64,000 bases of DNA from Bacillota bacterium (GTDB taxonomy: Bacteria; Bacillota; Dehalobacteriia; UBA4068). The position numbers were made by a program, and so were the translations under genes. The first letter of the stretch is position 1, and the number at the start of each line of letters is the position of its first letter. The stretch covers positions 8,904-72,903 of the forward strand of contig JAILCQ010000001.1 of NCBI GenBank assembly GCA_024679955.1. Direction: 5' to 3'. The notes under the pieces were generated by a model, which was given only the letters and a program-made list of their open reading frames with translations, was not told the origin of the DNA and ran no database searches. Of the stretch, positions 1 to 64,000 are shown piece by piece.

Positions 1-2
1 CC

Positions 3-494
3 GCCAGACGTCCGGTGGCTCGCATCGTGGATAATCTATTGGATTTCCAAATCTTTTTTTATGCCGGGGAAAACGACGTTACGGCCATGGAAGAAGGCCG
101 GCAGGTGATGATCCGCTGGGATAAAAAGGAAGAGGATAACGAAATCGAAGACGCCATGACCCCGGCCACAATAATCGAAAAAGGCGATTTACAGGATGGT
201 TCGTCCTTTGTGCTGCTGTCTGTATCCTCCGCCGAAGACCGGCTGTTCAGCCAAAGATACGCTCTTTGCCAATTGGCGGCCGAAGAATTGCATGGTCTGA
301 CCGTGCCGGTTTCCGCCGTGTTCCAGGAGGACGCCAAATCGTATGTATATATTCGTAAGAAAAACTATGTGACCCGGCGGGAAGTGGACGTCGTCTATCG
401 TGACGAAGAGATCGCCATGGTGGAAGGGTTGAGCGCTACGGATTTTGTGGTGGCCAACCCGGGAGCCGCCAGGGAAGGCAAGCAAATCGATTAG
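3..494 (+). CDS. Efflux-transporter periplasmic adaptor (HlyD/MFP family), C-terminal part; 5' end lies outside the window
   Basis: The frame is open from position 3 with no start codon in the window. The C-terminal beta-barrel motif ...VPVSAV..YVYI..V.RREVDVVYRD..IAMVEGLSATDFVV... is typical of MFP adaptors. Confidence 0.45.
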   Translation, partial: ARRPVARIVDNLLDFQIFFYAGENDVTAMEEGRQVMIRWDKKEEDNEIEDAMTPATIIEKGDLQDGSSFVLLSVSSAEDRLFSQRYALCQLAAEELHGLTVPVSAVFQEDAKSYVYIRKKNYVTRREVDVVYRDEEIAMVEGLSATDFVVANPGAAREGKQID

Positions 495-531
495 AATAGG
501 TTTTTATTATCCATATACGGGGAGTGTTGAT

Positions 532-1221
532 ATGGGAATTGCCGAGAATATCAAAATGATACAACAGGAGATCAAAGCCGCCCAGAGCCGCAGTCCCCAC
601 GCTGCGGACGATGTGCTGCTGCTGGCGGTAAGCAAAACCAGAGACGTGGAGATGATCCGGGAAGCCATGGCCGCCGGGCTGCAGGATTTCGGCGAGAACA
701 AGGTACAGGAATGGATGGGCAAATATGAAGCCCTGCCGCAGGTCAATTGGCATTTGATCGGCCATCTGCAAACCAATAAAGTAAAATATTTAATAGGTAA
801 AACCAAATTGATCCATTCTTTGGACAGCGTTCCCCTGGCGGCGGAAATCGAAAAGCGTTCCCTGCAGGCCCAGGTGGAAACCGATGTTTTGGTCCAGGTC
901 AATATCGCGGAGGAAGACAGCAAATCCGGTCTGTTGGTTCCGGAGTTATCCGCTTTTTTGGATAAAATGGCGGATTTTCCCCATGTGAAAGTGAAAGGTT
1001 TGATGACCATCGGCCCCAATGTGACCGACACCGGGCAGATCCGCCCGGTATTTGCCGAATTGAGACGCCTGTTTCTGCAGGAAAAGGCCAGGGCCCTGCC
1101 TCATTGCCAGTGGCTGTACCTATCCATGGGCATGAGTTATGATTACAGTATCGCCGTGGAAGAAGGGGCCAATATCGTTCGCGTGGGCAGCAGTATTTTC
1201 GGCCCGCGGCTATATTTATGA
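532..1221 (+). CDS. yggS: YggS-family pyridoxal-phosphate homeostasis protein (YlmE)
   Basis: AVSKTR...GENKVQE...HLIGHLQTNK motifs. RBS GGGGAG sits 8 nt upstream of the ATG at 532. The long ORF upstream of that ATG is an N-terminal over-extension. Confidence 0.85.
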   Translation: MGIAENIKMIQQEIKAAQSRSPHAADDVLLLAVSKTRDVEMIREAMAAGLQDFGENKVQEWMGKYEALPQVNWHLIGHLQTNKVKYLIGKTKLIHSLDSVPLAAEIEKRSLQAQVETDVLVQVNIAEEDSKSGLLVPELSAFLDKMADFPHVKVKGLMTIGPNVTDTGQIRPVFAELRRLFLQEKARALPHCQWLYLSMGMSYDYSIAVEEGANIVRVGSSIFGPRLYL

Positions 1222-1313
1222 AGGAATTAAACGATAAAAATAGAAATTATACAGATGAACGTGGTTAACGTTAGATTTATAACGGCGATGTCCGAAAAAA
1301 GGAGAGACAAAAT

Positions 1314-1820
1314 ATGAGCGGCTTCTTAGATAAAATGGGCGGATTCTTTTTTAAAGATGAAGAAAGCTTTGAACCCGAGGAAGAAAGAGAAGAAACCGTC
1401 GCCAATACCAATGCATGGCGGGAACCGGAAGTCAAAAAACCTGTCAAAAGAACCAATTTGATCAGCGTCCCCACCCGGAACGCCAAAGCCGATCCCGGCC
1501 TTATGGAAATGGTTTTGATCAAAGCCACCTCCTACGACGATATGCAGGAAATCGCCAAGCATATCAAAGAACGCAAGGTAGCGGTGGTGAATTTTGAAGA
1601 TATGGATAAAGATATCGCCCAAAGAATGGTCGACTTTTTATCCGGCGCCACCTTCGCTTTGGACGGCGTGCCCCGCAAAGTATCCGGCGGCACCTTCATT
1701 TTCAGCTCCTCCAGCGTAGGCATGGTGGGACAAATCATGGAAAAAGGCGAAGAAACGGAAAACGGCGCCGGCGACGATATGCCGCACACCCCCGATCAAT
1801 GGTTTAAGGATCAATCCTAG
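1314..1820 (+). CDS. sepF: Cell division protein SepF
   Basis: Conserved SepF core ...VLIKATSYDDMQEIAKHIKERKVAVVNFEDMDKDIAQRMVDFLSGATFALDG... RBS AAAGGAGAG. Lies downstream of ylmE as in the dcw cluster. Confidence 0.9.
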   Translation: MSGFLDKMGGFFFKDEESFEPEEEREETVANTNAWREPEVKKPVKRTNLISVPTRNAKADPGLMEMVLIKATSYDDMQEIAKHIKERKVAVVNFEDMDKDIAQRMVDFLSGATFALDGVPRKVSGGTFIFSSSSVGMVGQIMEKGEETENGAGDDMPHTPDQWFKDQS

Positions 1821-1830
1821 AGAGGGTAGT

Positions 1831-2094
1831 ATGGCCTATACGTTATACACGATCGTCCGAACCGTATTTCGCGTGTACTATCTTTTGCTTTTGGCAAGGA
1901 TTCTTTTGTCTTGGATGCCGATCGGCAGGAATACCGTCACCGGCTTTATTTACGATGTGACGGAGCCTTTTTTGGCTTTTTTCCGCCGTCTTATCCCCAT
2001 AAGGACCGGCATGATCGATTTCTCGCCGATATTTGCTTTTATCGCCTTGGGGATCATGGAAAACATTATCGTTCGTTTGTTTTTTCTGTTTTAG
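1831..2094 (+). CDS. YggT-family membrane protein (YlmG)
   Basis: 87-aa membrane protein with YggT motifs (LLSWMP, FIYDVTEPFL). Sits in the dcw-cluster position between sepF and ileS. Confidence 0.8.
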   Translation: MAYTLYTIVRTVFRVYYLLLLARILLSWMPIGRNTVTGFIYDVTEPFLAFFRRLIPIRTGMIDFSPIFAFIALGIMENIIVRLFFLF

Positions 2095-2190
2095 TTTTGT
2101 TTGGATTTGGTTTTTGCGTATTTGCTATTATGCCGGTATTTTGCGGCGAAAGCATAATTTGTCGTTTAAAAGGAGTGTACAATAACGGTA

Positions 2191-5001
2191 ATGCAGGATA
2201 AGCAGGATAAGCAGGATAAGGGTGTAAACGCTGTTAACAATAAAGAACAAGAATACGGCAAAACCTTGAATTTGCCGCAAACGGATTTCCCCATGCGGGG
2301 CAATTTGCCGCAAAAAGAACCGGAAACATTGGCTAAATGGCAGGAAATGGATATATACCGCCTGGTACAGGAGAAAAACGCCGGCAAGCCCAAGTTCATT
2401 TTGCACGACGGCCCGCCCTATGCCAATGGGGATATTCATTTGGGCCATGCTTTGAACAAAGTGCTGAAAGACATGGTGGTAAAATACAAAGCCATGACCG
2501 GTTTTTCCGCGCCCTATGTGCCGGGATGGGATACCCACGGTTTGCCCATCGAGCAAAAGGCCATCAAAGATTTGGGGCTGAACCGGGACAAGGTCAGCAA
2601 GGTGGAATTCCGGGAGCACTGCAAAGGCTACGCCACCAAATATGTGAATCTGCAAAGCGAAGAATTTCAACGTCTGGGCGTTACCGCGGACTGGCAGCAC
2701 CCTTACTATACCTTGATGCCGGACTATGAAGCCATTCAGTTGGCGGCCTTTGGCGAAATGGCCAAAAAAGGCTACATCTTCAAGGGCTTGAAGCCTGTGT
2801 ATTGGTGCCCTTCCTGCGAGACCGCCTTGGCGGAAGCGGAGATTCAATACGAAGAGCATAAATCCGCCTCCATCCATGTGAAATTCCAGGTGAAAGACGG
2901 CAAAAATATTTTGCCGGAAGACGCCTATATCGTCATTTGGACCACCACCCCCTGGACCATACCGTCCAATCTGGCGATTTGCCTGCATCCGGACTTTACC
3001 TATGCGTTGCTGGCGATCCGCGGCGAAAAATGGTTGGTCGCCAAAGACATGATCGATTTCTTCCTGAAAGAGGCGGAATTGAGCGGCGAACCCTATGAAA
3101 TCACCGGCGAATACCGGGGCCGTGACCTGGAATATATCGTGTGCCGCCATCCTTTGTTCGACCGGGATTCCCTGGTGATTTTAGGCGAGCACGTTACCCT
3201 GGACGCCGGTACCGGCTGCGTACACACCGCGCCGGGCCATGGCGCCGACGACTTTGTGGTGGGCAAAAAATACGGTCTGGATGTTTTCTCGCCCCTGGAT
3301 GATCAGGGCCGTTTTACGGAGGAAGCCGGGCCCTTTGCCGGTATGGACACCAATGCCGGCAATAAAGCGGTGTGCCAGGCCTTGGAGGATTGCGGCGCTT
3401 TGGTGCATTTCCAAATGTTCACCCACCAATATCCCCATTGCTGGCGCTGTCATACGCCGATCCTCTTTCGGGCTACCGAGCAATGGTTCGCCTCCATTGA
3501 GGGCTTCCGCGAAGACGCCCTGGCCGCCATCGAAAACATCAAATTCATCCCCGCCTGGGGCAAAGACCGTATCCACAATATGGTGCAGGATCGGGGCGAT
3601 TGGTGCATTTCCCGGCAGCGTACCTGGGGCATGCCCATACCCATCTTCTATTGCGAGGATTGCGGAGAATATATCATCAACGACGATACCATTGCCCATT
3701 TGCAGAAAATATTCAAAGTCCACGGCTCTTCCGCCTGGTTCGGCATGTCTACCGAAGAGCTGCTGCCGGCAGGATACCGCTGCCCCCATTGCGGCGGCAA
3801 CCGTTTCCGCCAGGAGACCGATACCATGGACGTATGGTTCGACAGCGGCAGCAGCCACTTTGCCGTGTTGGAAAACAAAGAGCATTGGCCGGATCTGAGC
3901 TGGCCGGCGGATCTGTATCTGGAAGGTTCCGATCAGCACCGGGGCTGGTTCAATTCCTCTTTGCTGATTTCCATGGCCAACCGGGGCGTGCCCCCGTACC
4001 GTCAGGTGCTGACCCATGGCTTCCTGGTAGATGAAGAAGGGAAAAAACAGTCCAAGTCTTTGGGCAATACCATCAGCCCCCAGGATATCATCAAAAATAT
4101 GGGCGCGGACGTTCTGCGCCTGTGGGTATCTTCCACCGATTATCGTTCCGATATTGCCAATTCTCAGGGCATTTTCAAACAAATCGGCGAATCCTACCGC
4201 AAGATCCGCAACACCGTCCGCTATCTGTTGGGGAATATTTATGACTTTGACATCGACCGCGATATCGTTCCTTTCGCGGAAATGAGCGAATTGGATCAAT
4301 GGGCGATGATCACCCTGAACAAGCTGGTGGGGAAAGTATTGCGGGCCTATGAGGAATACGAATTCCACGTGGTCTATCACTCGATCCACAAGTTCTGCGT
4401 TTTGGATATGAGCGCCTTTTATCTGGACGTGGTCAAGGATACGCTGTATGCGGAAAAAGCCGATTCCCCCAAACGGCGCAGCGTGCAAACGGCCTTGTAT
4501 CATATCCTGACTACCTTGACCAAATTGCTGACGCCCATTCTGGCGTATACCACGGAAGAGATTTATTCCTATATGCCGAAAGCGGCGGACGCGCCGGTAT
4601 CCGTGCAGCTTTTGGATATGCCGGTTTATGATGAAACGATGAACGATCCGCAAATGGAGGCCAAGTGGGAAAGCTTTATGGCCGTTCGCGACGCCATTGC
4701 CAAAGAGCTGGAAAACGCCCGCCGGGAAAAACGCATCGGCCATTCCCTGGACGCTCTGGTGCAACTGGAGGCCGGCGGTGATACCTTTGCTTTGCTGAAC
4801 AGCATGAAAGCCGATTTGCCCCGTCTGCTCATCGTCTCGCAAGTGGAATTGACGGAAAGCCCCGCCGCCGGGGAAGACGCCCTGACGGTTCGCGTTGAAC
4901 CCGCCAAAGGCAAGAAATGCGCCAGATGCTGGATCTACAGCGAAAGCGTAGGCGCCGACGGAACGCAATTGTGCGAACGCTGCCGCCAGGCGCTGGCATG
5001 A
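2191..5001 (+). CDS. ileS: Isoleucine--tRNA ligase
   Basis: 936 aa. Carries the HIGH (HLGH) and KMSKS (KQSKS) motifs, the N-terminal TLNLPQTDFPMRGNLP, and C-terminal zinc-finger cysteines. RBS AAAGGAG. Confidence 0.97.
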   Translation: MQDKQDKQDKGVNAVNNKEQEYGKTLNLPQTDFPMRGNLPQKEPETLAKWQEMDIYRLVQEKNAGKPKFILHDGPPYANGDIHLGHALNKVLKDMVVKYKAMTGFSAPYVPGWDTHGLPIEQKAIKDLGLNRDKVSKVEFREHCKGYATKYVNLQSEEFQRLGVTADWQHPYYTLMPDYEAIQLAAFGEMAKKGYIFKGLKPVYWCPSCETALAEAEIQYEEHKSASIHVKFQVKDGKNILPEDAYIVIWTTTPWTIPSNLAICLHPDFTYALLAIRGEKWLVAKDMIDFFLKEAELSGEPYEITGEYRGRDLEYIVCRHPLFDRDSLVILGEHVTLDAGTGCVHTAPGHGADDFVVGKKYGLDVFSPLDDQGRFTEEAGPFAGMDTNAGNKAVCQALEDCGALVHFQMFTHQYPHCWRCHTPILFRATEQWFASIEGFREDALAAIENIKFIPAWGKDRIHNMVQDRGDWCISRQRTWGMPIPIFYCEDCGEYIINDDTIAHLQKIFKVHGSSAWFGMSTEELLPAGYRCPHCGGNRFRQETDTMDVWFDSGSSHFAVLENKEHWPDLSWPADLYLEGSDQHRGWFNSSLLISMANRGVPPYRQVLTHGFLVDEEGKKQSKSLGNTISPQDIIKNMGADVLRLWVSSTDYRSDIANSQGIFKQIGESYRKIRNTVRYLLGNIYDFDIDRDIVPFAEMSELDQWAMITLNKLVGKVLRAYEEYEFHVVYHSIHKFCVLDMSAFYLDVVKDTLYAEKADSPKRRSVQTALYHILTTLTKLLTPILAYTTEEIYSYMPKAADAPVSVQLLDMPVYDETMNDPQMEAKWESFMAVRDAIAKELENARREKRIGHSLDALVQLEAGGDTFALLNSMKADLPRLLIVSQVELTESPAAGEDALTVRVEPAKGKKCARCWIYSESVGADGTQLCERCRQALA
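2194..2220 (+). repeat. 9-nt perfect tandem repeat (CAGGATAAG x3) at the 5' end of ileS, encoding QDKQDKQDK
   Basis: Directly visible: caggataagcaggataagcaggataag. Confidence 0.9.
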
Positions 5002-5187
5002 AACGCGGCATTACGCTATTGCGATGAAATGCGCGAGCGAAAATTTCCATGTAAAATTTAAAAAAAATATAGAATCTGTATCCAAAAATGCAGGAAAAAA
5101 GAAGAGGGTGCAGAATTCTTAATATGTCCAAAAGCGTTTTTTTATAGAATGCAAAGTACAATATAATTATTTGGGAGGTTTGTTTGA

Positions 5188-6168
5188 ATGGCGAACTTTA
5201 GTGGTAAACCCGCTCAGGCAGCACTGGACAAATTCAAAAACCGCAACATCATGGATATCTCCAGTCTGAGCAAGGAAGACTTGCAAACGATTATGCAAAC
5301 GGCCGCTTATTATGATCAGGCCCTTGCGGAACACAAACGTCTTTATGACATGGACGGCAAAATCATGGCTGCTCTGTTCTTTGAACCCTCTACCCGTACC
5401 CGGTTGTCCTTTGAATCGGCTATGGAACGTTTGGGCGGCAAAGTAATTACCGTTACCGAAACCCCCGCTGCGCAGACTTCTTCCACCGCCAAAGGCGAAA
5501 CCCTTTACGATTCCATCCGTGTCGTCAACTACTATGTCGACGTTATTGCTTGCCGTTCCCCGATCAAAGGCGCTCGTTTTGAAATCGAACGTGCGGCGAC
5601 CGTTCCTTACATCAACGGCGGCGACGGTTCCGGCGAACATCCCACCCAAGCTTTGTTAGACGTTTACACCATTTACAAAGAAAAAGGCGGCTTGGACGGT
5701 TGGACCTACGCGATTTGCGGCGATTTGAAATATGGTCGCGCGCCCCACTCCCTGTTGGACGCCCTGTGCAAATTTGACGTCAAAAAGATCATCCTGGCTT
5801 CTCCTGAAGAATTGCGTATGCCTCGCGAAAATATCGACAAGATCAAAGACCTGGGCATCGAAATCGAAGAATGCTTCGATCTGGACTATGCGGCCAAAAA
5901 CGCCGATGTTATCTACATGACCAGAGTTCAGAGAGAACGTTTCTCCAGCGTAGAAGAATATGAACGGAACAAGAACATCTTCATCATGACCCAACGCCAT
6001 GTTGATATGTTCAAAGAAGGCGCGATCATCCTTCATCCGCTGCCGAGAGTCAATGAAATCGCAGTGGAAGTCGACGATTATCCGGGCGCTGCTTACTTCC
6101 GTCAAGCGGGTAACGGCGTTCCCACCAGAATGGCTTTGTTGGCCCTGGTCACCGGTAGCGTTAAATAA
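5188..6168 (+). CDS. pyrB: Aspartate carbamoyltransferase catalytic subunit-like protein
   Basis: STRTRLSFE carbamoyl-phosphate motif, HPTQALLD, and HPLPRVNEI, which is the ATCase-type HPLPR motif. RBS GGGAGG. Confidence 0.75.
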   Translation: MANFSGKPAQAALDKFKNRNIMDISSLSKEDLQTIMQTAAYYDQALAEHKRLYDMDGKIMAALFFEPSTRTRLSFESAMERLGGKVITVTETPAAQTSSTAKGETLYDSIRVVNYYVDVIACRSPIKGARFEIERAATVPYINGGDGSGEHPTQALLDVYTIYKEKGGLDGWTYAICGDLKYGRAPHSLLDALCKFDVKKIILASPEELRMPRENIDKIKDLGIEIEECFDLDYAAKNADVIYMTRVQRERFSSVEEYERNKNIFIMTQRHVDMFKEGAIILHPLPRVNEIAVEVDDYPGAAYFRQAGNGVPTRMALLALVTGSVK

Positions 6169-6183
6169 TTTCGTATTTGGATG

Positions 6184-6218
6184 GAGGGTGAGCAATCCAT
6201 TGCTCACCCTCTTTTTTC
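6184..6218 (+). terminator. Rho-independent terminator after pyrB
   Basis: GGAGGGTGAGCAATCCATTGCTCACCCTC hairpin followed by TTTTTT. Confidence 0.8.
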
Positions 6219-6313
6219 ATATCCGGCGGCAGCTTTACGGCGGGGACGAAATCCTTTCATAATTCCCGGCAAGCGGCGAATACTATCCTGCAAAGAAGCG
6301 GAAGGAGATTCCT

Positions 6314-6739
6314 ATGACAGATACACCTTTGCCACGCCGGCGTGTAAAAGCCTGTTCTTGCAGGCCGGAACAAACAGAGGAGAGGCGATTTGCCGGCCGG
6401 CGGCGGGCGACAGCCGCGCCCGGGTCCCGCAGCGCTGATAAGACCCTGGCGATAAGCGGCGAAGACGCGGAAAAAATCAACGCTTTGGCCAATTTTCTGC
6501 GCAGGATCCGCTTTGAGGACTATTTGTCCTATGCGGCCCGTCCGGGAAGAGCGATACTTTCCAACCTTTTGGCGGGGATGGCCAAAGGCTTCGGCTTTGC
6601 CATCGGTTTTTCTGTGTTGGCCTTCATCGCTTTTTATATCCTGCGCAAACTGAACGTGCTGCAATTGCCCTATATCGGCGATTTTATAGCCGATCTATTG
6701 CAGTATATCGAATCCGTAAAGCAGGTGAATCTTTACTAA
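6314..6739 (+). CDS. DUF5665-like small membrane protein with an Arg-rich N-terminal extension
   Basis: C-terminal 90 aa (...MAKGFGFAIGFSVLAFIAFYILRKLNVLQLPYIGDFIADLL...) looks like the DUF5665 family. GAAGGAGA RBS before the ATG at 6314. The true start is uncertain. Confidence 0.55.
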   Translation: MTDTPLPRRRVKACSCRPEQTEERRFAGRRRATAAPGSRSADKTLAISGEDAEKINALANFLRRIRFEDYLSYAARPGRAILSNLLAGMAKGFGFAIGFSVLAFIAFYILRKLNVLQLPYIGDFIADLLQYIESVKQVNLY

Positions 6740-6748
6740 GGAGCAAAT

Positions 6749-7198
6749 ATGTTCTGGTTGATCGTATTGTTTTGTATCGGTTTGGACCAGCTTACCAAAT
6801 ATTTGGTGGTCAGCCATATGACTTTGGGACAAAGCATACCCGTTATCCCCAATGTTTTGCATATCACCTATGTGCTGAACGAAGGGGCCAGCTTTTCCAT
6901 GCTGCAGGGGCAAAAATGGCTGTTTCTCGTGATCACCCTGGCGGTTTTGATCGCCATATGCTGCCTGCTGCGAAAGATCCCCAAAGAGGAGAAATGGCTG
7001 CGTTGGTCCATGGCCGTTTTTGTCGGCGGCATGTTGGGCAATTTTATCGACCGGCTGCGGCAGGGGGCGGTCATCGATTTTATCGATATACGCGTTTTTC
7101 CCATTTGGAATGTGGCGGACAGCCTACTGGTGCTGTCGGTGATCGCCATTGCCATCCTCGTTTTGCGAACGGAGACAAAAAGGAAACAAAAACCATGA
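6749..7198 (+). CDS. lspA: Lipoprotein signal peptidase II
   Basis: Conserved LspA motifs (NEGASFSML, FIDRL, VIDFID, WNVADS). Confidence 0.93.
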   Translation: MFWLIVLFCIGLDQLTKYLVVSHMTLGQSIPVIPNVLHITYVLNEGASFSMLQGQKWLFLVITLAVLIAICCLLRKIPKEEKWLRWSMAVFVGGMLGNFIDRLRQGAVIDFIDIRVFPIWNVADSLLVLSVIAIAILVLRTETKRKQKP

Positions 7199-8124
7199 CG
7201 GATACCACCTATACCATGATTGTGGACGGGCCGGAAAGCGGCTGCCGTTTGGATAAATACGTATCGGATCATTTGCCGGAGATATCCCGCAGCCGGGTGC
7301 AAAGCTTGATCAAGGAAAATCTGGTTTTGGTCAATCAGGCGCCGGCCAAGGCCAGCCAAAAACTGGAAGCCGGCGATGAGATCCGCTGCACAGTGCCGCC
7401 GGAACGGGAAATCCTGGTGCAGGCGCAAAATATCCCTTTGGACATCGTCTATGAGGACGCGGATTTGATCGTGGTCAATAAGCCCCAGGGCATGGTGGTG
7501 CATCCCGCCGCCGGGCATGAAGAGGATACGCTGGTAAACGCTTTGTTATACCATTGCGGCGATTTGTCCGGCATCAACGGCATGCTGCGGCCGGGCATCG
7601 TCCATCGTATAGACAAAGACACTTCCGGTTTATTGGTGGCCGCCAAAAACGATTTGGCGCATATGGGGCTGAGCCAACAGTGGCAGGGACATCATATTAC
7701 CCGGGTCTATCAGGCCCTGCTCCATGGTCAGGTGGCCGTGGCCGGAGGAACGGTGGACGCGCCCATCGGCCGGCATCCCATAGACAGAAAAAAAATGGCG
7801 GTGGAGCCCAAGCATGGACGGCCGGCGGTCACCCATTATCGGGTGCTGCGCCGCTATGCCGGGTATACCCATGCGGAGCTGCGGCTGGAAACCGGACGCA
7901 CCCATCAGATACGGGTGCATATGGCTTATTTGGGCCATCCGGTGGCGGGGGACCCTCTGTACGGCCCCAAGAAAAATCCTTTGGGCGTTGCCGGACAGGT
8001 TTTGCATGCCCAGGTATTGGGCTTTCGCCATCCCCGCAGCGGCCAATATATGGAATTTACCAGCCCGCTTCCCGCATATTTTCAGGATTTGTTGAACCGT
8101 TTGCAGCAGGGGGAAGAAAGATGA
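7195..8124 (+). CDS. rluD: 23S rRNA pseudouridine synthase, RluA/RluD family
   Basis: S4 domain, HRIDKDTSGLLVAAKND catalytic motif, ATGA overlap with the lspA stop. The upstream part of the long ORF overlaps lspA and is not coding. Confidence 0.9.
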   Translation: MTDTTYTMIVDGPESGCRLDKYVSDHLPEISRSRVQSLIKENLVLVNQAPAKASQKLEAGDEIRCTVPPEREILVQAQNIPLDIVYEDADLIVVNKPQGMVVHPAAGHEEDTLVNALLYHCGDLSGINGMLRPGIVHRIDKDTSGLLVAAKNDLAHMGLSQQWQGHHITRVYQALLHGQVAVAGGTVDAPIGRHPIDRKKMAVEPKHGRPAVTHYRVLRRYAGYTHAELRLETGRTHQIRVHMAYLGHPVAGDPLYGPKKNPLGVAGQVLHAQVLGFRHPRSGQYMEFTSPLPAYFQDLLNRLQQGEER

Positions 8125-8852
8125 ATCAACAGCAGCCCGAAACCTATGTCCCGGATGAAACAGATGCCTTTTGCCGCAGCCGTATCTTGCTGGGGGAGAC
8201 TGTGTTGCGCCGCTTGCAGGCGGCCCGGGTATGCGTATGCGGTTTGGGCGGGGTCGGCTCCTATGTGGCCGAGGCTTTGGCCCGGGGCGGCGTGGGCCAC
8301 ATCCGCCTGATCGATTGCGACGTGGTGGCGGCCAGCAATATCAACCGGCAGCTCTGCGCTTTGACCTCCAGCGTGGGCCGGTTGAAAACCGCGGTGGTGG
8401 CGGAGCGTTTGGCGCAGATACATCCGCAGACGGAAATCGAACGGCAGGAGGTCTTTATCCGGCCGGAAAACGCCGCCGGCCTCATTGCCGGCTGTGATTA
8501 TGTGTTGGACGCCATTGATTTTTTGCCCGGCAAAATCGGCCTGATCGCGGAAAGCGGCAAATCGTCCATTCCCATCGTATCGGCCATGGGCGCGGCAAAC
8601 CGCCTGCACCCGGAAAAACTGCGTTTGGCGGATATTAGCCAAACCCATACCTGCCCCTTGGCGCGGGTTATGCGCCGGGAACTGAAAAAGCAGGGGATCG
8701 TCAAAGGCGTGCCGGTGGTTTTCAGCGAGGAAATACCGCAAAAAACCGGCGGCGACGGCGCGCCCCTGGGCAGCGTTTCTTTTGTGCCTGGGGCCATGGG
8801 CTTGATCATGGCCGGTAAAGCCATACGGGATATCGGCGGAATCGAGGATTGA
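8121..8852 (+). CDS. tcdA: tRNA threonylcarbamoyladenosine dehydratase (ThiF/MoeB-family, TcdA/CsdL)
   Basis: GLGGVGSY Rossmann motif of the ThiF family. Its ATG overlaps the rluD stop (ATGA). Confidence 0.8.
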   Translation: MNQQQPETYVPDETDAFCRSRILLGETVLRRLQAARVCVCGLGGVGSYVAEALARGGVGHIRLIDCDVVAASNINRQLCALTSSVGRLKTAVVAERLAQIHPQTEIERQEVFIRPENAAGLIAGCDYVLDAIDFLPGKIGLIAESGKSSIPIVSAMGAANRLHPEKLRLADISQTHTCPLARVMRRELKKQGIVKGVPVVFSEEIPQKTGGDGAPLGSVSFVPGAMGLIMAGKAIRDIGGIED

Positions 8853-8854
8853 AT

Positions 8855-10195
8855 ATGGATTTGTTTGAACAAGCGGCTGCGGCCAAACAGGCGGCCAACG
8901 CGCCTTTGGCGGCGCGGATGCGGCCGGAAACCTTAGACGAATTGGTGGGACAGGAAGAGATCGTGGGCAAGGGACGGCTGCTGCGCCGCTCCATCGAAGC
9001 GGACCGGCTGACGTCCTTGATTTTCTACGGCCCGCCCGGCTGCGGCAAAACCACTTTGGCCCATATCATCGCCGGCAGCACCGCCTGCCGTTACCGGCAA
9101 TTGTCGGCGGTTACCGCCGGCGTGGCCGATATTCGCCAGGTACTGAAAGACGCCGCCGATGATCTAAAACTGTACGGGCAAAGAACGTTGCTGTTCATCG
9201 ATGAGATCCACCGTTTCAACAAAGGCCAGCAGGACGCCCTGTTGCCGGCGGTGGAAAACGGCCTGATCATTCTCATCGGCGCCACCACGGAGAATCCCTA
9301 TTTTGAAGTAAACGGGGCCTTACTATCCCGTTCGCGGATTTTCAAACTGCAGCCTTTGCAGCCGGCGCATATCATGACCCTGCTGAAACGGGCCATCGAT
9401 TCCCCCAAGGGCTTGGCCGCTTATCATGTCGTTGTAGAGGAAGACGCCCTGAAGCATTGGGCTACCCTGGCGGCGGGAGACGCCCGCACGGCCTACAATG
9501 CTTTGGAATTGGCGGTTTTGAGCACCGATCCGGACGCCGGCGGCGTGCGCCGCATCGATTTGGCCATCGCGGAGGAAAGCATACAAAGCCGCAGCATCAG
9601 CTATGACAAAGACGGCGATTGGCATTATGATGTGATCTCCGCCTTTATCAAGAGCATGCGAGGCTCCGACCCGGACGCGGTTTTGCATTGGCTGGCCCGC
9701 ATGGTGGGCGCAGGAGAAAAGCCGGAATTCATCGCCCGGCGTATCGTCATTTGCGCGGCGGAGGACGTGGGTCTGGCCGATCCCATGGCCCTGACGGTGG
9801 CCATGTCCGCAGCCCAGGCCGTGCACTTTGTGGGCTGGCCGGAAGCGCGCATCCCTCTGGCCGAGGCGGCGGTATATGTGGCCTGCGCGCCCAAGTCCAA
9901 CGCCGCCTATATGGGATTGGAAGCGGCCCGGGCCGATTTGTCGGCCGCCCCCTTTGCCGGCGTGCCCATACATTTGCGGGACGCCAACTATGAAGGGGCG
10001 AAACGCCTGGGCCATGGCGTGGGCTATAAATACCCTCACGATTATCCCCAGAATTATGTGCCGCAGCAGTATTTGCCGGAGGGCTTTGAAGATAAAGTTT
10101 ATTACCGTCCCACGGAAAACGGCCGGGAAGCCCGGATCAAAGAACGATTGTCGGAATTAAGAGAAGGAACGGATAAAGAGAAAAATAAAAAGTAA
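8855..10195 (+). CDS. rarA: Replication-associated recombination protein A (AAA+ ATPase RarA/MgsA)
   Basis: Walker A GPPGCGKTT, Walker B LLFIDEIHRF, and the MgsA C-terminal domain. GAGGA RBS before the ATG at 8855. Confidence 0.93.
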   Translation: MDLFEQAAAAKQAANAPLAARMRPETLDELVGQEEIVGKGRLLRRSIEADRLTSLIFYGPPGCGKTTLAHIIAGSTACRYRQLSAVTAGVADIRQVLKDAADDLKLYGQRTLLFIDEIHRFNKGQQDALLPAVENGLIILIGATTENPYFEVNGALLSRSRIFKLQPLQPAHIMTLLKRAIDSPKGLAAYHVVVEEDALKHWATLAAGDARTAYNALELAVLSTDPDAGGVRRIDLAIAEESIQSRSISYDKDGDWHYDVISAFIKSMRGSDPDAVLHWLARMVGAGEKPEFIARRIVICAAEDVGLADPMALTVAMSAAQAVHFVGWPEARIPLAEAAVYVACAPKSNAAYMGLEAARADLSAAPFAGVPIHLRDANYEGAKRLGHGVGYKYPHDYPQNYVPQQYLPEGFEDKVYYRPTENGREARIKERLSELREGTDKEKNKK

Positions 10196-10200
10196 AAATA

Positions 10201-10229
10201 TTGACAAATCCTTATGCAGGTGATATTAT
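10201..10229 (+). promoter_or_regulatory. Sigma-A-type promoter upstream of iscU: TTGACA-N17-TATTAT
   Basis: ttgacaaatccttatgcaggtgatattat. Confidence 0.6.
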
Positions 10230-10315
10230 TATCCAAGTGATTTAATGGGGATTAGCTGATTATTTGTATCAGCGACACGGGACTTGGCCCGCTTTTAGGA
10301 AAGGGAGAAAAAAAA

Positions 10316-10687
10316 ATGTATAATGAAACGGTATTGGATCACTTTAATAATCCGCGCAACGTGGGCGAAAGCAGCAAAAAAGACGGCGTAGGCCAGATCT
10401 CCAGCCCGGTTTGCGGCGATACCACGTTTATCTATTTGGATGTGGAAGACGGTGTGATTAAAGACGTCAAATTTAAAACCTTCGGCTGCGCGGCGGCCAT
10501 CGCTTCCTCCAGTATGCTGACCACTATGGCGGTGGGCAAAACTTTGGAAGAAGCCAAAAAAATCACCAACGAACAAATCGTGGAAGCCTTGGGCGGTTTG
10601 CCGGAAGTGAAAATCCATTGCTCCGTTTTGGCGGCTGACGCCTTGCGGGCGGCCATCGAGGATTATGAGTCGAAACATCAAGGCTGA
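10316..10687 (+). CDS. iscU: Fe-S cluster assembly scaffold protein (NifU/IscU family)
   Basis: Conserved cysteines in SPVCGD ... GCAAAI ... HCSVLA. Confidence 0.92.
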   Translation: MYNETVLDHFNNPRNVGESSKKDGVGQISSPVCGDTTFIYLDVEDGVIKDVKFKTFGCAAAIASSSMLTTMAVGKTLEEAKKITNEQIVEALGGLPEVKIHCSVLAADALRAAIEDYESKHQG

Positions 10688-10713
10688 GTTTTTTTCATTC
10701 GCCTATCAGCAAA

Positions 10714-10738
10714 AGCGGGAGTATACTCCCGCTTTTTT
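10714..10738 (+). terminator. Rho-independent terminator after iscU
   Basis: AGCGGGAGTATACTCCCGCT hairpin followed by TTTTTT. Confidence 0.8.
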
Positions 10739-10772
10739 CAATAATAATATATGTATGTGAGGTTTTGTTCGT

Positions 10773-11810
10773 ATGAAAAAAAAGGTGTTGGCGGCCATGA
10801 GCGGCGGCGTGGACAGCGGCATGACGGCCCTGCTGCTGCAAAAGCAGGGCTATGAAGTGGAAGGCGCTACCTTTGTCAACGGCTACGGCGCGCCGGCGGA
10901 AGCAGCGGCCCGTCTGGCCGGGGAAATGGGCCTCAAGCACCATGTCGTCGATATCCGCGCCCGCTTTGCCAAAGAAGTGATCGAACCTTTTGTGGCCGCA
11001 TATATGCAGGGCAATACGCCAAACCCTTGCATCGTATGCAATCAAAAAATAAAATTCAGCGTTTTTCTGCCCTTGATGGAGGAGACCGGCGCGGACTATT
11101 TTGCCACCGGCCATTATGTACGGAAGATAGAAAGGGATGGCTGCTGCTATTTGGCAAAAGCGGCGGATACGCATAAGGATCAGTCATACTTTTTATATGC
11201 CGTTCCCCAGTCCGTATTGACCAGGTGCCTATTCCCTTTGGGGGCCTATACCAAGGCGGAGATCCGCGATTTGGCGGCGGCGGCCGGTTTGAGCGCAGCC
11301 CGGCAAAAAGACAGCCAGGATATTTGCTTCATTCAGGACGATTACCGGGAGCTGCTGCGGCAAAAGGCCGGAGCGGCCTTCCGGCCGGGACCCATCGTCG
11401 ATGAAAACGGCAATGTGGTGGGCCGGCATCAGGGGTTGGCCAATTATACTCTGGGCCAAAGACGGGGCGTGCCGGTGGCTTTGGGCTACCCCGCCTATGT
11501 GACCGGGTTGGATACGGCCGGCAATACGCTGCATCTGGGCCTCAAGGAAGCCACCTACAGCAACCGCATCCGCCTGCGGGATACGGTGTTTTTCGGCGAT
11601 TACCGCCGGCAAATGCCCTTGGACGCCCAGGTGAAAGTGCGCTATAAATCCCCGGAAGCGCCGGCCCGGATAGAGGAGGACGCTTCCGGACAAATCCTCA
11701 TCCGGCTCGCCCAACCCCAAAGCGCCGTGACGCCCGGACAGTCCGCCGTATGGTATATGGGGGACGAGGTGGCCGGCGGCGGTATCGTGGCCGAAGCCTA
11801 TATGGAATAA
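10773..11810 (+). CDS. mnmA: tRNA-specific 2-thiouridylase
   Basis: PP-loop AAMSGGVDS, conserved cysteines, 345 aa. Confidence 0.93.
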   Translation: MKKKVLAAMSGGVDSGMTALLLQKQGYEVEGATFVNGYGAPAEAAARLAGEMGLKHHVVDIRARFAKEVIEPFVAAYMQGNTPNPCIVCNQKIKFSVFLPLMEETGADYFATGHYVRKIERDGCCYLAKAADTHKDQSYFLYAVPQSVLTRCLFPLGAYTKAEIRDLAAAAGLSAARQKDSQDICFIQDDYRELLRQKAGAAFRPGPIVDENGNVVGRHQGLANYTLGQRRGVPVALGYPAYVTGLDTAGNTLHLGLKEATYSNRIRLRDTVFFGDYRRQMPLDAQVKVRYKSPEAPARIEEDASGQILIRLAQPQSAVTPGQSAVWYMGDEVAGGGIVAEAYME

Positions 11811-11848
11811 AATAATTAATAATTTTTACAAGAGCTTGCCTTATTTTG

Positions 11849-11897
11849 GCCGTTTTTTTCGTTGCTTTTTTTGCGAAAAAAACGGCTATTTTTTTTG
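11849..11897 (+). terminator. Rho-independent terminator after mnmA
   Basis: GCCGTTTTTTTCG...CGAAAAAAACGGC hairpin followed by a long T tract. Confidence 0.8.
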
Positions 11898-11951
11898 CTT
11901 TGGGAAAGAATAAAAAAGCCGGCACATTGAATCATAGATGAGGGTTAACGT

Positions 11952-12416
11952 ATGCTTAGTGGCAGACAGCTCAAGGGTCTGGCGGTCAAATCGGCCCAGG
12001 GCAGGGAAATCGGCCGCATAACAGATTTGGTTTTCGACAAGCACAGCGGCAGGCTTTGCGGTTTTACCGTAAACGACCATGGCTTGATCAGCAAGAATCG
12101 CTATTTGCCTCTGGAAGCGGTAGCGGATATCAGTTTGCAGGGCGTGATCAGCGAAAAGAAAGAATTCCGTTTCGCTTTACCGCCCCATCTGGCCACTTTG
12201 TCCGACTTGAACTGGCGGGGCAGTTTGATCCATGACCGGTCGGGCCGGGACAAAGGATCGGTGGCCGATGTGTTCATCGAAAACGGCGATCTGGCCGGTT
12301 TTGAGGTGTCCAACGGCATGATCGGCGATTTGTTTCAGAGGCGAGGCTTTCTGCCGCTGTCGCAGGCCAAATTATCGGAAGGGACGATCCAGGAAGTATC
12401 GGGGGTGTGGAAATGA
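11952..12416 (+). CDS. PRC-barrel domain protein (YlmC/YmxH-like, duplicated)
   Basis: Two PRC-barrel-like halves (GREIGRITDLVFD..., KGSVADVFIENGDLAGFEV). Confidence 0.6.
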   Translation: MLSGRQLKGLAVKSAQGREIGRITDLVFDKHSGRLCGFTVNDHGLISKNRYLPLEAVADISLQGVISEKKEFRFALPPHLATLSDLNWRGSLIHDRSGRDKGSVADVFIENGDLAGFEVSNGMIGDLFQRRGFLPLSQAKLSEGTIQEVSGVWK

Positions 12417-12625
12417 AAAACAACGGCAGTTACAAATCTTTTTTGACCGGCGCTATGTTGGGCGCTTTGGGCTTGGGCGTAGCCGGCATGGCTGTAATGG
12501 GCAAAGGCAAGCCGTCGATCCGGAAAGCCCGCATGAACGCGGCCAATATGACGTCGCGCATCTCTCATGAGGCGGGCGAGAGGATCAGCAATGCGGGGGA
12601 CGCCTTGGCCAATCGGATGCGCTGA
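12407..12625 (+). CDS. Small membrane/Gly-rich protein, unknown function
   Basis: 72-aa ORF whose start overlaps the stop of the upstream gene. Contains a TM-like GAMLGALGLGVAGMAV segment. Confidence 0.45.
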   Translation: MEMKNNGSYKSFLTGAMLGALGLGVAGMAVMGKGKPSIRKARMNAANMTSRISHEAGERISNAGDALANRMR

Positions 12626-12677
12626 CAGGGGAACGGCTTCGGCCGTTCCTACATAAATGCGGGGCGGAGGCGGCGAT

Positions 12678-13727
12678 ATGCAGGGGATACGCAGCGGAAA
12701 AAGTAAAAAAATGCTATGGACCGGCGCAGGCGTCGCGGTTTTGATCCTGCTGCTGGCGCTGATCTGGCCGGTGGCCGCCCCTTTCTTTTTCGCCATGGTT
12801 TTCGCCTATTTGCTGCGGCCTTTGATCAATCTTTTGCTGGAAAAAAACTTTTCCGCCGGTTCGGCCATTTTTTTGATCTACGCCCTGGTTTTTACCGTTT
12901 TGGCCCTGCTGATATGGCTGTTGATACCCCCTTTACTGGAACAGGGTCGTTTGCTGCTGGCTTATCTGCCAGAGCTTTTGCAGCAATTGTTGAATGCCTG
13001 GAGCGCCTTGCTGCGGGAAATGGAACGGATCCCCCTTCCTTCCGGTTTTATGGAGGGAATAGACCGCAGCGTTTTGTCAGTGGAAACGATGATCAGCGAC
13101 AAGATATCCCAGGCGGCCCTGGCTTTTCCTTCTTTGGTGAAATGGCTGCTGTATTTGCTGCTGGCGCCGGTGCTGAGTTATTATTTTTTGCGGGACAAAG
13201 GGGCGATCAAGCGGCGTTTGATCAGCTGGATCTCCGCGGAAAACCGGATGGAGATTTTGCGCCTGGCCGGGGATATCGATCATTTGCTGCGGCAATTCAT
13301 TTACGGCTATTTGCTGGTGTCTTTGGTTTTGGCCGTCCTTACCGCCGCGTATCTTTCGATCATCGGCGTGAACTATGCTTTGGTTTTGGGTTTGCTGATG
13401 GGGATCGCCGATTTGATCCCTTATTTCGGTCCGTTTTTAGGGGCGATACCGGCGGTTTTGATCGCTTTGGCCGAAAGCCCCAAACTGGCCTTGCTCACTG
13501 CCGCCGGTTTGCTGATGCTGCAGCAATTGGAAGGTTTGGCCATTACCCCGCTGATCATGGGGGACCGCATCGGCATGCATCCTTTGGTCACGATTTTTTC
13601 CGTGATGGCGGGGGCGTATTTTTTCGGCGTAGCCGGGGCTGTTCTGGCTGTTCCCGCCGCCGCTTCCTTAAGTTTGATCCTTCGCTACGGCTACAGCCGC
13701 ATGGTAGGATATAGAGAAAAGCTATAA
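12678..13727 (+). CDS. AI-2E family transporter (PerM/YtvI-like)
   Basis: Multi-TM protein with AI-2E family motifs (DLIPYFGPFLGAIPAVLIAL, ITPLIMG). GGAGG RBS before the ATG at 12678. Confidence 0.85.
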   Translation: MQGIRSGKSKKMLWTGAGVAVLILLLALIWPVAAPFFFAMVFAYLLRPLINLLLEKNFSAGSAIFLIYALVFTVLALLIWLLIPPLLEQGRLLLAYLPELLQQLLNAWSALLREMERIPLPSGFMEGIDRSVLSVETMISDKISQAALAFPSLVKWLLYLLLAPVLSYYFLRDKGAIKRRLISWISAENRMEILRLAGDIDHLLRQFIYGYLLVSLVLAVLTAAYLSIIGVNYALVLGLLMGIADLIPYFGPFLGAIPAVLIALAESPKLALLTAAGLLMLQQLEGLAITPLIMGDRIGMHPLVTIFSVMAGAYFFGVAGAVLAVPAAASLSLILRYGYSRMVGYREKL

Positions 13728-13759
13728 AAATTTGGGCGCTTTATTCCCAGCTATATAAA

Positions 13760-13789
13760 GGCGCGGACAGCTTTCAAGCTGCCCGCGCC
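13760..13789. terminator. Bidirectional hairpin between convergent genes
   Basis: GGCGCGGACAGCTTTCAAGCTGCCCGCGCC palindromic stem-loop between the AI-2E gene (+) and the SLH gene (-). Confidence 0.5.
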
Positions 13790-13849
13790 TTGCCGTTCTG
13801 ATCCATATCTTTTTTTCTATGCCCCGGGATAGGGGTACTGGGGAGAAAA

Positions 13850-15466
13850 TCAATATCCCCAGCTTACCAGTTCCCAGTCGCCTCCCTCGGCCCGGGCCAG
13901 CCACCACTGGTAATCTTTGTATTCATGATCCGGCTCCCATGCCGTCCCTTCCAGATCGCTTTCATCCTTGGGAGAATGGAAATCCGTCAGGAATTCGATG
14001 CATTGAGTATAATTCTTTCCCTCTTTCAGGCTGTTCAACCATTTGATATTTTCCGCACTGTTGCATTCGTCGCCTGCATAGCGGACGCTGTGGAGCTGGC
14101 AGCCCGTCCATTTGTCGAACTCCCCATGGATGCGTTCAATGGCCGCATCCATTTCTTCCTGGGTGTACAGCTCGGAGGTTCCATAGTCCACGGCGGCTTC
14201 CGCCCCTTCTTCATCAGCGGGCGGGTTGATCGGGGTCACGCCGCCCTGTTCCAGGGCGTCGCAGAACCGTTGGAGCATGGTGGCGATCTGCGCCCGGGTG
14301 GCGTTGGCGGCGGGGCTGAGCCGGTTATTGCCTACGCCCTGGACGATGCCTTCCTGCACAGCCCAGCGGAAAGCCTCCACGGCCCAGGAACTGATACTTA
14401 AGGCGTCGTCATAGTCCAGAATATTGGCGTCAATGCTCAGCTCTACGCCTTTGAACTGCAAATAGCGGTAGAGGATGGCCACGATCTGTTCGCGGGTGAT
14501 GGAAGCGTTGGGGGAAAATGTGGCGTCGCCGGTACCGTTGACCACTTTGTTCTTGGCCGCCCAGTTGACAGCCTGCTGATACCAGCTGCCTTTCTCCACA
14601 TCGGCGAAGGCGGCGTCTGTGCCAGCGGCGGGCTCGCCCTCGATCCGCCAGAGCATGGTGACCACCATGGCCCGGGTGGCAACGCCGTTCGGGGCGAATT
14701 TGCCGCTGCCCACGCCGTTCATCACGCCGTTGGCCAGGGCCCAGTGGACGCCGTCATGGTACCAGGCGGTGGGGGTGGCGTCTTGGAATTGGCTGATCGG
14801 GCAGGTATCGTCCTGCGGACAAACTTCGTCTTCGTCCGTATCCGCTGCGCCGGCTTCGGCCACAGGGCCCAGGCCGGTCATCTCGCCCACTTCCGCTTCG
14901 TCTTTGAACACTTTGACCGCCAGGGATTTCCCCAAATCGGCTTCTTGTATGGTATAGGTCAAGCCGGCAGCGCCTTCGATGGGAGTCAGGTCATGGAGTT
15001 CGCCGCCCTCCTCGTTGACGGTGACCGTGTCATAGTACCATTGATAGGTCAGGCCTTTGGCGTCTTCCGGATCGGGCTGCAGGTTCAGCACGGCCCCGGG
15101 GATAAAATCGTTTTCGCTCCAGACGCCCAGGCCGATCAGGTCGGTGGTATGCGCCAGGGTCTGAGGTTCGCCGGCGTCCGCCTGGATGCGGGTGTATATC
15201 ACATAAGCCGTGGCGGGGGTCAGGTTGTCGAAGGTGACAAAGCCGTCCGCCGGCGCTACCGTCTTGCTCCAGTCTGGATCAGCGCCCTTCAGTGCGATGA
15301 CGTATTCCTGTCCTTCCACCGCTTTGACCACGACAGAGGTGGGATCCCACATGCTCAGCTCGGGGGCTTGGGCCTGGCCTCCGGCCGCCCAGGCCGGGAG
15401 GGAAAGCCCCGCCGTCAGAAGCAGAAGCAACACAAGCATGGTGCAGCGTCGAATCATTTTTGCCAT
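13850..15466 (-). CDS. Secreted S-layer-homology (SLH) domain surface protein
   Basis: N-terminal signal peptide. The C-terminal ~180 aa contain three tandem SLH repeats (...RAMVVTMLWR..., ...REQIVAILYRY..., ...RAQIATMLQRF...). The start is ambiguous between the ATGs at 15472 and 15466; the second has better RBS spacing. Confidence 0.8.
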   Translation of the reverse strand: MAKMIRRCTMLVLLLLLTAGLSLPAWAAGGQAQAPELSMWDPTSVVVKAVEGQEYVIALKGADPDWSKTVAPADGFVTFDNLTPATAYVIYTRIQADAGEPQTLAHTTDLIGLGVWSENDFIPGAVLNLQPDPEDAKGLTYQWYYDTVTVNEEGGELHDLTPIEGAAGLTYTIQEADLGKSLAVKVFKDEAEVGEMTGLGPVAEAGAADTDEDEVCPQDDTCPISQFQDATPTAWYHDGVHWALANGVMNGVGSGKFAPNGVATRAMVVTMLWRIEGEPAAGTDAAFADVEKGSWYQQAVNWAAKNKVVNGTGDATFSPNASITREQIVAILYRYLQFKGVELSIDANILDYDDALSISSWAVEAFRWAVQEGIVQGVGNNRLSPAANATRAQIATMLQRFCDALEQGGVTPINPPADEEGAEAAVDYGTSELYTQEEMDAAIERIHGEFDKWTGCQLHSVRYAGDECNSAENIKWLNSLKEGKNYTQCIEFLTDFHSPKDESDLEGTAWEPDHEYKDYQWWLARAEGGDWELVSWGY

Positions 15467-15806
15467 TTTCATTCTTCCTTTCGTTCATAGATGTGTAGTA
15501 GATGCGGATGCTTGTTTTGCATACATTCTAACACACAACGGTGGATTTGTCTATTTCGGCAGCATCTTTTCATGCTTGACGCAGCAAAAGATCAACATCT
15601 GCTGATTCCGGGAGTACATTCCTTGGCCATGGTTTTCCCCGCTGTGGCGGGGCGGATTTTCCAGGCGGCGCCCGGATGCGTCTATAGCCGGCCGGGCTGG
15701 ATTATAGAGAGAAAAATTATAAAAAAAGGGTGTAAATTTTCAATATGTATGATAAAATATGTAATTAGATATTATCTGGAAATCTATGTTTAAAGGAGAA
15801 TCGGCT

Positions 15807-18455
15807 ATGAAATACATGACCGGCAAAGAAATCCGGGAAAGCTTTTTACAATACTTCGAGTCCAAGGGCCATAAACGGGTACCCAGCTCGCCGTTGGTGC
15901 CGTATAACGACGCCAGCTTGCTGTTTACCAACGCCGGCATGGTGCAATTCAAAGACGTGTTTTTAGGCATGGACAAACGGGATTACACCAGAGCCACCAC
16001 CGCCCAGCGTTGCCTGCGGGCAGGGGGCAAACATAATGACTTGGACACGGTAGGCCGTACCGCGCGCCATCATACTTTTTTTGAAATGATGGGCAATTTT
16101 TCTTTCGGCGATTATTTCAAGCGGGACGCCATTACCTTTGCCTGGGAATATCTGACCACGGTTCTGGAAATGCCCAAGGATAAATTATATGTCACCGTAT
16201 ATGAAGAAGACGACGAAGCCGCCGCCTTATGGCAGGAGATCACCGGCATGGATCCGGAGCGGATTTTCCGTATCGGCGCCAAGGACAATTTCTGGGCCAT
16301 GGGCGATACCGGCCCTTGCGGCCCCTGCAGTGAAATCTTTTTCGACCGGGGCGAGCAATACGGCTGCGACGCGCCGGAATGCGGTATCGGCAAATGCGAT
16401 TGCGACCGCTGGATGGAAATCTGGAACCTGGTGTTCATGCAATTCAACCGGGACGCCGACGGCAATCTGACGCCTTTGCCCCGTCCCAGCATCGATACGG
16501 GCATGGGTCTGGAACGGGTGGCTTCCATTCTGCAGCATGTGGACAGCAACTATGATACGGATATCATGCGGGACATCATCCACGGCGTGGAAGAGCTGTG
16601 CGGACAGCCCTATCATGGAGACCATCGGGGCTTTCCTTTCCGGGTGATCGCCGACCATGCCAGAGCCTGCTCCTTCATGATCGCCGACGGCATCATTCCT
16701 TCCAATGAAGGCAGGGGTTACGTCCTGCGGCGTATTTTGCGCCGCGCCGCCCGTTTCGGTCTGGTATTGGGCATGGACGAACCTTTCTTATACAAAGTGT
16801 TCCCCTATGTCAAGGCTTCTTTGGCCGACCATTATCCGGAATTGATCCGGGAAGAAGAGAACATCGTCCGCGCCATCAAGATGGAAGAGGAACGTTTCCA
16901 TCAGACCCTGAAGGCGGGTATGAATATTACCAAGGGCATTGTGGAACGGATGAAAAAAGCCGGCCAAACCGAGATTTCCGGCGACGATTTGTTCACGCTG
17001 TACGACACCTTTGGTTTCCCCCTGGATCTGGCCAAGGATATCGCGGAAGAAAACGGCTTCACCCTGGATGAAAAGGGTTTTGAGGCCGCTATGGACGCCC
17101 AACGGAAAAAATCCCAAAGCGCCAAGTCCGATCAGGATCAGGAAGAGCAGTATATCCATCTCAGCCAGGTTTTGGCCCATGTGCCGGCCGGCGTTTTCAC
17201 CGGATATCAGCAATTCAGCGGCCAGGGCAAGATCATCGCTTTGGTGGTGAACGGCGAAGAAGTGGAGGAAGCGCAAGGAAACGCCGAAGGCTGGTTGGCC
17301 TTGGACAGCACGCCTTTTTATGGCGAAAGCGGCGGCCAGGTAGGGGATGTGGGCGTGATCGGCGACGCCGAGATTTTGGATACCCAAAAACTGCCTAACG
17401 GCTTGATGGTGCATCAGTTCCGCTTGAACGGCGGCAAGCTGGCTGTGGGACAAACGGTGGAGGCCGCGGTGGATGAGGAAAGAAGAATGGCCATCGCCCG
17501 CCACCATTCCGCCACCCACTTGCTGCATCGCGCTTTGCGTATGACCCTGGGCGAGCAGCTGCATCAGGCCGGCTCCCATGTGAATGAAGAAAGATTGCGT
17601 TTTGACTTCAACCATTTTGAACCGATTTCCGCGGAAGACCTGCGCAAGATCGAGGACGAAGTGAACCGGCAGATCTTGGCCGATTTGCCCATTACCAAGC
17701 AGGAGATGGCCTTGGAAGACGCCAAAGCCACCGGCGCCATGGCCTTCTTCGGCGATAAATACGGCGATGTGGTGCGTTTGATCTCCATGGGCGATTTCAG
17801 TAAAGAATTGTGCGGCGGCACCCACTGCGACCGCACCGGCCAATTGGGCAGCGTAAAGATCATCAGCGAAACCGGCATCGGCGCGGGCATGCGCCGTATC
17901 GAAGCGGTGGCCGGCGCCCAGGCCCGCGCCTTGTATAAACGGCAGGAAGAAAAACTGGACGCCATAGCGGCGCTGCTGAAGACCTCCACCGGCGATGTGG
18001 AAAGACGTTTGGAACAGATTTTGGCGGAAAACCGTTCTTTGTCCAAAGAATTGGAGAAAATGCAGGCCAAATTGGCTGCGGACAGCATCGGCGAAATCTG
18101 GCAAAAAGCCGTGAATATCAACGGGGTCAACGCCCTGTGCGTACAAGTGCCCGCCGCCGATATGGCCACCCTGCGCAGCACCGTGGATATGCTGCGGGAT
18201 AAATTGCAGGATTATCTGATCGTGGCTGCCGCCGTGACCGAAGATAAGGTACAGTTTGTGGTCACCGTTTCGGAAAAAGCGCAAAAAGCCGGTTGCCACG
18301 CCGGACAGATCATCAAAGAAGTGGCCGCCATTTGCGACGGCAAAGGCGGCGGCCGGGCGGATATGGCGCAGGCCGGCGGTAAGAATACGGATCAAGGCAA
18401 GATCGACCAGGCCCTGGCCAAGGCGGAAGCGCTGATCCGCGAGAAATTGCAGTAA
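15807..18455 (+). CDS. alaS: Alanine--tRNA ligase
   Basis: AlaRS catalytic, editing ([15 protein letters not shown]) and C-terminal DHHA1 domains. AAAGGAGAA RBS before the ATG at 15807. Confidence 0.97.
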
Positions 18456-18516
18456 ACGGTTTCTGCTTGAAACTTTCTTGAAATGTGGAGGATTAACGGC
18501 AAAGGAGGCGGTTTCC

Positions 18517-18807
18517 ATGGCGGATGATTTGAATTTTTCCGGAAAAAGCAGTCCCAAACTGGATGAGACCATGACTTTTCGGGTGCGGGGCGAGGAAGAA
18601 TTGCATCCCGGCGATGTGTTGAAAACCGTTTATGCGGCGTTGCGCGAAAAAGGCTATAATCCCATCAATCAATTGGTCGGCTATCTGATTTCCGGCGATC
18701 CGGCTTATATCACCAGCCACAAACAAGCGCGCAGCTTGATTCGCAGAGTGGAAAGAGACGATTTGATCGAGGAATTGGTTTCCGCCTATTTGCGGGATAT
18801 CCGTTGA
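18517..18807 (+). CDS. ireB: IreB-family regulatory phosphoprotein (UPF0297/YrzL)
   Basis: Conserved ~90-aa protein ([31 protein letters not shown]) immediately after alaS, as in Bacillus. GGAGG RBS. Confidence 0.85.
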
Positions 18808-18926
18808 CCGGCGGGCCATAGATTGCGGCGTTGGCTTACAGACGGCCTTTGGGGCAGAGCGGGCAGGATGCGTTTGCCCGCTGTTGCGGAGGCCGGCGGC
18901 AGGACCGGCGTACGCCGGGAGGGAAT

Positions 18927-19877
18927 ATGGAATACCGGCCTTTGGGCAAAACGGGTTTGACGATGTCGCGTATCGCCTTTGGCGCTTTGACCATGGGCCC
19001 TTTGGGCGCGAATTTATCTCCGGACCAGGCGGCGGCTTTGCTGGAGCATGCCTTGGATTCCGGCGTCAACTTTATCGATACGGCGCAGCATTATCGCAAT
19101 TATTCCCTTTTGGCGCCGGCGCTTTTCGATCGCGGCCAGCCGCTGATCATTGCTTGCCGTTCCTTTGCCGCCAGCTACGAGGAAATGGCTTTCGCGGTGG
19201 AAGAGGCCCGCATCGGCCTGCAAAGAAATAAGATCGAAATTTTCATGCTGCATGAGATCCGCAATATGGCGGATTTCCGAGAGCGGGCCGGCGCTTGGCA
19301 ATATTTGCGGGACGCCAAGGCGGTGGGCGTGATCGGCTCCATCGGTATATCCACCCACAGCGCCCAAGTGGCGGAAGCCGCCGCCGCGATAGAGGGCATG
19401 GAAGTGGTGCATGTTTTGCTCAATTGCCGCGGCGTCGGTATTTTGGACGGCGATTTGGCGGATATGCTGCGGGCCGTGGCCAAACTGCGCCGGGCCGGCA
19501 TAGGCGTATACGGCATGAAAATACTCGGCGGCGGCGCGCTGATGCATCAGGCCAGGGAGGCCTTCCGCTGGTTCCTGGCCCAGGATGATTTATCCGGAGC
19601 CGCCGTTGGTTTTCGCGATCCGGCGGAAATTGACGCGGCCTGCGCCTATTTGCAAGGCCGGGATTATGCGGAGGAACAAAAGATATCCGTTTTGGATCGG
19701 AATCTGGTGTTTGACAAAGAACCCCGCTGCCACGGCTGCGGCAAATGCGTAAGACGCTGTCCCCAAGGCGCGCTGACCCTGGATGAAAACCGGCAGGCGG
19801 TTTGGAATAAATCCTTATGCCTGTTTTGCGGGTATTGTATCGGCGAATGCCCTTGGTTTTGTATTTCGTTTTGTTGA
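18927..19877 (+). CDS. Aldo/keto reductase fused to a C-terminal 2x[4Fe-4S] ferredoxin domain
   Basis: AKR N-terminus (MEYRPLGKTGL...IDTAQHYRN) plus C-terminal CHGCGKCVRRCP and CLFCGYCIGECP motifs. Confidence 0.8.
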   Translation: MEYRPLGKTGLTMSRIAFGALTMGPLGANLSPDQAAALLEHALDSGVNFIDTAQHYRNYSLLAPALFDRGQPLIIACRSFAASYEEMAFAVEEARIGLQRNKIEIFMLHEIRNMADFRERAGAWQYLRDAKAVGVIGSIGISTHSAQVAEAAAAIEGMEVVHVLLNCRGVGILDGDLADMLRAVAKLRRAGIGVYGMKILGGGALMHQAREAFRWFLAQDDLSGAAVGFRDPAEIDAACAYLQGRDYAEEQKISVLDRNLVFDKEPRCHGCGKCVRRCPQGALTLDENRQAVWNKSLCLFCGYCIGECPWFCISFC

Positions 19878-19886
19878 GGAGGTTGC

Positions 19887-20882
19887 ATGGAGAATCATCC
19901 CCATACGGAAAACGGCGGACAGGACTTTGTCCGTTTTGAGAAAGCATGGCTGCCCCATTGGCAGATGCATGACGTATGGCGGTTCCAGGGCATATTGCGG
20001 GATATCGCTTGCCCCGACCGTCATTATGCCTGGCGGTGTTCGCTGAATAAATTTCCCGCCGGTTGGTATTCCCTGTTCATGGCCATGCACGATATCGGCG
20101 CCAATACGGCGTCTTCCCAGAGAACAGTGTTCCATACAGGGCTTTTGCCGATCAAAAAGCCGCTTTTGTCCATTGACGAGGAAAGCATATTCGCCGGCGA
20201 ACAGCTGCAGTTGTTGGATTCGCCCCAGGCCATGGCCTTGGTTATGCAAAACGGCGAAATGCATGCCACCTTTTGTTTGGTGAAACCGCAAAGCCAGAAA
20301 ACCTATGGCCAAGACCGGCAGATCTGGCGCCGGGAAGAGGGAGCGGACAAACCGTATCTGACTTCCCTGGCCTTTCCGCAAACGGCCACTTCCTGCCGGC
20401 TGCAAGCGGCGGACCGGCAATTGAAGCTGGTGGGCCGTTCCGTGGTGGACAGAGCCTTCGGCCCTTACGATTATCGCAAAACCGCCAACCAATATGAACG
20501 GTTTTATTTCTTTTTCAACAACGGCGCGGAAGCCGCGCTGTGGCATTTTCCCCGGGAAGGGCGCTGCCAGGGCGTTTATTTCCCCTTGTCCCGGGAACAG
20601 CAGCGGATCGACGGCGTCAAAATTGAAATTGCCGATAGCCGCGTATGGAACAATTGGAAGTTTTCCGATCAATGGAACGTTACCATGCCCCAGGTATTGC
20701 AGGAGGATTTCTGTTTGAAGCCCATGGGCGAACCTTCCTTTTCCGCCCCCTGCGCCTGGCAGGTCAACGGGATATACGACCAGGACGGCGAGAAACTGGG
20801 CTATTGCCTGGCGGAATCATGGATCGGCGCGCAAAGCGAAAAAAACAGGATACCCAGATCGTTGTTGAAATACAGCCATTGA
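19887..20882 (+). CDS. Hypothetical protein (331 aa), no recognisable family
   Basis: Good GAGGAGG RBS and coding-like composition. Trp/His-rich, no TM segment. Confidence 0.55.
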   Translation: MENHPHTENGGQDFVRFEKAWLPHWQMHDVWRFQGILRDIACPDRHYAWRCSLNKFPAGWYSLFMAMHDIGANTASSQRTVFHTGLLPIKKPLLSIDEESIFAGEQLQLLDSPQAMALVMQNGEMHATFCLVKPQSQKTYGQDRQIWRREEGADKPYLTSLAFPQTATSCRLQAADRQLKLVGRSVVDRAFGPYDYRKTANQYERFYFFFNNGAEAALWHFPREGRCQGVYFPLSREQQRIDGVKIEIADSRVWNNWKFSDQWNVTMPQVLQEDFCLKPMGEPSFSAPCAWQVNGIYDQDGEKLGYCLAESWIGAQSEKNRIPRSLLKYSH

Positions 20883-20916
20883 CAAAACACAGAAATTGGA
20901 TACAGGTAAGCGACAA

Positions 20917-20948
20917 GACCGCCCGTTTTTCCGGGCGGCCTTGTTTTT
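20917..20948 (+). terminator. Rho-independent terminator
   Basis: GACCGCCCGTTTTTCCGGGCGGCC hairpin followed by TTGTTTTT. Confidence 0.75.
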
Positions 20949-21041
20949 CTATAATGGGCAAATCGTCCTATATGCTTTGCGCGGCCGGAATGCTATCGGC
21001 ACATCTGCCGCTGGAAGCGTAAAGGGATCGTTTTTGACGGC

Positions 21042-21629
21042 TCAGTTAAAGGATCGGGGATTGGGATAGCTGTGCCGGCTGGCGCTATAGCCGCTTTGGT
21101 CTTTTATGGTCATATACAGCACGCCGTCGCCGTCCTTGAGCTGGACATAGCAAACGCCCCGGTCATCGAATTTATCCGTGATCTCCACCTTCTGATCGAA
21201 GTAATATACCCAGACGGTGCCATCCTCTTGGTATACCACCTCCGGACTGTTCAGCTCCTGCAAAATCTCCTCTTCCGTGGCGGGACGCGCCTTGCCGTCC
21301 ATGCCCACCGCCACGCCGCCTCCGCTTTGGTGACGGACATTGCCGTCCGCATCCTCATAGGTGAGGGAATAGTGTCCGTTTTCCACCTCCAGGATCGCGT
21401 CTGTCTGATCGCCATGCATCCAAAGCTGTATGCTTCGCTGTATGCCGCCGATATCCGTGGCATAAGCGACAGAGGCCAGCCCCAATACCAGGACAAGCGC
21501 CGCGGCTACAGCCGCCGGTTTATGAAATCGTTTTTTTCTGGCACGTTTCATTTTCTCCACCTCCATAACAGGATCGCAGGAGGCATGAAGTGTGGAAAAA
21601 GCTCTTTGATAGAGTTCTTTATTCGTCAT
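21042..21629 (-). CDS. Putative anti-sigma factor (single-pass membrane protein)
   Basis: Lies immediately downstream of the ECF sigma gene, overlapping it by 11 nt. Cytoplasmic N-terminus, one TM segment (AAVAAALVLVLGLASVAYA), extracytoplasmic C-terminal domain. Confidence 0.65.
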   Translation of the reverse strand: MTNKELYQRAFSTLHASCDPVMEVEKMKRARKKRFHKPAAVAAALVLVLGLASVAYATDIGGIQRSIQLWMHGDQTDAILEVENGHYSLTYEDADGNVRHQSGGGVAVGMDGKARPATEEEILQELNSPEVVYQEDGTVWVYYFDQKVEITDKFDDRGVCYVQLKDGDGVLYMTIKDQSGYSASRHSYPNPRSFN

Positions 21630-22101
21630 CGTTCCATTCCTCCTTTAGCATATTTTTCAGAAGCTTTCTTCCTCTGTTCAGTTGGCTCTTTACCGTTCCT
21701 TCCCGCCGTCCCAGGATTTCCCCGATCTCCCGGATGGAGTATTCTTCATAGTAAAACAGATGGATTACCACCCGGTATTTTGGGGGAAGTTCCATCACCG
21801 CCTGGAACAAGCGGCTGTCTTCCGGCGCTTCAAAAGCCAGTCCGTCCATATATTCCTCCCAGGAGACGACGTTTTTCCGCCAAAAGGAGGCGGACAGGTC
21901 TTTGGCCCGGTTGATGGCTACCCGCAGAAGCCAGGCCTTGATATGCGTTTCATCCGCATAATCCAGCCCAAGCTTGTGGTATTGGATCAACGCGTCCTGT
22001 ACCGCGTCGTCCGCGTCCATTTGATTGCGGCATATGCTGAACGCGGCGGCGAAGAGGCGGTCTCCGTACCTTTGAAAGGCTTCGGCAACTGACAGTCTCA
22101 T
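21619..22101 (-). CDS. RNA polymerase ECF-type sigma-70 factor
   Basis: Region 2 (DAVQDALIQ..., WLLRVAINRAKD) and region 4 (EEYSIREIGEILGRREGTVKSQLNRGRKLL). Confidence 0.9.
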   Translation of the reverse strand: MRLSVAEAFQRYGDRLFAAAFSICRNQMDADDAVQDALIQYHKLGLDYADETHIKAWLLRVAINRAKDLSASFWRKNVVSWEEYMDGLAFEAPEDSRLFQAVMELPPKYRVVIHLFYYEEYSIREIGEILGRREGTVKSQLNRGRKLLKNMLKEEWNDDE

Positions 22102-22139
22102 GAAATTACTCCTTTATCTTTGAAGGTCCCTTCACAAAC

Positions 22140-22168
22140 TATACGATCGGGAAGCGGAAAAGGTTGCA
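22140..22168 (-). promoter_or_regulatory. SigW-like ECF promoter upstream of the ECF sigma gene
   Basis: Minus strand reads TGCAAC-N17-CGTATA. The -10 CGTATA is the SigW/ECF signature. Confidence 0.55.
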
Positions 22169-22236
22169 TTGGCGGACATTTTTTATTTTTTTAAAGTTCA
22201 GCCCCGCCGGGCAACTTTTGTATGCCGGGTTGATTT

Positions 22237-22270
22237 TTACTATAAATTATATTACTATAATTTATAGTAA
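22237..22270 (+). promoter_or_regulatory. Tandem/palindromic putative PadR operator: TTACTATAAATTATA TTACTATAATTTATAGTAA
   Basis: A near-perfect 9-1-9 palindrome (TTACTATAA-T-TTATAGTAA) preceded by a direct copy of its half site. It ends about 15 nt upstream of the padR start codon. Confidence 0.55.
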
Positions 22271-22284
22271 AAGGGGGGCTGGCT

Positions 22285-22824
22285 TTGTCTTCTATCGATT
22301 TGGTGATTTTAGGGATGGTGCTGGAAAAGCCCCAAAGCGCCTATGAAATTCAAAAGGATGTGGAATACCACCATTTTCCCCGCTGGACAAAAATCAGCGT
22401 CCCGTCCGTATATAAAAAGGTGCTTCAGCTCAAGGAGAAGGGCTATTTGCGCAGCGATGTAGCCAAAGGGGACAGATTTGCCGAAAAGGCGGTCTATTCC
22501 ATCACAGAAGCCGGAAAAGCCTATTTTATGTCGCTGATGGAGTCGATGGCGGAACAGCCTGTGACGCTGGCCTTTGATTTCAACGCCATGATCGCGAACC
22601 TCAATAAACTGGATCAAGCTTCCGCCCAAAAGCTCATCGGCAAGCTGCGGCAAAGCATTGCCGCCGCCGCGGAGCAAAGCCAAGCCTATGCCGGAGAATA
22701 TGCCGGTATCCCATTGACGGGCCGGACGGTATTCGACCAGCAGCGCCGGGTCTATCAGGCGCTGTTGGCATGGCTGGACGCTTTTTCCGCCCAATTGGCG
22801 GAAGAAGGGGCCTCGTTGCCATGA
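22285..22824 (+). CDS. PadR-family transcriptional regulator
   Basis: wHTH motifs (LVILGMVLEKPQSAYEIQKDV ... KGYLRS). A TTG start with a GGGGGG RBS is the most plausible start. Confidence 0.8.
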   Translation: MSSIDLVILGMVLEKPQSAYEIQKDVEYHHFPRWTKISVPSVYKKVLQLKEKGYLRSDVAKGDRFAEKAVYSITEAGKAYFMSLMESMAEQPVTLAFDFNAMIANLNKLDQASAQKLIGKLRQSIAAAAEQSQAYAGEYAGIPLTGRTVFDQQRRVYQALLAWLDAFSAQLAEEGASLP

Positions 22825-23234
22825 TACAGAGCGCCCTGACGGTTTTTTTTGAAGATCCCTTTTGGGTGGGGATGTATGAGCGTACGGACGGAGAGTGGTA
22901 TGAGGTCTGCAAAATCATCTTTGGGGCCGAGCCCAAGGACTATGAGGTTTGGGACTATCTTTTGCAAAATTGGCGGAAGCTGCGCTTCAGCCCGCCGGTA
23001 AAAGGGGGAGGCTTGACGGAACGGAAAAGCAATCCCAAACGGTTGCAGCGGGAGATCCGCCACAGCCTGCAAAAGGCTCCCGTTGGCACCAAGGCGCAGC
23101 AAGCCCTGAAGCTGCAGCAGGAACAGAAAAAAACGGAGCGGAAAGCCGTAGGCCGGCAGCAGCGGGAGGCGGAAAAAGAACGGCAATATGCTTTGCGCAA
23201 GCAAAAGCAGCGGCAGAAACACCGGGGCCGCTGA
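22821..23234 (+). CDS. DUF2992-like protein (YjdC-type partner of PadR)
   Basis: ATGA overlap with the padR stop. N-terminal MIQSALTVFFEDPFWVGMYER and a Lys/Arg/Gln-rich C-terminal tail. Confidence 0.7.
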   Translation: MIQSALTVFFEDPFWVGMYERTDGEWYEVCKIIFGAEPKDYEVWDYLLQNWRKLRFSPPVKGGGLTERKSNPKRLQREIRHSLQKAPVGTKAQQALKLQQEQKKTERKAVGRQQREAEKERQYALRKQKQRQKHRGR

Positions 23235-23242
23235 AATAGCAA

Positions 23243-23280
23243 AACAAAAAAGCCATCCGTCAAACGACGGATGGCTTTTG
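23243..23280. terminator. Bidirectional terminator (A-tract, hairpin, T-tract)
   Basis: AAAAAAGCCATCCGTCAAACGACGGATGGCTTTTGG. Serves the DUF2992 gene on the + strand and lies 3' of tRNA-Pro on the - strand. Confidence 0.8.
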
Positions 23281-23356
23281 GTCGGAGCGACACGACTTGA
23301 ACGTGCGGCCTCTACCACCCCAAGGTAGCGCTCTAGCCAAACTGAGCTACGCCCCG
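23279..23356 (-). tRNA. tRNA-Pro (anticodon GGG)
   Basis: Manual fold of the reverse complement CGGGGCGTAGCTCAGTTTGGCTAGAGCGCTACCTTGGGGTGGTAGAGGCCGCACGTTCAAGTCGTGTCGCTCCGACCA: 7-bp acceptor stem, D/anticodon/T arms, anticodon loop TTGGGGT, encoded CCA. Confidence 0.85.
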
Positions 23357-23439
23357 TTATGCCGTCTTTCAGACGGCAAAAACAATTATATATTTTCCGG
23401 TCGGATTTGTCAATATGCTGGCAGGGGTTTTTCAAAAAA

Positions 23440-24666
23440 TTATCTGTCCAGATGAAAAGCCTTATGCAAAGCGATGGCGGCCTCGTTGATTTTGGTTTCA
23501 TCGATGATGCAGGATATCTTGATTTCCGAGGTAGCGATCATCAGGATATTGCAATCGATATCGGCCAGGGTCTTGAACATGATGGCGGCCACGCCGGGGT
23601 GGGTCATCATACCGGCGCCGACCACAGAGATCTTGGCGATATTGTCTTCCAGCAAATAGCTTTGGGCGTCCAATTCTTTGACCACCTGCGCGGCGATTTT
23701 GGCCACTTTGTCTTTTTCATCTCTGCCGCAGGTGAAAGATATATCCTGTTTGTCTTCCCGGGTGCCGCTTTGGATGATCATATCCACGTTGACGCCTTCC
23801 GCTGCCAGCAGGCCGAAAATCAGCGCCGAAACGCCGGGCCGGTCGGGAATGCCGAAAATCGTCGTTTTCAGGACATGCAAATCGTGGGCGACGCCGCAGA
23901 CGATCAATTCTTTCTCCAAATCTTTTTGCATAGGGGCAACCTCCTTAACAATCGTGCCTTGAGAATGGTTGAAGCTTGAACGTACGTGTAAAGGTATATT
24001 GTGCTGTTTGGCCAACTCCACGCTGCGGGGCTGCAAAACCAGCGCGCCCAAGACCGCCATTTCCAGCATTTCGTCATAGGATATTTCCGGGATCTTCCAA
24101 GCGGTTTTGATGATGCGGGGATCGGCGGTATATACGCCGTCCACGTCGGTATATATTTCGCATAAGTCGGCGTTTAAAGCGATGGCCAGGGCCACGGCGC
24201 TGGTATCGGAACCGCCCCGTCCCAAGGTGGTGATCTCGCCGTTTTCGCCCACGCCCTGGAAGCCAGCGACGATGACGATATTGCCTTTGTTCAATTCGTC
24301 AAGCACCCGCTGGCTGTCAATTTTTAAGATCTTGGCCCGGGAATACACGCCGTCGGTTTGATAGCCGGCCTGCGCGCCGGTGAGGGAGATCGCTTTTTTT
24401 CCCATGGCGTGCAGGGCCATGGCCAATAAGGCTATGGATTGCTGTTCGCCGGTGGAAAGCAGCATATCCATTTCCCGAGACGGCGGCGTGGGATTCAGCT
24501 GACTGGCCAAATCGATCAAATCGTCGGTGGTGTCGCCCATGGCGGAAACAACCACGGCCACTTGATTGCCGCCAGCCGCCGCTTCCGCGGCCCTTCGCGC
24601 CACTCTTTGTATTCTTTCCGCATTGGCGACAGAGCTGCCGCCGAATTTTTGCACGATGATTGCCAT
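23440..24666 (-). CDS. lysC: Aspartate kinase with C-terminal ACT domains
   Basis: MAIIVQKFGGSSV... kinase N-terminus, 408 aa, ACT repeats. Confidence 0.93.
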   Translation of the reverse strand: MAIIVQKFGGSSVANAERIQRVARRAAEAAAGGNQVAVVVSAMGDTTDDLIDLASQLNPTPPSREMDMLLSTGEQQSIALLAMALHAMGKKAISLTGAQAGYQTDGVYSRAKILKIDSQRVLDELNKGNIVIVAGFQGVGENGEITTLGRGGSDTSAVALAIALNADLCEIYTDVDGVYTADPRIIKTAWKIPEISYDEMLEMAVLGALVLQPRSVELAKQHNIPLHVRSSFNHSQGTIVKEVAPMQKDLEKELIVCGVAHDLHVLKTTIFGIPDRPGVSALIFGLLAAEGVNVDMIIQSGTREDKQDISFTCGRDEKDKVAKIAAQVVKELDAQSYLLEDNIAKISVVGAGMMTHPGVAAIMFKTLADIDCNILMIATSEIKISCIIDETKINEAAIALHKAFHLDR

Positions 24667-24705
24667 TTTATCCTCCCAGAATAAAGATACGAGATACAGG
24701 CCGGG

Positions 24706-25617
24706 CTATGCCAGGCGCACGCCTTGATTATCCATTTCTACCTTGCGGATCTGTGCGGTAACGTCCGCCGCCGCAAAAGCCTCCTGCATGGCGTAGCCGA
24801 TATTTTCCATCAGTATCGGATCGTCTTCCGTAAAGGCGATCATGGTAGGCCCGGAACCGCTGATGACGCAGCCGATGGCTCCGGCGGCGATGGCCGCCTC
24901 CACCACGTCCTCAGCCCCTTTGATCAAGGTAAAACGATAGGGCTGATGCAGCCGGTCGAACAGCATGGCCCGCAAACCGGCCATATCGCCTTCGGCGATG
25001 GACAGGGCCAGATAAGCAGCGTGGCTCAGGCTGTATACCGCATCGTCCAGAGAAACGTTGCGGGGCATGATGGCTCTGGCTTTTTTGGTGGAAATGGGGA
25101 AATCCGGGGAAGCCAAAACCGCATGCAGCGTATCGGGCAGGGCTACTTTTTTGATGTACTGTTTGCCGCCTTCATTGGCGATCACCGTAAAGCCGCCGTA
25201 TAAAGCCGGGGCCACATTGTCCGGGTGGCCTTCGATCTTGCTGGCCAGTTCCAGCATGGCCGGGTGATCCAGCGGTTTTCCCATCATCAGATTGGCGGCG
25301 TAGATGCCGCCGACAATGGCCGCCGAAGAACTGCCCATACCCCGGGCCAAAGGAATGTTGTTCCGGCAAAGAAAAGACAAGGGGGGCATGGATATGCCGG
25401 CCAGCTCATACGCGGCCTGGGCGGAACGGACCACCAGATTTTGGGGCGTGAAGGCCAAAGTGTTGGCCCCTTCGCCTTCGATATCTATGGAGAAGGCGTC
25501 GCTTTCCCGTATTTCTATATCGTTGTAGTAGCCCAGGGCCATACCGAAACTGTCATAGCCGCAGCCGCAATTGGCCGTAGTGGCCGGGATTTGAATTCGG
25601 AAACCTGTAGCAGCCAT
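24706..25617 (-). CDS. thrB: Homoserine kinase
   Basis: GHMP kinase motif PLARGMGSSSA, 303 aa. Confidence 0.9.
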   Translation of the reverse strand: MAATGFRIQIPATTANCGCGYDSFGMALGYYNDIEIRESDAFSIDIEGEGANTLAFTPQNLVVRSAQAAYELAGISMPPLSFLCRNNIPLARGMGSSSAAIVGGIYAANLMMGKPLDHPAMLELASKIEGHPDNVAPALYGGFTVIANEGGKQYIKKVALPDTLHAVLASPDFPISTKKARAIMPRNVSLDDAVYSLSHAAYLALSIAEGDMAGLRAMLFDRLHQPYRFTLIKGAEDVVEAAIAAGAIGCVISGSGPTMIAFTEDDPILMENIGYAMQEAFAAADVTAQIRKVEMDNQGVRLA

Positions 25618-26945
25618 TAAATATCCTCATCCTCCACTCGTATATAGTTGTTGACTTTGACAACGCAATCCAGATCGGTCAATGCATTCAATGCTTTGAC
25701 CAGGTTTTCATGACGGACTTTGTGTGTGATGACGACGATTTCGGTCTGTTCCGCGTCGATCCTTCTTTTTTGCATGACGGAATCCATGCTCACCTGGCAA
25801 TCGCCCAGCACTTTGGCCATGGCGGCAAAAACGCCTACCCGGTCGTAAACCTGTATGCGCACATAGTATTTGCTGACCACGTCGGCCAGGGGACGGATGG
25901 GCAGCTGCTGATAGCAGGTGCATCCCCAGCGGTTGCGGGAACCGTGGGCGATGTTGCGGGCGGCGGCGATCACATCCCCGGCGATGGCGCTGCCGGTGGG
26001 CAGGGAACCTGCGCCCCGGCCGTAGAACATGGCGTTCTCCACGGCGTCGCCGGTGACGAACACTGCGTTGTAGGAATCCCGAACGGAAGCCAGGGGATGC
26101 CCTTTTTTGATCATTGCCGGATGCACCCTTACGTCGATCATTTCTCCGTCAAAACGGGCCAGGCCGATGCTTTTGATCACATAGCCGAATTCATCGGCAT
26201 AGGCGATATCCCATTTGCTGATTTGGCTGATGCCTTCGGTGGCCACCATGGAATCGCTCACCCGGCTGTTGTAGGCGATGGAAGCCAGGATGGCGATTTT
26301 TCTCGCCGCGTCATAGCCTTCCACATCATTGGTGGGGTCGGCTTCCGCGAAGCCCAAAGCCTGGGCTTCGGACAAGGCCTGGGCAAAGTCCGCGCCTTTC
26401 TCGCACATCATGGTGAGGATATAGTTGGTGGTGCCGTTCAATATGCCCATGATTTGGCTGAAACGGTTCCCGGCCAGGCTTTCTTTTACCGCCTGGATCA
26501 CGGGTATGCCTCCGGCGACGCTGGCTTCAAAAAACAGATCCACATGGTGATCCGCCGCCATCTGCAGCAATTCTCCGCCATGGGCCGCCATCAAGTCCTT
26601 GTTGGCGGTGACCACGCTTTTACCGGCCTTCAGCGCCGCGCTGATCAAGTCTCTGGCCACGGTGACGCCGCCGATCACTTCCACGATGACGTCGATCTCG
26701 GGGTCTTCCACCGCATCCTGCCAACGGCTGCTGATGATAGATTGAGGCAGGTTTAATTTTTCGCATAAGCCGGCGGCCCGTTGGGCGTCCAGGTCGACGA
26801 CTCGTTTGACCCGGATGGGCAAGGCGCGGGCGGCAATGACGTCGCTGTTTTGGCATAATACCGTGATGGCGCCGCCACCCACCGTGCCTAATCCTATGAC
26901 GGCGATCTGAACCGCTGCAGGCGTATTGTTGTTTGTTTTCATCAT
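25617..26945 (-). CDS. hom: Homoserine dehydrogenase with C-terminal ACT domain
   Basis: NAD-binding AVIGLGTVGGG, catalytic domain, ACT domain. 1-nt overlap with thrB. Confidence 0.92.
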   Translation of the reverse strand: MMKTNNNTPAAVQIAVIGLGTVGGGAITVLCQNSDVIAARALPIRVKRVVDLDAQRAAGLCEKLNLPQSIISSRWQDAVEDPEIDVIVEVIGGVTVARDLISAALKAGKSVVTANKDLMAAHGGELLQMAADHHVDLFFEASVAGGIPVIQAVKESLAGNRFSQIMGILNGTTNYILTMMCEKGADFAQALSEAQALGFAEADPTNDVEGYDAARKIAILASIAYNSRVSDSMVATEGISQISKWDIAYADEFGYVIKSIGLARFDGEMIDVRVHPAMIKKGHPLASVRDSYNAVFVTGDAVENAMFYGRGAGSLPTGSAIAGDVIAAARNIAHGSRNRWGCTCYQQLPIRPLADVVSKYYVRIQVYDRVGVFAAMAKVLGDCQVSMDSVMQKRRIDAEQTEIVVITHKVRHENLVKALNALTDLDCVVKVNNYIRVEDEDI

Positions 26946-27153
26946 TATCCTTACCTCATTTATATACTCGAAATGCTCTAATGAAAAAATGTATTTGCCA
27001 TACCCATTAGTATATCAAAAAAAAGTTTCCGACGCAATAAATTTGTCTGCCAAAATAGCAAAACATAGTGAAAAACCGGACTTTTGCCGGTGGTAAAAAC
27101 CGGCGGATGGCAACCTCCGTCCTGCCGGCCGGCGAGTAAAGGCCGGGAAAAGC

Positions 27154-29307
27154 TCATCGCTTTTGCAAACGCGTCTGAAAGCTGATCCTCCGCGGCGTGG
27201 CCGTTTGGCAAAACTGTATGGTATAGGCGCGGGTTTTTTCGTCTGTATCCAGGATTTTCCCTTCACCCAGCAAAGGATGGATCACTGTTTCGCCGGGGCG
27301 GAAAGCCGCTTCGCCGCCGCTTTGCGCCAGGGCCTGCTCATGCCAGAGGATCCGGTCTTTGGCCTGTTTGACAAGGATTTCATCCGGCTGCCGCACGAAA
27401 TGCAAAAGATCGGGATCGATATTGAACAGGAAGCGGGAAGGAAAACGGATGGAGCCGTCCAGGTTGCGTCCCTGGGAATCGCTGAGGAACAGGCCCTTTT
27501 CCGCACGGGTGACGGCCACAAAGGCCAGCCGCCTTTCTTCTTCCATGCCGTCGGCGTTTAATATTTTTTTGCTGGGGAATATGCCTTCGTTGAGGCCGCA
27601 AAGGAATACATAGGGGAATTCCAGGCCTTTGGCGGTATGTACGGTGGTCAGTCTTACGCCTTCCCGGGGGCCGCTGATATCGGCGCTATTGAACAAGGCG
27701 ATATGCCGCAGATAGTTTTCCAGGGTGACCTCTTCGCCGCAGGTGGTTTCATATTCATATATGGATTGCTTGAACTCCGCCAGATTGTCCAGCCGCGTTT
27801 GATCGCCGGCGGTTCTCAGCGCCGCCTCATAGCCGCTTCTTTCCAAAACCGCCCCTGCCAATTCCGAGACGGACATGGCGGCAGCCGCGGCGGAGAATTC
27901 CTCGATCAGGGCCAGGAATTGACGGCCCTTGGTGTTCTTAAAGGAAGGCGCGTCGATATTCTGCTCCAGGCTTTGCAGCAGGGAACAGCTATGTTCTTCG
28001 CTGTAGCTGCGCAAGGCCGCCATACGCTGCTCGCCGATGTTTCGCTTGGGACGGTTGACCGTCCGGGCAAAGGACAGGTCGTCCCCCAGGGCGATCAGGC
28101 GCAAATAGGCCAAAGCATCCTTGATCTCGCTGCGGTCCAAAAACTGTATGCCGTTGTAGACATAATAAGGGATTTCCTTTTTCAGCAGGGCTTCTTCGAT
28201 GACTCTGGATAAATAATGGGCCCGGTATAGAATGGCCATCGAGGCTAGAGGAACGTCTTGCTCCTGCAGCTCCTCTATCCGGTCGCAGATCCATGCCGCC
28301 TCTTCCTGGGCGGAGGTCCCGTGAAAATAGACAGGCTTTTCGCCGGAGGCCTGCAGGGACTGCAAGTCCTTGGCGATCCGCTGTTTGTTGTGGCGGATCA
28401 GAGAATTGGCGGCGGCGACGATTTCCGGTGTGGAACGGTAATTTTTCATCATCATGATCGTTACCGTTTGCGGGAAATCTTTATCAAAGTTCAACAGATA
28501 TTTGCCGTTGGCCCCCCGCCAGGAATAAATGGTTTGATCCGGGTCGCCCACCACAAACAGGTTTTGATGATAGGCGGCCAAGGTTTGCAGCAATTGATAT
28601 TGCAAATCGTCAATATCCTGGAATTCGTCCACCATGATATAGGTCAGACGTTCCTGCCATTTTTGGCGGATGTCCCCATGCTGGGCGAACAGATACAGGG
28701 TGAATTTCAGCAAATCGTTGTAATCCAAGCCGAAGCATTTTTTTTGCTGATAGAGATAACCGTAAAAGATAATATCCTTGGCGGCAGTGGCTTGCAGGTA
28801 TTTTTGCCTGAGTATGTCCAAAGGCATGGCCAAAACGTCCAGATAGTATTCAGGCTCTTCAAAAAGTTTTTTGATCTCTATCATATCTCTGGCTTTGGCA
28901 AAGGACATATGTTGCAGGGATAAGCCCCGCTCTTCATAGATCATCTGCAAAATGGCGTCGATATCCCGATTGTCCAAAACGAGAAACCGCTCCGGATATT
29001 GCAAGGCATGAATATCTTCCTGCAATACCGTGACGCAAAAGCTGTGAAAGGTGGCGATGTAACCGCCGCCACAATCCGGTATCATGCCGCGGATGCGCTG
29101 CCGCATTTCATTGGCGGCTTTGTTGCTGAAGGTGAGACAGAGTATATTTTCCGGCAAAATGCCCATTTGCTGCACCAGATAGGCATAGCGGTAGGTCAGG
29201 GCTTTGGTTTTGCCGCTGCCGGCCCCGGCGATCACCCGGACATAGCCTTCGGTGGCGGTGACCGCCGCCAGTTGCTCGGGATTCAGTTGTTGCAAAGCGT
29301 CTAGCAT
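27154..29307 (-). CDS. ATP-dependent DNA helicase, UvrD/PcrA/Rep superfamily 1
   Basis: Walker A AGAGSGKT, UvrD motifs (TFHSFC, VDEFQD, ...), 717 aa. Confidence 0.9.
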   Translation of the reverse strand: MLDALQQLNPEQLAAVTATEGYVRVIAGAGSGKTKALTYRYAYLVQQMGILPENILCLTFSNKAANEMRQRIRGMIPDCGGGYIATFHSFCVTVLQEDIHALQYPERFLVLDNRDIDAILQMIYEERGLSLQHMSFAKARDMIEIKKLFEEPEYYLDVLAMPLDILRQKYLQATAAKDIIFYGYLYQQKKCFGLDYNDLLKFTLYLFAQHGDIRQKWQERLTYIMVDEFQDIDDLQYQLLQTLAAYHQNLFVVGDPDQTIYSWRGANGKYLLNFDKDFPQTVTIMMMKNYRSTPEIVAAANSLIRHNKQRIAKDLQSLQASGEKPVYFHGTSAQEEAAWICDRIEELQEQDVPLASMAILYRAHYLSRVIEEALLKKEIPYYVYNGIQFLDRSEIKDALAYLRLIALGDDLSFARTVNRPKRNIGEQRMAALRSYSEEHSCSLLQSLEQNIDAPSFKNTKGRQFLALIEEFSAAAAAMSVSELAGAVLERSGYEAALRTAGDQTRLDNLAEFKQSIYEYETTCGEEVTLENYLRHIALFNSADISGPREGVRLTTVHTAKGLEFPYVFLCGLNEGIFPSKKILNADGMEEERRLAFVAVTRAEKGLFLSDSQGRNLDGSIRFPSRFLFNIDPDLLHFVRQPDEILVKQAKDRILWHEQALAQSGGEAAFRPGETVIHPLLGEGKILDTDEKTRAYTIQFCQTATPRRISFQTRLQKR

Positions 29308-29464
29308 AGGGGCGTATCTCCTTTGACCGGAAAAAGCGGCAATCGTTTTGCGTCTACGTCAATGGTTGCGCGGGGGATAAGCGGCGCAGCTTATTCCCAT
29401 TTTTCATTATAACAGTTTTTGGCGGAAAAGGAAAGACGGCCCCCAATCAAACGGCCGCCAAGCT

Positions 29465-31420
29465 TCAAACACTGGGGAAAGCGGGGATATCATTTTGCGG
29501 CGGCAAACAGGCGCCGCCTTGGCAAATATAAAAGGTGGTTTTGCCGTTGACCGGCGGATATTGGCGGTCGCCGTGGATCAGCCGCGTCCAAAGCGCCGGC
29601 GGCAAGGCGTTGCCCAGGGCCTGCAGGTTTTCTCCCTCTTCCGGGACGATCACCGCTTTGGGCGAAGGCTGCTCCTGATGGAGCAGGGCGGTCAGAAAAA
29701 GCGGATAGGCCGCCGGATAGGCTTGCGCCTGCCGCTTCATAAAAGCGATTTGCCGCGACAGAACTTCACCCCAGGGGTGCTCCGGACAAAGATAATCCAA
29801 AATCACCAGGCCGCAGGTCATCAGGGCGTTGCCGCTGACGCCGGCGCCGTCCCAGGTCTCCTTGGGCCGGTAAATCAGATCTTGACCGTCGCTTCCGGAA
29901 ATAAAAAAGCCGCCGTTTTCCGCATCGAAGAATTTTTCCACGGCCATGCGGGCATAGGCCTGGGCTTGGTTTAGATATTTCTCCTTCCAGGTGGCCTGAT
30001 AGAGGAAAATGCCTGCCGCCATACAAGCGGCGTAATCCAGACACAGGCCTTTTACCCCCCTATGACCTTGCCGGTAGCTGACGTACAGCGCATCCTCTCG
30101 CCGCAGATAGCGGTGAATGAAGTCCCAGGCCTTTTCCGCGGCGGTCAATAGGCCGTTTCCGCCGCCGGCCCGGGCCAGAAAGGCAAAAGCGGCGGCGGCA
30201 GCGGCGGTTACGGCGGTAAGGATCTTATCGTCGCAAAGCAAGGGAAAGCGGCTTTGGCGATAGGCCAAAATTTGCGGCAAACAGGCGTTGAAGCGAAAGT
30301 CGATGGCCTTGTCCGGCAGCAGGTTGGCAATATTTTTCCCTTGGAAATTGCCACTTGGGGTGATGTTATAGTAGTCGTTGAAGGCTTTGCCAGTTTCCGG
30401 CCCCAGGATATCCAGGATCTCCTCCGCCGTGAGCAGATAGTATTTGCCTTCCTCTCCCTCGCTGTCCGCATCCTGGGCGGTATAGACACCGCCTTCGGGA
30501 TGGGCGCCTTCCCGCAGGATGTAGGCGGCGATTTGGCCGGCGATATGCAAATACAAACGGTTTTGCGTCACCGTATAGGCCTTGGCGTAGCAGAGCGTCA
30601 GCAGGGCGTTGTCTTGAAACATCTTTTCAAAATGGGGAACGAGAAAATAGCGATCGGTGGAATAGCGGCAAAAGCCGTAGCCGATATGATCAAAGATGCC
30701 GCCCCGATACATTTGCTGCAGGGTATGCTCCGCCATGGCCAAAGCGGTTTTTTCGTGCCGTTTTTGATAATAGGTCAGCAAAAACAGAATATTGGCCGGG
30801 GAGGGGAATTTGGGCGCTTCGCCGAAGCCGCCGCATTGCGGGTCATAGCTCTGCCGCAGCTGCTCAAGGGCCGCTTGCGGCAAATCCTCCTCCGGGCTGT
30901 TGCCGGGCATCCCCATAGGGGTTGCGCTGAGCGCGGCGGTAAGCTTGTCCCCGGCTTGGGCCAATCGGTGGGGATCATTTTGCCATGCTTCGCCCAAAAT
31001 CTGCACCAGTTGCCGAAAACCGTTGCGGCCAAAGGCAGGCTCCTTGGGGAAATAGGTGCCGGCGAAAAAAGGCTTTTGTTCCGGCGTCATGAATATGCTC
31101 AAAGGCCAGCCGCCGCTGCCGCTGAGCAATTGACAGGCTTCCATATACACATGGTCGATATCCGGCCGTTCTTCCCGGTCCACTTTTATGGATACGAAAT
31201 AGCGGTTGAGCAAAGCGGCCACCTCCGGGTCGGCGAAGCTTTCCCGGGCCATCACATGGCACCAATGGCAGGCGCTGTAGCCGATGCTGAGAAAGACGGC
31301 CTTGCCCTGTTGCTGCGCCGTGTCGAAGGCTTCTTCACACCAAGGATACCAATCCACGGGGTCTTGGGCATGCTGCAATAAATACGGGCTGGCAGCGGCA
31401 GCCAAACGATTGGGCGACAT
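29465..31420 (-). CDS. Thioredoxin-domain protein YyaL (DUF255 / N-acylglucosamine-2-epimerase-like fold)
   Basis: N-terminal DPVDWYPW...[13 protein letters not shown]... thioredoxin-like domain, 651 aa. Confidence 0.85.
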
Positions 31421-31553
31421 AGGGAGACCTCCTGTGATTTTTTATAGTTGACATATATAGCATACCGGATTTTGCGGAAAAATATCAGAAAAATTTTTGC
31501 GCCTTGGTATAGCCGGCGGCCGACTGCCTATACTAGATACGGAGGTGAAAACA

Positions 31554-32015
31554 ATGCTGTTATCGCAAAAAGAAAACGAATTGTTAAAAGAGTTAAAGGA
31601 ACAAGAACGGATCAGCGTAAGCAAATACCGTCATTATGCCGGCCAATCGGCGGACGGCCAATTGAAAAGCCTGTTTTCGCAGATCGCCCAAAGAGAAACA
31701 CAGCATTTGCAGACCCTGGAACAAATGAGCGCGGGGCAGATCCCCGCCGCCGGCGGCGGCGCATCCGCTCCTTCCACGCCGGCGTTTACGGCCTATTATA
31801 CCCAGACCAACAACAATGAAGCCAAGCAAAACGACAGCTATTTATGCGGCGACGCGCTGCTCAGCGAAAAGCATGCCTCTCATTTATACGATACTGCCTC
31901 TTTGAGTTCAAAGAGCAAGGGCTGCGGGACGCCTTGAACCACATTCAAAAAGAAGAACAGCAGCACGGAAAAATGATTTACGATTATATGCAGGCCAACG
32001 CCATGTACTCTTAAA
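31554..32015 (+). pseudogene. CotF-family spore coat protein gene interrupted by a frameshift
   Basis: Coat_F N-terminal domain in the 31554..31937 frame (ELLKELKEQERISVSKYRHYAG...). The conserved C-terminus (...RDALNHIQKEEQQHGKMIYDYMQANAMYS*) continues in the +2 frame to 32015. The junction is near gcctctttgag at about 31900. Confidence 0.65.
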
Positions 32016-32053
32016 GCCGCCGGGCCGGATAAGGGGCAGCTGGGAAAACATCG

Positions 32054-32089
32054 GGTTCGATTTTCTTTCGGGGAAATCGAACCTTTTTT
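32054..32089 (+). terminator. Rho-independent terminator after the cotF-like gene
   Basis: GGTTCGATTTTCTTTCGGGGAAATCGAACC hairpin followed by TTTTTT. Confidence 0.8.
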
Positions 32090-32103
32090 ATGCCGGTTAC
32101 GGA

Positions 32104-32155
32104 TTGACAAGCGGTATGGATGTGTTATAATAACATTTGCGATTTAGTTGCAAAT
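32104..32155 (+). promoter_or_regulatory. Sigma-A promoter (TTGACA-N16-TATAAT) with overlapping Fur-family (Zur-like) palindrome ATTTGC-N9-GCAAAT
   Basis: ttgacaagcggtatggatgtgttataat, then atttgcgatttagttgcaaat between the -10 and the RBS of the Fur-family gene. Confidence 0.6.
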
Positions 32156-32171
32156 ATCGAGAGGGACGGCC

Positions 32172-32588
32172 ATGAAAAAATACGATACGGCGCAAAGAAA
32201 ACAATTGCTGGCTTTTTTTGAAGCCCATTGCCATGAACAGTTTTCCATCGATGAAATCGTCGCCGCTTTGTCCGAAAAAGAGCCCATAGAGCGCAGCGTG
32301 GTCTACCGCAATGTAGACAGGATGCTGCGGGAAGGGCTTTTGCACAAATCGGCCCGGGAAAACAGCCGTAAGTTCTATTATCAATATGTAGGAAGCAGCC
32401 AATGCCACAAGCGCTTGCATTTGCAATGCACGGAATGCGGGCGTATTTTCCATATAGAAAACCAGGCCGACGAGGAACAGATCAAACAGGTGTTGCGCAA
32501 CAACGGCTTGCTGCTGGATGAACAAAAGACGGTGTTGATGGGTCCCTGCCGCCGATGCGGCGAACATTTGCACAAACCGCCGGAATAA
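32172..32588 (+). CDS. zur: Fur-family metalloregulator, probably Zur
   Basis: Fur-family DNA-binding N-terminus plus CxxC...CxxC metal sites. Leads a Zn/Mn-type ABC transporter operon. Confidence 0.75.
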   Translation: MKKYDTAQRKQLLAFFEAHCHEQFSIDEIVAALSEKEPIERSVVYRNVDRMLREGLLHKSARENSRKFYYQYVGSSQCHKRLHLQCTECGRIFHIENQADEEQIKQVLRNNGLLLDEQKTVLMGPCRRCGEHLHKPPE

Positions 32589-32605
32589 AGCAGGGGGGAT
32601 CATCC

Positions 32606-33565
32606 ATGAAAAAAACCATACTTTGTTTGCTGCTCCTGGCGGTTTTGCTGTGCGCCTGCGCGCCCGCCGGCGAAGTGGCGGAAAACAACGACGGCAAGCC
32701 GCTGATCGTTTGCACCGTTTTCCCGGAATACGATTGGCTGCGGCAGCTTTTGGGGGAGCGGGCGGATCGATTCGATTTGCGCCTGCTGCTGCATAACGGC
32801 GCGGATATGCATAGCTATCAGCCTTCCGTGGAGGATATGGTCGCCATCTCTTCCTGCGATATGCTGGTGTATGTGGGCGGGCAATCGGATCGATGGCTAA
32901 GCGATATGCTGGCCGGCGACGAGAAGCCGGAGCGGATCGCAGTCGATCTGTTCGACGTTTTGTCCGGCCGCCTGTTGGAGGAAGAATTGTCTCCCGGCAT
33001 GGAAGAGGAAGAAGAGGAAGACGGCGGCGTATATGACGAGCATGTGTGGCTTTCGCTGAAAAACGCGGAAATCGTCTGCGACCGCCTGACAGAGCAGCTG
33101 TCGCTTTTGGATCCCCAGGGGGCGGAGGTATATGCCGTCAACAATCAGGCCTATCAGTCCCAATTGCAGGCACTGGATGCGGACTACCGGCAAACGTTGG
33201 ATGCCGCCCCGGTGAAGCGCCTGCTGTTTGGCGACCGTTTTCCCTTTTTGTATTTGGTCAAGGATTATCAATTGGCCTATGACGCGGCTTTCCCCGGTTG
33301 TTCCGCGGAAACGGAAGCCAGTTTTGAAACCGTGACTTATTTGGCCGGTCAATTGAAAACCTTAGGCTTACCGGCGGTTTTGACCCTGGAAAACAGCGCC
33401 TCCGCCATTGCGGAAACGATCGTAAAAAACAGCGGCGCGGAAAACGTGGCCATTTTGACTCTGAACTCTATGCAGTCGGTCACGGATCAGGAGATCGACG
33501 CCGGGGCCGCCTATCTTTCTATAATGGAAGAGAATTTGCAGACTTTGCGGCAAGCCTTAAACTGA
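32606..33565 (+). CDS. znuA: Metal (zinc) ABC transporter substrate-binding lipoprotein, cluster A-I/ZnuA family
   Basis: Lipoprotein signal (LLCACA). His/Asp/Glu-rich flexible loop (EEELSPGMEEEEEEDGGVYDEHVW), typical of ZnuA. Confidence 0.8.
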   Translation: MKKTILCLLLLAVLLCACAPAGEVAENNDGKPLIVCTVFPEYDWLRQLLGERADRFDLRLLLHNGADMHSYQPSVEDMVAISSCDMLVYVGGQSDRWLSDMLAGDEKPERIAVDLFDVLSGRLLEEELSPGMEEEEEEDGGVYDEHVWLSLKNAEIVCDRLTEQLSLLDPQGAEVYAVNNQAYQSQLQALDADYRQTLDAAPVKRLLFGDRFPFLYLVKDYQLAYDAAFPGCSAETEASFETVTYLAGQLKTLGLPAVLTLENSASAIAETIVKNSGAENVAILTLNSMQSVTDQEIDAGAAYLSIMEENLQTLRQALN

Positions 33566-33577
33566 AGGGAAGGCGGA

Positions 33578-34297
33578 ATGCATATGGCATTGTTGGAATG
33601 CCGGGATGTGACTTTGGCTTATGAAGGGCATACGGTGGTAGAAAACCTGAGCTTTTGCCTTGAAGAAGGGGATTATCTATGCATTGTCGGCGAAAACGGT
33701 TCCGGCAAAAGCACATTGATCCGCACCCTGCTGCATTTGAAAAAGCCCAGTGCCGGCCAAATCCTCTATGGCCAGGGATTGCAGCATAAGAGCATCGGCT
33801 ATTTGCCGCAGCAAAGCGCGGTTCCCCAGGATTTCCCGGCTACGGTGGAAGAGATCGTGCGTTCCGCCTGCTTGAGCCGCAGCGGTTGGCGGCCTTTTTA
33901 TACGAAGGAAGAAAAGCGGCAGGCCGAAGACAATATGCGGAAAACCGGCGTGTCCCATCTGGCCAAAAGATGCTGCCGGGAGCTGTCCGGCGGTCAACAG
34001 CAGCGGGTGCTGCTGGCCAGGGCGCTGGGGGCGGCCACCAAGCTTTTGCTTTTGGACGAACCGGTAGCCGGTTTGGATCCCCAGGCCGGAGAGGGCCTGT
34101 ACGGCTTGATCGAAAAACTCAACCGGCGGGAGAAAATGACGGTGATCATGGTGACCCATGACGTTGCCGCCGCCGTAAAATATGCCAGCCATATCCTGCA
34201 TCTTGCCCACAGGCCGCTGTTTTTCGGTACGGCGGCCGGCTATCAACAAAGCGATACCGGCAAATCCTTTATGCGCTGGACGAAAGGGGAAGGATGA
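33578..34297 (+). CDS. znuC: Metal ABC transporter ATP-binding protein
   Basis: Walker A GENGSGKST, signature LSGGQQQR, Walker B LLLDEP. Confidence 0.85.
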   Translation: MHMALLECRDVTLAYEGHTVVENLSFCLEEGDYLCIVGENGSGKSTLIRTLLHLKKPSAGQILYGQGLQHKSIGYLPQQSAVPQDFPATVEEIVRSACLSRSGWRPFYTKEEKRQAEDNMRKTGVSHLAKRCCRELSGGQQQRVLLARALGAATKLLLLDEPVAGLDPQAGEGLYGLIEKLNRREKMTVIMVTHDVAAAVKYASHILHLAHRPLFFGTAAGYQQSDTGKSFMRWTKGEG

Positions 34298-35154
34298 TGG
34301 CTGCGCTGACGTCTATGTTATCTCAATATTTTCAATATCCTTTTGTGCGCTACGCTTTTGCCGTTGGCATATTGATCGCCCTTTGTTCGTCGCTGCTGGG
34401 GGTGACGCTGGTGCTGAAACGGTTTTCCTTTATCGGCGACGGCCTGTCCCATGTGGCTTTTGGCGCTTTGGCCGTGGCTACGGTGGTAAACGTGCAAAAC
34501 GATACCCTGGTGGTGTTTCCCATCACCGTGGCCAGCGCCATTTTATTGCTGCGGGCCGGACAAAATGCCAAGGTGAAAGGGGATGCAGCCATTGCCATGG
34601 TTTCCGTGGCCTCACTGGCCTTGGGCTATTTATTGCTGCATCTTTTTTCCGCCTCGTCCAATATCAGCGGCGATGTATGCGGCACTTTGTTCGGCGCCAC
34701 CGCCATTTTGACGCTGAGCGCAGCCGACGTTTGGCTCTGTTTCGCCATGTCTTTGGCGGTGATCGTTTTGTTTGTATGCTTTTATCATAAGATTTTTGCG
34801 GTCACGTTCGACGAAACATTTGCCCGGGCCATCGGCGTCAACGTGGGCGGCTATAATATATTCATTGCCACGGTGATTGCCGTGGTCATCGTATTGGCCA
34901 TGAAGCTGGTGGGCTCTTTGCTGATTTCCGCTTTGGTGATTTTCCCCGCTTTGTCCGCCATGCGCTTATACAAAAGCTTCCGCAGCGTGATCCTCTTTTC
35001 CGCCTGTTTTTCCGTTTGCGCGGCGGCTATCGGCATGACCGTCGCCATTCTGGCAGGCACGCCGGTAGGCGCTACCATCGTCACCGTGGATCTGCTGCTG
35101 TTCGCGATTTGCTTCGCCCTGGGCGGCCTGCGCCCCCATCTGGGCAGGGCATAA
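34294..35154 (+). CDS. znuB: Metal ABC transporter permease
   Basis: 8-TM ABC-3 family permease. ATGA overlap with znuC. Confidence 0.85.
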   Translation: MMAALTSMLSQYFQYPFVRYAFAVGILIALCSSLLGVTLVLKRFSFIGDGLSHVAFGALAVATVVNVQNDTLVVFPITVASAILLLRAGQNAKVKGDAAIAMVSVASLALGYLLLHLFSASSNISGDVCGTLFGATAILTLSAADVWLCFAMSLAVIVLFVCFYHKIFAVTFDETFARAIGVNVGGYNIFIATVIAVVIVLAMKLVGSLLISALVIFPALSAMRLYKSFRSVILFSACFSVCAAAIGMTVAILAGTPVGATIVTVDLLLFAICFALGGLRPHLGRA

Positions 35155-35277
35155 GGGGTAAACAAAACCTTGACGCTGCATACGGATGGATGTAAAATAA
35201 TCTTATCTTGTCCAAACGGCGCCGCCGGGGCCGGAAAAGCATGCCGCCGGCAGCGCCGCAAGCAAAAAGCCGAATAT

Positions 35278-35354
35278 GTCCCTGTAGCTCAGCAGGATAG
35301 AGCACATGCCTCCTAAGCATGGGGTCGGAGGTTCGAATCCTCTTAGGGACGCCA
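35278..35354 (+). tRNA. tRNA-Arg (anticodon CCT)
   Basis: GTCCCTGTAGCTCAGCAGGATAGAGCACATGCCTCCTAAGCATGGGGTCGGAGGTTCGAATCCTCTTAGGGACGCCA: cloverleaf with anticodon loop CTCCTAA and encoded CCA. Confidence 0.85.
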
Positions 35355-35362
35355 AAGAAAAA

Positions 35363-35394
35363 AGTGCCGAAAATCACTGATTTCGGCACTTTTT
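35363..35394 (+). terminator. Rho-independent terminator after tRNA-Arg
   Basis: AGTGCCGAAAATCACTGATTTCGGCACT hairpin followed by TTTT. Confidence 0.8.
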
Positions 35395-35577
35395 CATATC
35401 TTTCGCTAAACCGCTAAAAGCAGTCCCAGGTCGTTTTCAAGACTTCGCTGGAAACCGGTGATTCAGAAGCAAATCCACTATGTGGAAGTACGATTTATCC
35501 CGGCAAAGAGCTCCGTTATTCCGTACGCGTCCCGGGTATTTGCCTCGGCTGCTTTTTTATGAATCTCATCGACCAGG

Positions 35578-37518
35578 TCAAATCTCTTTCGCTACGGTGT
35601 AGGCCTTGTAGATCGCCCATTTTGCGTCTTTCACAGCTTCGGCGTCGCCGATCGTGTAAACCTCCGGCGCCAGTCCCTCGGTGGCGAATGGCAGATAAGG
35701 GCTGGAACCCAAGGCCAGAATCACATGGTCAAAGCCGTCAAGCACGATCTGTTCGCCATCGCACTCGGCTTTTACGCCGCCGGGGATGAACTCCAGCACC
35801 TTGGTGTTGGTGTGGATCTCCACTTCCTCATCCTTCAAACGGTCCAGCAAGGCGTTGCGAACGGTGAGATACAGGGTGGGAACGATCTGGGGCAGCATTT
35901 CGACGATGACGACCTTGGAGCAATAGTCGGTGGCATACTCCGCGGTCTCTGCGCCGACCTCGCCGCCGCCGATGATCAGGGCGGATTGCTTCAGCACAGG
36001 ATTGCCCAGCAGCACGTCGTTGGCAAGGACAACGCCGGTTTCCTGCAAGCCCTTGATGTTGGGCACGATGGGCTTGGCGCCGGTGGCCATGATCAGCACG
36101 TCGGGCTTCAGTTCGGCAATCCGTTCGGGGGTGGCTTCGGTGTTCCAGCGCAGGTCGACGCCATTTTTCTCGCACTGGTGGAGCATGTAACGGATCTCGC
36201 GGGTCAGAGGCTGCTTGAAGGGCGGGAAAGCGCCGATGCGAAGCTGACCGCCGGCAGCCAGCTTATCTTCCTTTTCCAGAAGGGTGACCTGGTGCCCTCT
36301 GTAGGCGCTCATCCAGGCAGCGGTCATGCCGGCGGGGCCCGCGCCGACCACGACGACCTTCTTGGGATCGTCGGTCAACTGCAGCATACGATCTGCTCTG
36401 TGGCTGGACTGTGGATTGTACATGCAGCCTACGCCCCAGTCTCCGGGCATCAGATTCTCGGGATAGTTGAACTCCATGCATCGCTGCGTGCAGCCGATGC
36501 AGGGGATAATGTCGTCCAGCGCGCCGCCGACGGCCTTATTGGGGAAGTCGGGGTCGGCAATGGATTGACGGCCAAGAGAAACGGCGTCGCAGTCGCCTCT
36601 CTTGATTGCGGTCTCAATGGTGTAGGGATCGTGGAACAGGCCCACGGAGAAAACCGGGATGTTGACGGCTTCCTTGATGCGGCGGCTATTCCCCAGATTC
36701 CAGCCGGACTGCCAGGCAGTGGGCGGTACGATGGTTTCCCAGGTCTCATACGTACCGGCAGAGATATGAAGGGCGTCGTAGCCGTATTCTTCAAGCATGG
36801 AGGCAAAGACGATGGTCTCCTCCATCTCCAGGCCGCCGATGCGGTTTTCAAAGGCGCTCAATCGGGTGGTGACAACGAAATCTTTGCCACAGGCGGCCTT
36901 GATGCCCTCAACGATCAGCTTCATAAAGTATGCCCTGCCGTCCAGGCCGCCGCCGAATTCGTCCACACGCTTGTTTGAGCGGGGGGACAGGAACTGTCCG
37001 CCCATGTAGCCGTGGGAGGCGTGTATCTCTACGCCGTCAAAGCCTGCTTTCTTCATGCGCACAGCGGCGTCCACATAGTGCTGGATCAAATCATAGACTT
37101 CCTGCGTGGTAAATTCTTTTGGCGTCTCGCGGTTGGTAGGGCAGGGAACGGAGGAGGGCGCCACCACTTTGCCCGCCATCAGGGAGACGGTCTCGCGGCC
37201 GGCGTGATGCAGCTGTACAATGGTCTTGGCTCCCTTTTCATGGATGACGCTGGCCAGCTTTGTCATGCCGGGAATGCAGTCGTCGGTCCAGCCGGCAGGC
37301 TCGCAGGGCATACCGACGCCGGTAGGCTCAACAGCGGTGATCTCGATGATGATCAGGCCGAACCCGCCTGCGGCACGGGCGCCGTAGTAGTCCAGCGTAG
37401 GCTGAATCACGAAGCCCTTCTGGTCAAATACGCCGGAATCCATTGCGGGAACGATGAGCCTGTTCTTGATTTCAAGGCTACCGATCTTGTAGGGAGAGAA
37501 CGTTTTTGAGAATGCCAT
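35578..37518 (-). CDS. Two-domain flavoprotein: OYE-type NADH:flavin oxidoreductase (TIM barrel) fused to an FAD/NAD(P)-binding pyridine-nucleotide-disulfide oxidoreductase domain (2,4-dienoyl-CoA-reductase/enoate-reductase-like)
   Basis: N-terminal OYE motifs (MAFSKTFSPYKIGSLEIKNRLIVPAM, HHAGR) and a C-terminal GAGPAGM Rossmann motif. GGAAGGAG RBS before the ATG at 37518 (minus strand). The longer ORF to 37626 is an over-extension. Confidence 0.85.
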   Translation of the reverse strand: MAFSKTFSPYKIGSLEIKNRLIVPAMDSGVFDQKGFVIQPTLDYYGARAAGGFGLIIIEITAVEPTGVGMPCEPAGWTDDCIPGMTKLASVIHEKGAKTIVQLHHAGRETVSLMAGKVVAPSSVPCPTNRETPKEFTTQEVYDLIQHYVDAAVRMKKAGFDGVEIHASHGYMGGQFLSPRSNKRVDEFGGGLDGRAYFMKLIVEGIKAACGKDFVVTTRLSAFENRIGGLEMEETIVFASMLEEYGYDALHISAGTYETWETIVPPTAWQSGWNLGNSRRIKEAVNIPVFSVGLFHDPYTIETAIKRGDCDAVSLGRQSIADPDFPNKAVGGALDDIIPCIGCTQRCMEFNYPENLMPGDWGVGCMYNPQSSHRADRMLQLTDDPKKVVVVGAGPAGMTAAWMSAYRGHQVTLLEKEDKLAAGGQLRIGAFPPFKQPLTREIRYMLHQCEKNGVDLRWNTEATPERIAELKPDVLIMATGAKPIVPNIKGLQETGVVLANDVLLGNPVLKQSALIIGGGEVGAETAEYATDYCSKVVIVEMLPQIVPTLYLTVRNALLDRLKDEEVEIHTNTKVLEFIPGGVKAECDGEQIVLDGFDHVILALGSSPYLPFATEGLAPEVYTIGDAEAVKDAKWAIYKAYTVAKEI

Positions 37519-37909
37519 ATGATACACTCCTTCCGAATATAGAATAGTACTGTGGGCGCCGCCCGCATTTCTGCCGAAGCAGCGCTCTGCTTCTTTCAAT
37601 ATAACATTTTGCATCCAAATAGTCAAACGCGGACGTTAGTGATGGGTTAGGAGACCAGCTTCCTTCGTTTATAAGCAGCATACGAATCCGTTCATTTCTG
37701 TGCCTCCGGCGGCGCAGACGCCTTCTTGTACTGCGAGCCTCCCTGCGCGGAGCCGCAAGTGAAGCACCGGATTTCGGCTGCTCAGCCGCGTCAAAGATGC
37801 GCGTTCCCATGCCGAGAATGCCGTAGGGATTGTCATCCTCATTCAGAGCGACCGTTGCCCATCCGACAGAAGTAATGCCAATATCCAATCCGATACCGTA
37901 CCGAAACAT
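37478..37909 (-). pseudogene. cas9: 5' remnant of a type II-C-like cas9 gene: RuvC-I motif plus Arg-rich bridge helix only
   Basis: Residues 1-~90 (MFRYGIGLDIGITSVGWATVALNEDDNPYGILGMGTRIFDAAEQPKSGASLAAPRREARSTRRRLRRRRHRNERIRMLLINEG) match the Cas9 N-terminus, with the catalytic Asp in GLDIG and the bridge helix. GGAGGAAGG RBS. Beyond roughly 37640 the frame reads through the oxidoreductase promoter and start with no Cas9 similarity. Confidence 0.7.
37598..37626 (-). promoter_or_regulatory. Sigma-A promoter of the flavin oxidoreductase gene (TTGACT-N17-TATATT)
   Basis: Minus strand reads ttgactatttggatgcaaaatgttatatt, followed by a GAAGCAG-agcg-CTGCTTC hairpin in the 5' UTR. Confidence 0.55.
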
Positions 37910-37914
37910 TTGCC

Positions 37915-38033
37915 TTCCTCCATTCTCCGTATAGAGATAACGCCTCGCAAAGGCGAGGCGTTTGGACTCTGCGGTTTACTACCTTGTTATAGTAACCTGC
38001 ATAGTTCTTGGTATGGTATAAAGAACTAACTAT
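37915..38033 (-). other. Structured leader / candidate small RNA between a sigma-A promoter and the cas9 stub, with three consecutive hairpins
   Basis: Minus-strand transcript carries hairpins AGUUCUU-N11-AAGAACU, GUUACUA-N8-UAGUAAC and CGCCUCGCC-UUU-GCGAGGCG, then UUAUCUCUAU. Function unknown. Confidence 0.3.
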
Positions 38034-38062
38034 TGTATATCAGTGTGGTCAATATATGTCAA
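38034..38062 (-). promoter_or_regulatory. Sigma-A promoter driving the cas9 remnant and its leader (TTGACA-N17-TATACA)
   Basis: Minus strand reads ttgacatatattgaccacactgatataca. Confidence 0.55.
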
Positions 38063-38149
38063 CGATTATCTCAATTTTCGGTCTTGGCAGCGTATTTCGG
38101 GCAAATTCTAATATAAACTATCCTATGAGATGCAGTCTTCCCATGACCT

Positions 38150-38989
38150 TTATATCCCCACATAGCCGGCGGCCGGGGTTTCTCCCAGGGGGACCAACCG
38201 TCCCACCACCGCATAGCGGGCGTTATCCCGTTCATAGGAGCAGGTGCAAAGCGTAATGATCTGATCGTCTGCCTGTATTTTCACATCGCTGGTAAAGGTG
38301 GAACGCTTCTTCAGATCGTCCAGATAGGTGAAAAAAGCTTCGTCGTTTTCGAATTGCAGGCGGAAGAATTGCCGGTCGCCGTTTTCCACGGTACCGCAGA
38401 TCAGCTCAATGCTGTAATCCTGCTCCGGGGTGGCCAGCAGCAAAGTGGGATTGGCTTCGTAAAACGCCTGATCCCTGTATCGGTCCAAACCGCCGAACAT
38501 GGTCCCGTTTTTCATATGATGCCCGTAGATCACCGTGTTTTTATCGGAAAAATCCCCGCTGCACCGATAGTCCATAAAAATCGCGCCGCTTTTGTTGTTT
38601 TCTCTATTATACATGTGGTCGAGATAGTAACTGTTGTCCTCCGCCCGCAGGATGGGGTAGTCAATATTGGCTCCGGCGCCTTTGATCCAGCCTACGATTT
38701 CCGGATTGATCTCCTGCAGGGCGGCAAAATCTATGGAAAAAAGGGCTTGCATTTCCGCGGAAGGCTTCTGCAAAGAGGGAATGGGCGTTTCCGTTTGTTC
38801 CTTTTGGGCGGCGGCGCTTTCCATTTCCGCTCTCAACTGCCGGTAGGCGTCGGCAGCCGCTTTGTTTTTTATGATATCGCTGAGCAGCATAAAGCCACTG
38901 AAGAGAAAGACGGCGCAAAACAGGCAAAAAAGCAGCAGCGCGCCAGGGCGAAGCCGGCGTTTGGCTTTTTTCATTTTTTTGCCGCTCAT
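38150..38989 (-). CDS. srtB: Class B sortase
   Basis: N-terminal TM anchor, catalytic His (TVIYGHHM) and TLCTCS active-site Cys motif, 280 aa. GGTGA RBS. The longer ORF to 39208 is an over-extension. Confidence 0.85.
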   Translation of the reverse strand: MSGKKMKKAKRRLRPGALLLFCLFCAVFLFSGFMLLSDIIKNKAAADAYRQLRAEMESAAAQKEQTETPIPSLQKPSAEMQALFSIDFAALQEINPEIVGWIKGAGANIDYPILRAEDNSYYLDHMYNRENNKSGAIFMDYRCSGDFSDKNTVIYGHHMKNGTMFGGLDRYRDQAFYEANPTLLLATPEQDYSIELICGTVENGDRQFFRLQFENDEAFFTYLDDLKKRSTFTSDVKIQADDQIITLCTCSYERDNARYAVVGRLVPLGETPAAGYVGI

Positions 38990-39388
38990 GTTTTCACCAT
39001 CCTTTGCTTTGCCGGAGCGGAAAACGGATCCCGCTCTTTTTCGGCTTCCAGCCTGCCGGAACAGCCGCCGGCTGGCAGTTGCTGATCGTGCGTAAAGTAT
39101 AACACAGAACCGGGGCCGCCGGCAATCCCGGCGGCGGCAGTGGGGCGGCGTCAAACTGACGGCAGGGGCAGGCCATGCTTTTGCCGGCCGGGCACTGTAT
39201 ATATGCAATTCGTCTTAGCGGCATGGCGGCTTTCCCGCTGGTTTTTATTGTATGATTGTATCGTCACCGGGGTCGTCCCCGTGCATCGGTTTTGCATATC
39301 CCTTTGGGGAAAACGAAGGAAACCCGAAAAAATCACCCTTTTGTACTGGCCTTTTATCAGCTTGTTGCTTTTTTCTGCCGCCGAAGGG

Positions 39389-39417
39389 TTGCGCGGTTTG
39401 CCATTCTGTGGTATAAT
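39389..39417 (+). promoter_or_regulatory. Extended -10 sigma-A promoter for the M23 peptidase gene (TTGCGC-N17-TATAAT with a TG)
   Basis: ttgcgcggtttgccattctgtggtataat. Confidence 0.5.
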
Positions 39418-39485
39418 AGCCTCGCAACGCGTTTTAAGTTTGCTTTTACTTTAAAGATTCTAGATAGGGGATATCTTATAAAATA

Positions 39486-40937
39486 ATGAATACTATGCAT
39501 AATAATCAAAAACAAGATTTGTCAGTCGCTACATATATCCAGTCCGATCCACGCAACAAAAAAGAAAAACAACGTTTCAAAGCAATTCAAAGAACGGTAT
39601 CTTCCGCTATCGTTTTGCTCTGCGTGATGTTTTTGGTTTTTGGCGGCATCCATTTGGTCTCCGCCAACTCTTCCGCCTATGTTTTGGTAGCGGATGGTAA
39701 GGAAATCGCCACCCTGGCCTCCATGACGGAAGCGGAAGCTGCCATCGACCAATACATTGAAAACAAATCCGCTGAGTACGGTATGGATATCGTATATTCC
39801 GACGATTTGGAAATCAATAAAGTTTCCACCGCCGGCGTAATTTTATCCAGCGCCATGGAAGCGGCCGACGCTCTGGATGGCAACCTGCATCTCATGGCCA
39901 AGGCGGAAGCGATTTGTATCAACGGCGTAGAATCCTTATACGTACCCGATGAAGAAACCGCCAGAGAAGCGATTGATCTGGCCAAGCAGTATTATGCGGA
40001 CGACGATAGCGACGATATTCTCTCGGTGACCGTGGCGGAGCAGGTTTCCGTCATTCCCACCCTGGCTGATATCGATCAGGTGTTGCCTGCGGAAGAAGCA
40101 AAGAATATGTTGCTGTACGGCTGCCCGGATGCAAAATATTATTTTGTAGCCACCGAAGGCGAAACCTTCGCGGAAATCGCCGAACGCAACGGCGTCAGCG
40201 TGGAAAGCTTAAAAGCGATCAACACCGTTATTGCTGATAAAGACGCGTTGACTTTGGGTACGGCGGTAGCCCTTTCCCAGCCGGCTCCGATGATCAGCGT
40301 GCTCGTGGAAAAAGAAGTGGTGCAAACCCAGGCGATACCGTATAGCGTTGTCCATCAGGACAACAGCAATATGAATCGCGGCGAGGAAAAGGTTATTTCC
40401 GAAGGTATAGACGGTCTGGAAGAAGTTACTCTGCGCGTGGTCGTCAGCAACGGCGAAACGGTAAGCTCCGAACAGATTTCCGCCACCACCTTGGTGGAAC
40501 CGGTGGATCAAGTGGTGGAAAGAGGTACAAAAGTGGTTTTGTCCTCCAGAAGTTTCGGCGGCAGCGGTTCCGGCGTAGTTGGTTGGCCCTATACGGGGAC
40601 GATCACTTCCCGTTTCGGTTGGCGCTCCCGGGGTTGGCATAGCGGTTTGGATATTGCCGGCCCGGTAGGCGAAGCGATCTACGCGGCGGAATCCGGTACC
40701 GTTACCTATGCCGGTTGGTATTACGGCTACGGCAATTTGGTTAAGATCGACCATGGCAGCGGCATGGAAACCTATTACGGTCACTTGTCCGCCATATATG
40801 TGAACGTTGGCGATACGGTGGAAAGAGGCCAGCATATTGCCGCCTTGGGCAATACGGGCAACAGCACCGGCCCCCATGTTCACTTTGAGGTGCGCTTTGA
40901 CGGCACCGCCTACAACCCGTTGGATTATTTGGAATAA
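39486..40937 (+). CDS. Membrane-anchored M23-family peptidoglycan metalloendopeptidase with LysM and G5 domains
   Basis: N-terminal TM segment, LysM (GETFAEIAERNGVSVESLKAIN), G5 domain, C-terminal M23 catalytic motifs (HSGLDIA, HVHFEV). Confidence 0.85.
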   Translation: MNTMHNNQKQDLSVATYIQSDPRNKKEKQRFKAIQRTVSSAIVLLCVMFLVFGGIHLVSANSSAYVLVADGKEIATLASMTEAEAAIDQYIENKSAEYGMDIVYSDDLEINKVSTAGVILSSAMEAADALDGNLHLMAKAEAICINGVESLYVPDEETAREAIDLAKQYYADDDSDDILSVTVAEQVSVIPTLADIDQVLPAEEAKNMLLYGCPDAKYYFVATEGETFAEIAERNGVSVESLKAINTVIADKDALTLGTAVALSQPAPMISVLVEKEVVQTQAIPYSVVHQDNSNMNRGEEKVISEGIDGLEEVTLRVVVSNGETVSSEQISATTLVEPVDQVVERGTKVVLSSRSFGGSGSGVVGWPYTGTITSRFGWRSRGWHSGLDIAGPVGEAIYAAESGTVTYAGWYYGYGNLVKIDHGSGMETYYGHLSAIYVNVGDTVERGQHIAALGNTGNSTGPHVHFEVRFDGTAYNPLDYLE

Positions 40938-40984
40938 GTAAAAGCAGACAAAAGCGCGAAAGCGTAGCATACAGCGAAACCACA

Positions 40985-41036
40985 AGACCGCAAACAGGAG
41001 GGAAAAGATGGTTCATCCCCCTGTTTGCGGTCTTTT
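40985..41036 (+). terminator. Rho-independent terminator after the M23 gene, with a 15-bp stem
   Basis: AAGACCGCAAACAGG...CCTGTTTGCGGTCTT followed by TTTG. Confidence 0.8.
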
Positions 41037-41141
41037 GATATGCAGAGATAAAAGAGCCGTTTCCGCGGACGGCCGCTTTGACGGCGATGTTTCGCCGACG
41101 GTTTGCAGTTGCGCTATGAAGCGGGTAGGGGACGCTTGCCC

Positions 41142-41255
41142 GATGCGCCCAATGCGGCGAACGGCGGCAACGGCGAATGCGTCGCAGACGCCAGATGCGG
41201 CGAACGGCGGCAACGGCGAATGCGTCGAAAATACCCGATGCGCCGGCAACCGCGG
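41142..41255. repeat. GC-rich imperfect direct repeats (~35-45-nt unit: GATGCG..GCGAACGGCGGCAACGGCGAATGCGTCG) in a noncoding tract
   Basis: Two near-identical copies and a third partial copy are visible. All six reading frames are low-complexity and lack a credible start/RBS. Confidence 0.7.
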
Positions 41256-41293
41256 ACATTCCGCATCCCAACCCCGATGGGGGAACAGAAGCG

Positions 41294-41353
41294 GAACCAG
41301 AGCAGGAACCAGAGCAGGAACCAGAGCAGGAACCAGAGCAGGAAGCAGGGCAT
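41294..41353. repeat. 12-nt tandem repeat (GAACCAGAGCAG x4 plus one degenerate copy)
   Basis: gaaccagagcag repeated four times, then gaagcagggcat. Confidence 0.85.
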
Positions 41354-41444
41354 AGGCCAACATCCGGCGGCGCAGGTATAATTTGCGGCAATTTACATAG
41401 GCTAAAGCCTAGAAAAACACAATAAAAAAAGGATGGGAAAAGCC

Positions 41445-41615
41445 ATGGTCTATCGTATCGGCAAAGACTGCATCAATTGCGGCGCTTGCGCCCAGGACTG
41501 TCCCGAACAATGCATCCATGACGGAGAAGACTATTATTTTATCGACGAAGAAAAATGCATCAACTGCGGGACCTGCGCCGAGGTTTGCCCCGTGGGCGCG
41601 CCGGAAGAGGTGTGA
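41445..41615 (+). CDS. 2x[4Fe-4S] ferredoxin
   Basis: [12 protein letters not shown] and [12 protein letters not shown] motifs. AAGGATGGG RBS before the ATG at 41445. Confidence 0.85.
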
Positions 41616-41662
41616 ATTTCCGGCCCGCCGGGATACAAGCGGATGAAAACGGCATATAAATA

Positions 41663-41695
41663 AGCGGAACGACAACCTGCCGTTCCGCTTTTCCC
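41663..41695. terminator. Bidirectional terminator between convergent ferredoxin and copZ-like genes
   Basis: AGCGGAACGACAACCTGCCGTTCCGCT hairpin followed by TTTCCC on the + strand. The - strand has an AT-rich tail. Confidence 0.65.
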
Positions 41696-41932
41696 TTATA
41701 ATTCAAAGCCCAATTCTTCTATTTTTTCTTTGACCGTTTGCAGATCCCCGTGGGGGCCGACGGTCACGGACACTTCGCCGCTTTCATGATCGGCCTTAGC
41801 CGTAATATCCGGCAAGGCGTTGAGGGTTTGATTGATTTGATCGGAACAATGGGAACAATGCATCCCCTTGACCTGCAGAATGAGATGAACGGGATCTTGA
41901 GGATGCCCGCCGCAGCCGCATTTTTCACACAT
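41696..41932 (-). CDS. Heavy-metal-associated (HMA) domain metallochaperone, CopZ-like, with a Cys/His-rich N-terminal tag
   Basis: GMHCSHCS (MxCxxC) motif. N-terminal MCEKCGCGGH. Confidence 0.75.
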   Translation of the reverse strand: MCEKCGCGGHPQDPVHLILQVKGMHCSHCSDQINQTLNALPDITAKADHESGEVSVTVGPHGDLQTVKEKIEELGFEL

Positions 41933-42151
41933 GATAAAAGCTCCTTTCCCTGATGGCTGTTTTCAATGCAACCGGCATGATCCATAGAGAGGCCGGCTTT
42001 CTTGGGCGTTGACAGAGAACGGGCAGCGCCAAAGAAAGCGCCGTATTTCTTTAAGCTTAGCATAGAAAGGAAAGATTGACAAGCTTTCCTAATGGAAAAA
42101 ACTATGGTAAAATACAAAGCGGATCACTATGGGATCGAGGAAGATATACAT

Positions 42152-42922
42152 ATGAAATGCACAACGCTACTTTCCGGTTCTTCGGGAAATTGTATTTTTA
42201 TCGGCGGCGAAAAGACGAATATTCTCATCGACGCCGGCTGCAGCGCCGCCTATTTGCAAAAAGCTTTGGCGCAGATGCATTGCTCGCCCCGGGAGATTTC
42301 GGCCATTTTGATCACCCACGAGCACAACGATCATATCAGCGGCGCGGTACATATCAGCGGCAAATTCGGCATACCCATATACGCCAGTCCTCTCACTTGG
42401 AAAAATTTGCCCTTTTATGAGGACTTTTTGCCGGAGGAACGCCATATATTTGAGTATGGGATGGAGTTCGGTGAATTGAGCCTGGATTTTTTCCGCCTCT
42501 CCCATGACGCTTGTCAACCGGTGGGTATCGTCGTTCAGGAAAACGGGCGCAAACTGGCCATCATCACCGATACCGGGACGATCACCCCTTCCATGTACAG
42601 AAAAGTCCGCGGCGCCGACGCCATTTTCATCGAAGCCAATCATAGCCGGCAGATGCTGTACCAAGGCCCCTATCCGTATTTCCTGAAAAAACGCATTTTG
42701 GGCGACCGGGGACATTTGTCCAACCGGCAGGCCGGCGTGGCCTTGCGGCGGCTGATCGGCGAAAACACAAAGTACGTGGTTTTGACCCATTTGAGCCAGA
42801 ATAACAATACGCCGGAAACGGCCTATCGGGAAGTCATGGATGAGCTGGCGCTTTTGCCGGAAATCCCTTGCCGGGTCTCGGTAGCGCCGCGAATGTCGCC
42901 CCATCCGTTGCTGATCTTGTGA
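42152..42922 (+). CDS. MBL-fold metallo-hydrolase (YycJ/WalJ-like)
   Basis: HEHNDH motif and conserved Asp/His residues. Lies upstream of htrA-like and rlmH genes, as in the Bacillus yycJ-yyxA-rlmH block. Confidence 0.8.
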   Translation: MKCTTLLSGSSGNCIFIGGEKTNILIDAGCSAAYLQKALAQMHCSPREISAILITHEHNDHISGAVHISGKFGIPIYASPLTWKNLPFYEDFLPEERHIFEYGMEFGELSLDFFRLSHDACQPVGIVVQENGRKLAIITDTGTITPSMYRKVRGADAIFIEANHSRQMLYQGPYPYFLKKRILGDRGHLSNRQAGVALRRLIGENTKYVVLTHLSQNNNTPETAYREVMDELALLPEIPCRVSVAPRMSPHPLLIL

Positions 42923-42946
42923 TCGTAGAAGAAAACGAGGGCTGCC

Positions 42947-43726
42947 ATGCGCTTTTTTACCTTTCGTTTGCCGTCCACCCGCCGTCGCCATGACGGCCTG
43001 GGCTATGGAGAATCATCCGCCTGGCTGCAGATGCTTGGGGCGGCGCTGCTTTTTTTGGCGCTTTTTTCCCTCTGGCAGGGGAATGGAAGCCCGGCCCAGG
43101 AAAAATATGTCCGGGCCATTGTCGGCGTAGCCGAGCAGGTCAGCCCTACCGTGGTTTATATTGAAAACATAGCCGGCCATGCCGCCGGCGGCAGCGGTTC
43201 CGGCGTCATCGTATCGCCAAAGGGCTATATCATCACCAACAATCATGTGGTGGCCGGCTGCGACGCTTTGGAGGTATATCTGGCGGACGGACGCCGGGCC
43301 AAAGGGCGATTGGTGGGGGCCGACAGCTCTGTGGATCTGGCTTTGGTAAAAATCGATTTGCCGGATCTGCCCGCGGCCCGTCTGGGGGATTCCGCCGCTT
43401 TATCCGTGGGACAATTGGTATTTGCCATCGGCAATCCCGGCGGCGCACGATTCAGCCGCTCCATGACTATGGGGCTGGTTTCCGGATTGAACCGGGTCTT
43501 GCAGTTGCCGGACGGAGATATGGCCGATCTGATCCAAACCGACGCGGCCATCAACCCAGGCAACAGCGGCGGCCCTTTGGTCAATCTGGAGGGCGAGGTC
43601 GTGGGCATCACCAGCATCAAAATCGTGGATACCTGTTTCGAGGGCATGGGCTTTGCCGTGCCCATCAATACCGCCGTGGCGGTGATCGACCGTTTATCCA
43701 TACCGGTCACGACAAATATTTGGTAG
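42947..43726 (+). CDS. Trypsin-like serine protease (S1C/HtrA-like catalytic domain, no PDZ), membrane-anchored
   Basis: Catalytic triad context NNHVV, DLALVKI, GNSGGPL. N-terminal TM segment. Confidence 0.8.
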   Translation: MRFFTFRLPSTRRRHDGLGYGESSAWLQMLGAALLFLALFSLWQGNGSPAQEKYVRAIVGVAEQVSPTVVYIENIAGHAAGGSGSGVIVSPKGYIITNNHVVAGCDALEVYLADGRRAKGRLVGADSSVDLALVKIDLPDLPAARLGDSAALSVGQLVFAIGNPGGARFSRSMTMGLVSGLNRVLQLPDGDMADLIQTDAAINPGNSGGPLVNLEGEVVGITSIKIVDTCFEGMGFAVPINTAVAVIDRLSIPVTTNIW

Positions 43727-43735
43727 GTTTTGACT

Positions 43736-44215
43736 ATGCAGATCACCATACTTGCCGTAGGCAAGCTCAAGGAAAAGTATTTAAAAGAAGGACTGGCTGA
43801 ATACGCCAAAAGGCTCACCGGCGTCGCCAAAGTCCGCATCATCGAAACCGGCGAGGAAAACGGTAGCGCCTATCCCAGCCAGGCCGAAATCATCCAACTC
43901 AAAGAAAGGGAAGGCAAAAAACTGTTGGCCGCCATACCCGAAGGCTGCTGGAAAATCGTTTTGGACAGCCGGGGGAAAACATTGACCTCCGAGGATTTCG
44001 CCGCCCATTTGCAGCATCGTATGCTGCAGGGGGTAAGCCACTTCGCCTTTATCATTGGCGGCTCCTGGGGATTGGGACAAAATGTCATCGATCAGGCGGA
44101 CCTGCTGTTGTCTTTCGGCAGTTTTACCTATCCGCATCAATTGATGCGTTTGATTTTGCTGGAACAGGTGTACCGCGCCGTCAAGATCATCCGCGCCGAG
44201 CCCTATCATAAATAA
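43736..44215 (+). CDS. rlmH: 23S rRNA (pseudouridine1915-N3)-methyltransferase
   Basis: SPOUT MTase of 159 aa with conserved IIGGSWGL and the C-terminal motif. Confidence 0.9.
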   Translation: MQITILAVGKLKEKYLKEGLAEYAKRLTGVAKVRIIETGEENGSAYPSQAEIIQLKEREGKKLLAAIPEGCWKIVLDSRGKTLTSEDFAAHLQHRMLQGVSHFAFIIGGSWGLGQNVIDQADLLLSFGSFTYPHQLMRLILLEQVYRAVKIIRAEPYHK

Positions 44216-44311
44216 CAGAATATTTTCCACAATCAGCAGGAAAGCGCCCTTTGCAGCAGAATACTATATATTGTGTTTTAGCCGAACGATTATGGGGAAA
44301 GGACGCCGTAT

Positions 44312-45118
44312 ATGCGGGTAGTACGTATGCTGTGCGGCTATGTGCTGGCCATGGCGCTTTTTTGGCTGGCCGATAGCCTGTTGCTGAGTTCTATTTTGGA
44401 TATTCCTTTTGCCGCCGCTTTGTGGACCGGGGTTTCGCCGGCGCGTATGCTGTACCGGCTGCTGGTGGAGGTGGCGTTGCTGACCGTCGCTTTCGCCCAT
44501 GTCACCCGCCGCACGGTAGGGGACAACGTGTTTATGATGGGCCTGCAATCCGCGGCTACCAGCCTCAACATTTTTACCCAAAGCGAAAACCAAAAACAAC
44601 GGCTCATCAATATCGCTTTGCCCATCGCCGACTATTATCGGATGGAGCGGCAGGACAGGGACAGTTTGTATGTGCTTTGCCAAATATTCGATTTGGGCAT
44701 GCTCACCATGGATCAGGATTTTTTCTCTTGCCGCAAAGAAAACCCGGATCAAAGGCAATTGTGGAAAGAGAACCTGCAAAAGAGCGTGGAAGTGGTGGGC
44801 GCCTTGCCGGAGCTGGCCCCCGCCGCCCCCTTGCTGCGATATCACAAGGAGCACTTTGACGGATCCGGGCCTTGGGGGCTGCAGGGCAAAGATATCCCCT
44901 TGCCCTGCCGTATCCTGCAGACCGCCTTGGCTTATGACGCCTTTACCCATCCGGCCAATGGCAAAAAAAAGATGAAATGCCAGGAAGCCCTGGGCGAGCT
45001 ATCCTATTATGCCGGTACGGTACTGGATCCGGAAATCGTAGAATTCCTGCAAACGCAAATGGGCTATAAGGGGACGGAAAAAGCCGCCGCCCACGCGTAT
45101 ACAATGCATCGGGCCTAG
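44312..45118 (+). CDS. Membrane protein with a degenerate HD-GYP domain
   Basis: N-terminal TM helices. The C-terminus has LRYHKEHFDGSGPWGLQGKDIPLPCRILQTALAYDAF, resembling HD-GYP (HHExxDGSGYP...IP..RI..ADxxDA), but HD is FD and GYP is GPW. Confidence 0.6.
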   Translation: MRVVRMLCGYVLAMALFWLADSLLLSSILDIPFAAALWTGVSPARMLYRLLVEVALLTVAFAHVTRRTVGDNVFMMGLQSAATSLNIFTQSENQKQRLINIALPIADYYRMERQDRDSLYVLCQIFDLGMLTMDQDFFSCRKENPDQRQLWKENLQKSVEVVGALPELAPAAPLLRYHKEHFDGSGPWGLQGKDIPLPCRILQTALAYDAFTHPANGKKKMKCQEALGELSYYAGTVLDPEIVEFLQTQMGYKGTEKAAAHAYTMHRA

Positions 45119-45139
45119 AAAAGAAGGCATAAAGTCATT

Positions 45140-45174
45140 CGCGGTGATGGCATGATCCATCGCCGCGTTTTTCT
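45140..45174 (+). terminator. Rho-independent terminator
   Basis: CGCGGTGATGGCATGATCCATCGCCGCG hairpin followed by TTTTTC. Confidence 0.8.
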
Positions 45175-45179
45175 TATCG

Positions 45180-45208
45180 TTGACATATGTCCTCATAGCA
45201 TATATAAT
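45180..45208 (+). promoter_or_regulatory. Consensus sigma-A promoter for serA (TTGACA-N17-TATAAT)
   Basis: ttgacatatgtcctcatagcatatataat. Confidence 0.65.
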
Positions 45209-45258
45209 TATTGTGTATGTTTTTCCGGAGGTACAATAACTGTTTAGAGGTGACTGAA

Positions 45259-46842
45259 ATGGTAAAGATTTTGGTAGCGGAAAAGCTGAATGAAAAAGGG
45301 TTGGATGTTTTGTATGCCAGCGGTATGGATATCGTTTATAACAAAGACATAACCCGTGAAGAACTGCTTGACACCATTCATGAATATGACGCTTTGATCG
45401 TACGAAGTTTACCGATTGTGGATAAAGAATTATTGGATAAAGCGACGAAATTGCGGGTCGTAGGACGGGCCGGCAACGGCGTCGATAATATCGATATGGA
45501 AGCGGCTACCAATCAAGGGGTGGTCGTGGTCAATACACCGGATTCCAACAGTATTTCTGCCTGCGAGCTGACCATCGGCTTGCTGATCGCTGCCTGCCGC
45601 AATATTTCCGAAGCCAACAATTGCCTGAAACATGGCGAATGGGGACGCAGCCGTTTCCAAGGCGTGGAACTGAGCGGCAAAACCCTGGGCATCATCGGCT
45701 TGGGCCGTATCGGTACACTGGTGGCCAATCGGATGAAAGCGTTCAATATGAATATTATCGCTTATGATCCGTATATCACCGACGAACAGTTTGCCAGAGG
45801 CCGGGCGGAGAAAAAAGAAAGATTGGAAGATCTGCTGCGCGAGGCCGACGTCATCACCATACATACGCCCAAAACGGCGGAAACCCTGGGCATGATCGAT
45901 CGGGAGCAGTTCGCCATGATGAAAGACGGCGTGCGGGTGGTCAATTGCGCCCGCGGCGGCCTGTACAATGAAGAAGCCCTGGCGGAAGCTCTGAAAAGCG
46001 GTAAGGTCGCTGGCGCTGCCTGCGACGTTTTGTCCAAAGAGCCCTGCACCGATTCGCCGCTGTACGCTTTCCCCAATTTCACGGTCACGCCCCATATCGG
46101 CGCTACCACCACCGAAGCCCAGGAAAGCGTGGGCATTTGTGTGGCGGAAGAAGTCGTCAACGCCCTGAAAGGGGAATTGGTGGCCAATGCCGTGAATATG
46201 CCGGTATTGAAAAATGAAGATCTGCTCACCATCAAACCCTATATGCGCTTAGGAGAATTGCTGGGTAAAATCTATCACCAATTGCAGAAAAAACCGGTTT
46301 ACAAAGTGGCCGTGGACTATTGCGGCGAAGCCGCTGAATTGGATACGGGCATGATCACCCGGGCGGTGCTGCGGGGATTGTTTGAACCCATCCTCAAAGA
46401 ACAGATCAACTACGTCAACGCCATGAAGGTGGCGGAAGCCAGAGGCGTGGGCGTCATCGAAAGCAAAGAACAGGACGCCGGACATTTCCCCGGTTTGATC
46501 CGGGTGAAGGTTTATGCCGGTCAACGGGTTTACCGCTATTGCGGCACCATTTTCGGTTTGGATGATCCGCGCATCGTGGAAATCGACGGCTACCGCTTCG
46601 ACTTCCGGCCCGAGCCCAATATGATCTTGGTGGAAAATGTCAATAAACCCGGCATGATCGGTAAGATCGGCACGGTCATGGGCGAAAACAACATCAATAT
46701 CTCCGCCATGCAGGTTTGCCCCGGCGGCGACAATGAAGTGGCCATGATGACCTTCGGCATATCCCGCGAACCCAGCGAGGAGCAACTGGAAAACATCGCT
46801 GCCTTGGACGATGTATTGAAAGTCAGATTTGTGGAATTTTGA
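45259..46842 (+). CDS. serA: D-3-phosphoglycerate dehydrogenase with C-terminal ACT domain
   Basis: 2-hydroxyacid dehydrogenase NAD motif GIIGLGRIG, catalytic His/Arg/Glu, ASB and ACT domains, 528 aa. GAGGTGA RBS. Confidence 0.92.
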   Translation: MVKILVAEKLNEKGLDVLYASGMDIVYNKDITREELLDTIHEYDALIVRSLPIVDKELLDKATKLRVVGRAGNGVDNIDMEAATNQGVVVVNTPDSNSISACELTIGLLIAACRNISEANNCLKHGEWGRSRFQGVELSGKTLGIIGLGRIGTLVANRMKAFNMNIIAYDPYITDEQFARGRAEKKERLEDLLREADVITIHTPKTAETLGMIDREQFAMMKDGVRVVNCARGGLYNEEALAEALKSGKVAGAACDVLSKEPCTDSPLYAFPNFTVTPHIGATTTEAQESVGICVAEEVVNALKGELVANAVNMPVLKNEDLLTIKPYMRLGELLGKIYHQLQKKPVYKVAVDYCGEAAELDTGMITRAVLRGLFEPILKEQINYVNAMKVAEARGVGVIESKEQDAGHFPGLIRVKVYAGQRVYRYCGTIFGLDDPRIVEIDGYRFDFRPEPNMILVENVNKPGMIGKIGTVMGENNINISAMQVCPGGDNEVAMMTFGISREPSEEQLENIAALDDVLKVRFVEF

Positions 46843-46936
46843 GCTTTTGGGCTTGGCAAAGGTATAGATCACAAAAACAAGATGGGGCGGCGTTATTCGC
46901 CGGCCCATCTTGGAATTTATTCCGGGGGAGAAAACC

Positions 46937-47515
46937 GTGAGTAACTTTTTCGCTTATATTTCCCGCATGAAACTGATACGGCGTTGGAGCTTGATGCGCA
47001 ATATCCAGGAGGAAAACATTCAGGAGCACAGCATGGAAACCGCGGTTTTCGCCCATGCCCTGGCAGAGATCGGCAACGCCTATTTTCAGGAGAGCTACGA
47101 CGCCAATTACGCCGCCGTGCTGGCTTTGTATCATGATGTGGGCGAGGTGATCATTGGCGATTTGCCCACGCCGGTGAAATATTTCAACCCCCAGATCAAA
47201 CAGGCCTACGGCGAGATCGAGGACGTGGCCAAGCATAAACTGCTTTCCTTTTTGCCCGGGGAATTGCAGGAAGCCTACCGGCCTTTGTTTTTCGCCGACC
47301 GGCAGCGGCCGGAATACCGTTTGGTCAAAGCCGCCGATAAATTATCCGCCTATGTGAAATGCCTGGAAGAATGCGCCGCCGGCAACGGCGAGTTTTTGCG
47401 GGCCAAAGAAAGCGTTTTTCAGGGCTTGGCCAAATATCAGGATATACCGGCGGTGCAATGGTTCATGGATCATTGCCTGGACGCTTACAGCAAGACCCTG
47501 GACGAATTGGACTAA
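46937..47515 (+). CDS. HD-domain 5'-deoxynucleotidase (YfbR-like)
   Basis: HD motif (LYHDVGEVIIGD). GTG start with a GGGGGAGA RBS. Confidence 0.75.
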   Translation: MSNFFAYISRMKLIRRWSLMRNIQEENIQEHSMETAVFAHALAEIGNAYFQESYDANYAAVLALYHDVGEVIIGDLPTPVKYFNPQIKQAYGEIEDVAKHKLLSFLPGELQEAYRPLFFADRQRPEYRLVKAADKLSAYVKCLEECAAGNGEFLRAKESVFQGLAKYQDIPAVQWFMDHCLDAYSKTLDELD

Positions 47516-48195
47516 AAAACGTACAGGGCAAGCAGCTTCAACAACGGCAAATGCAGGCAAAAAAAGCCGTAAAACCACCATTTGCTTCCCCGGCCGCGGC
47601 TGCCGTTATACAGAAACAGCAAAGGCAAAGCCAATAAAGCCAGCCCCTGGTTGACAGATTCCGCTTCCGCGGTCAGGAAAAAGGGCAAATGTAGGCATAG
47701 CCAGGCCAGACACAGCTTGTCGAAGGAAGCGGCAAAATACCAGCCGCTGAAAATCAGCGCTATGCCGTAAAAACCGTATTGAAAAGAGGCCGCTTCGCCC
47801 AGCAGGGCCAGGCCTGCCACGGCCGCCCAGGCCAAAGCCAATTTGTTCTTGCTTAGACATTTTTCGTAGAGGGCGATGGCCAAAAGGCCCAGGCACAGTT
47901 CGCCGAATATATTGAAATCCCGGCTGGAAGCGCATATTTGATACGGGTATTGATACAGTATGGCGAATAGGGCCAAACGCAAAGCATAGGCAAAGCGATC
48001 GTGGGTGTGCATATAGCCCTGGCCGATCATGTAAGCGAAAATGGGGAAAGCCAATCTGCCGATATGCCGCAGTGCCGTGATTTGCGGACAGATCAGCATC
48101 CCCCAATGGTCGATGAACATGAACAGGCAGGCCAACGCTTTTAAGCCGTTGGCGCTCAGCCCTTTGTTACGTATGCTGGCAATCGGATCTTTCAT
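47512..48195 (-). CDS. TraX-family membrane protein
   Basis: Multi-TM protein. N-terminal LKALACLFMFIDHWG is the TraX family signature. Confidence 0.7.
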   Translation of the reverse strand: MKDPIASIRNKGLSANGLKALACLFMFIDHWGMLICPQITALRHIGRLAFPIFAYMIGQGYMHTHDRFAYALRLALFAILYQYPYQICASSRDFNIFGELCLGLLAIALYEKCLSKNKLALAWAAVAGLALLGEAASFQYGFYGIALIFSGWYFAASFDKLCLAWLCLHLPFFLTAEAESVNQGLALLALPLLFLYNGSRGRGSKWWFYGFFCLHLPLLKLLALYVF

Positions 48196-48254
48196 AGGGC
48201 TATTATATCGAAATTATCGTTTTTTTACAACGGACGAATGGATCGGGAATATAC

Positions 48255-49193
48255 ATGCGCAGCAAGCATTTCTATTTTGCCCTGGTCGGCGTTGTGATCG
48301 TCGCCTGGGGTTCGGTATATCCGGCAACGCGGTATTTGACATTGGACGGGGTGTCGCCCTATTTTATCAGCGTGATGCGGGTTTTGATCACTTTTGTGGC
48401 GGCCACGGTGATGGTCCCGCTAAGCGGGCAAAAATGGAACGCCCCGGCTTTCAAAAAGCATTTTTGGCCTTTTGTGGCCATGGGGTTTACCGGCGCCTTC
48501 GGCTTTTTTATTCTGATGAACGTAGGCGTGCAATATACGCAGGCCGGCGAATCCGCTCTGATCGTTGGTTTGAACCCGCTGCTGATCGTTATCTTTTCCT
48601 CCCTGTTGCTGGGAGAGCCTTTTGGTTGGCGCAAGGCTTTGGGCGTGGTTTTGGCCTTTTTCGGCATCGTCCTGGCGGTGGTGGGCGGCGGCGTTTTCGC
48701 CCACACCGGTTTTTCCTGGGGCTGGCCGGAGTGTATATTGCTTTTGGCCGCCGTTTGTTGGGCTTCCTATACCTTGCTCAGCCGGCGTTACGGGCATTGC
48801 CTTTCCTATCTGCAGGGTTTTTTCTGGATATTTGCCAGCGCCTTTGTGATGAGCCTGCCCATGCTGATCTACTATCTGCCGGATATTTCCTCGCTGACGC
48901 TCACGCAATGGCTGTGGCTGCTGTATTTGGGCTTGGGTCCCGGCGGCGTTTGTTTTTTGCTGTGGGCCAAGGGCGTTAATGTTTTGGGCGCTTCCGTATG
49001 CGGCATGATCAACAGCTTTATGCCGATTTGCTCGATACTGATTTCCGGCTTGTGGCTGGGAGAACCGTTGACCTGGATGCAGATCACCGGCGCGCTTTTG
49101 GTGGCGGCCGGGGTTTGGCAGGGGGTCAGCAAAACCGCATTGCCCGTCAACTATGAAACGGGACGGAGCCTGGAAGCCGCCGATGAAGGATAG
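48255..49193 (+). CDS. DMT-superfamily (EamA) transporter
   Basis: 10-TM protein with two EamA repeats. Confidence 0.85.
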   Translation: MRSKHFYFALVGVVIVAWGSVYPATRYLTLDGVSPYFISVMRVLITFVAATVMVPLSGQKWNAPAFKKHFWPFVAMGFTGAFGFFILMNVGVQYTQAGESALIVGLNPLLIVIFSSLLLGEPFGWRKALGVVLAFFGIVLAVVGGGVFAHTGFSWGWPECILLLAAVCWASYTLLSRRYGHCLSYLQGFFWIFASAFVMSLPMLIYYLPDISSLTLTQWLWLLYLGLGPGGVCFLLWAKGVNVLGASVCGMINSFMPICSILISGLWLGEPLTWMQITGALLVAAGVWQGVSKTALPVNYETGRSLEAADEG

Positions 49194-49226
49194 CTTGATG
49201 AAGGATAGCTTGATGAAGGATGGTTT
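49182..49226 (+). repeat. 15-nt tandem repeat (GATGAAGGATAGCTT x2 plus a diverged third copy) spanning the DMT stop and the HAD start
   Basis: gatgaaggatagcttgatgaaggatagcttgatgaaggatggttt. Each unit carries AAGGA plus an ATG. Confidence 0.85.
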
Positions 49227-49872
49227 ACTGATTTTTGATATGGACAATACCTTGCTGCATTCGCATATCGATTTTGCGCGCATGAAGCAAGACGTGGGTT
49301 TGCTGCTGCAGGAAGAACACCTGTCTTTGATCGGAGGCCGTTCCGTTTCCGATAATTTGTCGTCCTTGTTTGAATCCGGGGCGCTCAGCGCCGGTTTAAA
49401 CGAAAGGATTTGGCAAAGGATCAGCGAGATCGAAGAGGAAGGCCTGGCCCGTGCCGTATTGGAACCGGGCATAGAACAGGTTTTGCCCCGGCTGGCGGAG
49501 CGTTTTTATCTGGCAGTGCTGTCCAATAATATGGACGCCGCCGTGCATCAATGTCTCACGGATCTGCAGGTGGCCCCCTATTTTTCCCTGATTTGCGGCA
49601 GGGAAAAAGCGCCCGTCCTCAAGCCCCGGCCGGAAGGGGTGCGATATGTGGTTTCCCGCTTTCCGCAAGCGCCGCCGCAGCGGGCATGGATGATCGGCGA
49701 CGCCTTGATCGACGCTCTGGCGGCTTTCCGGGCGGGTATCGGGTTTATCGCATACAATCGCAGCCGCTATGAAAATTGGTGGCGTTTGAACCGGCAGCCG
49801 CAATTGTTTTTATACGCTTGGGATGAAAAAGCCATAGGAGAGATTCTCAGAGTAACGGCGAAAGGCGAATGA
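49213..49872 (+). CDS. HAD-family hydrolase
   Basis: Motif I LIFDMDNTLL, motif II/III residues. The start is ambiguous among three in-frame ATGs created by the repeat; the last has the best context. Confidence 0.75.
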   Translation: MKDGLLIFDMDNTLLHSHIDFARMKQDVGLLLQEEHLSLIGGRSVSDNLSSLFESGALSAGLNERIWQRISEIEEEGLARAVLEPGIEQVLPRLAERFYLAVLSNNMDAAVHQCLTDLQVAPYFSLICGREKAPVLKPRPEGVRYVVSRFPQAPPQRAWMIGDALIDALAAFRAGIGFIAYNRSRYENWWRLNRQPQLFLYAWDEKAIGEILRVTAKGE

Positions 49873-49875
49873 AAT

Positions 49876-50754
49876 ATGGCGGCGAAATACCGAATCAAAA
49901 AGCATGACGACGCGGCCCTGGCGGAAATGGAAAAACAGTTTGAAGAAGACGCCTATTGGCAGCATATCCCTGAGGAAGCGGCGGCGGATCTGGATATGGA
50001 GGATTTGGCGGCGGCCAACGCCAGCCATGGAGAGGAAGAAACGCCGCTTTCCGCCGGCGACGCCCCAGGCAGGCGCAAACGGCGCATATGGCGGGCTGCG
50101 GCGGCTGCGGTCCTTCTTTTGGCCTTTGCCGTATGGCTTTGGGGCGATATGTTTCTGGGAAAAGGAAACATCGGTTTTCTGGCGGATTCGGCCAAATTAG
50201 CCCAGGATGAATCCCTCCGCGATTTGCGGAGCGCTGTGGTTTCCATCCGGGGCACCAACAGCAGCGGCACCGGTTTCAATATCCGGCAGGACGGCCTGAT
50301 CGTCACCAACCGCCATGTGGTGGAAGACAGTCTCAGCTTGATCATCACCTTCGGCGACGGACAAGCCACCACCTTTGTCACCAGTCAATGGTTGGAGATC
50401 CCCAATGTGGATTTGGCGCTGATCGATATTGACGGTACGGATCTGCCCTATGTGGAATTGAGCCGGGAGGACGCCGCGGCCGGCGAATCCGTGATTTTTA
50501 TCGGCAATCCCCTGGGCTTCGACTGGACCATATCCCAGGCCACGGTGGAAGGCCTTTACCGGCTGGATGGGGAAACGTCGGCCGTGGTATTGGACGGGCC
50601 CATACGCCCCGGTTCCAGCGGCAGCCCGGTTTTTAACGACCGGACCCAGGTGATCGCGGTCATATTTGCTTCTTTTGCCGATGTGGAAGATAAAGGATTG
50701 GCTTTGCCGGTTTCCTATATAAATACTTTTTTGGAGGAAAATTTCCATGAGTGA
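49876..50754 (+). CDS. Membrane-anchored trypsin-like serine protease (S1 family)
   Basis: TM segment, then TNRHVV, DLALIDI, GSSGSPV catalytic-triad motifs. Confidence 0.75.
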   Translation: MAAKYRIKKHDDAALAEMEKQFEEDAYWQHIPEEAAADLDMEDLAAANASHGEEETPLSAGDAPGRRKRRIWRAAAAAVLLLAFAVWLWGDMFLGKGNIGFLADSAKLAQDESLRDLRSAVVSIRGTNSSGTGFNIRQDGLIVTNRHVVEDSLSLIITFGDGQATTFVTSQWLEIPNVDLALIDIDGTDLPYVELSREDAAAGESVIFIGNPLGFDWTISQATVEGLYRLDGETSAVVLDGPIRPGSSGSPVFNDRTQVIAVIFASFADVEDKGLALPVSYINTFLEENFHE

Positions 50755-52015
50755 GAAAAAATTACCTGTTTCCGGGGAAAAGATAGCGGCTATAGCGGAA
50801 CGTTTCGGCACCCCCTTTCACCTGTACGACGAAAAGGCCATCCGTGCCAATGTCAGAGAGTTTTTGCAGGCTTTTGCCTGGGCGCCGGCTTTCAAAGAGT
50901 ATTTTGCGGTGAAAGCCTTGCCCAATCCCTATATTCTGCAGATTTTGGCAGAAGAAGGCGTAGGCGCGGATTGCAGTTCTATGGCGGAGCTGTATTTGTC
51001 GGAAGCGGTGGGCCTGAAAAATGAGGATATTTGTTTTACCTCCAACGACACGCCCATGCAGGAATATGAAAAAGCCAAAGCTTTGGGGGCAATCATCAAT
51101 TTTGACGATATTTCCCATATCGACGGTGTGGATCAGGCTTTAGGTCTTCCTTCTTTCGTTTCCATGCGCTACAATCCCGGTCCCTTGCGCCAGGGCGGCA
51201 ATACCATCATCGGCTATCCCGAAGAGGCAAAATACGGCATGACCGACGCCCAAATCCTGCAAGCCGTCGCCGATTGCCAAAAGCGGGGCGTCAGCCGTTT
51301 CGGTTTGCATACCATGATCGTTTCCAATGAATTGAATATCGACTATTTGATCGAGACGGCGGAGATGATGTTCCAGCTGGCGGCCCGGGTGAAAGAGGCT
51401 TTGGGCGTAAGCGTGGAAGTGATCAATTTAGGCGGCGGCATCGGCATCCCCTATCAGCCGGAGCAGCAGCGGGTGGATCTGCCCCGCTTGGGCCGGGAAA
51501 TCGAGCAGGCTTACCGGCGCATACTGGTTCCCGCCGGTTTGGGGCAGGTGAAGCTGGCCATGGAAAGCGGACGGATGATCACCGGCCCTTACGGCTATCT
51601 GGTGGCCAAAGCCATTCACTATAAGGATACCTATAAGCAGTATATCGGTTTGGACGCCTGCATGGCCGATTTGATGCGGCCGGCGCTGTACGGCGCCTAT
51701 CATCATATTACGGTGGTGGGCAAGGAAGACCGGCCCTGCGACCATGTCTATGACGTTACCGGTTCCCTGTGCGAAAACAACGACAAATTTGCCATCAACC
51801 GCAGCCTGCCCAAAATCGATATGGGGGATCTGCTGGTGATCCATGATACCGGGGCCCACGGCCATGCCATGGGGTTCAATTATAACGGCAAACTCCGTTC
51901 CCAGGAATTGCTTTTGACGGAAAGCGGCCAGGTGAAACAGATCCGCCGCGCCGAGACTTTGGCGGATTATTTTGCCACCCTGGATTATCCGGGGCTGCCC
52001 CAGCGCGGCCAATAG
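50747..52015 (+). CDS. PLP-dependent decarboxylase of the Orn/DAP/Arg family (LysA-like, group IV)
   Basis: N-terminal FGTPFHLYD, PLP Lys region FAVKAL, C-terminal beta-sandwich, 422 aa. Confidence 0.75.
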   Translation: MSEKKLPVSGEKIAAIAERFGTPFHLYDEKAIRANVREFLQAFAWAPAFKEYFAVKALPNPYILQILAEEGVGADCSSMAELYLSEAVGLKNEDICFTSNDTPMQEYEKAKALGAIINFDDISHIDGVDQALGLPSFVSMRYNPGPLRQGGNTIIGYPEEAKYGMTDAQILQAVADCQKRGVSRFGLHTMIVSNELNIDYLIETAEMMFQLAARVKEALGVSVEVINLGGGIGIPYQPEQQRVDLPRLGREIEQAYRRILVPAGLGQVKLAMESGRMITGPYGYLVAKAIHYKDTYKQYIGLDACMADLMRPALYGAYHHITVVGKEDRPCDHVYDVTGSLCENNDKFAINRSLPKIDMGDLLVIHDTGAHGHAMGFNYNGKLRSQELLLTESGQVKQIRRAETLADYFATLDYPGLPQRGQ

Positions 52016-52080
52016 CCAAGCCGTCCGGGCGGCGGCCGGTCAAGCCCGGTAGATAGAGCGACCCTTTGCAAACAGGAAAA

Positions 52081-52119
52081 AGCCGCATCGTATGTCTTTC
52101 AGCGAAGCGGCTTTTTTTA
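52081..52119 (+). terminator. Terminator-like hairpin with a T7 tract
   Basis: AGCCGC...GCGGCT stem followed by TTTTTTT. Confidence 0.55.
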
Positions 52120-52195
52120 TTGCCGGAATGGCGGGCGGATAAAGGTAAACGGGCAAATTTGGCGAAGTTTAAAAGGTAACGCTGGGGGGAGAAAA

Positions 52196-52819
52196 ATGGA
52201 AAAAGGCGTCTTTATCACTTTTGAAGGCATAGACGGTTGCGGCAAAACGACGATGCAGGGCTTATGCGGCCAATTGCTGGAAAGCCGGGGCAAGCGCGTA
52301 TTGCTGACCAAAGAACCGGGGGACAGCGATTTCGGCCGTTCCTTCCGGCAAATGCTGCTGCATACCCAAATGGGGGAGATGAATGACGCCACCGAGGTTT
52401 TGCTCTATGCCGCGGACCGGGCCAGACATGTGGACAAAGTGATACGTCCCGCCTTGGCCCAGGGGATGGTAGTGCTTTGCGACCGGTATCTGGATTCCAC
52501 CATCGCCTATCAGGGCGGCGGCCGGGGTGTGGAAATGGATCTGCTGTGGCGGATCAACGATTTCGCCACCGGCGGCCTGTCTCCGGATCTGACGTTTTAC
52601 CTGCGTTTGGATGTGGAGCAAATGGCGTCCCGGCTCAGCGCAGGCAAAGACCGCCTGGAAAAAGAAGCGCCCCGGTTTTTTGCCCGGGTGGCCCGGGCCT
52701 ATGAGGATTTGGCGGCCCGGTTCCCCCATAGATTTGTCACCGTTGACGCCAATCGCCCGCCGGAGGAAGTTTTTTCTCAAATCGAACGAAAAATAACGGA
52801 GTTTTTTTCATGGAGTTGA
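52196..52819 (+). CDS. tmk: Thymidylate kinase
   Basis: P-loop FEGIDGCGKTT, DRY motif, LID region. Confidence 0.93.
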   Translation: MEKGVFITFEGIDGCGKTTMQGLCGQLLESRGKRVLLTKEPGDSDFGRSFRQMLLHTQMGEMNDATEVLLYAADRARHVDKVIRPALAQGMVVLCDRYLDSTIAYQGGGRGVEMDLLWRINDFATGGLSPDLTFYLRLDVEQMASRLSAGKDRLEKEAPRFFARVARAYEDLAARFPHRFVTVDANRPPEEVFSQIERKITEFFSWS

Positions 52820-53613
52820 CCACATTAAGCCGGCGTTTACAGGCGCTGACGGGTTCGCCGCAGCTTAGCCATGCCTATTTGTTTTGCGGTTCCGGCGCTT
52901 TGCAGCAGGCCCTGAATTTCAGCGCCGCCCTATTGTGCGGGCAGCCTGCGGAAGGTTCCGCCTGCGGCCATTGCTCCGCCTGCATCCATTTTCTGGCCGG
53001 CACCCATAGCGGCTTTCAGTGGATCACGGCGTCCGGTGGCGGCCATAAGATCGAAACCATACGTCATTTGCATAAATTGGCTTATCTGTCTACGCTGGAA
53101 TCCCCCATGAAGGTGTTTTTGCTGCAGGACGCGGAGCTTATGGGGGAACCCGCCGCCAACTGCCTGCTGAAAATCCTGGAGGAACCGCCGGAAAATTGCG
53201 TATTTATCTTGACCGCCAACCATTTGGATAGCCTGCTGCCCACCATCGTTTCCCGCTGCCAACGCTTTTCCTTCGCTTCCGATGAGGAAACGGAAACGGC
53301 GGCGGTGGATATGCAGGCGGCGGCCTGCTTTTTGCGGGAGCTGCCGTCTATGCCCATATCCCAGGTGCTGCTGATCGCCAAGGAACGGGAAAAAGACGCG
53401 GCAGCCCAGGAAGGGTTTTTTGCCGCCTTGCTGCGGGTTTTGCATCAGGCCGCCGTGGGAAAAACGGAATTGCCTATGGGCCGGAAAAAGGCCCTGGATT
53501 CGGCGATCATGATGGAAAACGCTATCGACTATTTGCGCAAAAGGGTGCGGCAACAGCTTTTGACGGATGTGATTTTGTTGCGATTGTGGCAAAATAGCCG
53601 CAGCGAAGGTTGA
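52810..53613 (+). CDS. holB: DNA polymerase III delta-prime subunit
   Basis: HAYLFCG, the zinc module C..C..C, and SRC motif (TIVSRCQRF). Confidence 0.85.
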   Translation: MELTTLSRRLQALTGSPQLSHAYLFCGSGALQQALNFSAALLCGQPAEGSACGHCSACIHFLAGTHSGFQWITASGGGHKIETIRHLHKLAYLSTLESPMKVFLLQDAELMGEPAANCLLKILEEPPENCVFILTANHLDSLLPTIVSRCQRFSFASDEETETAAVDMQAAACFLRELPSMPISQVLLIAKEREKDAAAQEGFFAALLRVLHQAAVGKTELPMGRKKALDSAIMMENAIDYLRKRVRQQLLTDVILLRLWQNSRSEG

Positions 53614-53764
53614 TATCGGCATCTTTTCCATCTATAATAATACTATAAATCGATAAACAGAACCGGCATACCGGCGGAGGCAGATCGCCGCAGAGGCGGC
53701 GCATCCAATCGGAACCGCCGCCGGCCGTCACCGATTGACAATAGAAATGGCAGGGGGTATTATG

Positions 53765-54475
53765 GTTAAAATAGTCGGCGTTCGCTTTAAAAAGAACGGT
53801 AAGATCTATTATTTTGATCCGGATATTGTGGATATACAGCTGCGTGATCATGTGATCGTGGAAACGGCCCGGGGCGTGGAATATGGCGAAGTGGTGCTGG
53901 GCACCAAAGAAGTCTCGGAAAAAGAAGTGGCCAATCCGCTGAAAAAAGTGCTGCGCCGGGCCACAGAAGCGGACAATCAAAAACACGAGGAAAACAAACA
54001 GGCGGAAAAAGAAGCTTTTAAAATATGCGTTAAGAAAATCGAACAGCACAAGCTGCCGATCAAGCTGATCGAAGTATCGTATACCTTTGACGTCAGCAAA
54101 ATCATTTTTTATTTTATCGCCGAAGGCCGGGTGGATTTCCGGGAACTGGTCAAGGATCTGGCCTCGGTTTTCCGCACCAGGATCGAATTGCGGCAGATCG
54201 GCGTTCGCGACGAAGCCAAAGCCATCGGCGGCATCGGCACTTGCGGCCGGGTTTTGTGCTGCCACAGCGTGCTGGGAGATTTTCAGCCGGTATCGATCAA
54301 AATGGCGAAAAAACAGAACCTTTCTTTGAACCCCAGCAAAATATCGGGGGTATGCGGCAGATTGATGTGCTGCCTGAAATTTGAAAACTACGACGATTTG
54401 CCTTGCCAAAACAAACGGGTGGTATATGATATACCCCCGGAGGATGACGAAGTATTGATCGACGATGAGGAGTAA
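53765..54475 (+). CDS. ricT: PSP1-domain protein RicT/YaaT
   Basis: PSP1 domain with conserved CGRLMCC cysteines. Sits between holB and yabA as in Bacillus. Confidence 0.85.
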   Translation, partial: VKIVGVRFKKNGKIYYFDPDIVDIQLRDHVIVETARGVEYGEVVLGTKEVSEKEVANPLKKVLRRATEADNQKHEENKQAEKEAFKICVKKIEQHKLPIKLIEVSYTFDVSKIIFYFIAEGRVDFRELVKDLASVFRTRIELRQIGVRDEAKAIGGIGTCGRVLCCHSVLGDFQPVSIKMAKKQNLSLNPSKISGVCGRLMCCLKFENYDDLPCQNKRVVYDIPPEDDEVLIDDEE

Positions 54476-54478
54476 AGC

Positions 54479-54757
54479 ATGACGCTGAAGGATGATTTGG
54501 AACAATGGCGAAAAAAGCTGAATGCGGTTTTGGACGAAGGAGACGCTTTGCACGAACGCGTGGCGGATCTGGAAAAGGAAAATGCTTTATTGCAGGAGCG
54601 TTTGATGAATGGGGACAAAACCGACGGTTTTGAAGCCGTGACCAAGATTTATGACGAAGGCTATCATATCTGTCCGGCCAATTTCGGCAGGACGAGGGAT
54701 GAGGAATGTTTGTTTTGCTTGAATTTTTTACTGCATAAAGGGAAAAAAGATGTTTGA
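54479..54757 (+). CDS. yabA: Replication initiation-control protein YabA
   Basis: Coiled-coil N-terminus. C-terminal Zn motif HICPANFGRTRDEECLFCLNFL. Confidence 0.85.
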   Translation: MTLKDDLEQWRKKLNAVLDEGDALHERVADLEKENALLQERLMNGDKTDGFEAVTKIYDEGYHICPANFGRTRDEECLFCLNFLLHKGKKDV

Positions 54758-55484
54758 TCCGGCTGGGGAACGTATGGATGAGTTGTGTCGGGGGGGACTG
54801 AGAATCATTCAAAATTCTACAGCCCCCCGTTTTAGTTTGGACGCCGTTTTGCTGGCGGATTTTACGCCGGTGAAGGCCGGCGACTCCATCGTGGATTTGG
54901 GCTGCGGCACCGGTATCCTTCCCTTGCTGTTATACGCCAAAAACCCCGATTGCCGCATACAGGGCATAGAGCTGATGCCGGAAATGGCGGATATGGCCCG
55001 GCGCAGCGTGGCCATGAACCGGCTGGAGCAAAGCATACGCATTGATCATGGCGACGTGCGGCAGATCGAAAAGACCGTGACCAAAGCCGCGGCGGATACG
55101 GCGGTCTGCAATCCGCCCTATTATCAACCCGGCAAAGGAAAGGTCAGCGCCGACGCTTTGACGGCCGCCGCCCGCACGGAGATTCATGGGGTTCTGTCGG
55201 ATTTTGTGGCCGCCGCCGCCTTTGCCCTGAAGCCTTTGGGCTGCTTCTATATGATACATCGCAGCGTTCGTTTTACCGAGACGGTGGTCGCTTTGGAAAG
55301 CAACGGTTTGCGGCCCTTCCTGTGGCGGCAGGTGCAGCCCTTTGCCGGCGCGGAAGCCAATTTGTTTTTGATCGCCGCCGTCAAAGGCGGCGTCCGGGAG
55401 ATGCGGCTGTTGCCGCCGCTTACGGTATATGAATCGGCAGGGGTATATACGCGGGAAATGCGCGAGATCTATAAAGGCAGGTAA
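54750..55484 (+). CDS. Class I SAM-dependent methyltransferase (YabB/tRNA m6A37 MTase-like)
   Basis: SAM motif DLGCGTG, NPPY motif. Confidence 0.8.
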   Translation: MFDPAGERMDELCRGGLRIIQNSTAPRFSLDAVLLADFTPVKAGDSIVDLGCGTGILPLLLYAKNPDCRIQGIELMPEMADMARRSVAMNRLEQSIRIDHGDVRQIEKTVTKAAADTAVCNPPYYQPGKGKVSADALTAAARTEIHGVLSDFVAAAAFALKPLGCFYMIHRSVRFTETVVALESNGLRPFLWRQVQPFAGAEANLFLIAAVKGGVREMRLLPPLTVYESAGVYTREMREIYKGR

Positions 55485-55487
55485 ACT

Positions 55488-56315
55488 ATGGCAGGGATTC
55501 TGTATTTGGTGGCCACGCCCATTGGCAATCTGGAGGATATCAGCGCCAGGGCTTTGCGCATATTGAGCGAAGTGGATTGCGTCGCCGCGGAAGATACCCG
55601 GGTCAGCGGTGGTTTGCTGCATCATTTCGGCATCAAAAAACCGCTGGTCAGCTATTATGAACAGAATAAGCATATCCGGGGCCCGGCCTTATTGGAACGG
55701 CTGCTGCAAGGGGAGAGCATCGCTTTGATCAGCGACGCCGGCACGCCGGCCATCAGCGATCCGGGAGCGGATTTGACCCGGGCCGCCATCGACGCCGGCA
55801 TACAGGTCACGCCCATCCCCGGCCCCTGCGCCTTCGTTTCCGCTTTGATCGCCAGCGGCCTGTCTACGGAAAGGTTTGTATTCGAAGGGTTTTTGCCCCG
55901 CCATCACGGGGAAAGAAAGCGGCGTTTGCAAAGCCTGGCCGGGGAGGAAAGGACGCTGATCTTTTATGAAGCGCCCCACCGTTTGCCGGAGACCTTGGCG
56001 GATATGGCGGAAGTTTTGGGCCCGCAGAGAAAAGCGGTCCTGGCCAGGGAATTGACCAAGCTGCATGAGGAGTATCTTCGTCTTACCCTGGCTGAAGCGG
56101 CGGAGCTGTACCGGCAGCAGCAGCCTCGGGGCGAATATGTGCTGATCGTCGCCGGCGGCGAAAGCCGGCGGTCACCGCCGCCGGATCTGCAAGCCCTGCA
56201 AGACCGGTTGGAAAAATTGCTGGAGCAGGGGATGAGCCGCAAGCAGGCGGCGAAAACGCTGGCTGGGCAGTATGGCCTGCCGGTAAAAAGCGTATACGAG
56301 TTGGGCTTGAAATAA
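55488..56315 (+). CDS. rsmI: 16S rRNA (cytidine1402-2'-O)-methyltransferase
   Basis: Tetrapyrrole-methylase fold, LYLVATPIGNLEDIS. Confidence 0.92.
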   Translation: MAGILYLVATPIGNLEDISARALRILSEVDCVAAEDTRVSGGLLHHFGIKKPLVSYYEQNKHIRGPALLERLLQGESIALISDAGTPAISDPGADLTRAAIDAGIQVTPIPGPCAFVSALIASGLSTERFVFEGFLPRHHGERKRRLQSLAGEERTLIFYEAPHRLPETLADMAEVLGPQRKAVLARELTKLHEEYLRLTLAEAAELYRQQQPRGEYVLIVAGGESRRSPPPDLQALQDRLEKLLEQGMSRKQAAKTLAGQYGLPVKSVYELGLK

Positions 56316-56442
56316 CGGTTGCGTGCTGCGGCCGGGACGCTTTGGGCAAACCGCCGCAGTTGAAAGGATAAAGTGTTGCTGGGAAAGGTTGCAAAAAAGA
56401 ATCGTTGCAAGGACAAATCAAAGAATAGAGCGGAGAAAACAT

Positions 56443-57684
56443 ATGATATATGACGGATTTCCGGAAAGAAACGCTTGGCTTGAAATCGAAACGACGGATA
56501 TTGTCCATAACCTGCAGGAAATCAGACGCATATTGCGGCCCGGCGTGGAATTTATGCCGGTCATCAAATGCAACGGTTATGGCTTGGGGCAAAGGATGCT
56601 GGCAAAGGTGTGCGTGGAGAACGGCAGCCGCCGTTTGGTGACCGCCTTGCTCAGCGAAGCCATGGATTTGCGCGCCTCCGGCATTACCGTGCCGATTTTG
56701 GTGTTCGCCTATTTGCCGCCGGCTTTTGCGCCTACGGTGGTGAAGAACGATATCATCCAATCGGTGTATGATGAACAGGCGGCTATCGCTTTGTCCGAGG
56801 AAGCTGCCCGGCAGGGGAAGACGGCGGTCATCCATATCAAACTGGAAACCGGTTTGGGCCGGGTGGGTTTTGCCGCCAATCCGGAGAGCGTCAAAACCAT
56901 CGGCCGCATCATGGCATTGCCCAATTTGTTTGTGGAAGGTATTTATTCTCATTTCGCCACGGCGGACGGGCCGGATCTGGACTACGCTTACCGGCAGCTG
57001 ACGGTTTTTGACGATTTTCTGACGGCATTGCGCCGGGCCGGTTTGGAGATACCCTGTCCCCATATTGCCAATTCCGCGGCGGTGGTGATGATGCCGGAAA
57101 GCCATTACGGGCTGACCCGGGGGGCGGCTTTGCCTTGCGGCGCCTATCCTTCCGAATATGTCAGCCGGGATAAGATACATTTGCGTTTTGCCATGAGCTG
57201 GAAAGGCCGGGTGGGCTTTGTCAAACAGGTGCCCGCCGGCTATTCGGTGGGCTACGGCTGCACCTTTACCACCCAAAGACCGTCGGTTCTCGCCTCTTTG
57301 GGCGTGGGCTACGGCGACGGCTATTTGCGGGCTTTGTCCAATAAGGGCATGGTGCTGATCCATGGCCAACGGGCGCGGATCGCCGGCGCCGTTTGTATGG
57401 ATCAAATGGTGGTGGACGTAACGGATATACCCGGCGTCTGCCCCGGCGACGAAGTCGTTTTTTACGGCAGGCAGGGCGACGCCCAACTGCGGGTAGAGGA
57501 GTTGGCGGAGTTGGCCGGTACAGTGCACCATGAATTGTTCGCCCCGCTGCATACCAGGATCCCCCGTTTTTATTTGCAAAACGGCCGGGAAATGGAGCCG
57601 GGCAAACAGATCCCCGTGACCAGCTTTGGCCGGCCTTTTCCCCAGCCCCAGCAGGAAGGTTTGGCCGCCTATTACGGCTTTTGA
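56443..57684 (+). CDS. alr: Alanine racemase
   Basis: PLP lysine context VIKCNGYGLG, YSHFA motif. C-terminal ~35-aa extension. Confidence 0.9.
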   Translation: MIYDGFPERNAWLEIETTDIVHNLQEIRRILRPGVEFMPVIKCNGYGLGQRMLAKVCVENGSRRLVTALLSEAMDLRASGITVPILVFAYLPPAFAPTVVKNDIIQSVYDEQAAIALSEEAARQGKTAVIHIKLETGLGRVGFAANPESVKTIGRIMALPNLFVEGIYSHFATADGPDLDYAYRQLTVFDDFLTALRRAGLEIPCPHIANSAAVVMMPESHYGLTRGAALPCGAYPSEYVSRDKIHLRFAMSWKGRVGFVKQVPAGYSVGYGCTFTTQRPSVLASLGVGYGDGYLRALSNKGMVLIHGQRARIAGAVCMDQMVVDVTDIPGVCPGDEVVFYGRQGDAQLRVEELAELAGTVHHELFAPLHTRIPRFYLQNGREMEPGKQIPVTSFGRPFPQPQQEGLAAYYGF

Positions 57685-57794
57685 CCCGGGAGAACTGCGG
57701 CGTCTGCGGAGAAGCTTGTCTCTTTTTTATACTGGCATTTCTTTCCAATATAGTGTATAATATTATTTCAATAGCAAAGGGATAAGGAGACAAG

Positions 57795-59015
57795 ATGGAA
57801 CAAGACGACAACCGGTTTCAAGAGCGGGAGCATCCTTACAGCCTTGTTCCGGAAGAGGCAGAATCGGAAAATACGGGCGATGCGGCAAACGGGGACGACG
57901 GCTATTCCTTGCCCCTTTCCGCCAAGGCGGAAGGGAAGGACGCTCCGCCCCTCTCTGCGCCTGCCGCACCCGGAAAAAATGGCGGAAAAACCTATTACCG
58001 TCAACCGCCAAGGGAGTGGCGGCGCATACCCCAGGCCGAAGAGCGGATCGGCGTGAAATCCCTGACTGAAGGCGCCATGATGGCGGCCGTCGCCGTGGTA
58101 TTGGCGGTGATCGCCGTCTATGTACCGGTATTGAACCTGGCGGCCCTGCTGTTGTTCCCTTTGCCGGCCACCGTATTGGTGCTGCGCCGGGGTGTGAAGA
58201 TGGGCGTGCTGGTCACCGCGGTCGTTTTCCTGCTGACTTTGATTTTTTTTGGCCTGGCGCAAAGCGTGGCCCTGCTGCTGCAATGCGGTTTGCTGGGGCT
58301 GTTTTTGGGATATTGTTTCCGTTATGGCAAGGGGCCCCTGTTCACTTTGGCTATCGCTACGGTGATTGCCGCTTTCGGCGCCTTGGCCAATATGGCGCTT
58401 TCCCTGTATGTGATGGGCATGCCTTGGCAAAGCATCGGCGATGAGATCGGCATGATGGTCAGGGAATACGCGGCGGCCTTGCAAAGCGTGGGTGGGGAAT
58501 CCCTGTTCACCGCCGGCGGTATGACGGCGGAAGAAGGCGTCGAGTATTTCACCGCGCTGATGCAAAAGCTGCTGCCGGCCGTATTCATCCTTTCTTCTAT
58601 GCTGATGGCCATGCTGTGCTATCTGATCTACAGCAAGGTTTTGCGCCGCATGCGGTATCATATCCCGTCGCTGCCGCCCTTTTCCCAGTGGCGGATGGAT
58701 TGGCGTTTTTCCTGGGGTGTGATCGCCGGGCTGTTGTGTGCCTGGGTGGGTTCTCAAGCGCATTTGCCATGGTTGAATACCGTGGGCGTCAATATACTAT
58801 ATATTTTCTTTCCCATACTGTTGATTTGCGGTTTTTCCTGCGTGGTTTGGATATGGAAAAAACTGCGCATCCATACCTTTGTTTTGGTGATATTGATCAT
58901 TATCTGGATACAGTTTTTCGCTTATGTTTGCATTCTATTGGCATTGATCGGAGCGTTCGATCCTTTGTTGGATTTTCGCAGTCGTTTGAATAAGCAGGAG
59001 GAGGAAAAAAGATGA
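57795..59015 (+). CDS. DUF2232 (YybS-like) membrane protein with an acidic N-terminal extension
   Basis: Multi-TM protein. Lies upstream of rplI-dnaB, as B. subtilis yybS does. Confidence 0.75.
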   Translation: MEQDDNRFQEREHPYSLVPEEAESENTGDAANGDDGYSLPLSAKAEGKDAPPLSAPAAPGKNGGKTYYRQPPREWRRIPQAEERIGVKSLTEGAMMAAVAVVLAVIAVYVPVLNLAALLLFPLPATVLVLRRGVKMGVLVTAVVFLLTLIFFGLAQSVALLLQCGLLGLFLGYCFRYGKGPLFTLAIATVIAAFGALANMALSLYVMGMPWQSIGDEIGMMVREYAAALQSVGGESLFTAGGMTAEEGVEYFTALMQKLLPAVFILSSMLMAMLCYLIYSKVLRRMRYHIPSLPPFSQWRMDWRFSWGVIAGLLCAWVGSQAHLPWLNTVGVNILYIFFPILLICGFSCVVWIWKKLRIHTFVLVILIIIWIQFFAYVCILLALIGAFDPLLDFRSRLNKQEEEKR

Positions 59016-59455
59016 AAGTTATTTTATTGCAAGACGTAAAAAGTTTAGGCAAACGGGGCGACGTGAAAGAAGTGGCGGACGGCTACGCCCGCAATTACCT
59101 GATTGCCAAAGGCTTTGCTCAACCTGCCAGTAAAGGAAACTTGAATATATTGGATCATGAGATCAAGATGCGCATGAGCAAAGAGGCGCAGCTGATCGAC
59201 GATGCGGAGCATTTGGCCAAAAAAGTGGAAGGCAAAACCTTCGTCATCCCGGCGAAAGCAGGGGAAGCGGGAAAATTGTTCGGCTCCGTGACCACGGCGG
59301 ATATCGCCGCGGTGTTAAGCCAGCAAGGATATGACGTGGACAAACGCAAAATCGAAATACCGGTGCCCATCAAAGCTTTGGGCATGTTTGAAGCGGTATT
59401 GAAGCTGCATTCCAAAGTTTCGGCAAAGATTCAACTGGACGTTCGGGATGAATAA
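59012..59455 (+). CDS. rplI: 50S ribosomal protein L9
   Basis: MKVILLQDVKSLGKRGDVKEVADGYARNYLI. Confidence 0.97.
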   Translation: MKVILLQDVKSLGKRGDVKEVADGYARNYLIAKGFAQPASKGNLNILDHEIKMRMSKEAQLIDDAEHLAKKVEGKTFVIPAKAGEAGKLFGSVTTADIAAVLSQQGYDVDKRKIEIPVPIKALGMFEAVLKLHSKVSAKIQLDVRDE

Positions 59456-59478
59456 ACGGTAACCGGGAAAGGATAGGC

Positions 59479-60864
59479 ATGGCAGAGCAAAGGGAAGAAA
59501 GCCATCGACTGCCGCCCCAGAGTTTGGAAGCCGAAAAGGCGTTATTGGGCGCGTGTCTGTTGCATAACGAGGCGATTGCCGCTGCGCAGGAGTATGTAAA
59601 AGCCGAGGATTTTTACAGCGAAAGCCACCGGCTTATTTTCCGTTGCCTTTTGGATATGAACGAGCAGGGGATTCCCAGCGACTTGGTGACTTTGGTGGAT
59701 TTTTTGCAAAAAGAGGGCGATTTGGAAAAAGCAGGCGGTATCGCTTATGTATCTTCTTTGACCGACGCTGTTCCCTCGGCTGCCGCAGCCGTCCACTATG
59801 CCAAAATCATCGCCGAAAGAGCCGTTTCCCGGGCTGTGATCCAAGCGGTTTCCCTGATCGGCCAGGAGGGCTATGCCGGTACTCATAGCGCCGCGGAATT
59901 GTTGGAGCTGGCCGAACAGTCGATCTTTGATATTTCCCAGGGTCGCCGCCACAGCTATTTTCAATCCCTGCATGATTTGTTGCCTGCCGTTTTTGAAATG
60001 ATGGCGCAAACGAAAGCGGCGGACGGCGTGACCGGCGTGCCTACCTTCCGGGATTTGGATAAATATCTTTCCGGTTTGCAAAAAAGCGATTTGATCATCC
60101 TTGCCGCCCGGCCTGCCATGGGCAAAACCTCCATGGCCATCAATATCGCGCAAAACGCCGCGGTGAAACACGGCATGACGGTGGCTGTTTTTTCTTTGGA
60201 AATGCCCAAAGAACAATTGGCGCAAAGGATGTTGTGCACGCAAGCCAAAGTGAATCAGGGCCTGGTGCGCAAGGGCATGGCCTCCATGGAGGATTTCCAG
60301 AGATTGAGCAAGGCCATGACGGAAATGTCCGATGCGCAGATTTTTATCGACGACTCCATGAGCGTCAGTGTCAGCGAAATGCGCAGCAAATTGCGGAAGC
60401 TGAAAACCGAGCAAAAGCGCCTGGATTTGGTGGTGGTGGATTACATACAGCTGATGCAGGGCCGGGCCTCCAGCCGGGTGGAAAACCGCCAATTGGAAGT
60501 GGCGGAAATATCCCGCGGCCTGAAAGCCATGGCCAAAGAATTGGATTTGCCGGTGCTGGCCTTGTCCCAGTTATCCCGCTTGGCCGACCGCAGCAATGAG
60601 CCGCCCTCCCTCAGTCATTTGCGGGAAAGCGGCGCGCTGGAACAGGACGCCGACGTGGTCATACTTTTGCATAAAAACAAGAATAATGGCCAAAACGAAA
60701 TGGAAAATGAGCCCGTTGATATGGGAGACGCCGGCGAAGTGGTGACGGTGATGATCGCCAAGCACAGAAACGGCCCCATCGGCGATGTGGATATGCTGTT
60801 TTTAAAAGATTACACCTCCTTTCAAAATTTGGCGCAAAAATGGCAAGGCGGCCCCGAAATGTAG
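59479..60864 (+). CDS. dnaB: Replicative DNA helicase (DnaB family)
   Basis: N-terminal domain, Walker A ARPAMGKT, RecA-like C-terminal domain, 461 aa. Confidence 0.95.
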   Translation: MAEQREESHRLPPQSLEAEKALLGACLLHNEAIAAAQEYVKAEDFYSESHRLIFRCLLDMNEQGIPSDLVTLVDFLQKEGDLEKAGGIAYVSSLTDAVPSAAAAVHYAKIIAERAVSRAVIQAVSLIGQEGYAGTHSAAELLELAEQSIFDISQGRRHSYFQSLHDLLPAVFEMMAQTKAADGVTGVPTFRDLDKYLSGLQKSDLIILAARPAMGKTSMAINIAQNAAVKHGMTVAVFSLEMPKEQLAQRMLCTQAKVNQGLVRKGMASMEDFQRLSKAMTEMSDAQIFIDDSMSVSVSEMRSKLRKLKTEQKRLDLVVVDYIQLMQGRASSRVENRQLEVAEISRGLKAMAKELDLPVLALSQLSRLADRSNEPPSLSHLRESGALEQDADVVILLHKNKNNGQNEMENEPVDMGDAGEVVTVMIAKHRNGPIGDVDMLFLKDYTSFQNLAQKWQGGPEM

Positions 60865-60907
60865 GCCGGACTATAAAAACACCGGCCGGTGGAAAACGAA
60901 AAAAAAT

Positions 60908-60936
60908 TTGACTTTTTGCTTGCAATCTTTTATAAT
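60908..60936 (+). promoter_or_regulatory. Consensus sigma-A promoter for tRNA-Lys (TTGACT-N17-TATAAT)
   Basis: ttgactttttgcttgcaatcttttataat, 10 nt before the tRNA 5' end. Confidence 0.7.
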
Positions 60937-60946
60937 TAATCTGTTC

Positions 60947-61022
60947 GGGCCATTAGCTCAGTTGGTAGAGCACCTGACTCTTAATCAGGGTGTCCCGGGT
61001 TCGAGCCCCTGATGGCCCACCA
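60947..61022 (+). tRNA. tRNA-Lys (anticodon CTT)
   Basis: GGGCCATTAGCTCAGTTGGTAGAGCACCTGACTCTTAATCAGGGTGTCCCGGGTTCGAGCCCCTGATGGCCCACCA: cloverleaf with anticodon loop CTCTTAA and encoded CCA. Confidence 0.88.
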
Positions 61023-61030
61023 TAAGAAAA

Positions 61031-61076
61031 CCCCTGCTAAATGCCTTGATTGCGCGGTATTTAGCAGGGGTTTTTT
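61031..61076 (+). terminator. Rho-independent terminator after tRNA-Lys
   Basis: CCCCTGCTAAAT...ATTTAGCAGGGG hairpin followed by TTTTTT. Confidence 0.85.
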
Positions 61077-61341
61077 GTGTGCAAATGCTTCCCGTTTTGC
61101 CGTTTTGCCCCTGTTTTCAGCCCTAAAATGTTGCACGGATGTTGCAAATCCCCCTGAATTTTGCTGTTGAATGCAGCGCAAGTTTCAAAAACGGTAATAC
61201 GATTTGGGGTGTTGTTATGAAGAAATCACAATGGATATAAAGAACATGGACTAAGAAAAGATGGCCTTGAAAAAAATCGTATTGCCCAAAGGACGGTTCT
61301 GTTTACAATCAATTTTTTTGCATCCATGCAGGCAAAGAAAA

Positions 61342-61372
61342 AGAACGGTAGAAGAATCTGCCGTTCTTTTTT
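61342..61372 (+). terminator. Orphan terminator-like hairpin about 300 nt downstream of tRNA-Lys
   Basis: AGAACGGTAGAAGAATCTGCCGTTCT hairpin followed by TTTTT. No annotated ORF upstream of it. Confidence 0.5.
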
Positions 61373-61467
61373 ACCGTCTATGCGTCAAAACCGACCGCCT
61401 ATGGAAAAACACTGGAAAGACCGGGGCGGCTATCCTATAATGTAAGCGTATCGAGGAGGTGACGTCT

Positions 61468-61908
61468 ATGCGGGTGGAGATCAAAATCGACGACACGGCC
61501 ACGGAGCCAAGGGCCATTATTGTTACGGATCGCATCACGGAAGAGATCAACGAGATGGTGCGCAGTCTTTCCCGGACCGCACCGCAGCCGATTTTGGGCA
61601 TGCGGAAGGAAACGGTGAGAATACTGGAGCCGGAAAGCATCCTTCGCATTTATGGGGCCAATGGCAAGGTGTTCGCCGCCACGGAGGAAGGGGAGTATCA
61701 GCTGCGTCTGCGTCTCTATGAATTGGAGGAAAGGCTGCGCCGGGACAGCTTTGTCCGTATCTCCAATTCCGAGATCATCAACCTGAAGAAGGCGCTGCAT
61801 TTCGATTTGAATTTGGCGGGTACGATTTGCGTTTCCTTTGCCGACCATAGCGTAAGTTATGTTTCCCGGCGCTATGTTTCCAAGATCAAAGAAGTATTGG
61901 GCTTGTGA
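61468..61908 (+). CDS. LytTR-family DNA-binding protein (stand-alone LytTR domain)
   Basis: C-terminal LytTR domain (VRISNSEIINLKKALHFDLNLAGTICVSFADHSVSYVSRRY). GGAGGTGA RBS. Confidence 0.75.
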   Translation: MRVEIKIDDTATEPRAIIVTDRITEEINEMVRSLSRTAPQPILGMRKETVRILEPESILRIYGANGKVFAATEEGEYQLRLRLYELEERLRRDSFVRISNSEIINLKKALHFDLNLAGTICVSFADHSVSYVSRRYVSKIKEVLGL

Positions 61909-61919
61909 GGTGATTCCCA

Positions 61920-62380
61920 TGAAAAAAGAGATCCTTGTTCGTTGTCTGCTGGGGGCGCCCATCGGCGTGGCGCTGAGCACGTTGATTACCATCATCATCT
62001 CCTTTGCCTTGGGCGACGGCAATTATCACGCGGTTGTGCCGCAGCTGACCCAGGATTGCGGCAGCGAGATCTGGGCGGTCACGCTGCAGACGGTTTGTTC
62101 GTTGCTGTATGGAGCGGCCTGGGCGGGCGCTTCCGCCATTTGGCAGATGGAACGATGGAGCCTTTTGCAAATGACCGGGTTGCACCTGCTGATTTGTTCC
62201 GCGGCCACCTTCCCCGTTGCCTATTTTATGCATTGGATGCATCATAGCGTATCCGGCGTTCTGTTGTATTTCGGCATTTTTCTTGCCATCTATGCGATCA
62301 TCTGGCTGATCCAATATGCCGCCGTCAAGAGAAAGATCGACGCCATCAACCGGAAAATGCGGGAAAGCGCCGCCGGCTGA
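61920..62380 (+). CDS. DUF3021-family membrane protein
   Basis: 4-TM protein immediately after the LytTR gene, a common pairing. Confidence 0.65.
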
Positions 62381-62458
62381 TCGTTCGTATGCTTTTACAA
62401 TTTTGCCGCGCCAGGCGTCGGATCGCTGGGGACTTTGCCAGGAGCCCCATAAATAAAT

Positions 62459-62500
62459 ACCTGCTAAGGAAGCATTCATCTTCTTAGCAGGTGTTTTTTT
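62459..62500 (+). terminator. Rho-independent terminator
   Basis: ACCTGCTAAGGA...TCTTAGCAGGT hairpin followed by GTTTTTTT. Confidence 0.85.
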
Positions 62501-62627
62501 GTGTCTTGCAGCCGCTTTTGCCGGGGCTGGCGTTGTTTTTGGCGCAGGCCGTCGGCGATCTTATGGTCCACCGGGAACAGCACGCCTGCGTCTACCAGAA
62601 TCAAACAGGCGCATAGCATTGCTCCCG

Positions 62628-63188
62628 CTATAAAACCGACGACAGCACCACGGAAAAATAGCGGTCCAATTCTTCCGGGGTTTGTTTCATGCCGCCTTTG
62701 ATCCACCACAATACCATTTCCACAAAACTGCCGGATATATGATTGATCAAAAAATCCGGCGGCAAGTCCAGCTTCGGCGGCTTACCTTGGAGAAACTGGT
62801 TTTGTATCAGATCGTTTAAGCTGTTTTTGAAATAGCGCAAAAAGATATCGTTGCTTTCGCAGGAAAGCAAGCCCAGTATATTGCTGCCGTTTTTTTGCAA
62901 ATGCTGCAGCAAGTGACAGAACACCGAATCCGGCGAGCTGGCGTCGGAATACAATCCGTGGGTATGGGCGCAATCCATGGCGCTGCCGATGATATGGCCG
63001 AACAGCTCTTCGCACAGCTCCTTCAGCAAATCGTCTTTGGTCTCGAAATGGGCGTAAAAGGTGGTGCGTCCCACGTCGGCGGCGTCGATGATTTCCTGCA
63101 CGGTGATGCGGTTATAGCTTTTTTTTGCCAAAAGACTGCTGAACGCGGCAAAAATCGCCGCCCGGGTCTTTTTTTGTTTTCTATCCAT
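62628..63188 (-). CDS. TetR/AcrR-family transcriptional regulator
   Basis: N-terminal HTH (ITVQEIIDAADVGRTTFYAHF). GGGAGAGA RBS. Divergent from the P-type ATPase gene. Confidence 0.85.
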   Translation of the reverse strand: MDRKQKKTRAAIFAAFSSLLAKKSYNRITVQEIIDAADVGRTTFYAHFETKDDLLKELCEELFGHIIGSAMDCAHTHGLYSDASSPDSVFCHLLQHLQKNGSNILGLLSCESNDIFLRYFKNSLNDLIQNQFLQGKPPKLDLPPDFLINHISGSFVEMVLWWIKGGMKQTPEELDRYFSVVLSSVL

Positions 63189-63400
63189 AGCTATCTCTCC
63201 CAAACAAAATAAGAAAAGTGTTCCGTAAGAAACATATGATATAAATTATCCATTGTAAACGGGTTTTTCACTTTCTAAAATAATTAACAGAACAATATGT
63301 TTGGTAACAAATATAGTATACGGTAAAACGGTTTGTCCGTCAAGGATAACGATGGCTGTATACCGGGGCAACGGTAAGAAGGAGGGAACGAGGCGATAGG

Positions 63401-64000
63401 ATGCAGAAGCTTAGCGATTGTTTGGCCGGCCTGCCGGCGACGGTGATCAGCGGTATATGCGTGGCATTGAGTTTGATTTTGCCTCGCGCCGGCATACATC
63501 CCAGTATCGATCCCGCCTGGGGGGCGGTGATCCTCAGCGGTTTTCCTTTGCTCTATCTGGCGGTTTGGCGTATGGTGCATAATACGGGCGTCCGCAGGAT
63601 ATCCTCAGCTTTGCTGATCACCATCGCCATGTTGGCGGCCTTGGCAATCGGCGATCTGTTCGCCGCCGGAGAGGTGGCCTTTATTATGGCTATCGGCGCG
63701 CTTTTAGAGCAGGCCACCACCAACCGGGCCAAAAAGGGGTTGAAAAAGCTGATCAGTCTGGCCCCGGTGCAGGGTAGGCGAGTGAACGGCGCAACGGAAG
63801 AAATGGTGCCGGTGGCCGCCTTACGTCCCGGCGACGTAGTGCGCATTTTGCCCGGCGAAATCATTCCGGTGGACGGAACCGTAATTGACGGGGAGAGCTC
63901 CGTGGATCAGTCCATTATGACCGGGGAATCCTTGCCGGTGGATAAAGCCCAGGGAGACCAGGTATTTTGCGGCACCATGAATTGTTTCGGCGCCATAGAC
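63401..64000 (+). CDS. Heavy-metal-translocating P1B-type ATPase; N-terminal part, 3' end lies outside the window
   Basis: GAAGGAGGG RBS. Translates as a TM helix pair followed by the actuator-domain region (...RPGDVVRILPGEIIPVDGTVIDGESSVDQSIMTGES...), and the frame is open to the window end. No N-terminal HMA domain. Confidence 0.8.
   Translation, partial: MQKLSDCLAGLPATVISGICVALSLILPRAGIHPSIDPAWGAVILSGFPLLYLAVWRMVHNTGVRRISSALLITIAMLAALAIGDLFAAGEVAFIMAIGALLEQATTNRAKKGLKKLISLAPVQGRRVNGATEEMVPVAALRPGDVVRILPGEIIPVDGTVIDGESSVDQSIMTGESLPVDKAQGDQVFCGTMNCFGAID

Follow-up and report, generated by a model that had tools for sequence, protein, structure and literature searches.

Remnant of a type II-C CRISPR-Cas locus in a Bacillota genome: the 5′ end of cas9 and its upstream tracrRNA gene beside a flavin oxidoreductase gene

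The segment 37660–38062 on the minus strand of the window (the whole analysed stretch of DNA, 64,000 nucleotides) is very probably what remains of a type II-C CRISPR-Cas locus at its 5′ end, a young relic whose body was lost by rearrangement. This reading is carried by the identity of a cas9 fragment and of a tracrRNA gene, by a sharp breakpoint, by the lack of any further part of the locus in the window and by a foreign oxidoreductase gene. The region includes the following features:

35278–35354, plus strand: tRNA-Arg(CCU), found by ARAGORN and Rfam; convergent with the cassette, far boundary of the rearranged interval
35553–37535, minus strand: flavin oxidoreductase cassette (CDS 35578–37518, 646 aa)
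37478–37659, minus strand: tail of the stub ORF, residues ~85–143, not demonstrably cas9
37598–37626, minus strand: promoter-like site, TG-extended TTGACT-N17-TATATT; the oxidoreductase ATG follows ~80 nt downstream
37660–37909, minus strand: 5′ fragment of cas9, ~84 codons, with the RuvC-I motif GLDIGITSVGW (catalytic Asp9) and the Arg-rich bridge helix
37917–37921, minus strand: GGAGG ribosome-binding site, 7 nt 5′ of the cas9 ATG (37909)
37927–38031, minus strand: orphan tracrRNA gene (covariance model R1, 105 of 105 positions)
38028–38021 and 38009–38002, minus strand: 5′ hairpin of the tracrRNA, TAGTTCTT / AAGAACTA, 8 bp, perfect
~38020–37986, minus strand: anti-repeat of the tracrRNA, matching the repeats of locus L001
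37985–37973, minus strand: nexus-like stem of the tracrRNA, AAGGTAGTAAACC
37970–37933, minus strand: extended 3′ hairpin of the tracrRNA, then AU ACGG
38034–38062, minus strand: tracrRNA promoter, TTGACA (38062–38057), 17-nt spacer and TG-extended TATACA (38039–38034)
38150–38989, minus strand: class B sortase gene (PF04203), upstream neighbour of the relic

The stub ORF (37478–37909, minus strand) encodes 143 aa, as the preliminary description had it, and the profile search with its product gave a significant Cas9 match. Residues 4–90 aligned with positions 1–80 of the 1070-position NCBIfam model TIGR01865 (E = 9e-27); the score of 93.7 bits lies below the whole-protein cut-off of 100 bits since the stub spans only 8% of the model. 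As in the N-terminal part of this family (cas_Csn1), RuvC-I with its catalytic Asp is followed by the Arg-rich bridge helix. Among solved structures, residues 3–86 also match the N-termini of Cas9 chains 1082–1154 aa long (E from 1e-21 to 1e-23; 2e-12 for PDB chain 5x2g), so that the RuvC-I motif and bridge helix of a type II-C-like cas9 named earlier are borne out by both TIGR01865 and the solved type II-C Cas9s (E ~1e-23). A Cas9 family HMM gave 153.6 bits. A Pfam search of the stub ORF returned no match, and the exact stub product had no record in the contig index.

The Cas9 homology breaks off sharply at about codon 84 (~37660). An nhmmer DNA profile built on 33 cas9 genes of the family (211.9 bits) aligned from the ATG to ~37648, with the envelope ending at 37628, and tblastn with six full-length family Cas9s matched only residues 1–~110 in the 64 kb, at 37909–37574. 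Decayed cas9 sequence up to codon ~112, as far as tblastn and MAFFT reached, was considered and rejected: the DNA profile stops earlier, and tail residues 83–114 taken alone were not significantly Cas9-like against the family HMM, an equal score being reached in 18 of 200 shuffles. The end of similarity "after about 90 residues" described before is indeed sharp, with ~84 as the closer value. The last ~60 residues of the ORF are read-through of non-cas9 sequence, and the frame overruns the promoter-like site, the RBS and the start of the oxidoreductase gene, in line with the earlier account. HNH, RuvC-II/III, the recognition lobe and the PAM-interacting domain, which belong to Cas9 as one protein of ~1000–1400 aa, were not found in the 64 kb. 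The segment 37660–37909 is a cas9 gene fragment, not a Cas9. All family-invariant residues are retained in residues 1–82. Because none of the 69 family-invariant nucleotides in nt 1–246 is altered, the relic appears to be young.

The "structured leader with three hairpins" of the preliminary description does fold into three hairpins (MFE −40.4 kcal/mol, z = −4.8); its identity is that of a tracrRNA gene. The interval 37927–38031 matched R1, a covariance model of 37 related loci that leaves out the window, over model positions 1–105 of 105 with 107.2 bits (E = 1.6e-21), family members scoring 89–122 bits. Judged by this match, the lost locus had its tracrRNA gene here, and the leader did not arise as an mRNA leader for the stub. 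In about 90 metagenomic loci, a copy of this RNA precedes cas9 by 48–160 nt. A 20-base tracr motif led to 100 metagenome loci, in nearly all of which cas9 comes next on the same strand, and 44 of them hold full cas9 ORFs (1084–1116 aa). The conserved position and the secondary structure 3′ of the anti-repeat, as expected for a tracrRNA, are thus both found, the first in these about 90 loci and the second by RNAalifold (24 pairs on the family tracrRNA, 10 with compensatory changes) and the covariance model. In the conserved, covarying 5′ hairpin, a repeat-like segment of 7–9 nt is folded onto the anti-repeat. As for a cognate repeat, there is no array in the window, and the repeats of homologous loci match the anti-repeat or co-vary with it. 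L001, with a near-identical tracrRNA sequence upstream of cas9, has an array of seven repeats whose complement is identical to the window anti-repeat over 20 nt; in L067, anti-repeat and repeat have changed in concert. The Rfam scan showed only two tRNAs above the gathering threshold in the window and nothing relevant at E ≤ 10 in 37400–38400.

Downstream of the tracrRNA, the GGAGG site occupies 37921–37917 and not 37909, the position first given for it, which is the ATG. The arrangement of 3′ hairpin, ~25 nt, GAGGAGG and ATG is shared by L119 and L158. It was correctly noted before that a good RBS and a promoter-like site are still present 5′ of the stub. Loss of a separate cas9 promoter between tracrRNA and cas9, considered from the comparison with L001, was dropped; many intact loci share the ~25-nt spacing.

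The promoter of the window tracrRNA is the positional equivalent of TTGACA/TTGCAA-N16–17-TATAAT/TATACT upstream of 66 family tracrRNAs. The −10 box ends in T in 63 of these 66 and in A in the window, and it was because of the missing T that the consensus scanner did not call TATACA. The orphan tracrRNA locus L163 likewise has a −10 box without the final T. For an overlapping TACAAT (38037–38032), the spacer would be 19 nt. The sigma-A promoter TTGACA-N17-TATACA described earlier is therefore present at 38062–38034 and serves the tracrRNA, but "intact" is too strong a word for it. In the tracrRNA itself, an invariant loop C is replaced by T at 37966, and an A·A mismatch (37963/37938) stands where the family has U-A or C-G. 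With one invariant base, one stem pair and the final T of the −10 box lost, the tracrRNA seems to show its first decay. It should be noted that near-absence of decay would fit purifying selection on the relic too.

Across the 64-kb window, tblastn and repeat searches found no second cas9 piece, no cas1, no cas2 and no CRISPR repeat, which confirms the absence of cas1, cas2, an HNH domain and a CRISPR array stated in the preliminary description. Degenerate repeats near the tRNA or anywhere in the window were none better than in shuffled sequence. Of the set that makes up a type II-C locus (cas9, cas1, cas2 and an array, with neither csn2 nor cas4), the window thus holds a remnant, not a locus.

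The DNA homology of the oxidoreductase cassette is limited to 37535–35553 in 32 of 32 loci. Relatives of the protein with 77–93% aa identity occur in MAGs of unrelated gut Firmicutes (Solobacterium/Erysipelotrichaceae, Oscillospiraceae and Lachnospiraceae). In tetranucleotide usage, the cassette correlates with the remainder of the window at 0.66, compared with 0.878 ± 0.026 (minimum 0.795) for 59 same-size windows, and its GC content is 59% versus 54%. Based on sequence comparison and composition, the oxidoreductase gene is horizontally acquired, foreign DNA. None of the flanks of 63 loci found via the oxidoreductase was common with the window, the upstream regions of other oxidoreductase loci were unrelated to that of the window, and a search of PLSDB for a plasmid origin of the cassette gave no relevant match. 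The junction segment 37536–37659 had no match in 174 fetched loci or in the rest of the window. The promoter-like site within it is the sole sigma-70-type consensus match in 37300–38300 (10/12) and is treated as a candidate only, because chance gives 1.3 such matches in 1 kb. Its derivation from cas9 codons was also considered and dropped, the cas9 homology not extending there. A bidirectional terminator hairpin lies between tRNA-Arg(CCU) and the oxidoreductase gene. At the other end, the NCBI protein identical to the window sortase bears the name "class B sortase". The nearest other sortase B among 5.8 billion proteins is 59% identical, and in the loci of sortase B relatives srtB is followed by TIR and HATPase genes or by unrelated genes.

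We suggest the following pathway for the origin of the relic. The ancestral order, presumably at this exact site, would have been promoter, tracrRNA, cas9 (~1090 aa), cas1 and cas2, followed by a CRISPR array with antisense transcription. Everything beyond cas9 codon ~84, at least 4.5 kb, would have been lost in a rearrangement, leaving downstream of the stub the ~120 bp of the unmatched junction segment and then the acquired oxidoreductase gene. The most economical route would be a single illegitimate-recombination event, with incoming DNA replacing the locus body; that one event made both the deletion and the insertion is presumed, and it is indistinguishable from several. The locus body was probably replaced and not simply deleted, because the oxidoreductase gene is a compositional outlier with gene-confined homology in unrelated gut Firmicutes. 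In the preliminary description, a type II locus had been deleted here and left a scar with the 5′ stub of a type II-C-like cas9, which agrees with the cas9 and tracrRNA homology and with the lack of any remainder in the window; what stands of the proposed deletion is the loss of the locus, a simple deletion between two resident genes being less likely than replacement given the foreign oxidoreductase. Partial losses of the same locus type are found elsewhere. Between L165 and L126, 99% identical, a 2.8-kb deletion removed the 3′ end of cas9, cas1, cas2 and the array, and further, independent partial deletions occur in other gut bacteria (L117, L142, L155 and L163). The weakened tracrRNA promoter may still drive transcription of the relic, some of which would run on into the stub ORF, since intact relatives leave no space for a cas9 promoter of its own. 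Neither the tracrRNA nor the 143-aa peptide is expected to function without Cas9 and crRNAs. The relic is thus taken to be a non-functional remnant of a known system, an ordinary gene remnant and not a new system.

It is highly improbable that the contig is a chimera joined at or near 37540–37660, with an intact cas9 in the real genome. The source is a MAG, the oxidoreductase gene has relatives of 70–85% nucleotide identity in co-resident gut bacteria, and the junction segment lacks a matching source in the 174 loci and the window. However, the tetranucleotide correlation across the junction (r 0.88–0.97) equals the within-side values, which places both flanks in one genome; moreover, such joins form inside shared sequence, whereas the break here lies ~120 bp outside the shared gene, and comparable truncations are found in independent assemblies. 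As for the 143-aa Arg-rich peptide (RuvC-I strand and bridge helix), a role as a functional small protein, for example an RNA-binding decoy, is extremely improbable. The good RBS, the intact ATG and the invariant residues kept in residues 1–82 would suit it, but an isolated RuvC-I strand cannot make the RuvC fold, the C-terminal 60 residues are accidental read-through, and true stubs end variously (68, 145 and 249 aa), so there is no conserved product. Other short "stubs" on long contigs are frameshifted full-length genes. Among them, a recurrent stub protein of ~82 aa (P0061, P0098 and P0086; 82–127 aa, ending after the bridge helix) was rejected as a candidate, being due to one-base frameshifts in an otherwise complete cas9 followed by cas1 and cas2.

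The remaining alternatives give the relic a new task. It is unlikely, and compatible with loss of the locus body rather than opposed to it, that the relic is retained to serve the acquired oxidoreductase gene, which would have arrived without a promoter and be driven by that of the tracrRNA, with its leader, or by the promoter-like site of the stub tail. The cassette homology starts only at the RBS (37535) in 32 loci, with no recognisable donor promoter; a good TTGACT-N17-TGnTATATT lies inside the stub ORF at 37626–37598; all elements are co-oriented, and the 3′ hairpin of the tracrRNA has a poor U-tract. Against this, one promoter-like match in 1 kb is at chance level (1.3 expected), the sequence 37536–37659 may stem from an unsampled donor, and the tracrRNA −10 box is weakened. 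A functional orphan tracrRNA, pairing with the crRNAs of another type II-C locus in the genome (repeat sought: ~GTTATAGTTCCCTGATAGTTCTTGGTATGGTATAA) or acting as a regulatory small RNA, is very unlikely. The full-length model match lies within the family score range, and the three stems are kept, including the perfect 8-bp 5′ hairpin, but recent loss would give the same conservation, an invariant loop base is altered, a conserved stem pair is broken, the −10 T is lost as in the other orphan (L163), and no repeat or cas9 is present in the 64 kb. That the module of promoter, structured RNA and leaky 3′ hairpin has been co-opted, whether as an expression platform for the oxidoreductase gene or as a regulatory small RNA independent of Cas9, seems quite unlikely; if true, its near-perfect conservation would be due to selection and not to youth, and it would document a CRISPR RNA gene outliving its system via a new role.

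The remnant alone matters little. Read as a young relic, it provides a clean, datable example of CRISPR-Cas loss in gut bacteria, with a truncated cas9 and foreign DNA in place of the immune locus. The analysis also defines a well-populated type II-C subfamily with Cas9s of ~1090 aa, useful for annotation and for Cas9 tool mining. In this subfamily, the tracrRNA forms the co-oriented 5′ leader of cas9 with a covarying 5′ fold-back, an RNA recognised by no Rfam model. The case also shows that a "structured leader" before a cas9 start codon is worth testing as a tracrRNA.

The intact relatives consist of exactly cas9-cas1-cas2-array, with no space for another gene. Their repeat is 36 nt long and starts with GTTATAG, the array is antisense to the cas genes, and the end of each repeat is TGGTATAAT, an extended −10 box similar to the crRNA promoters inside the repeats of Neisseria and Campylobacter. 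Compared with the type II-C loci of N. meningitidis, C. jejuni and Geobacillus, the stub aligns best with solved Cas9s of 1082–1154 aa; PDB 6jdq we take to be the Cas9 of N. meningitidis, 5x2g that of C. jejuni and the 1087-aa chains that of Geobacillus. Unlike these loci, the window keeps only ~8% of cas9; missing are cas1, cas2, the array and, within Cas9, HNH, RuvC-II/III and the domains for recognition and PAM interaction.

The long-form tracrRNA of S. pyogenes reportedly acts as a natural single guide. In both RNAs, a 5′ tracrRNA segment pairs with its own anti-repeat, a likeness that is a lead only; unlike in S. pyogenes, the fold-back in the window comprises just 7–9 bp at the 5′ end and has no guide-like extension. 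Array orientation is stated in Chylinski et al. (2013, PMC3737331), where a place upstream of cas9 is among four typical positions for tracrRNA genes. Like upstream tracrRNA genes, that of the window has an anti-repeat, a nexus-like stem and a terminal hairpin directly 5′ of cas9. Unlike typical ones, the subfamily tracrRNA has the orientation of cas9, with only ~25 nt between its end and the start codon, so that it resembles a 5′ leader of the cas9 transcript; it also has a conserved covarying 5′ hairpin and matches no Rfam family. Like degenerate CRISPR-Cas loci with cas pseudogenes (cf. L117, L142, L155, L163 and L165), the relic consists of non-functional pieces after a partial deletion. 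Unlike them, it keeps a nearly intact tracrRNA, and a metabolic gene of foreign composition stands in place of the lost part.

The preliminary description had read the ORF between the flavin oxidoreductase and sortase B genes as the 5' end of a type II-C-like cas9. The following features lie at this site:
38062-38034, minus strand, promoter TTGACA-N17-TATACA, read from the sequence
37921-37917, minus strand, RBS GGAGG, 7 nt before the cas9 ATG
37478-37909, minus strand, stub ORF of 143 aa, which opens with MFRYGIGLDIGITSVGWA followed by an Arg-rich segment
35578-37518, minus strand, flavin oxidoreductase CDS of 646 aa, immediately downstream of the relic

The first 80 of the 1070 positions of TIGR01865, the NCBIfam Cas9 model, matched stub residues 4-90 (E=9e-27), and residues 3-86 matched solved Cas9 chains of 1082-1154 aa (E 1e-21 to 1e-23; structure 5x2g, E 2e-12). 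Therefore, both the Cas9 identification and the proposed likeness to small type II-C Cas9s stand. The Pfam search of the stub gave no match, and Pfam has no model for the Cas9 N-terminal part. All 120 stub relatives among the matches listed (P0002-P0120) were of at most 250 aa, and the entries checked were contig-end fragments or frameshifted cas9 genes. The lack of full-length Cas9s among the matches listed is probably an effect of candidate collection for a short query. Short database matches were also considered as stubs ending after the bridge helix; this was rejected, as they are frameshifted full-length genes.

In the DNA-profile alignment (33 related cas9 genes), homology runs from the ATG to ~37648. 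Past cas9 nt ~250 the alignment of the window to the family cas9 collapses, and residues 83-114 alone scored no better against the family than 18 of 200 shuffles. These results place a sharp break of cas9 homology at codon ~84 (window ~37660), and the last 60 residues of the stub ORF are accidental read-through.

The RNA between the promoter and the RBS folds well beyond chance (z=-4.8). The structured leader described earlier is re-identified here as an orphan tracrRNA gene. A 120-kb metagenome contig (L001) contains a complete but frameshifted cas9, and after it comes an array whose repeat, on the cas9 strand, is ATTATACCATACCAAGAACTATCAGGGAACTATAAC. Upstream of this cas9 lies a near-identical counterpart of the window leader; common to both are TATACCATACCAAGAACTAT, then AGGTTACTA..AAGG..TAGTA.ACC and then a GC-rich hairpin. 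The other strand of this repeat reads GTTATAGTT...TGGTATAAT, which is the customary orientation of a type II repeat, and therefore the upstream element is an anti-repeat on the cas9 strand. Its order of anti-repeat, nexus-like stem and terminal hairpin identifies the element as a tracrRNA. In the locus L067, the anti-repeat and repeat have changed together, since both read ...CCATATCTTGAATCAT....

A scan of metagenome contigs with the 20-base core AGGTTACTANNAYAAGGN{0,2}TAGTA gave 100 loci; in nearly all of those with enough sequence a same-strand cas9 starts 48-160 nt after the core, and 44 have complete cas9 ORFs of 1084-1116 aa. Directly after cas9, this family contains cas1, cas2 and the array, which is the type II-C gene set. 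Chylinski et al. 2013 (PMC3737331) describe both an upstream tracrRNA position and arrays that run antisense to the cas genes. RNAalifold predicted 24 pairs for 37 distinct family members, 10 of them with compensatory changes, including the closing AGAG/CUCU stem of the 3' hairpin (GC in 27, AU in 9). The same 37 members, with the window left out, served to build a covariance model, which gave a single match in the window at 37927-38031, minus strand (107.2 bits, E=1.6e-21, 105/105 positions); the members themselves score 89-122 bits. The core-to-ATG (89 nt) and hairpin-to-ATG (~25 nt) distances in the window are the family norm. The tracrRNA of this subfamily amounts to a 5' leader of cas9, and a cas9 promoter of its own would not fit.

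The family (window 38002-38028, minus strand; loci L075-L174) also has a conserved hairpin at the tracrRNA 5' end, in which a repeat-like segment of 7-9 nt base-pairs with the central part of the anti-repeat around a loop of ~10 nt, (U)AUACCAUACC. It has many compensatory variants: AGTTCTT/AAGAACT, AATCCTT/AAGGATT, GTCCTT/AAGGAC, CGTTCTT/AAGAACG, TGTCCT/AGGACA and ATTAC/GTAAT. Candidate roles would be competition with crRNA pairing or protection of the 5' end.

Full-length family Cas9, Cas1 and Cas2 queries matched nothing in the 64 kb besides the stub. The 64-kb window contains no tandem CRISPR array, and no copy of the family repeat scored above shuffled sequence, the anti-repeat excepted. 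The window tracrRNA is almost intact, with three deviations counted. The promoter is where it had been proposed, but its -10 box is TATACA, without the T that ends this box in 63 of the 66 family promoters; a second hexamer, TACAAT, overlaps it at a spacing of 19 nt and might be a partial substitute. The invariant C of AGAGCUCU is a T at 37966, and the pair 37963/37938 is A.A, where 34 members of the family have U-A and 3 have C-G. None of the 69 family-invariant nucleotide columns in cas9 nt 1-246 is altered. Taken together, these counts point to a recent loss of the locus, with decay just beginning. It is very improbable that the tracrRNA module has been co-opted.

The oxidoreductase relatives (77-93% aa identity) come from MAGs labelled Solobacterium/Erysipelotrichaceae, Oscillospiraceae, Lachnospiraceae and others; the best is L031, from a goat-jejunum Clostridia MAG (93% aa, 85% nt). 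DNA homology with every relative locus is limited to 37535-35553, reaching from the RBS to a point 25 bp beyond the stop. These loci and the window share no flanks, nor does an integrase or transposase lie next to the gene. It has the appearance of a single-gene cassette that passes between families of rumen and gut Firmicutes. Its tetranucleotide correlation with the rest of the window is 0.66, compared with 0.878±0.026 (minimum 0.795) for 59 same-size windows. The spread of the relatives, the gene-confined homology and this outlying signature mark it, by composition and comparison, as a foreign cassette.

The two flanks correlate at r 0.88-0.97, the same as within each flank, which argues against a chimeric contig. 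The loss of the CRISPR locus is tied to the acquisition of foreign DNA, which would have replaced the locus body in a single event. The locus may instead have been lost or replaced in several steps. Between the cassette boundary and the cas9 breakpoint lie ~120 bp that matched none of the available sequences and include a promoter-like site, TTGACT-N17-TATATT.

Other loci of the same type are degraded as well:
L117, 1313-2241, tracrRNA, 145-aa cas9 stub and cas2; cas1 and most of cas9 deleted
L142, 249-aa cas9 stub, then unrelated ORFs
L155, in-frame fusion of a 68-aa cas9 stub with unrelated sequence
L163, 4924-5028, orphan tracrRNA, no cas9; -10 box TATATC, final T also lost, and the same invariant C to T change as the window

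There is no conserved stub protein, since the endpoints of the stubs differ. L165 and its copies match L126 at 99% identity but lack 2.8 kb, comprising the cas9 3' end, cas1, cas2 and the array. At least five contigs of this lineage (L165, L119, L146, L154, L159) have an open 933-aa cas9 without the C-terminal ~160 residues and an intact tracrRNA; cas1, cas2 and the array are absent. Comparison with L126 shows that one 2.8-kb deletion produced this lineage. The sub-lineage of L001, L081 and L107 keeps cas9 and, ~3.5 kb after the tracrRNA, an array of 5-7 repeats; its adaptation module is degenerate, as cas1 is missing and cas2 is a ~41-aa fragment.

No close relative of the source genome was found in the collections, and hence the ancestral arrangement at the site is inferred from the family rather than observed. 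In the nearest sortase B relatives (55% identity; L071/L072:10849-16072), genes for TIR-domain and HD/HATPase_c_3 proteins lie downstream of srtB, which suggests that the site is rich in defence genes and varies within this lineage. Elsewhere in the window, 41148-41352 contains two adjoining tandem repeats (43 bp x 2.2 and 12 bp x 5) with no obvious gene.

The relic is real, but it is an ordinary one, left by a known system. In L001 (13496-13932, plus strand) and related arrays, the last bases of the 36-nt repeat in the crRNA sense are TGGTATAAT and form a perfect extended -10 box, which suggests repeat-internal crRNA promoters and array transcription antisense to cas9. Such promoters and antisense arrays occur in the type II-C systems of Neisseria and Campylobacter.
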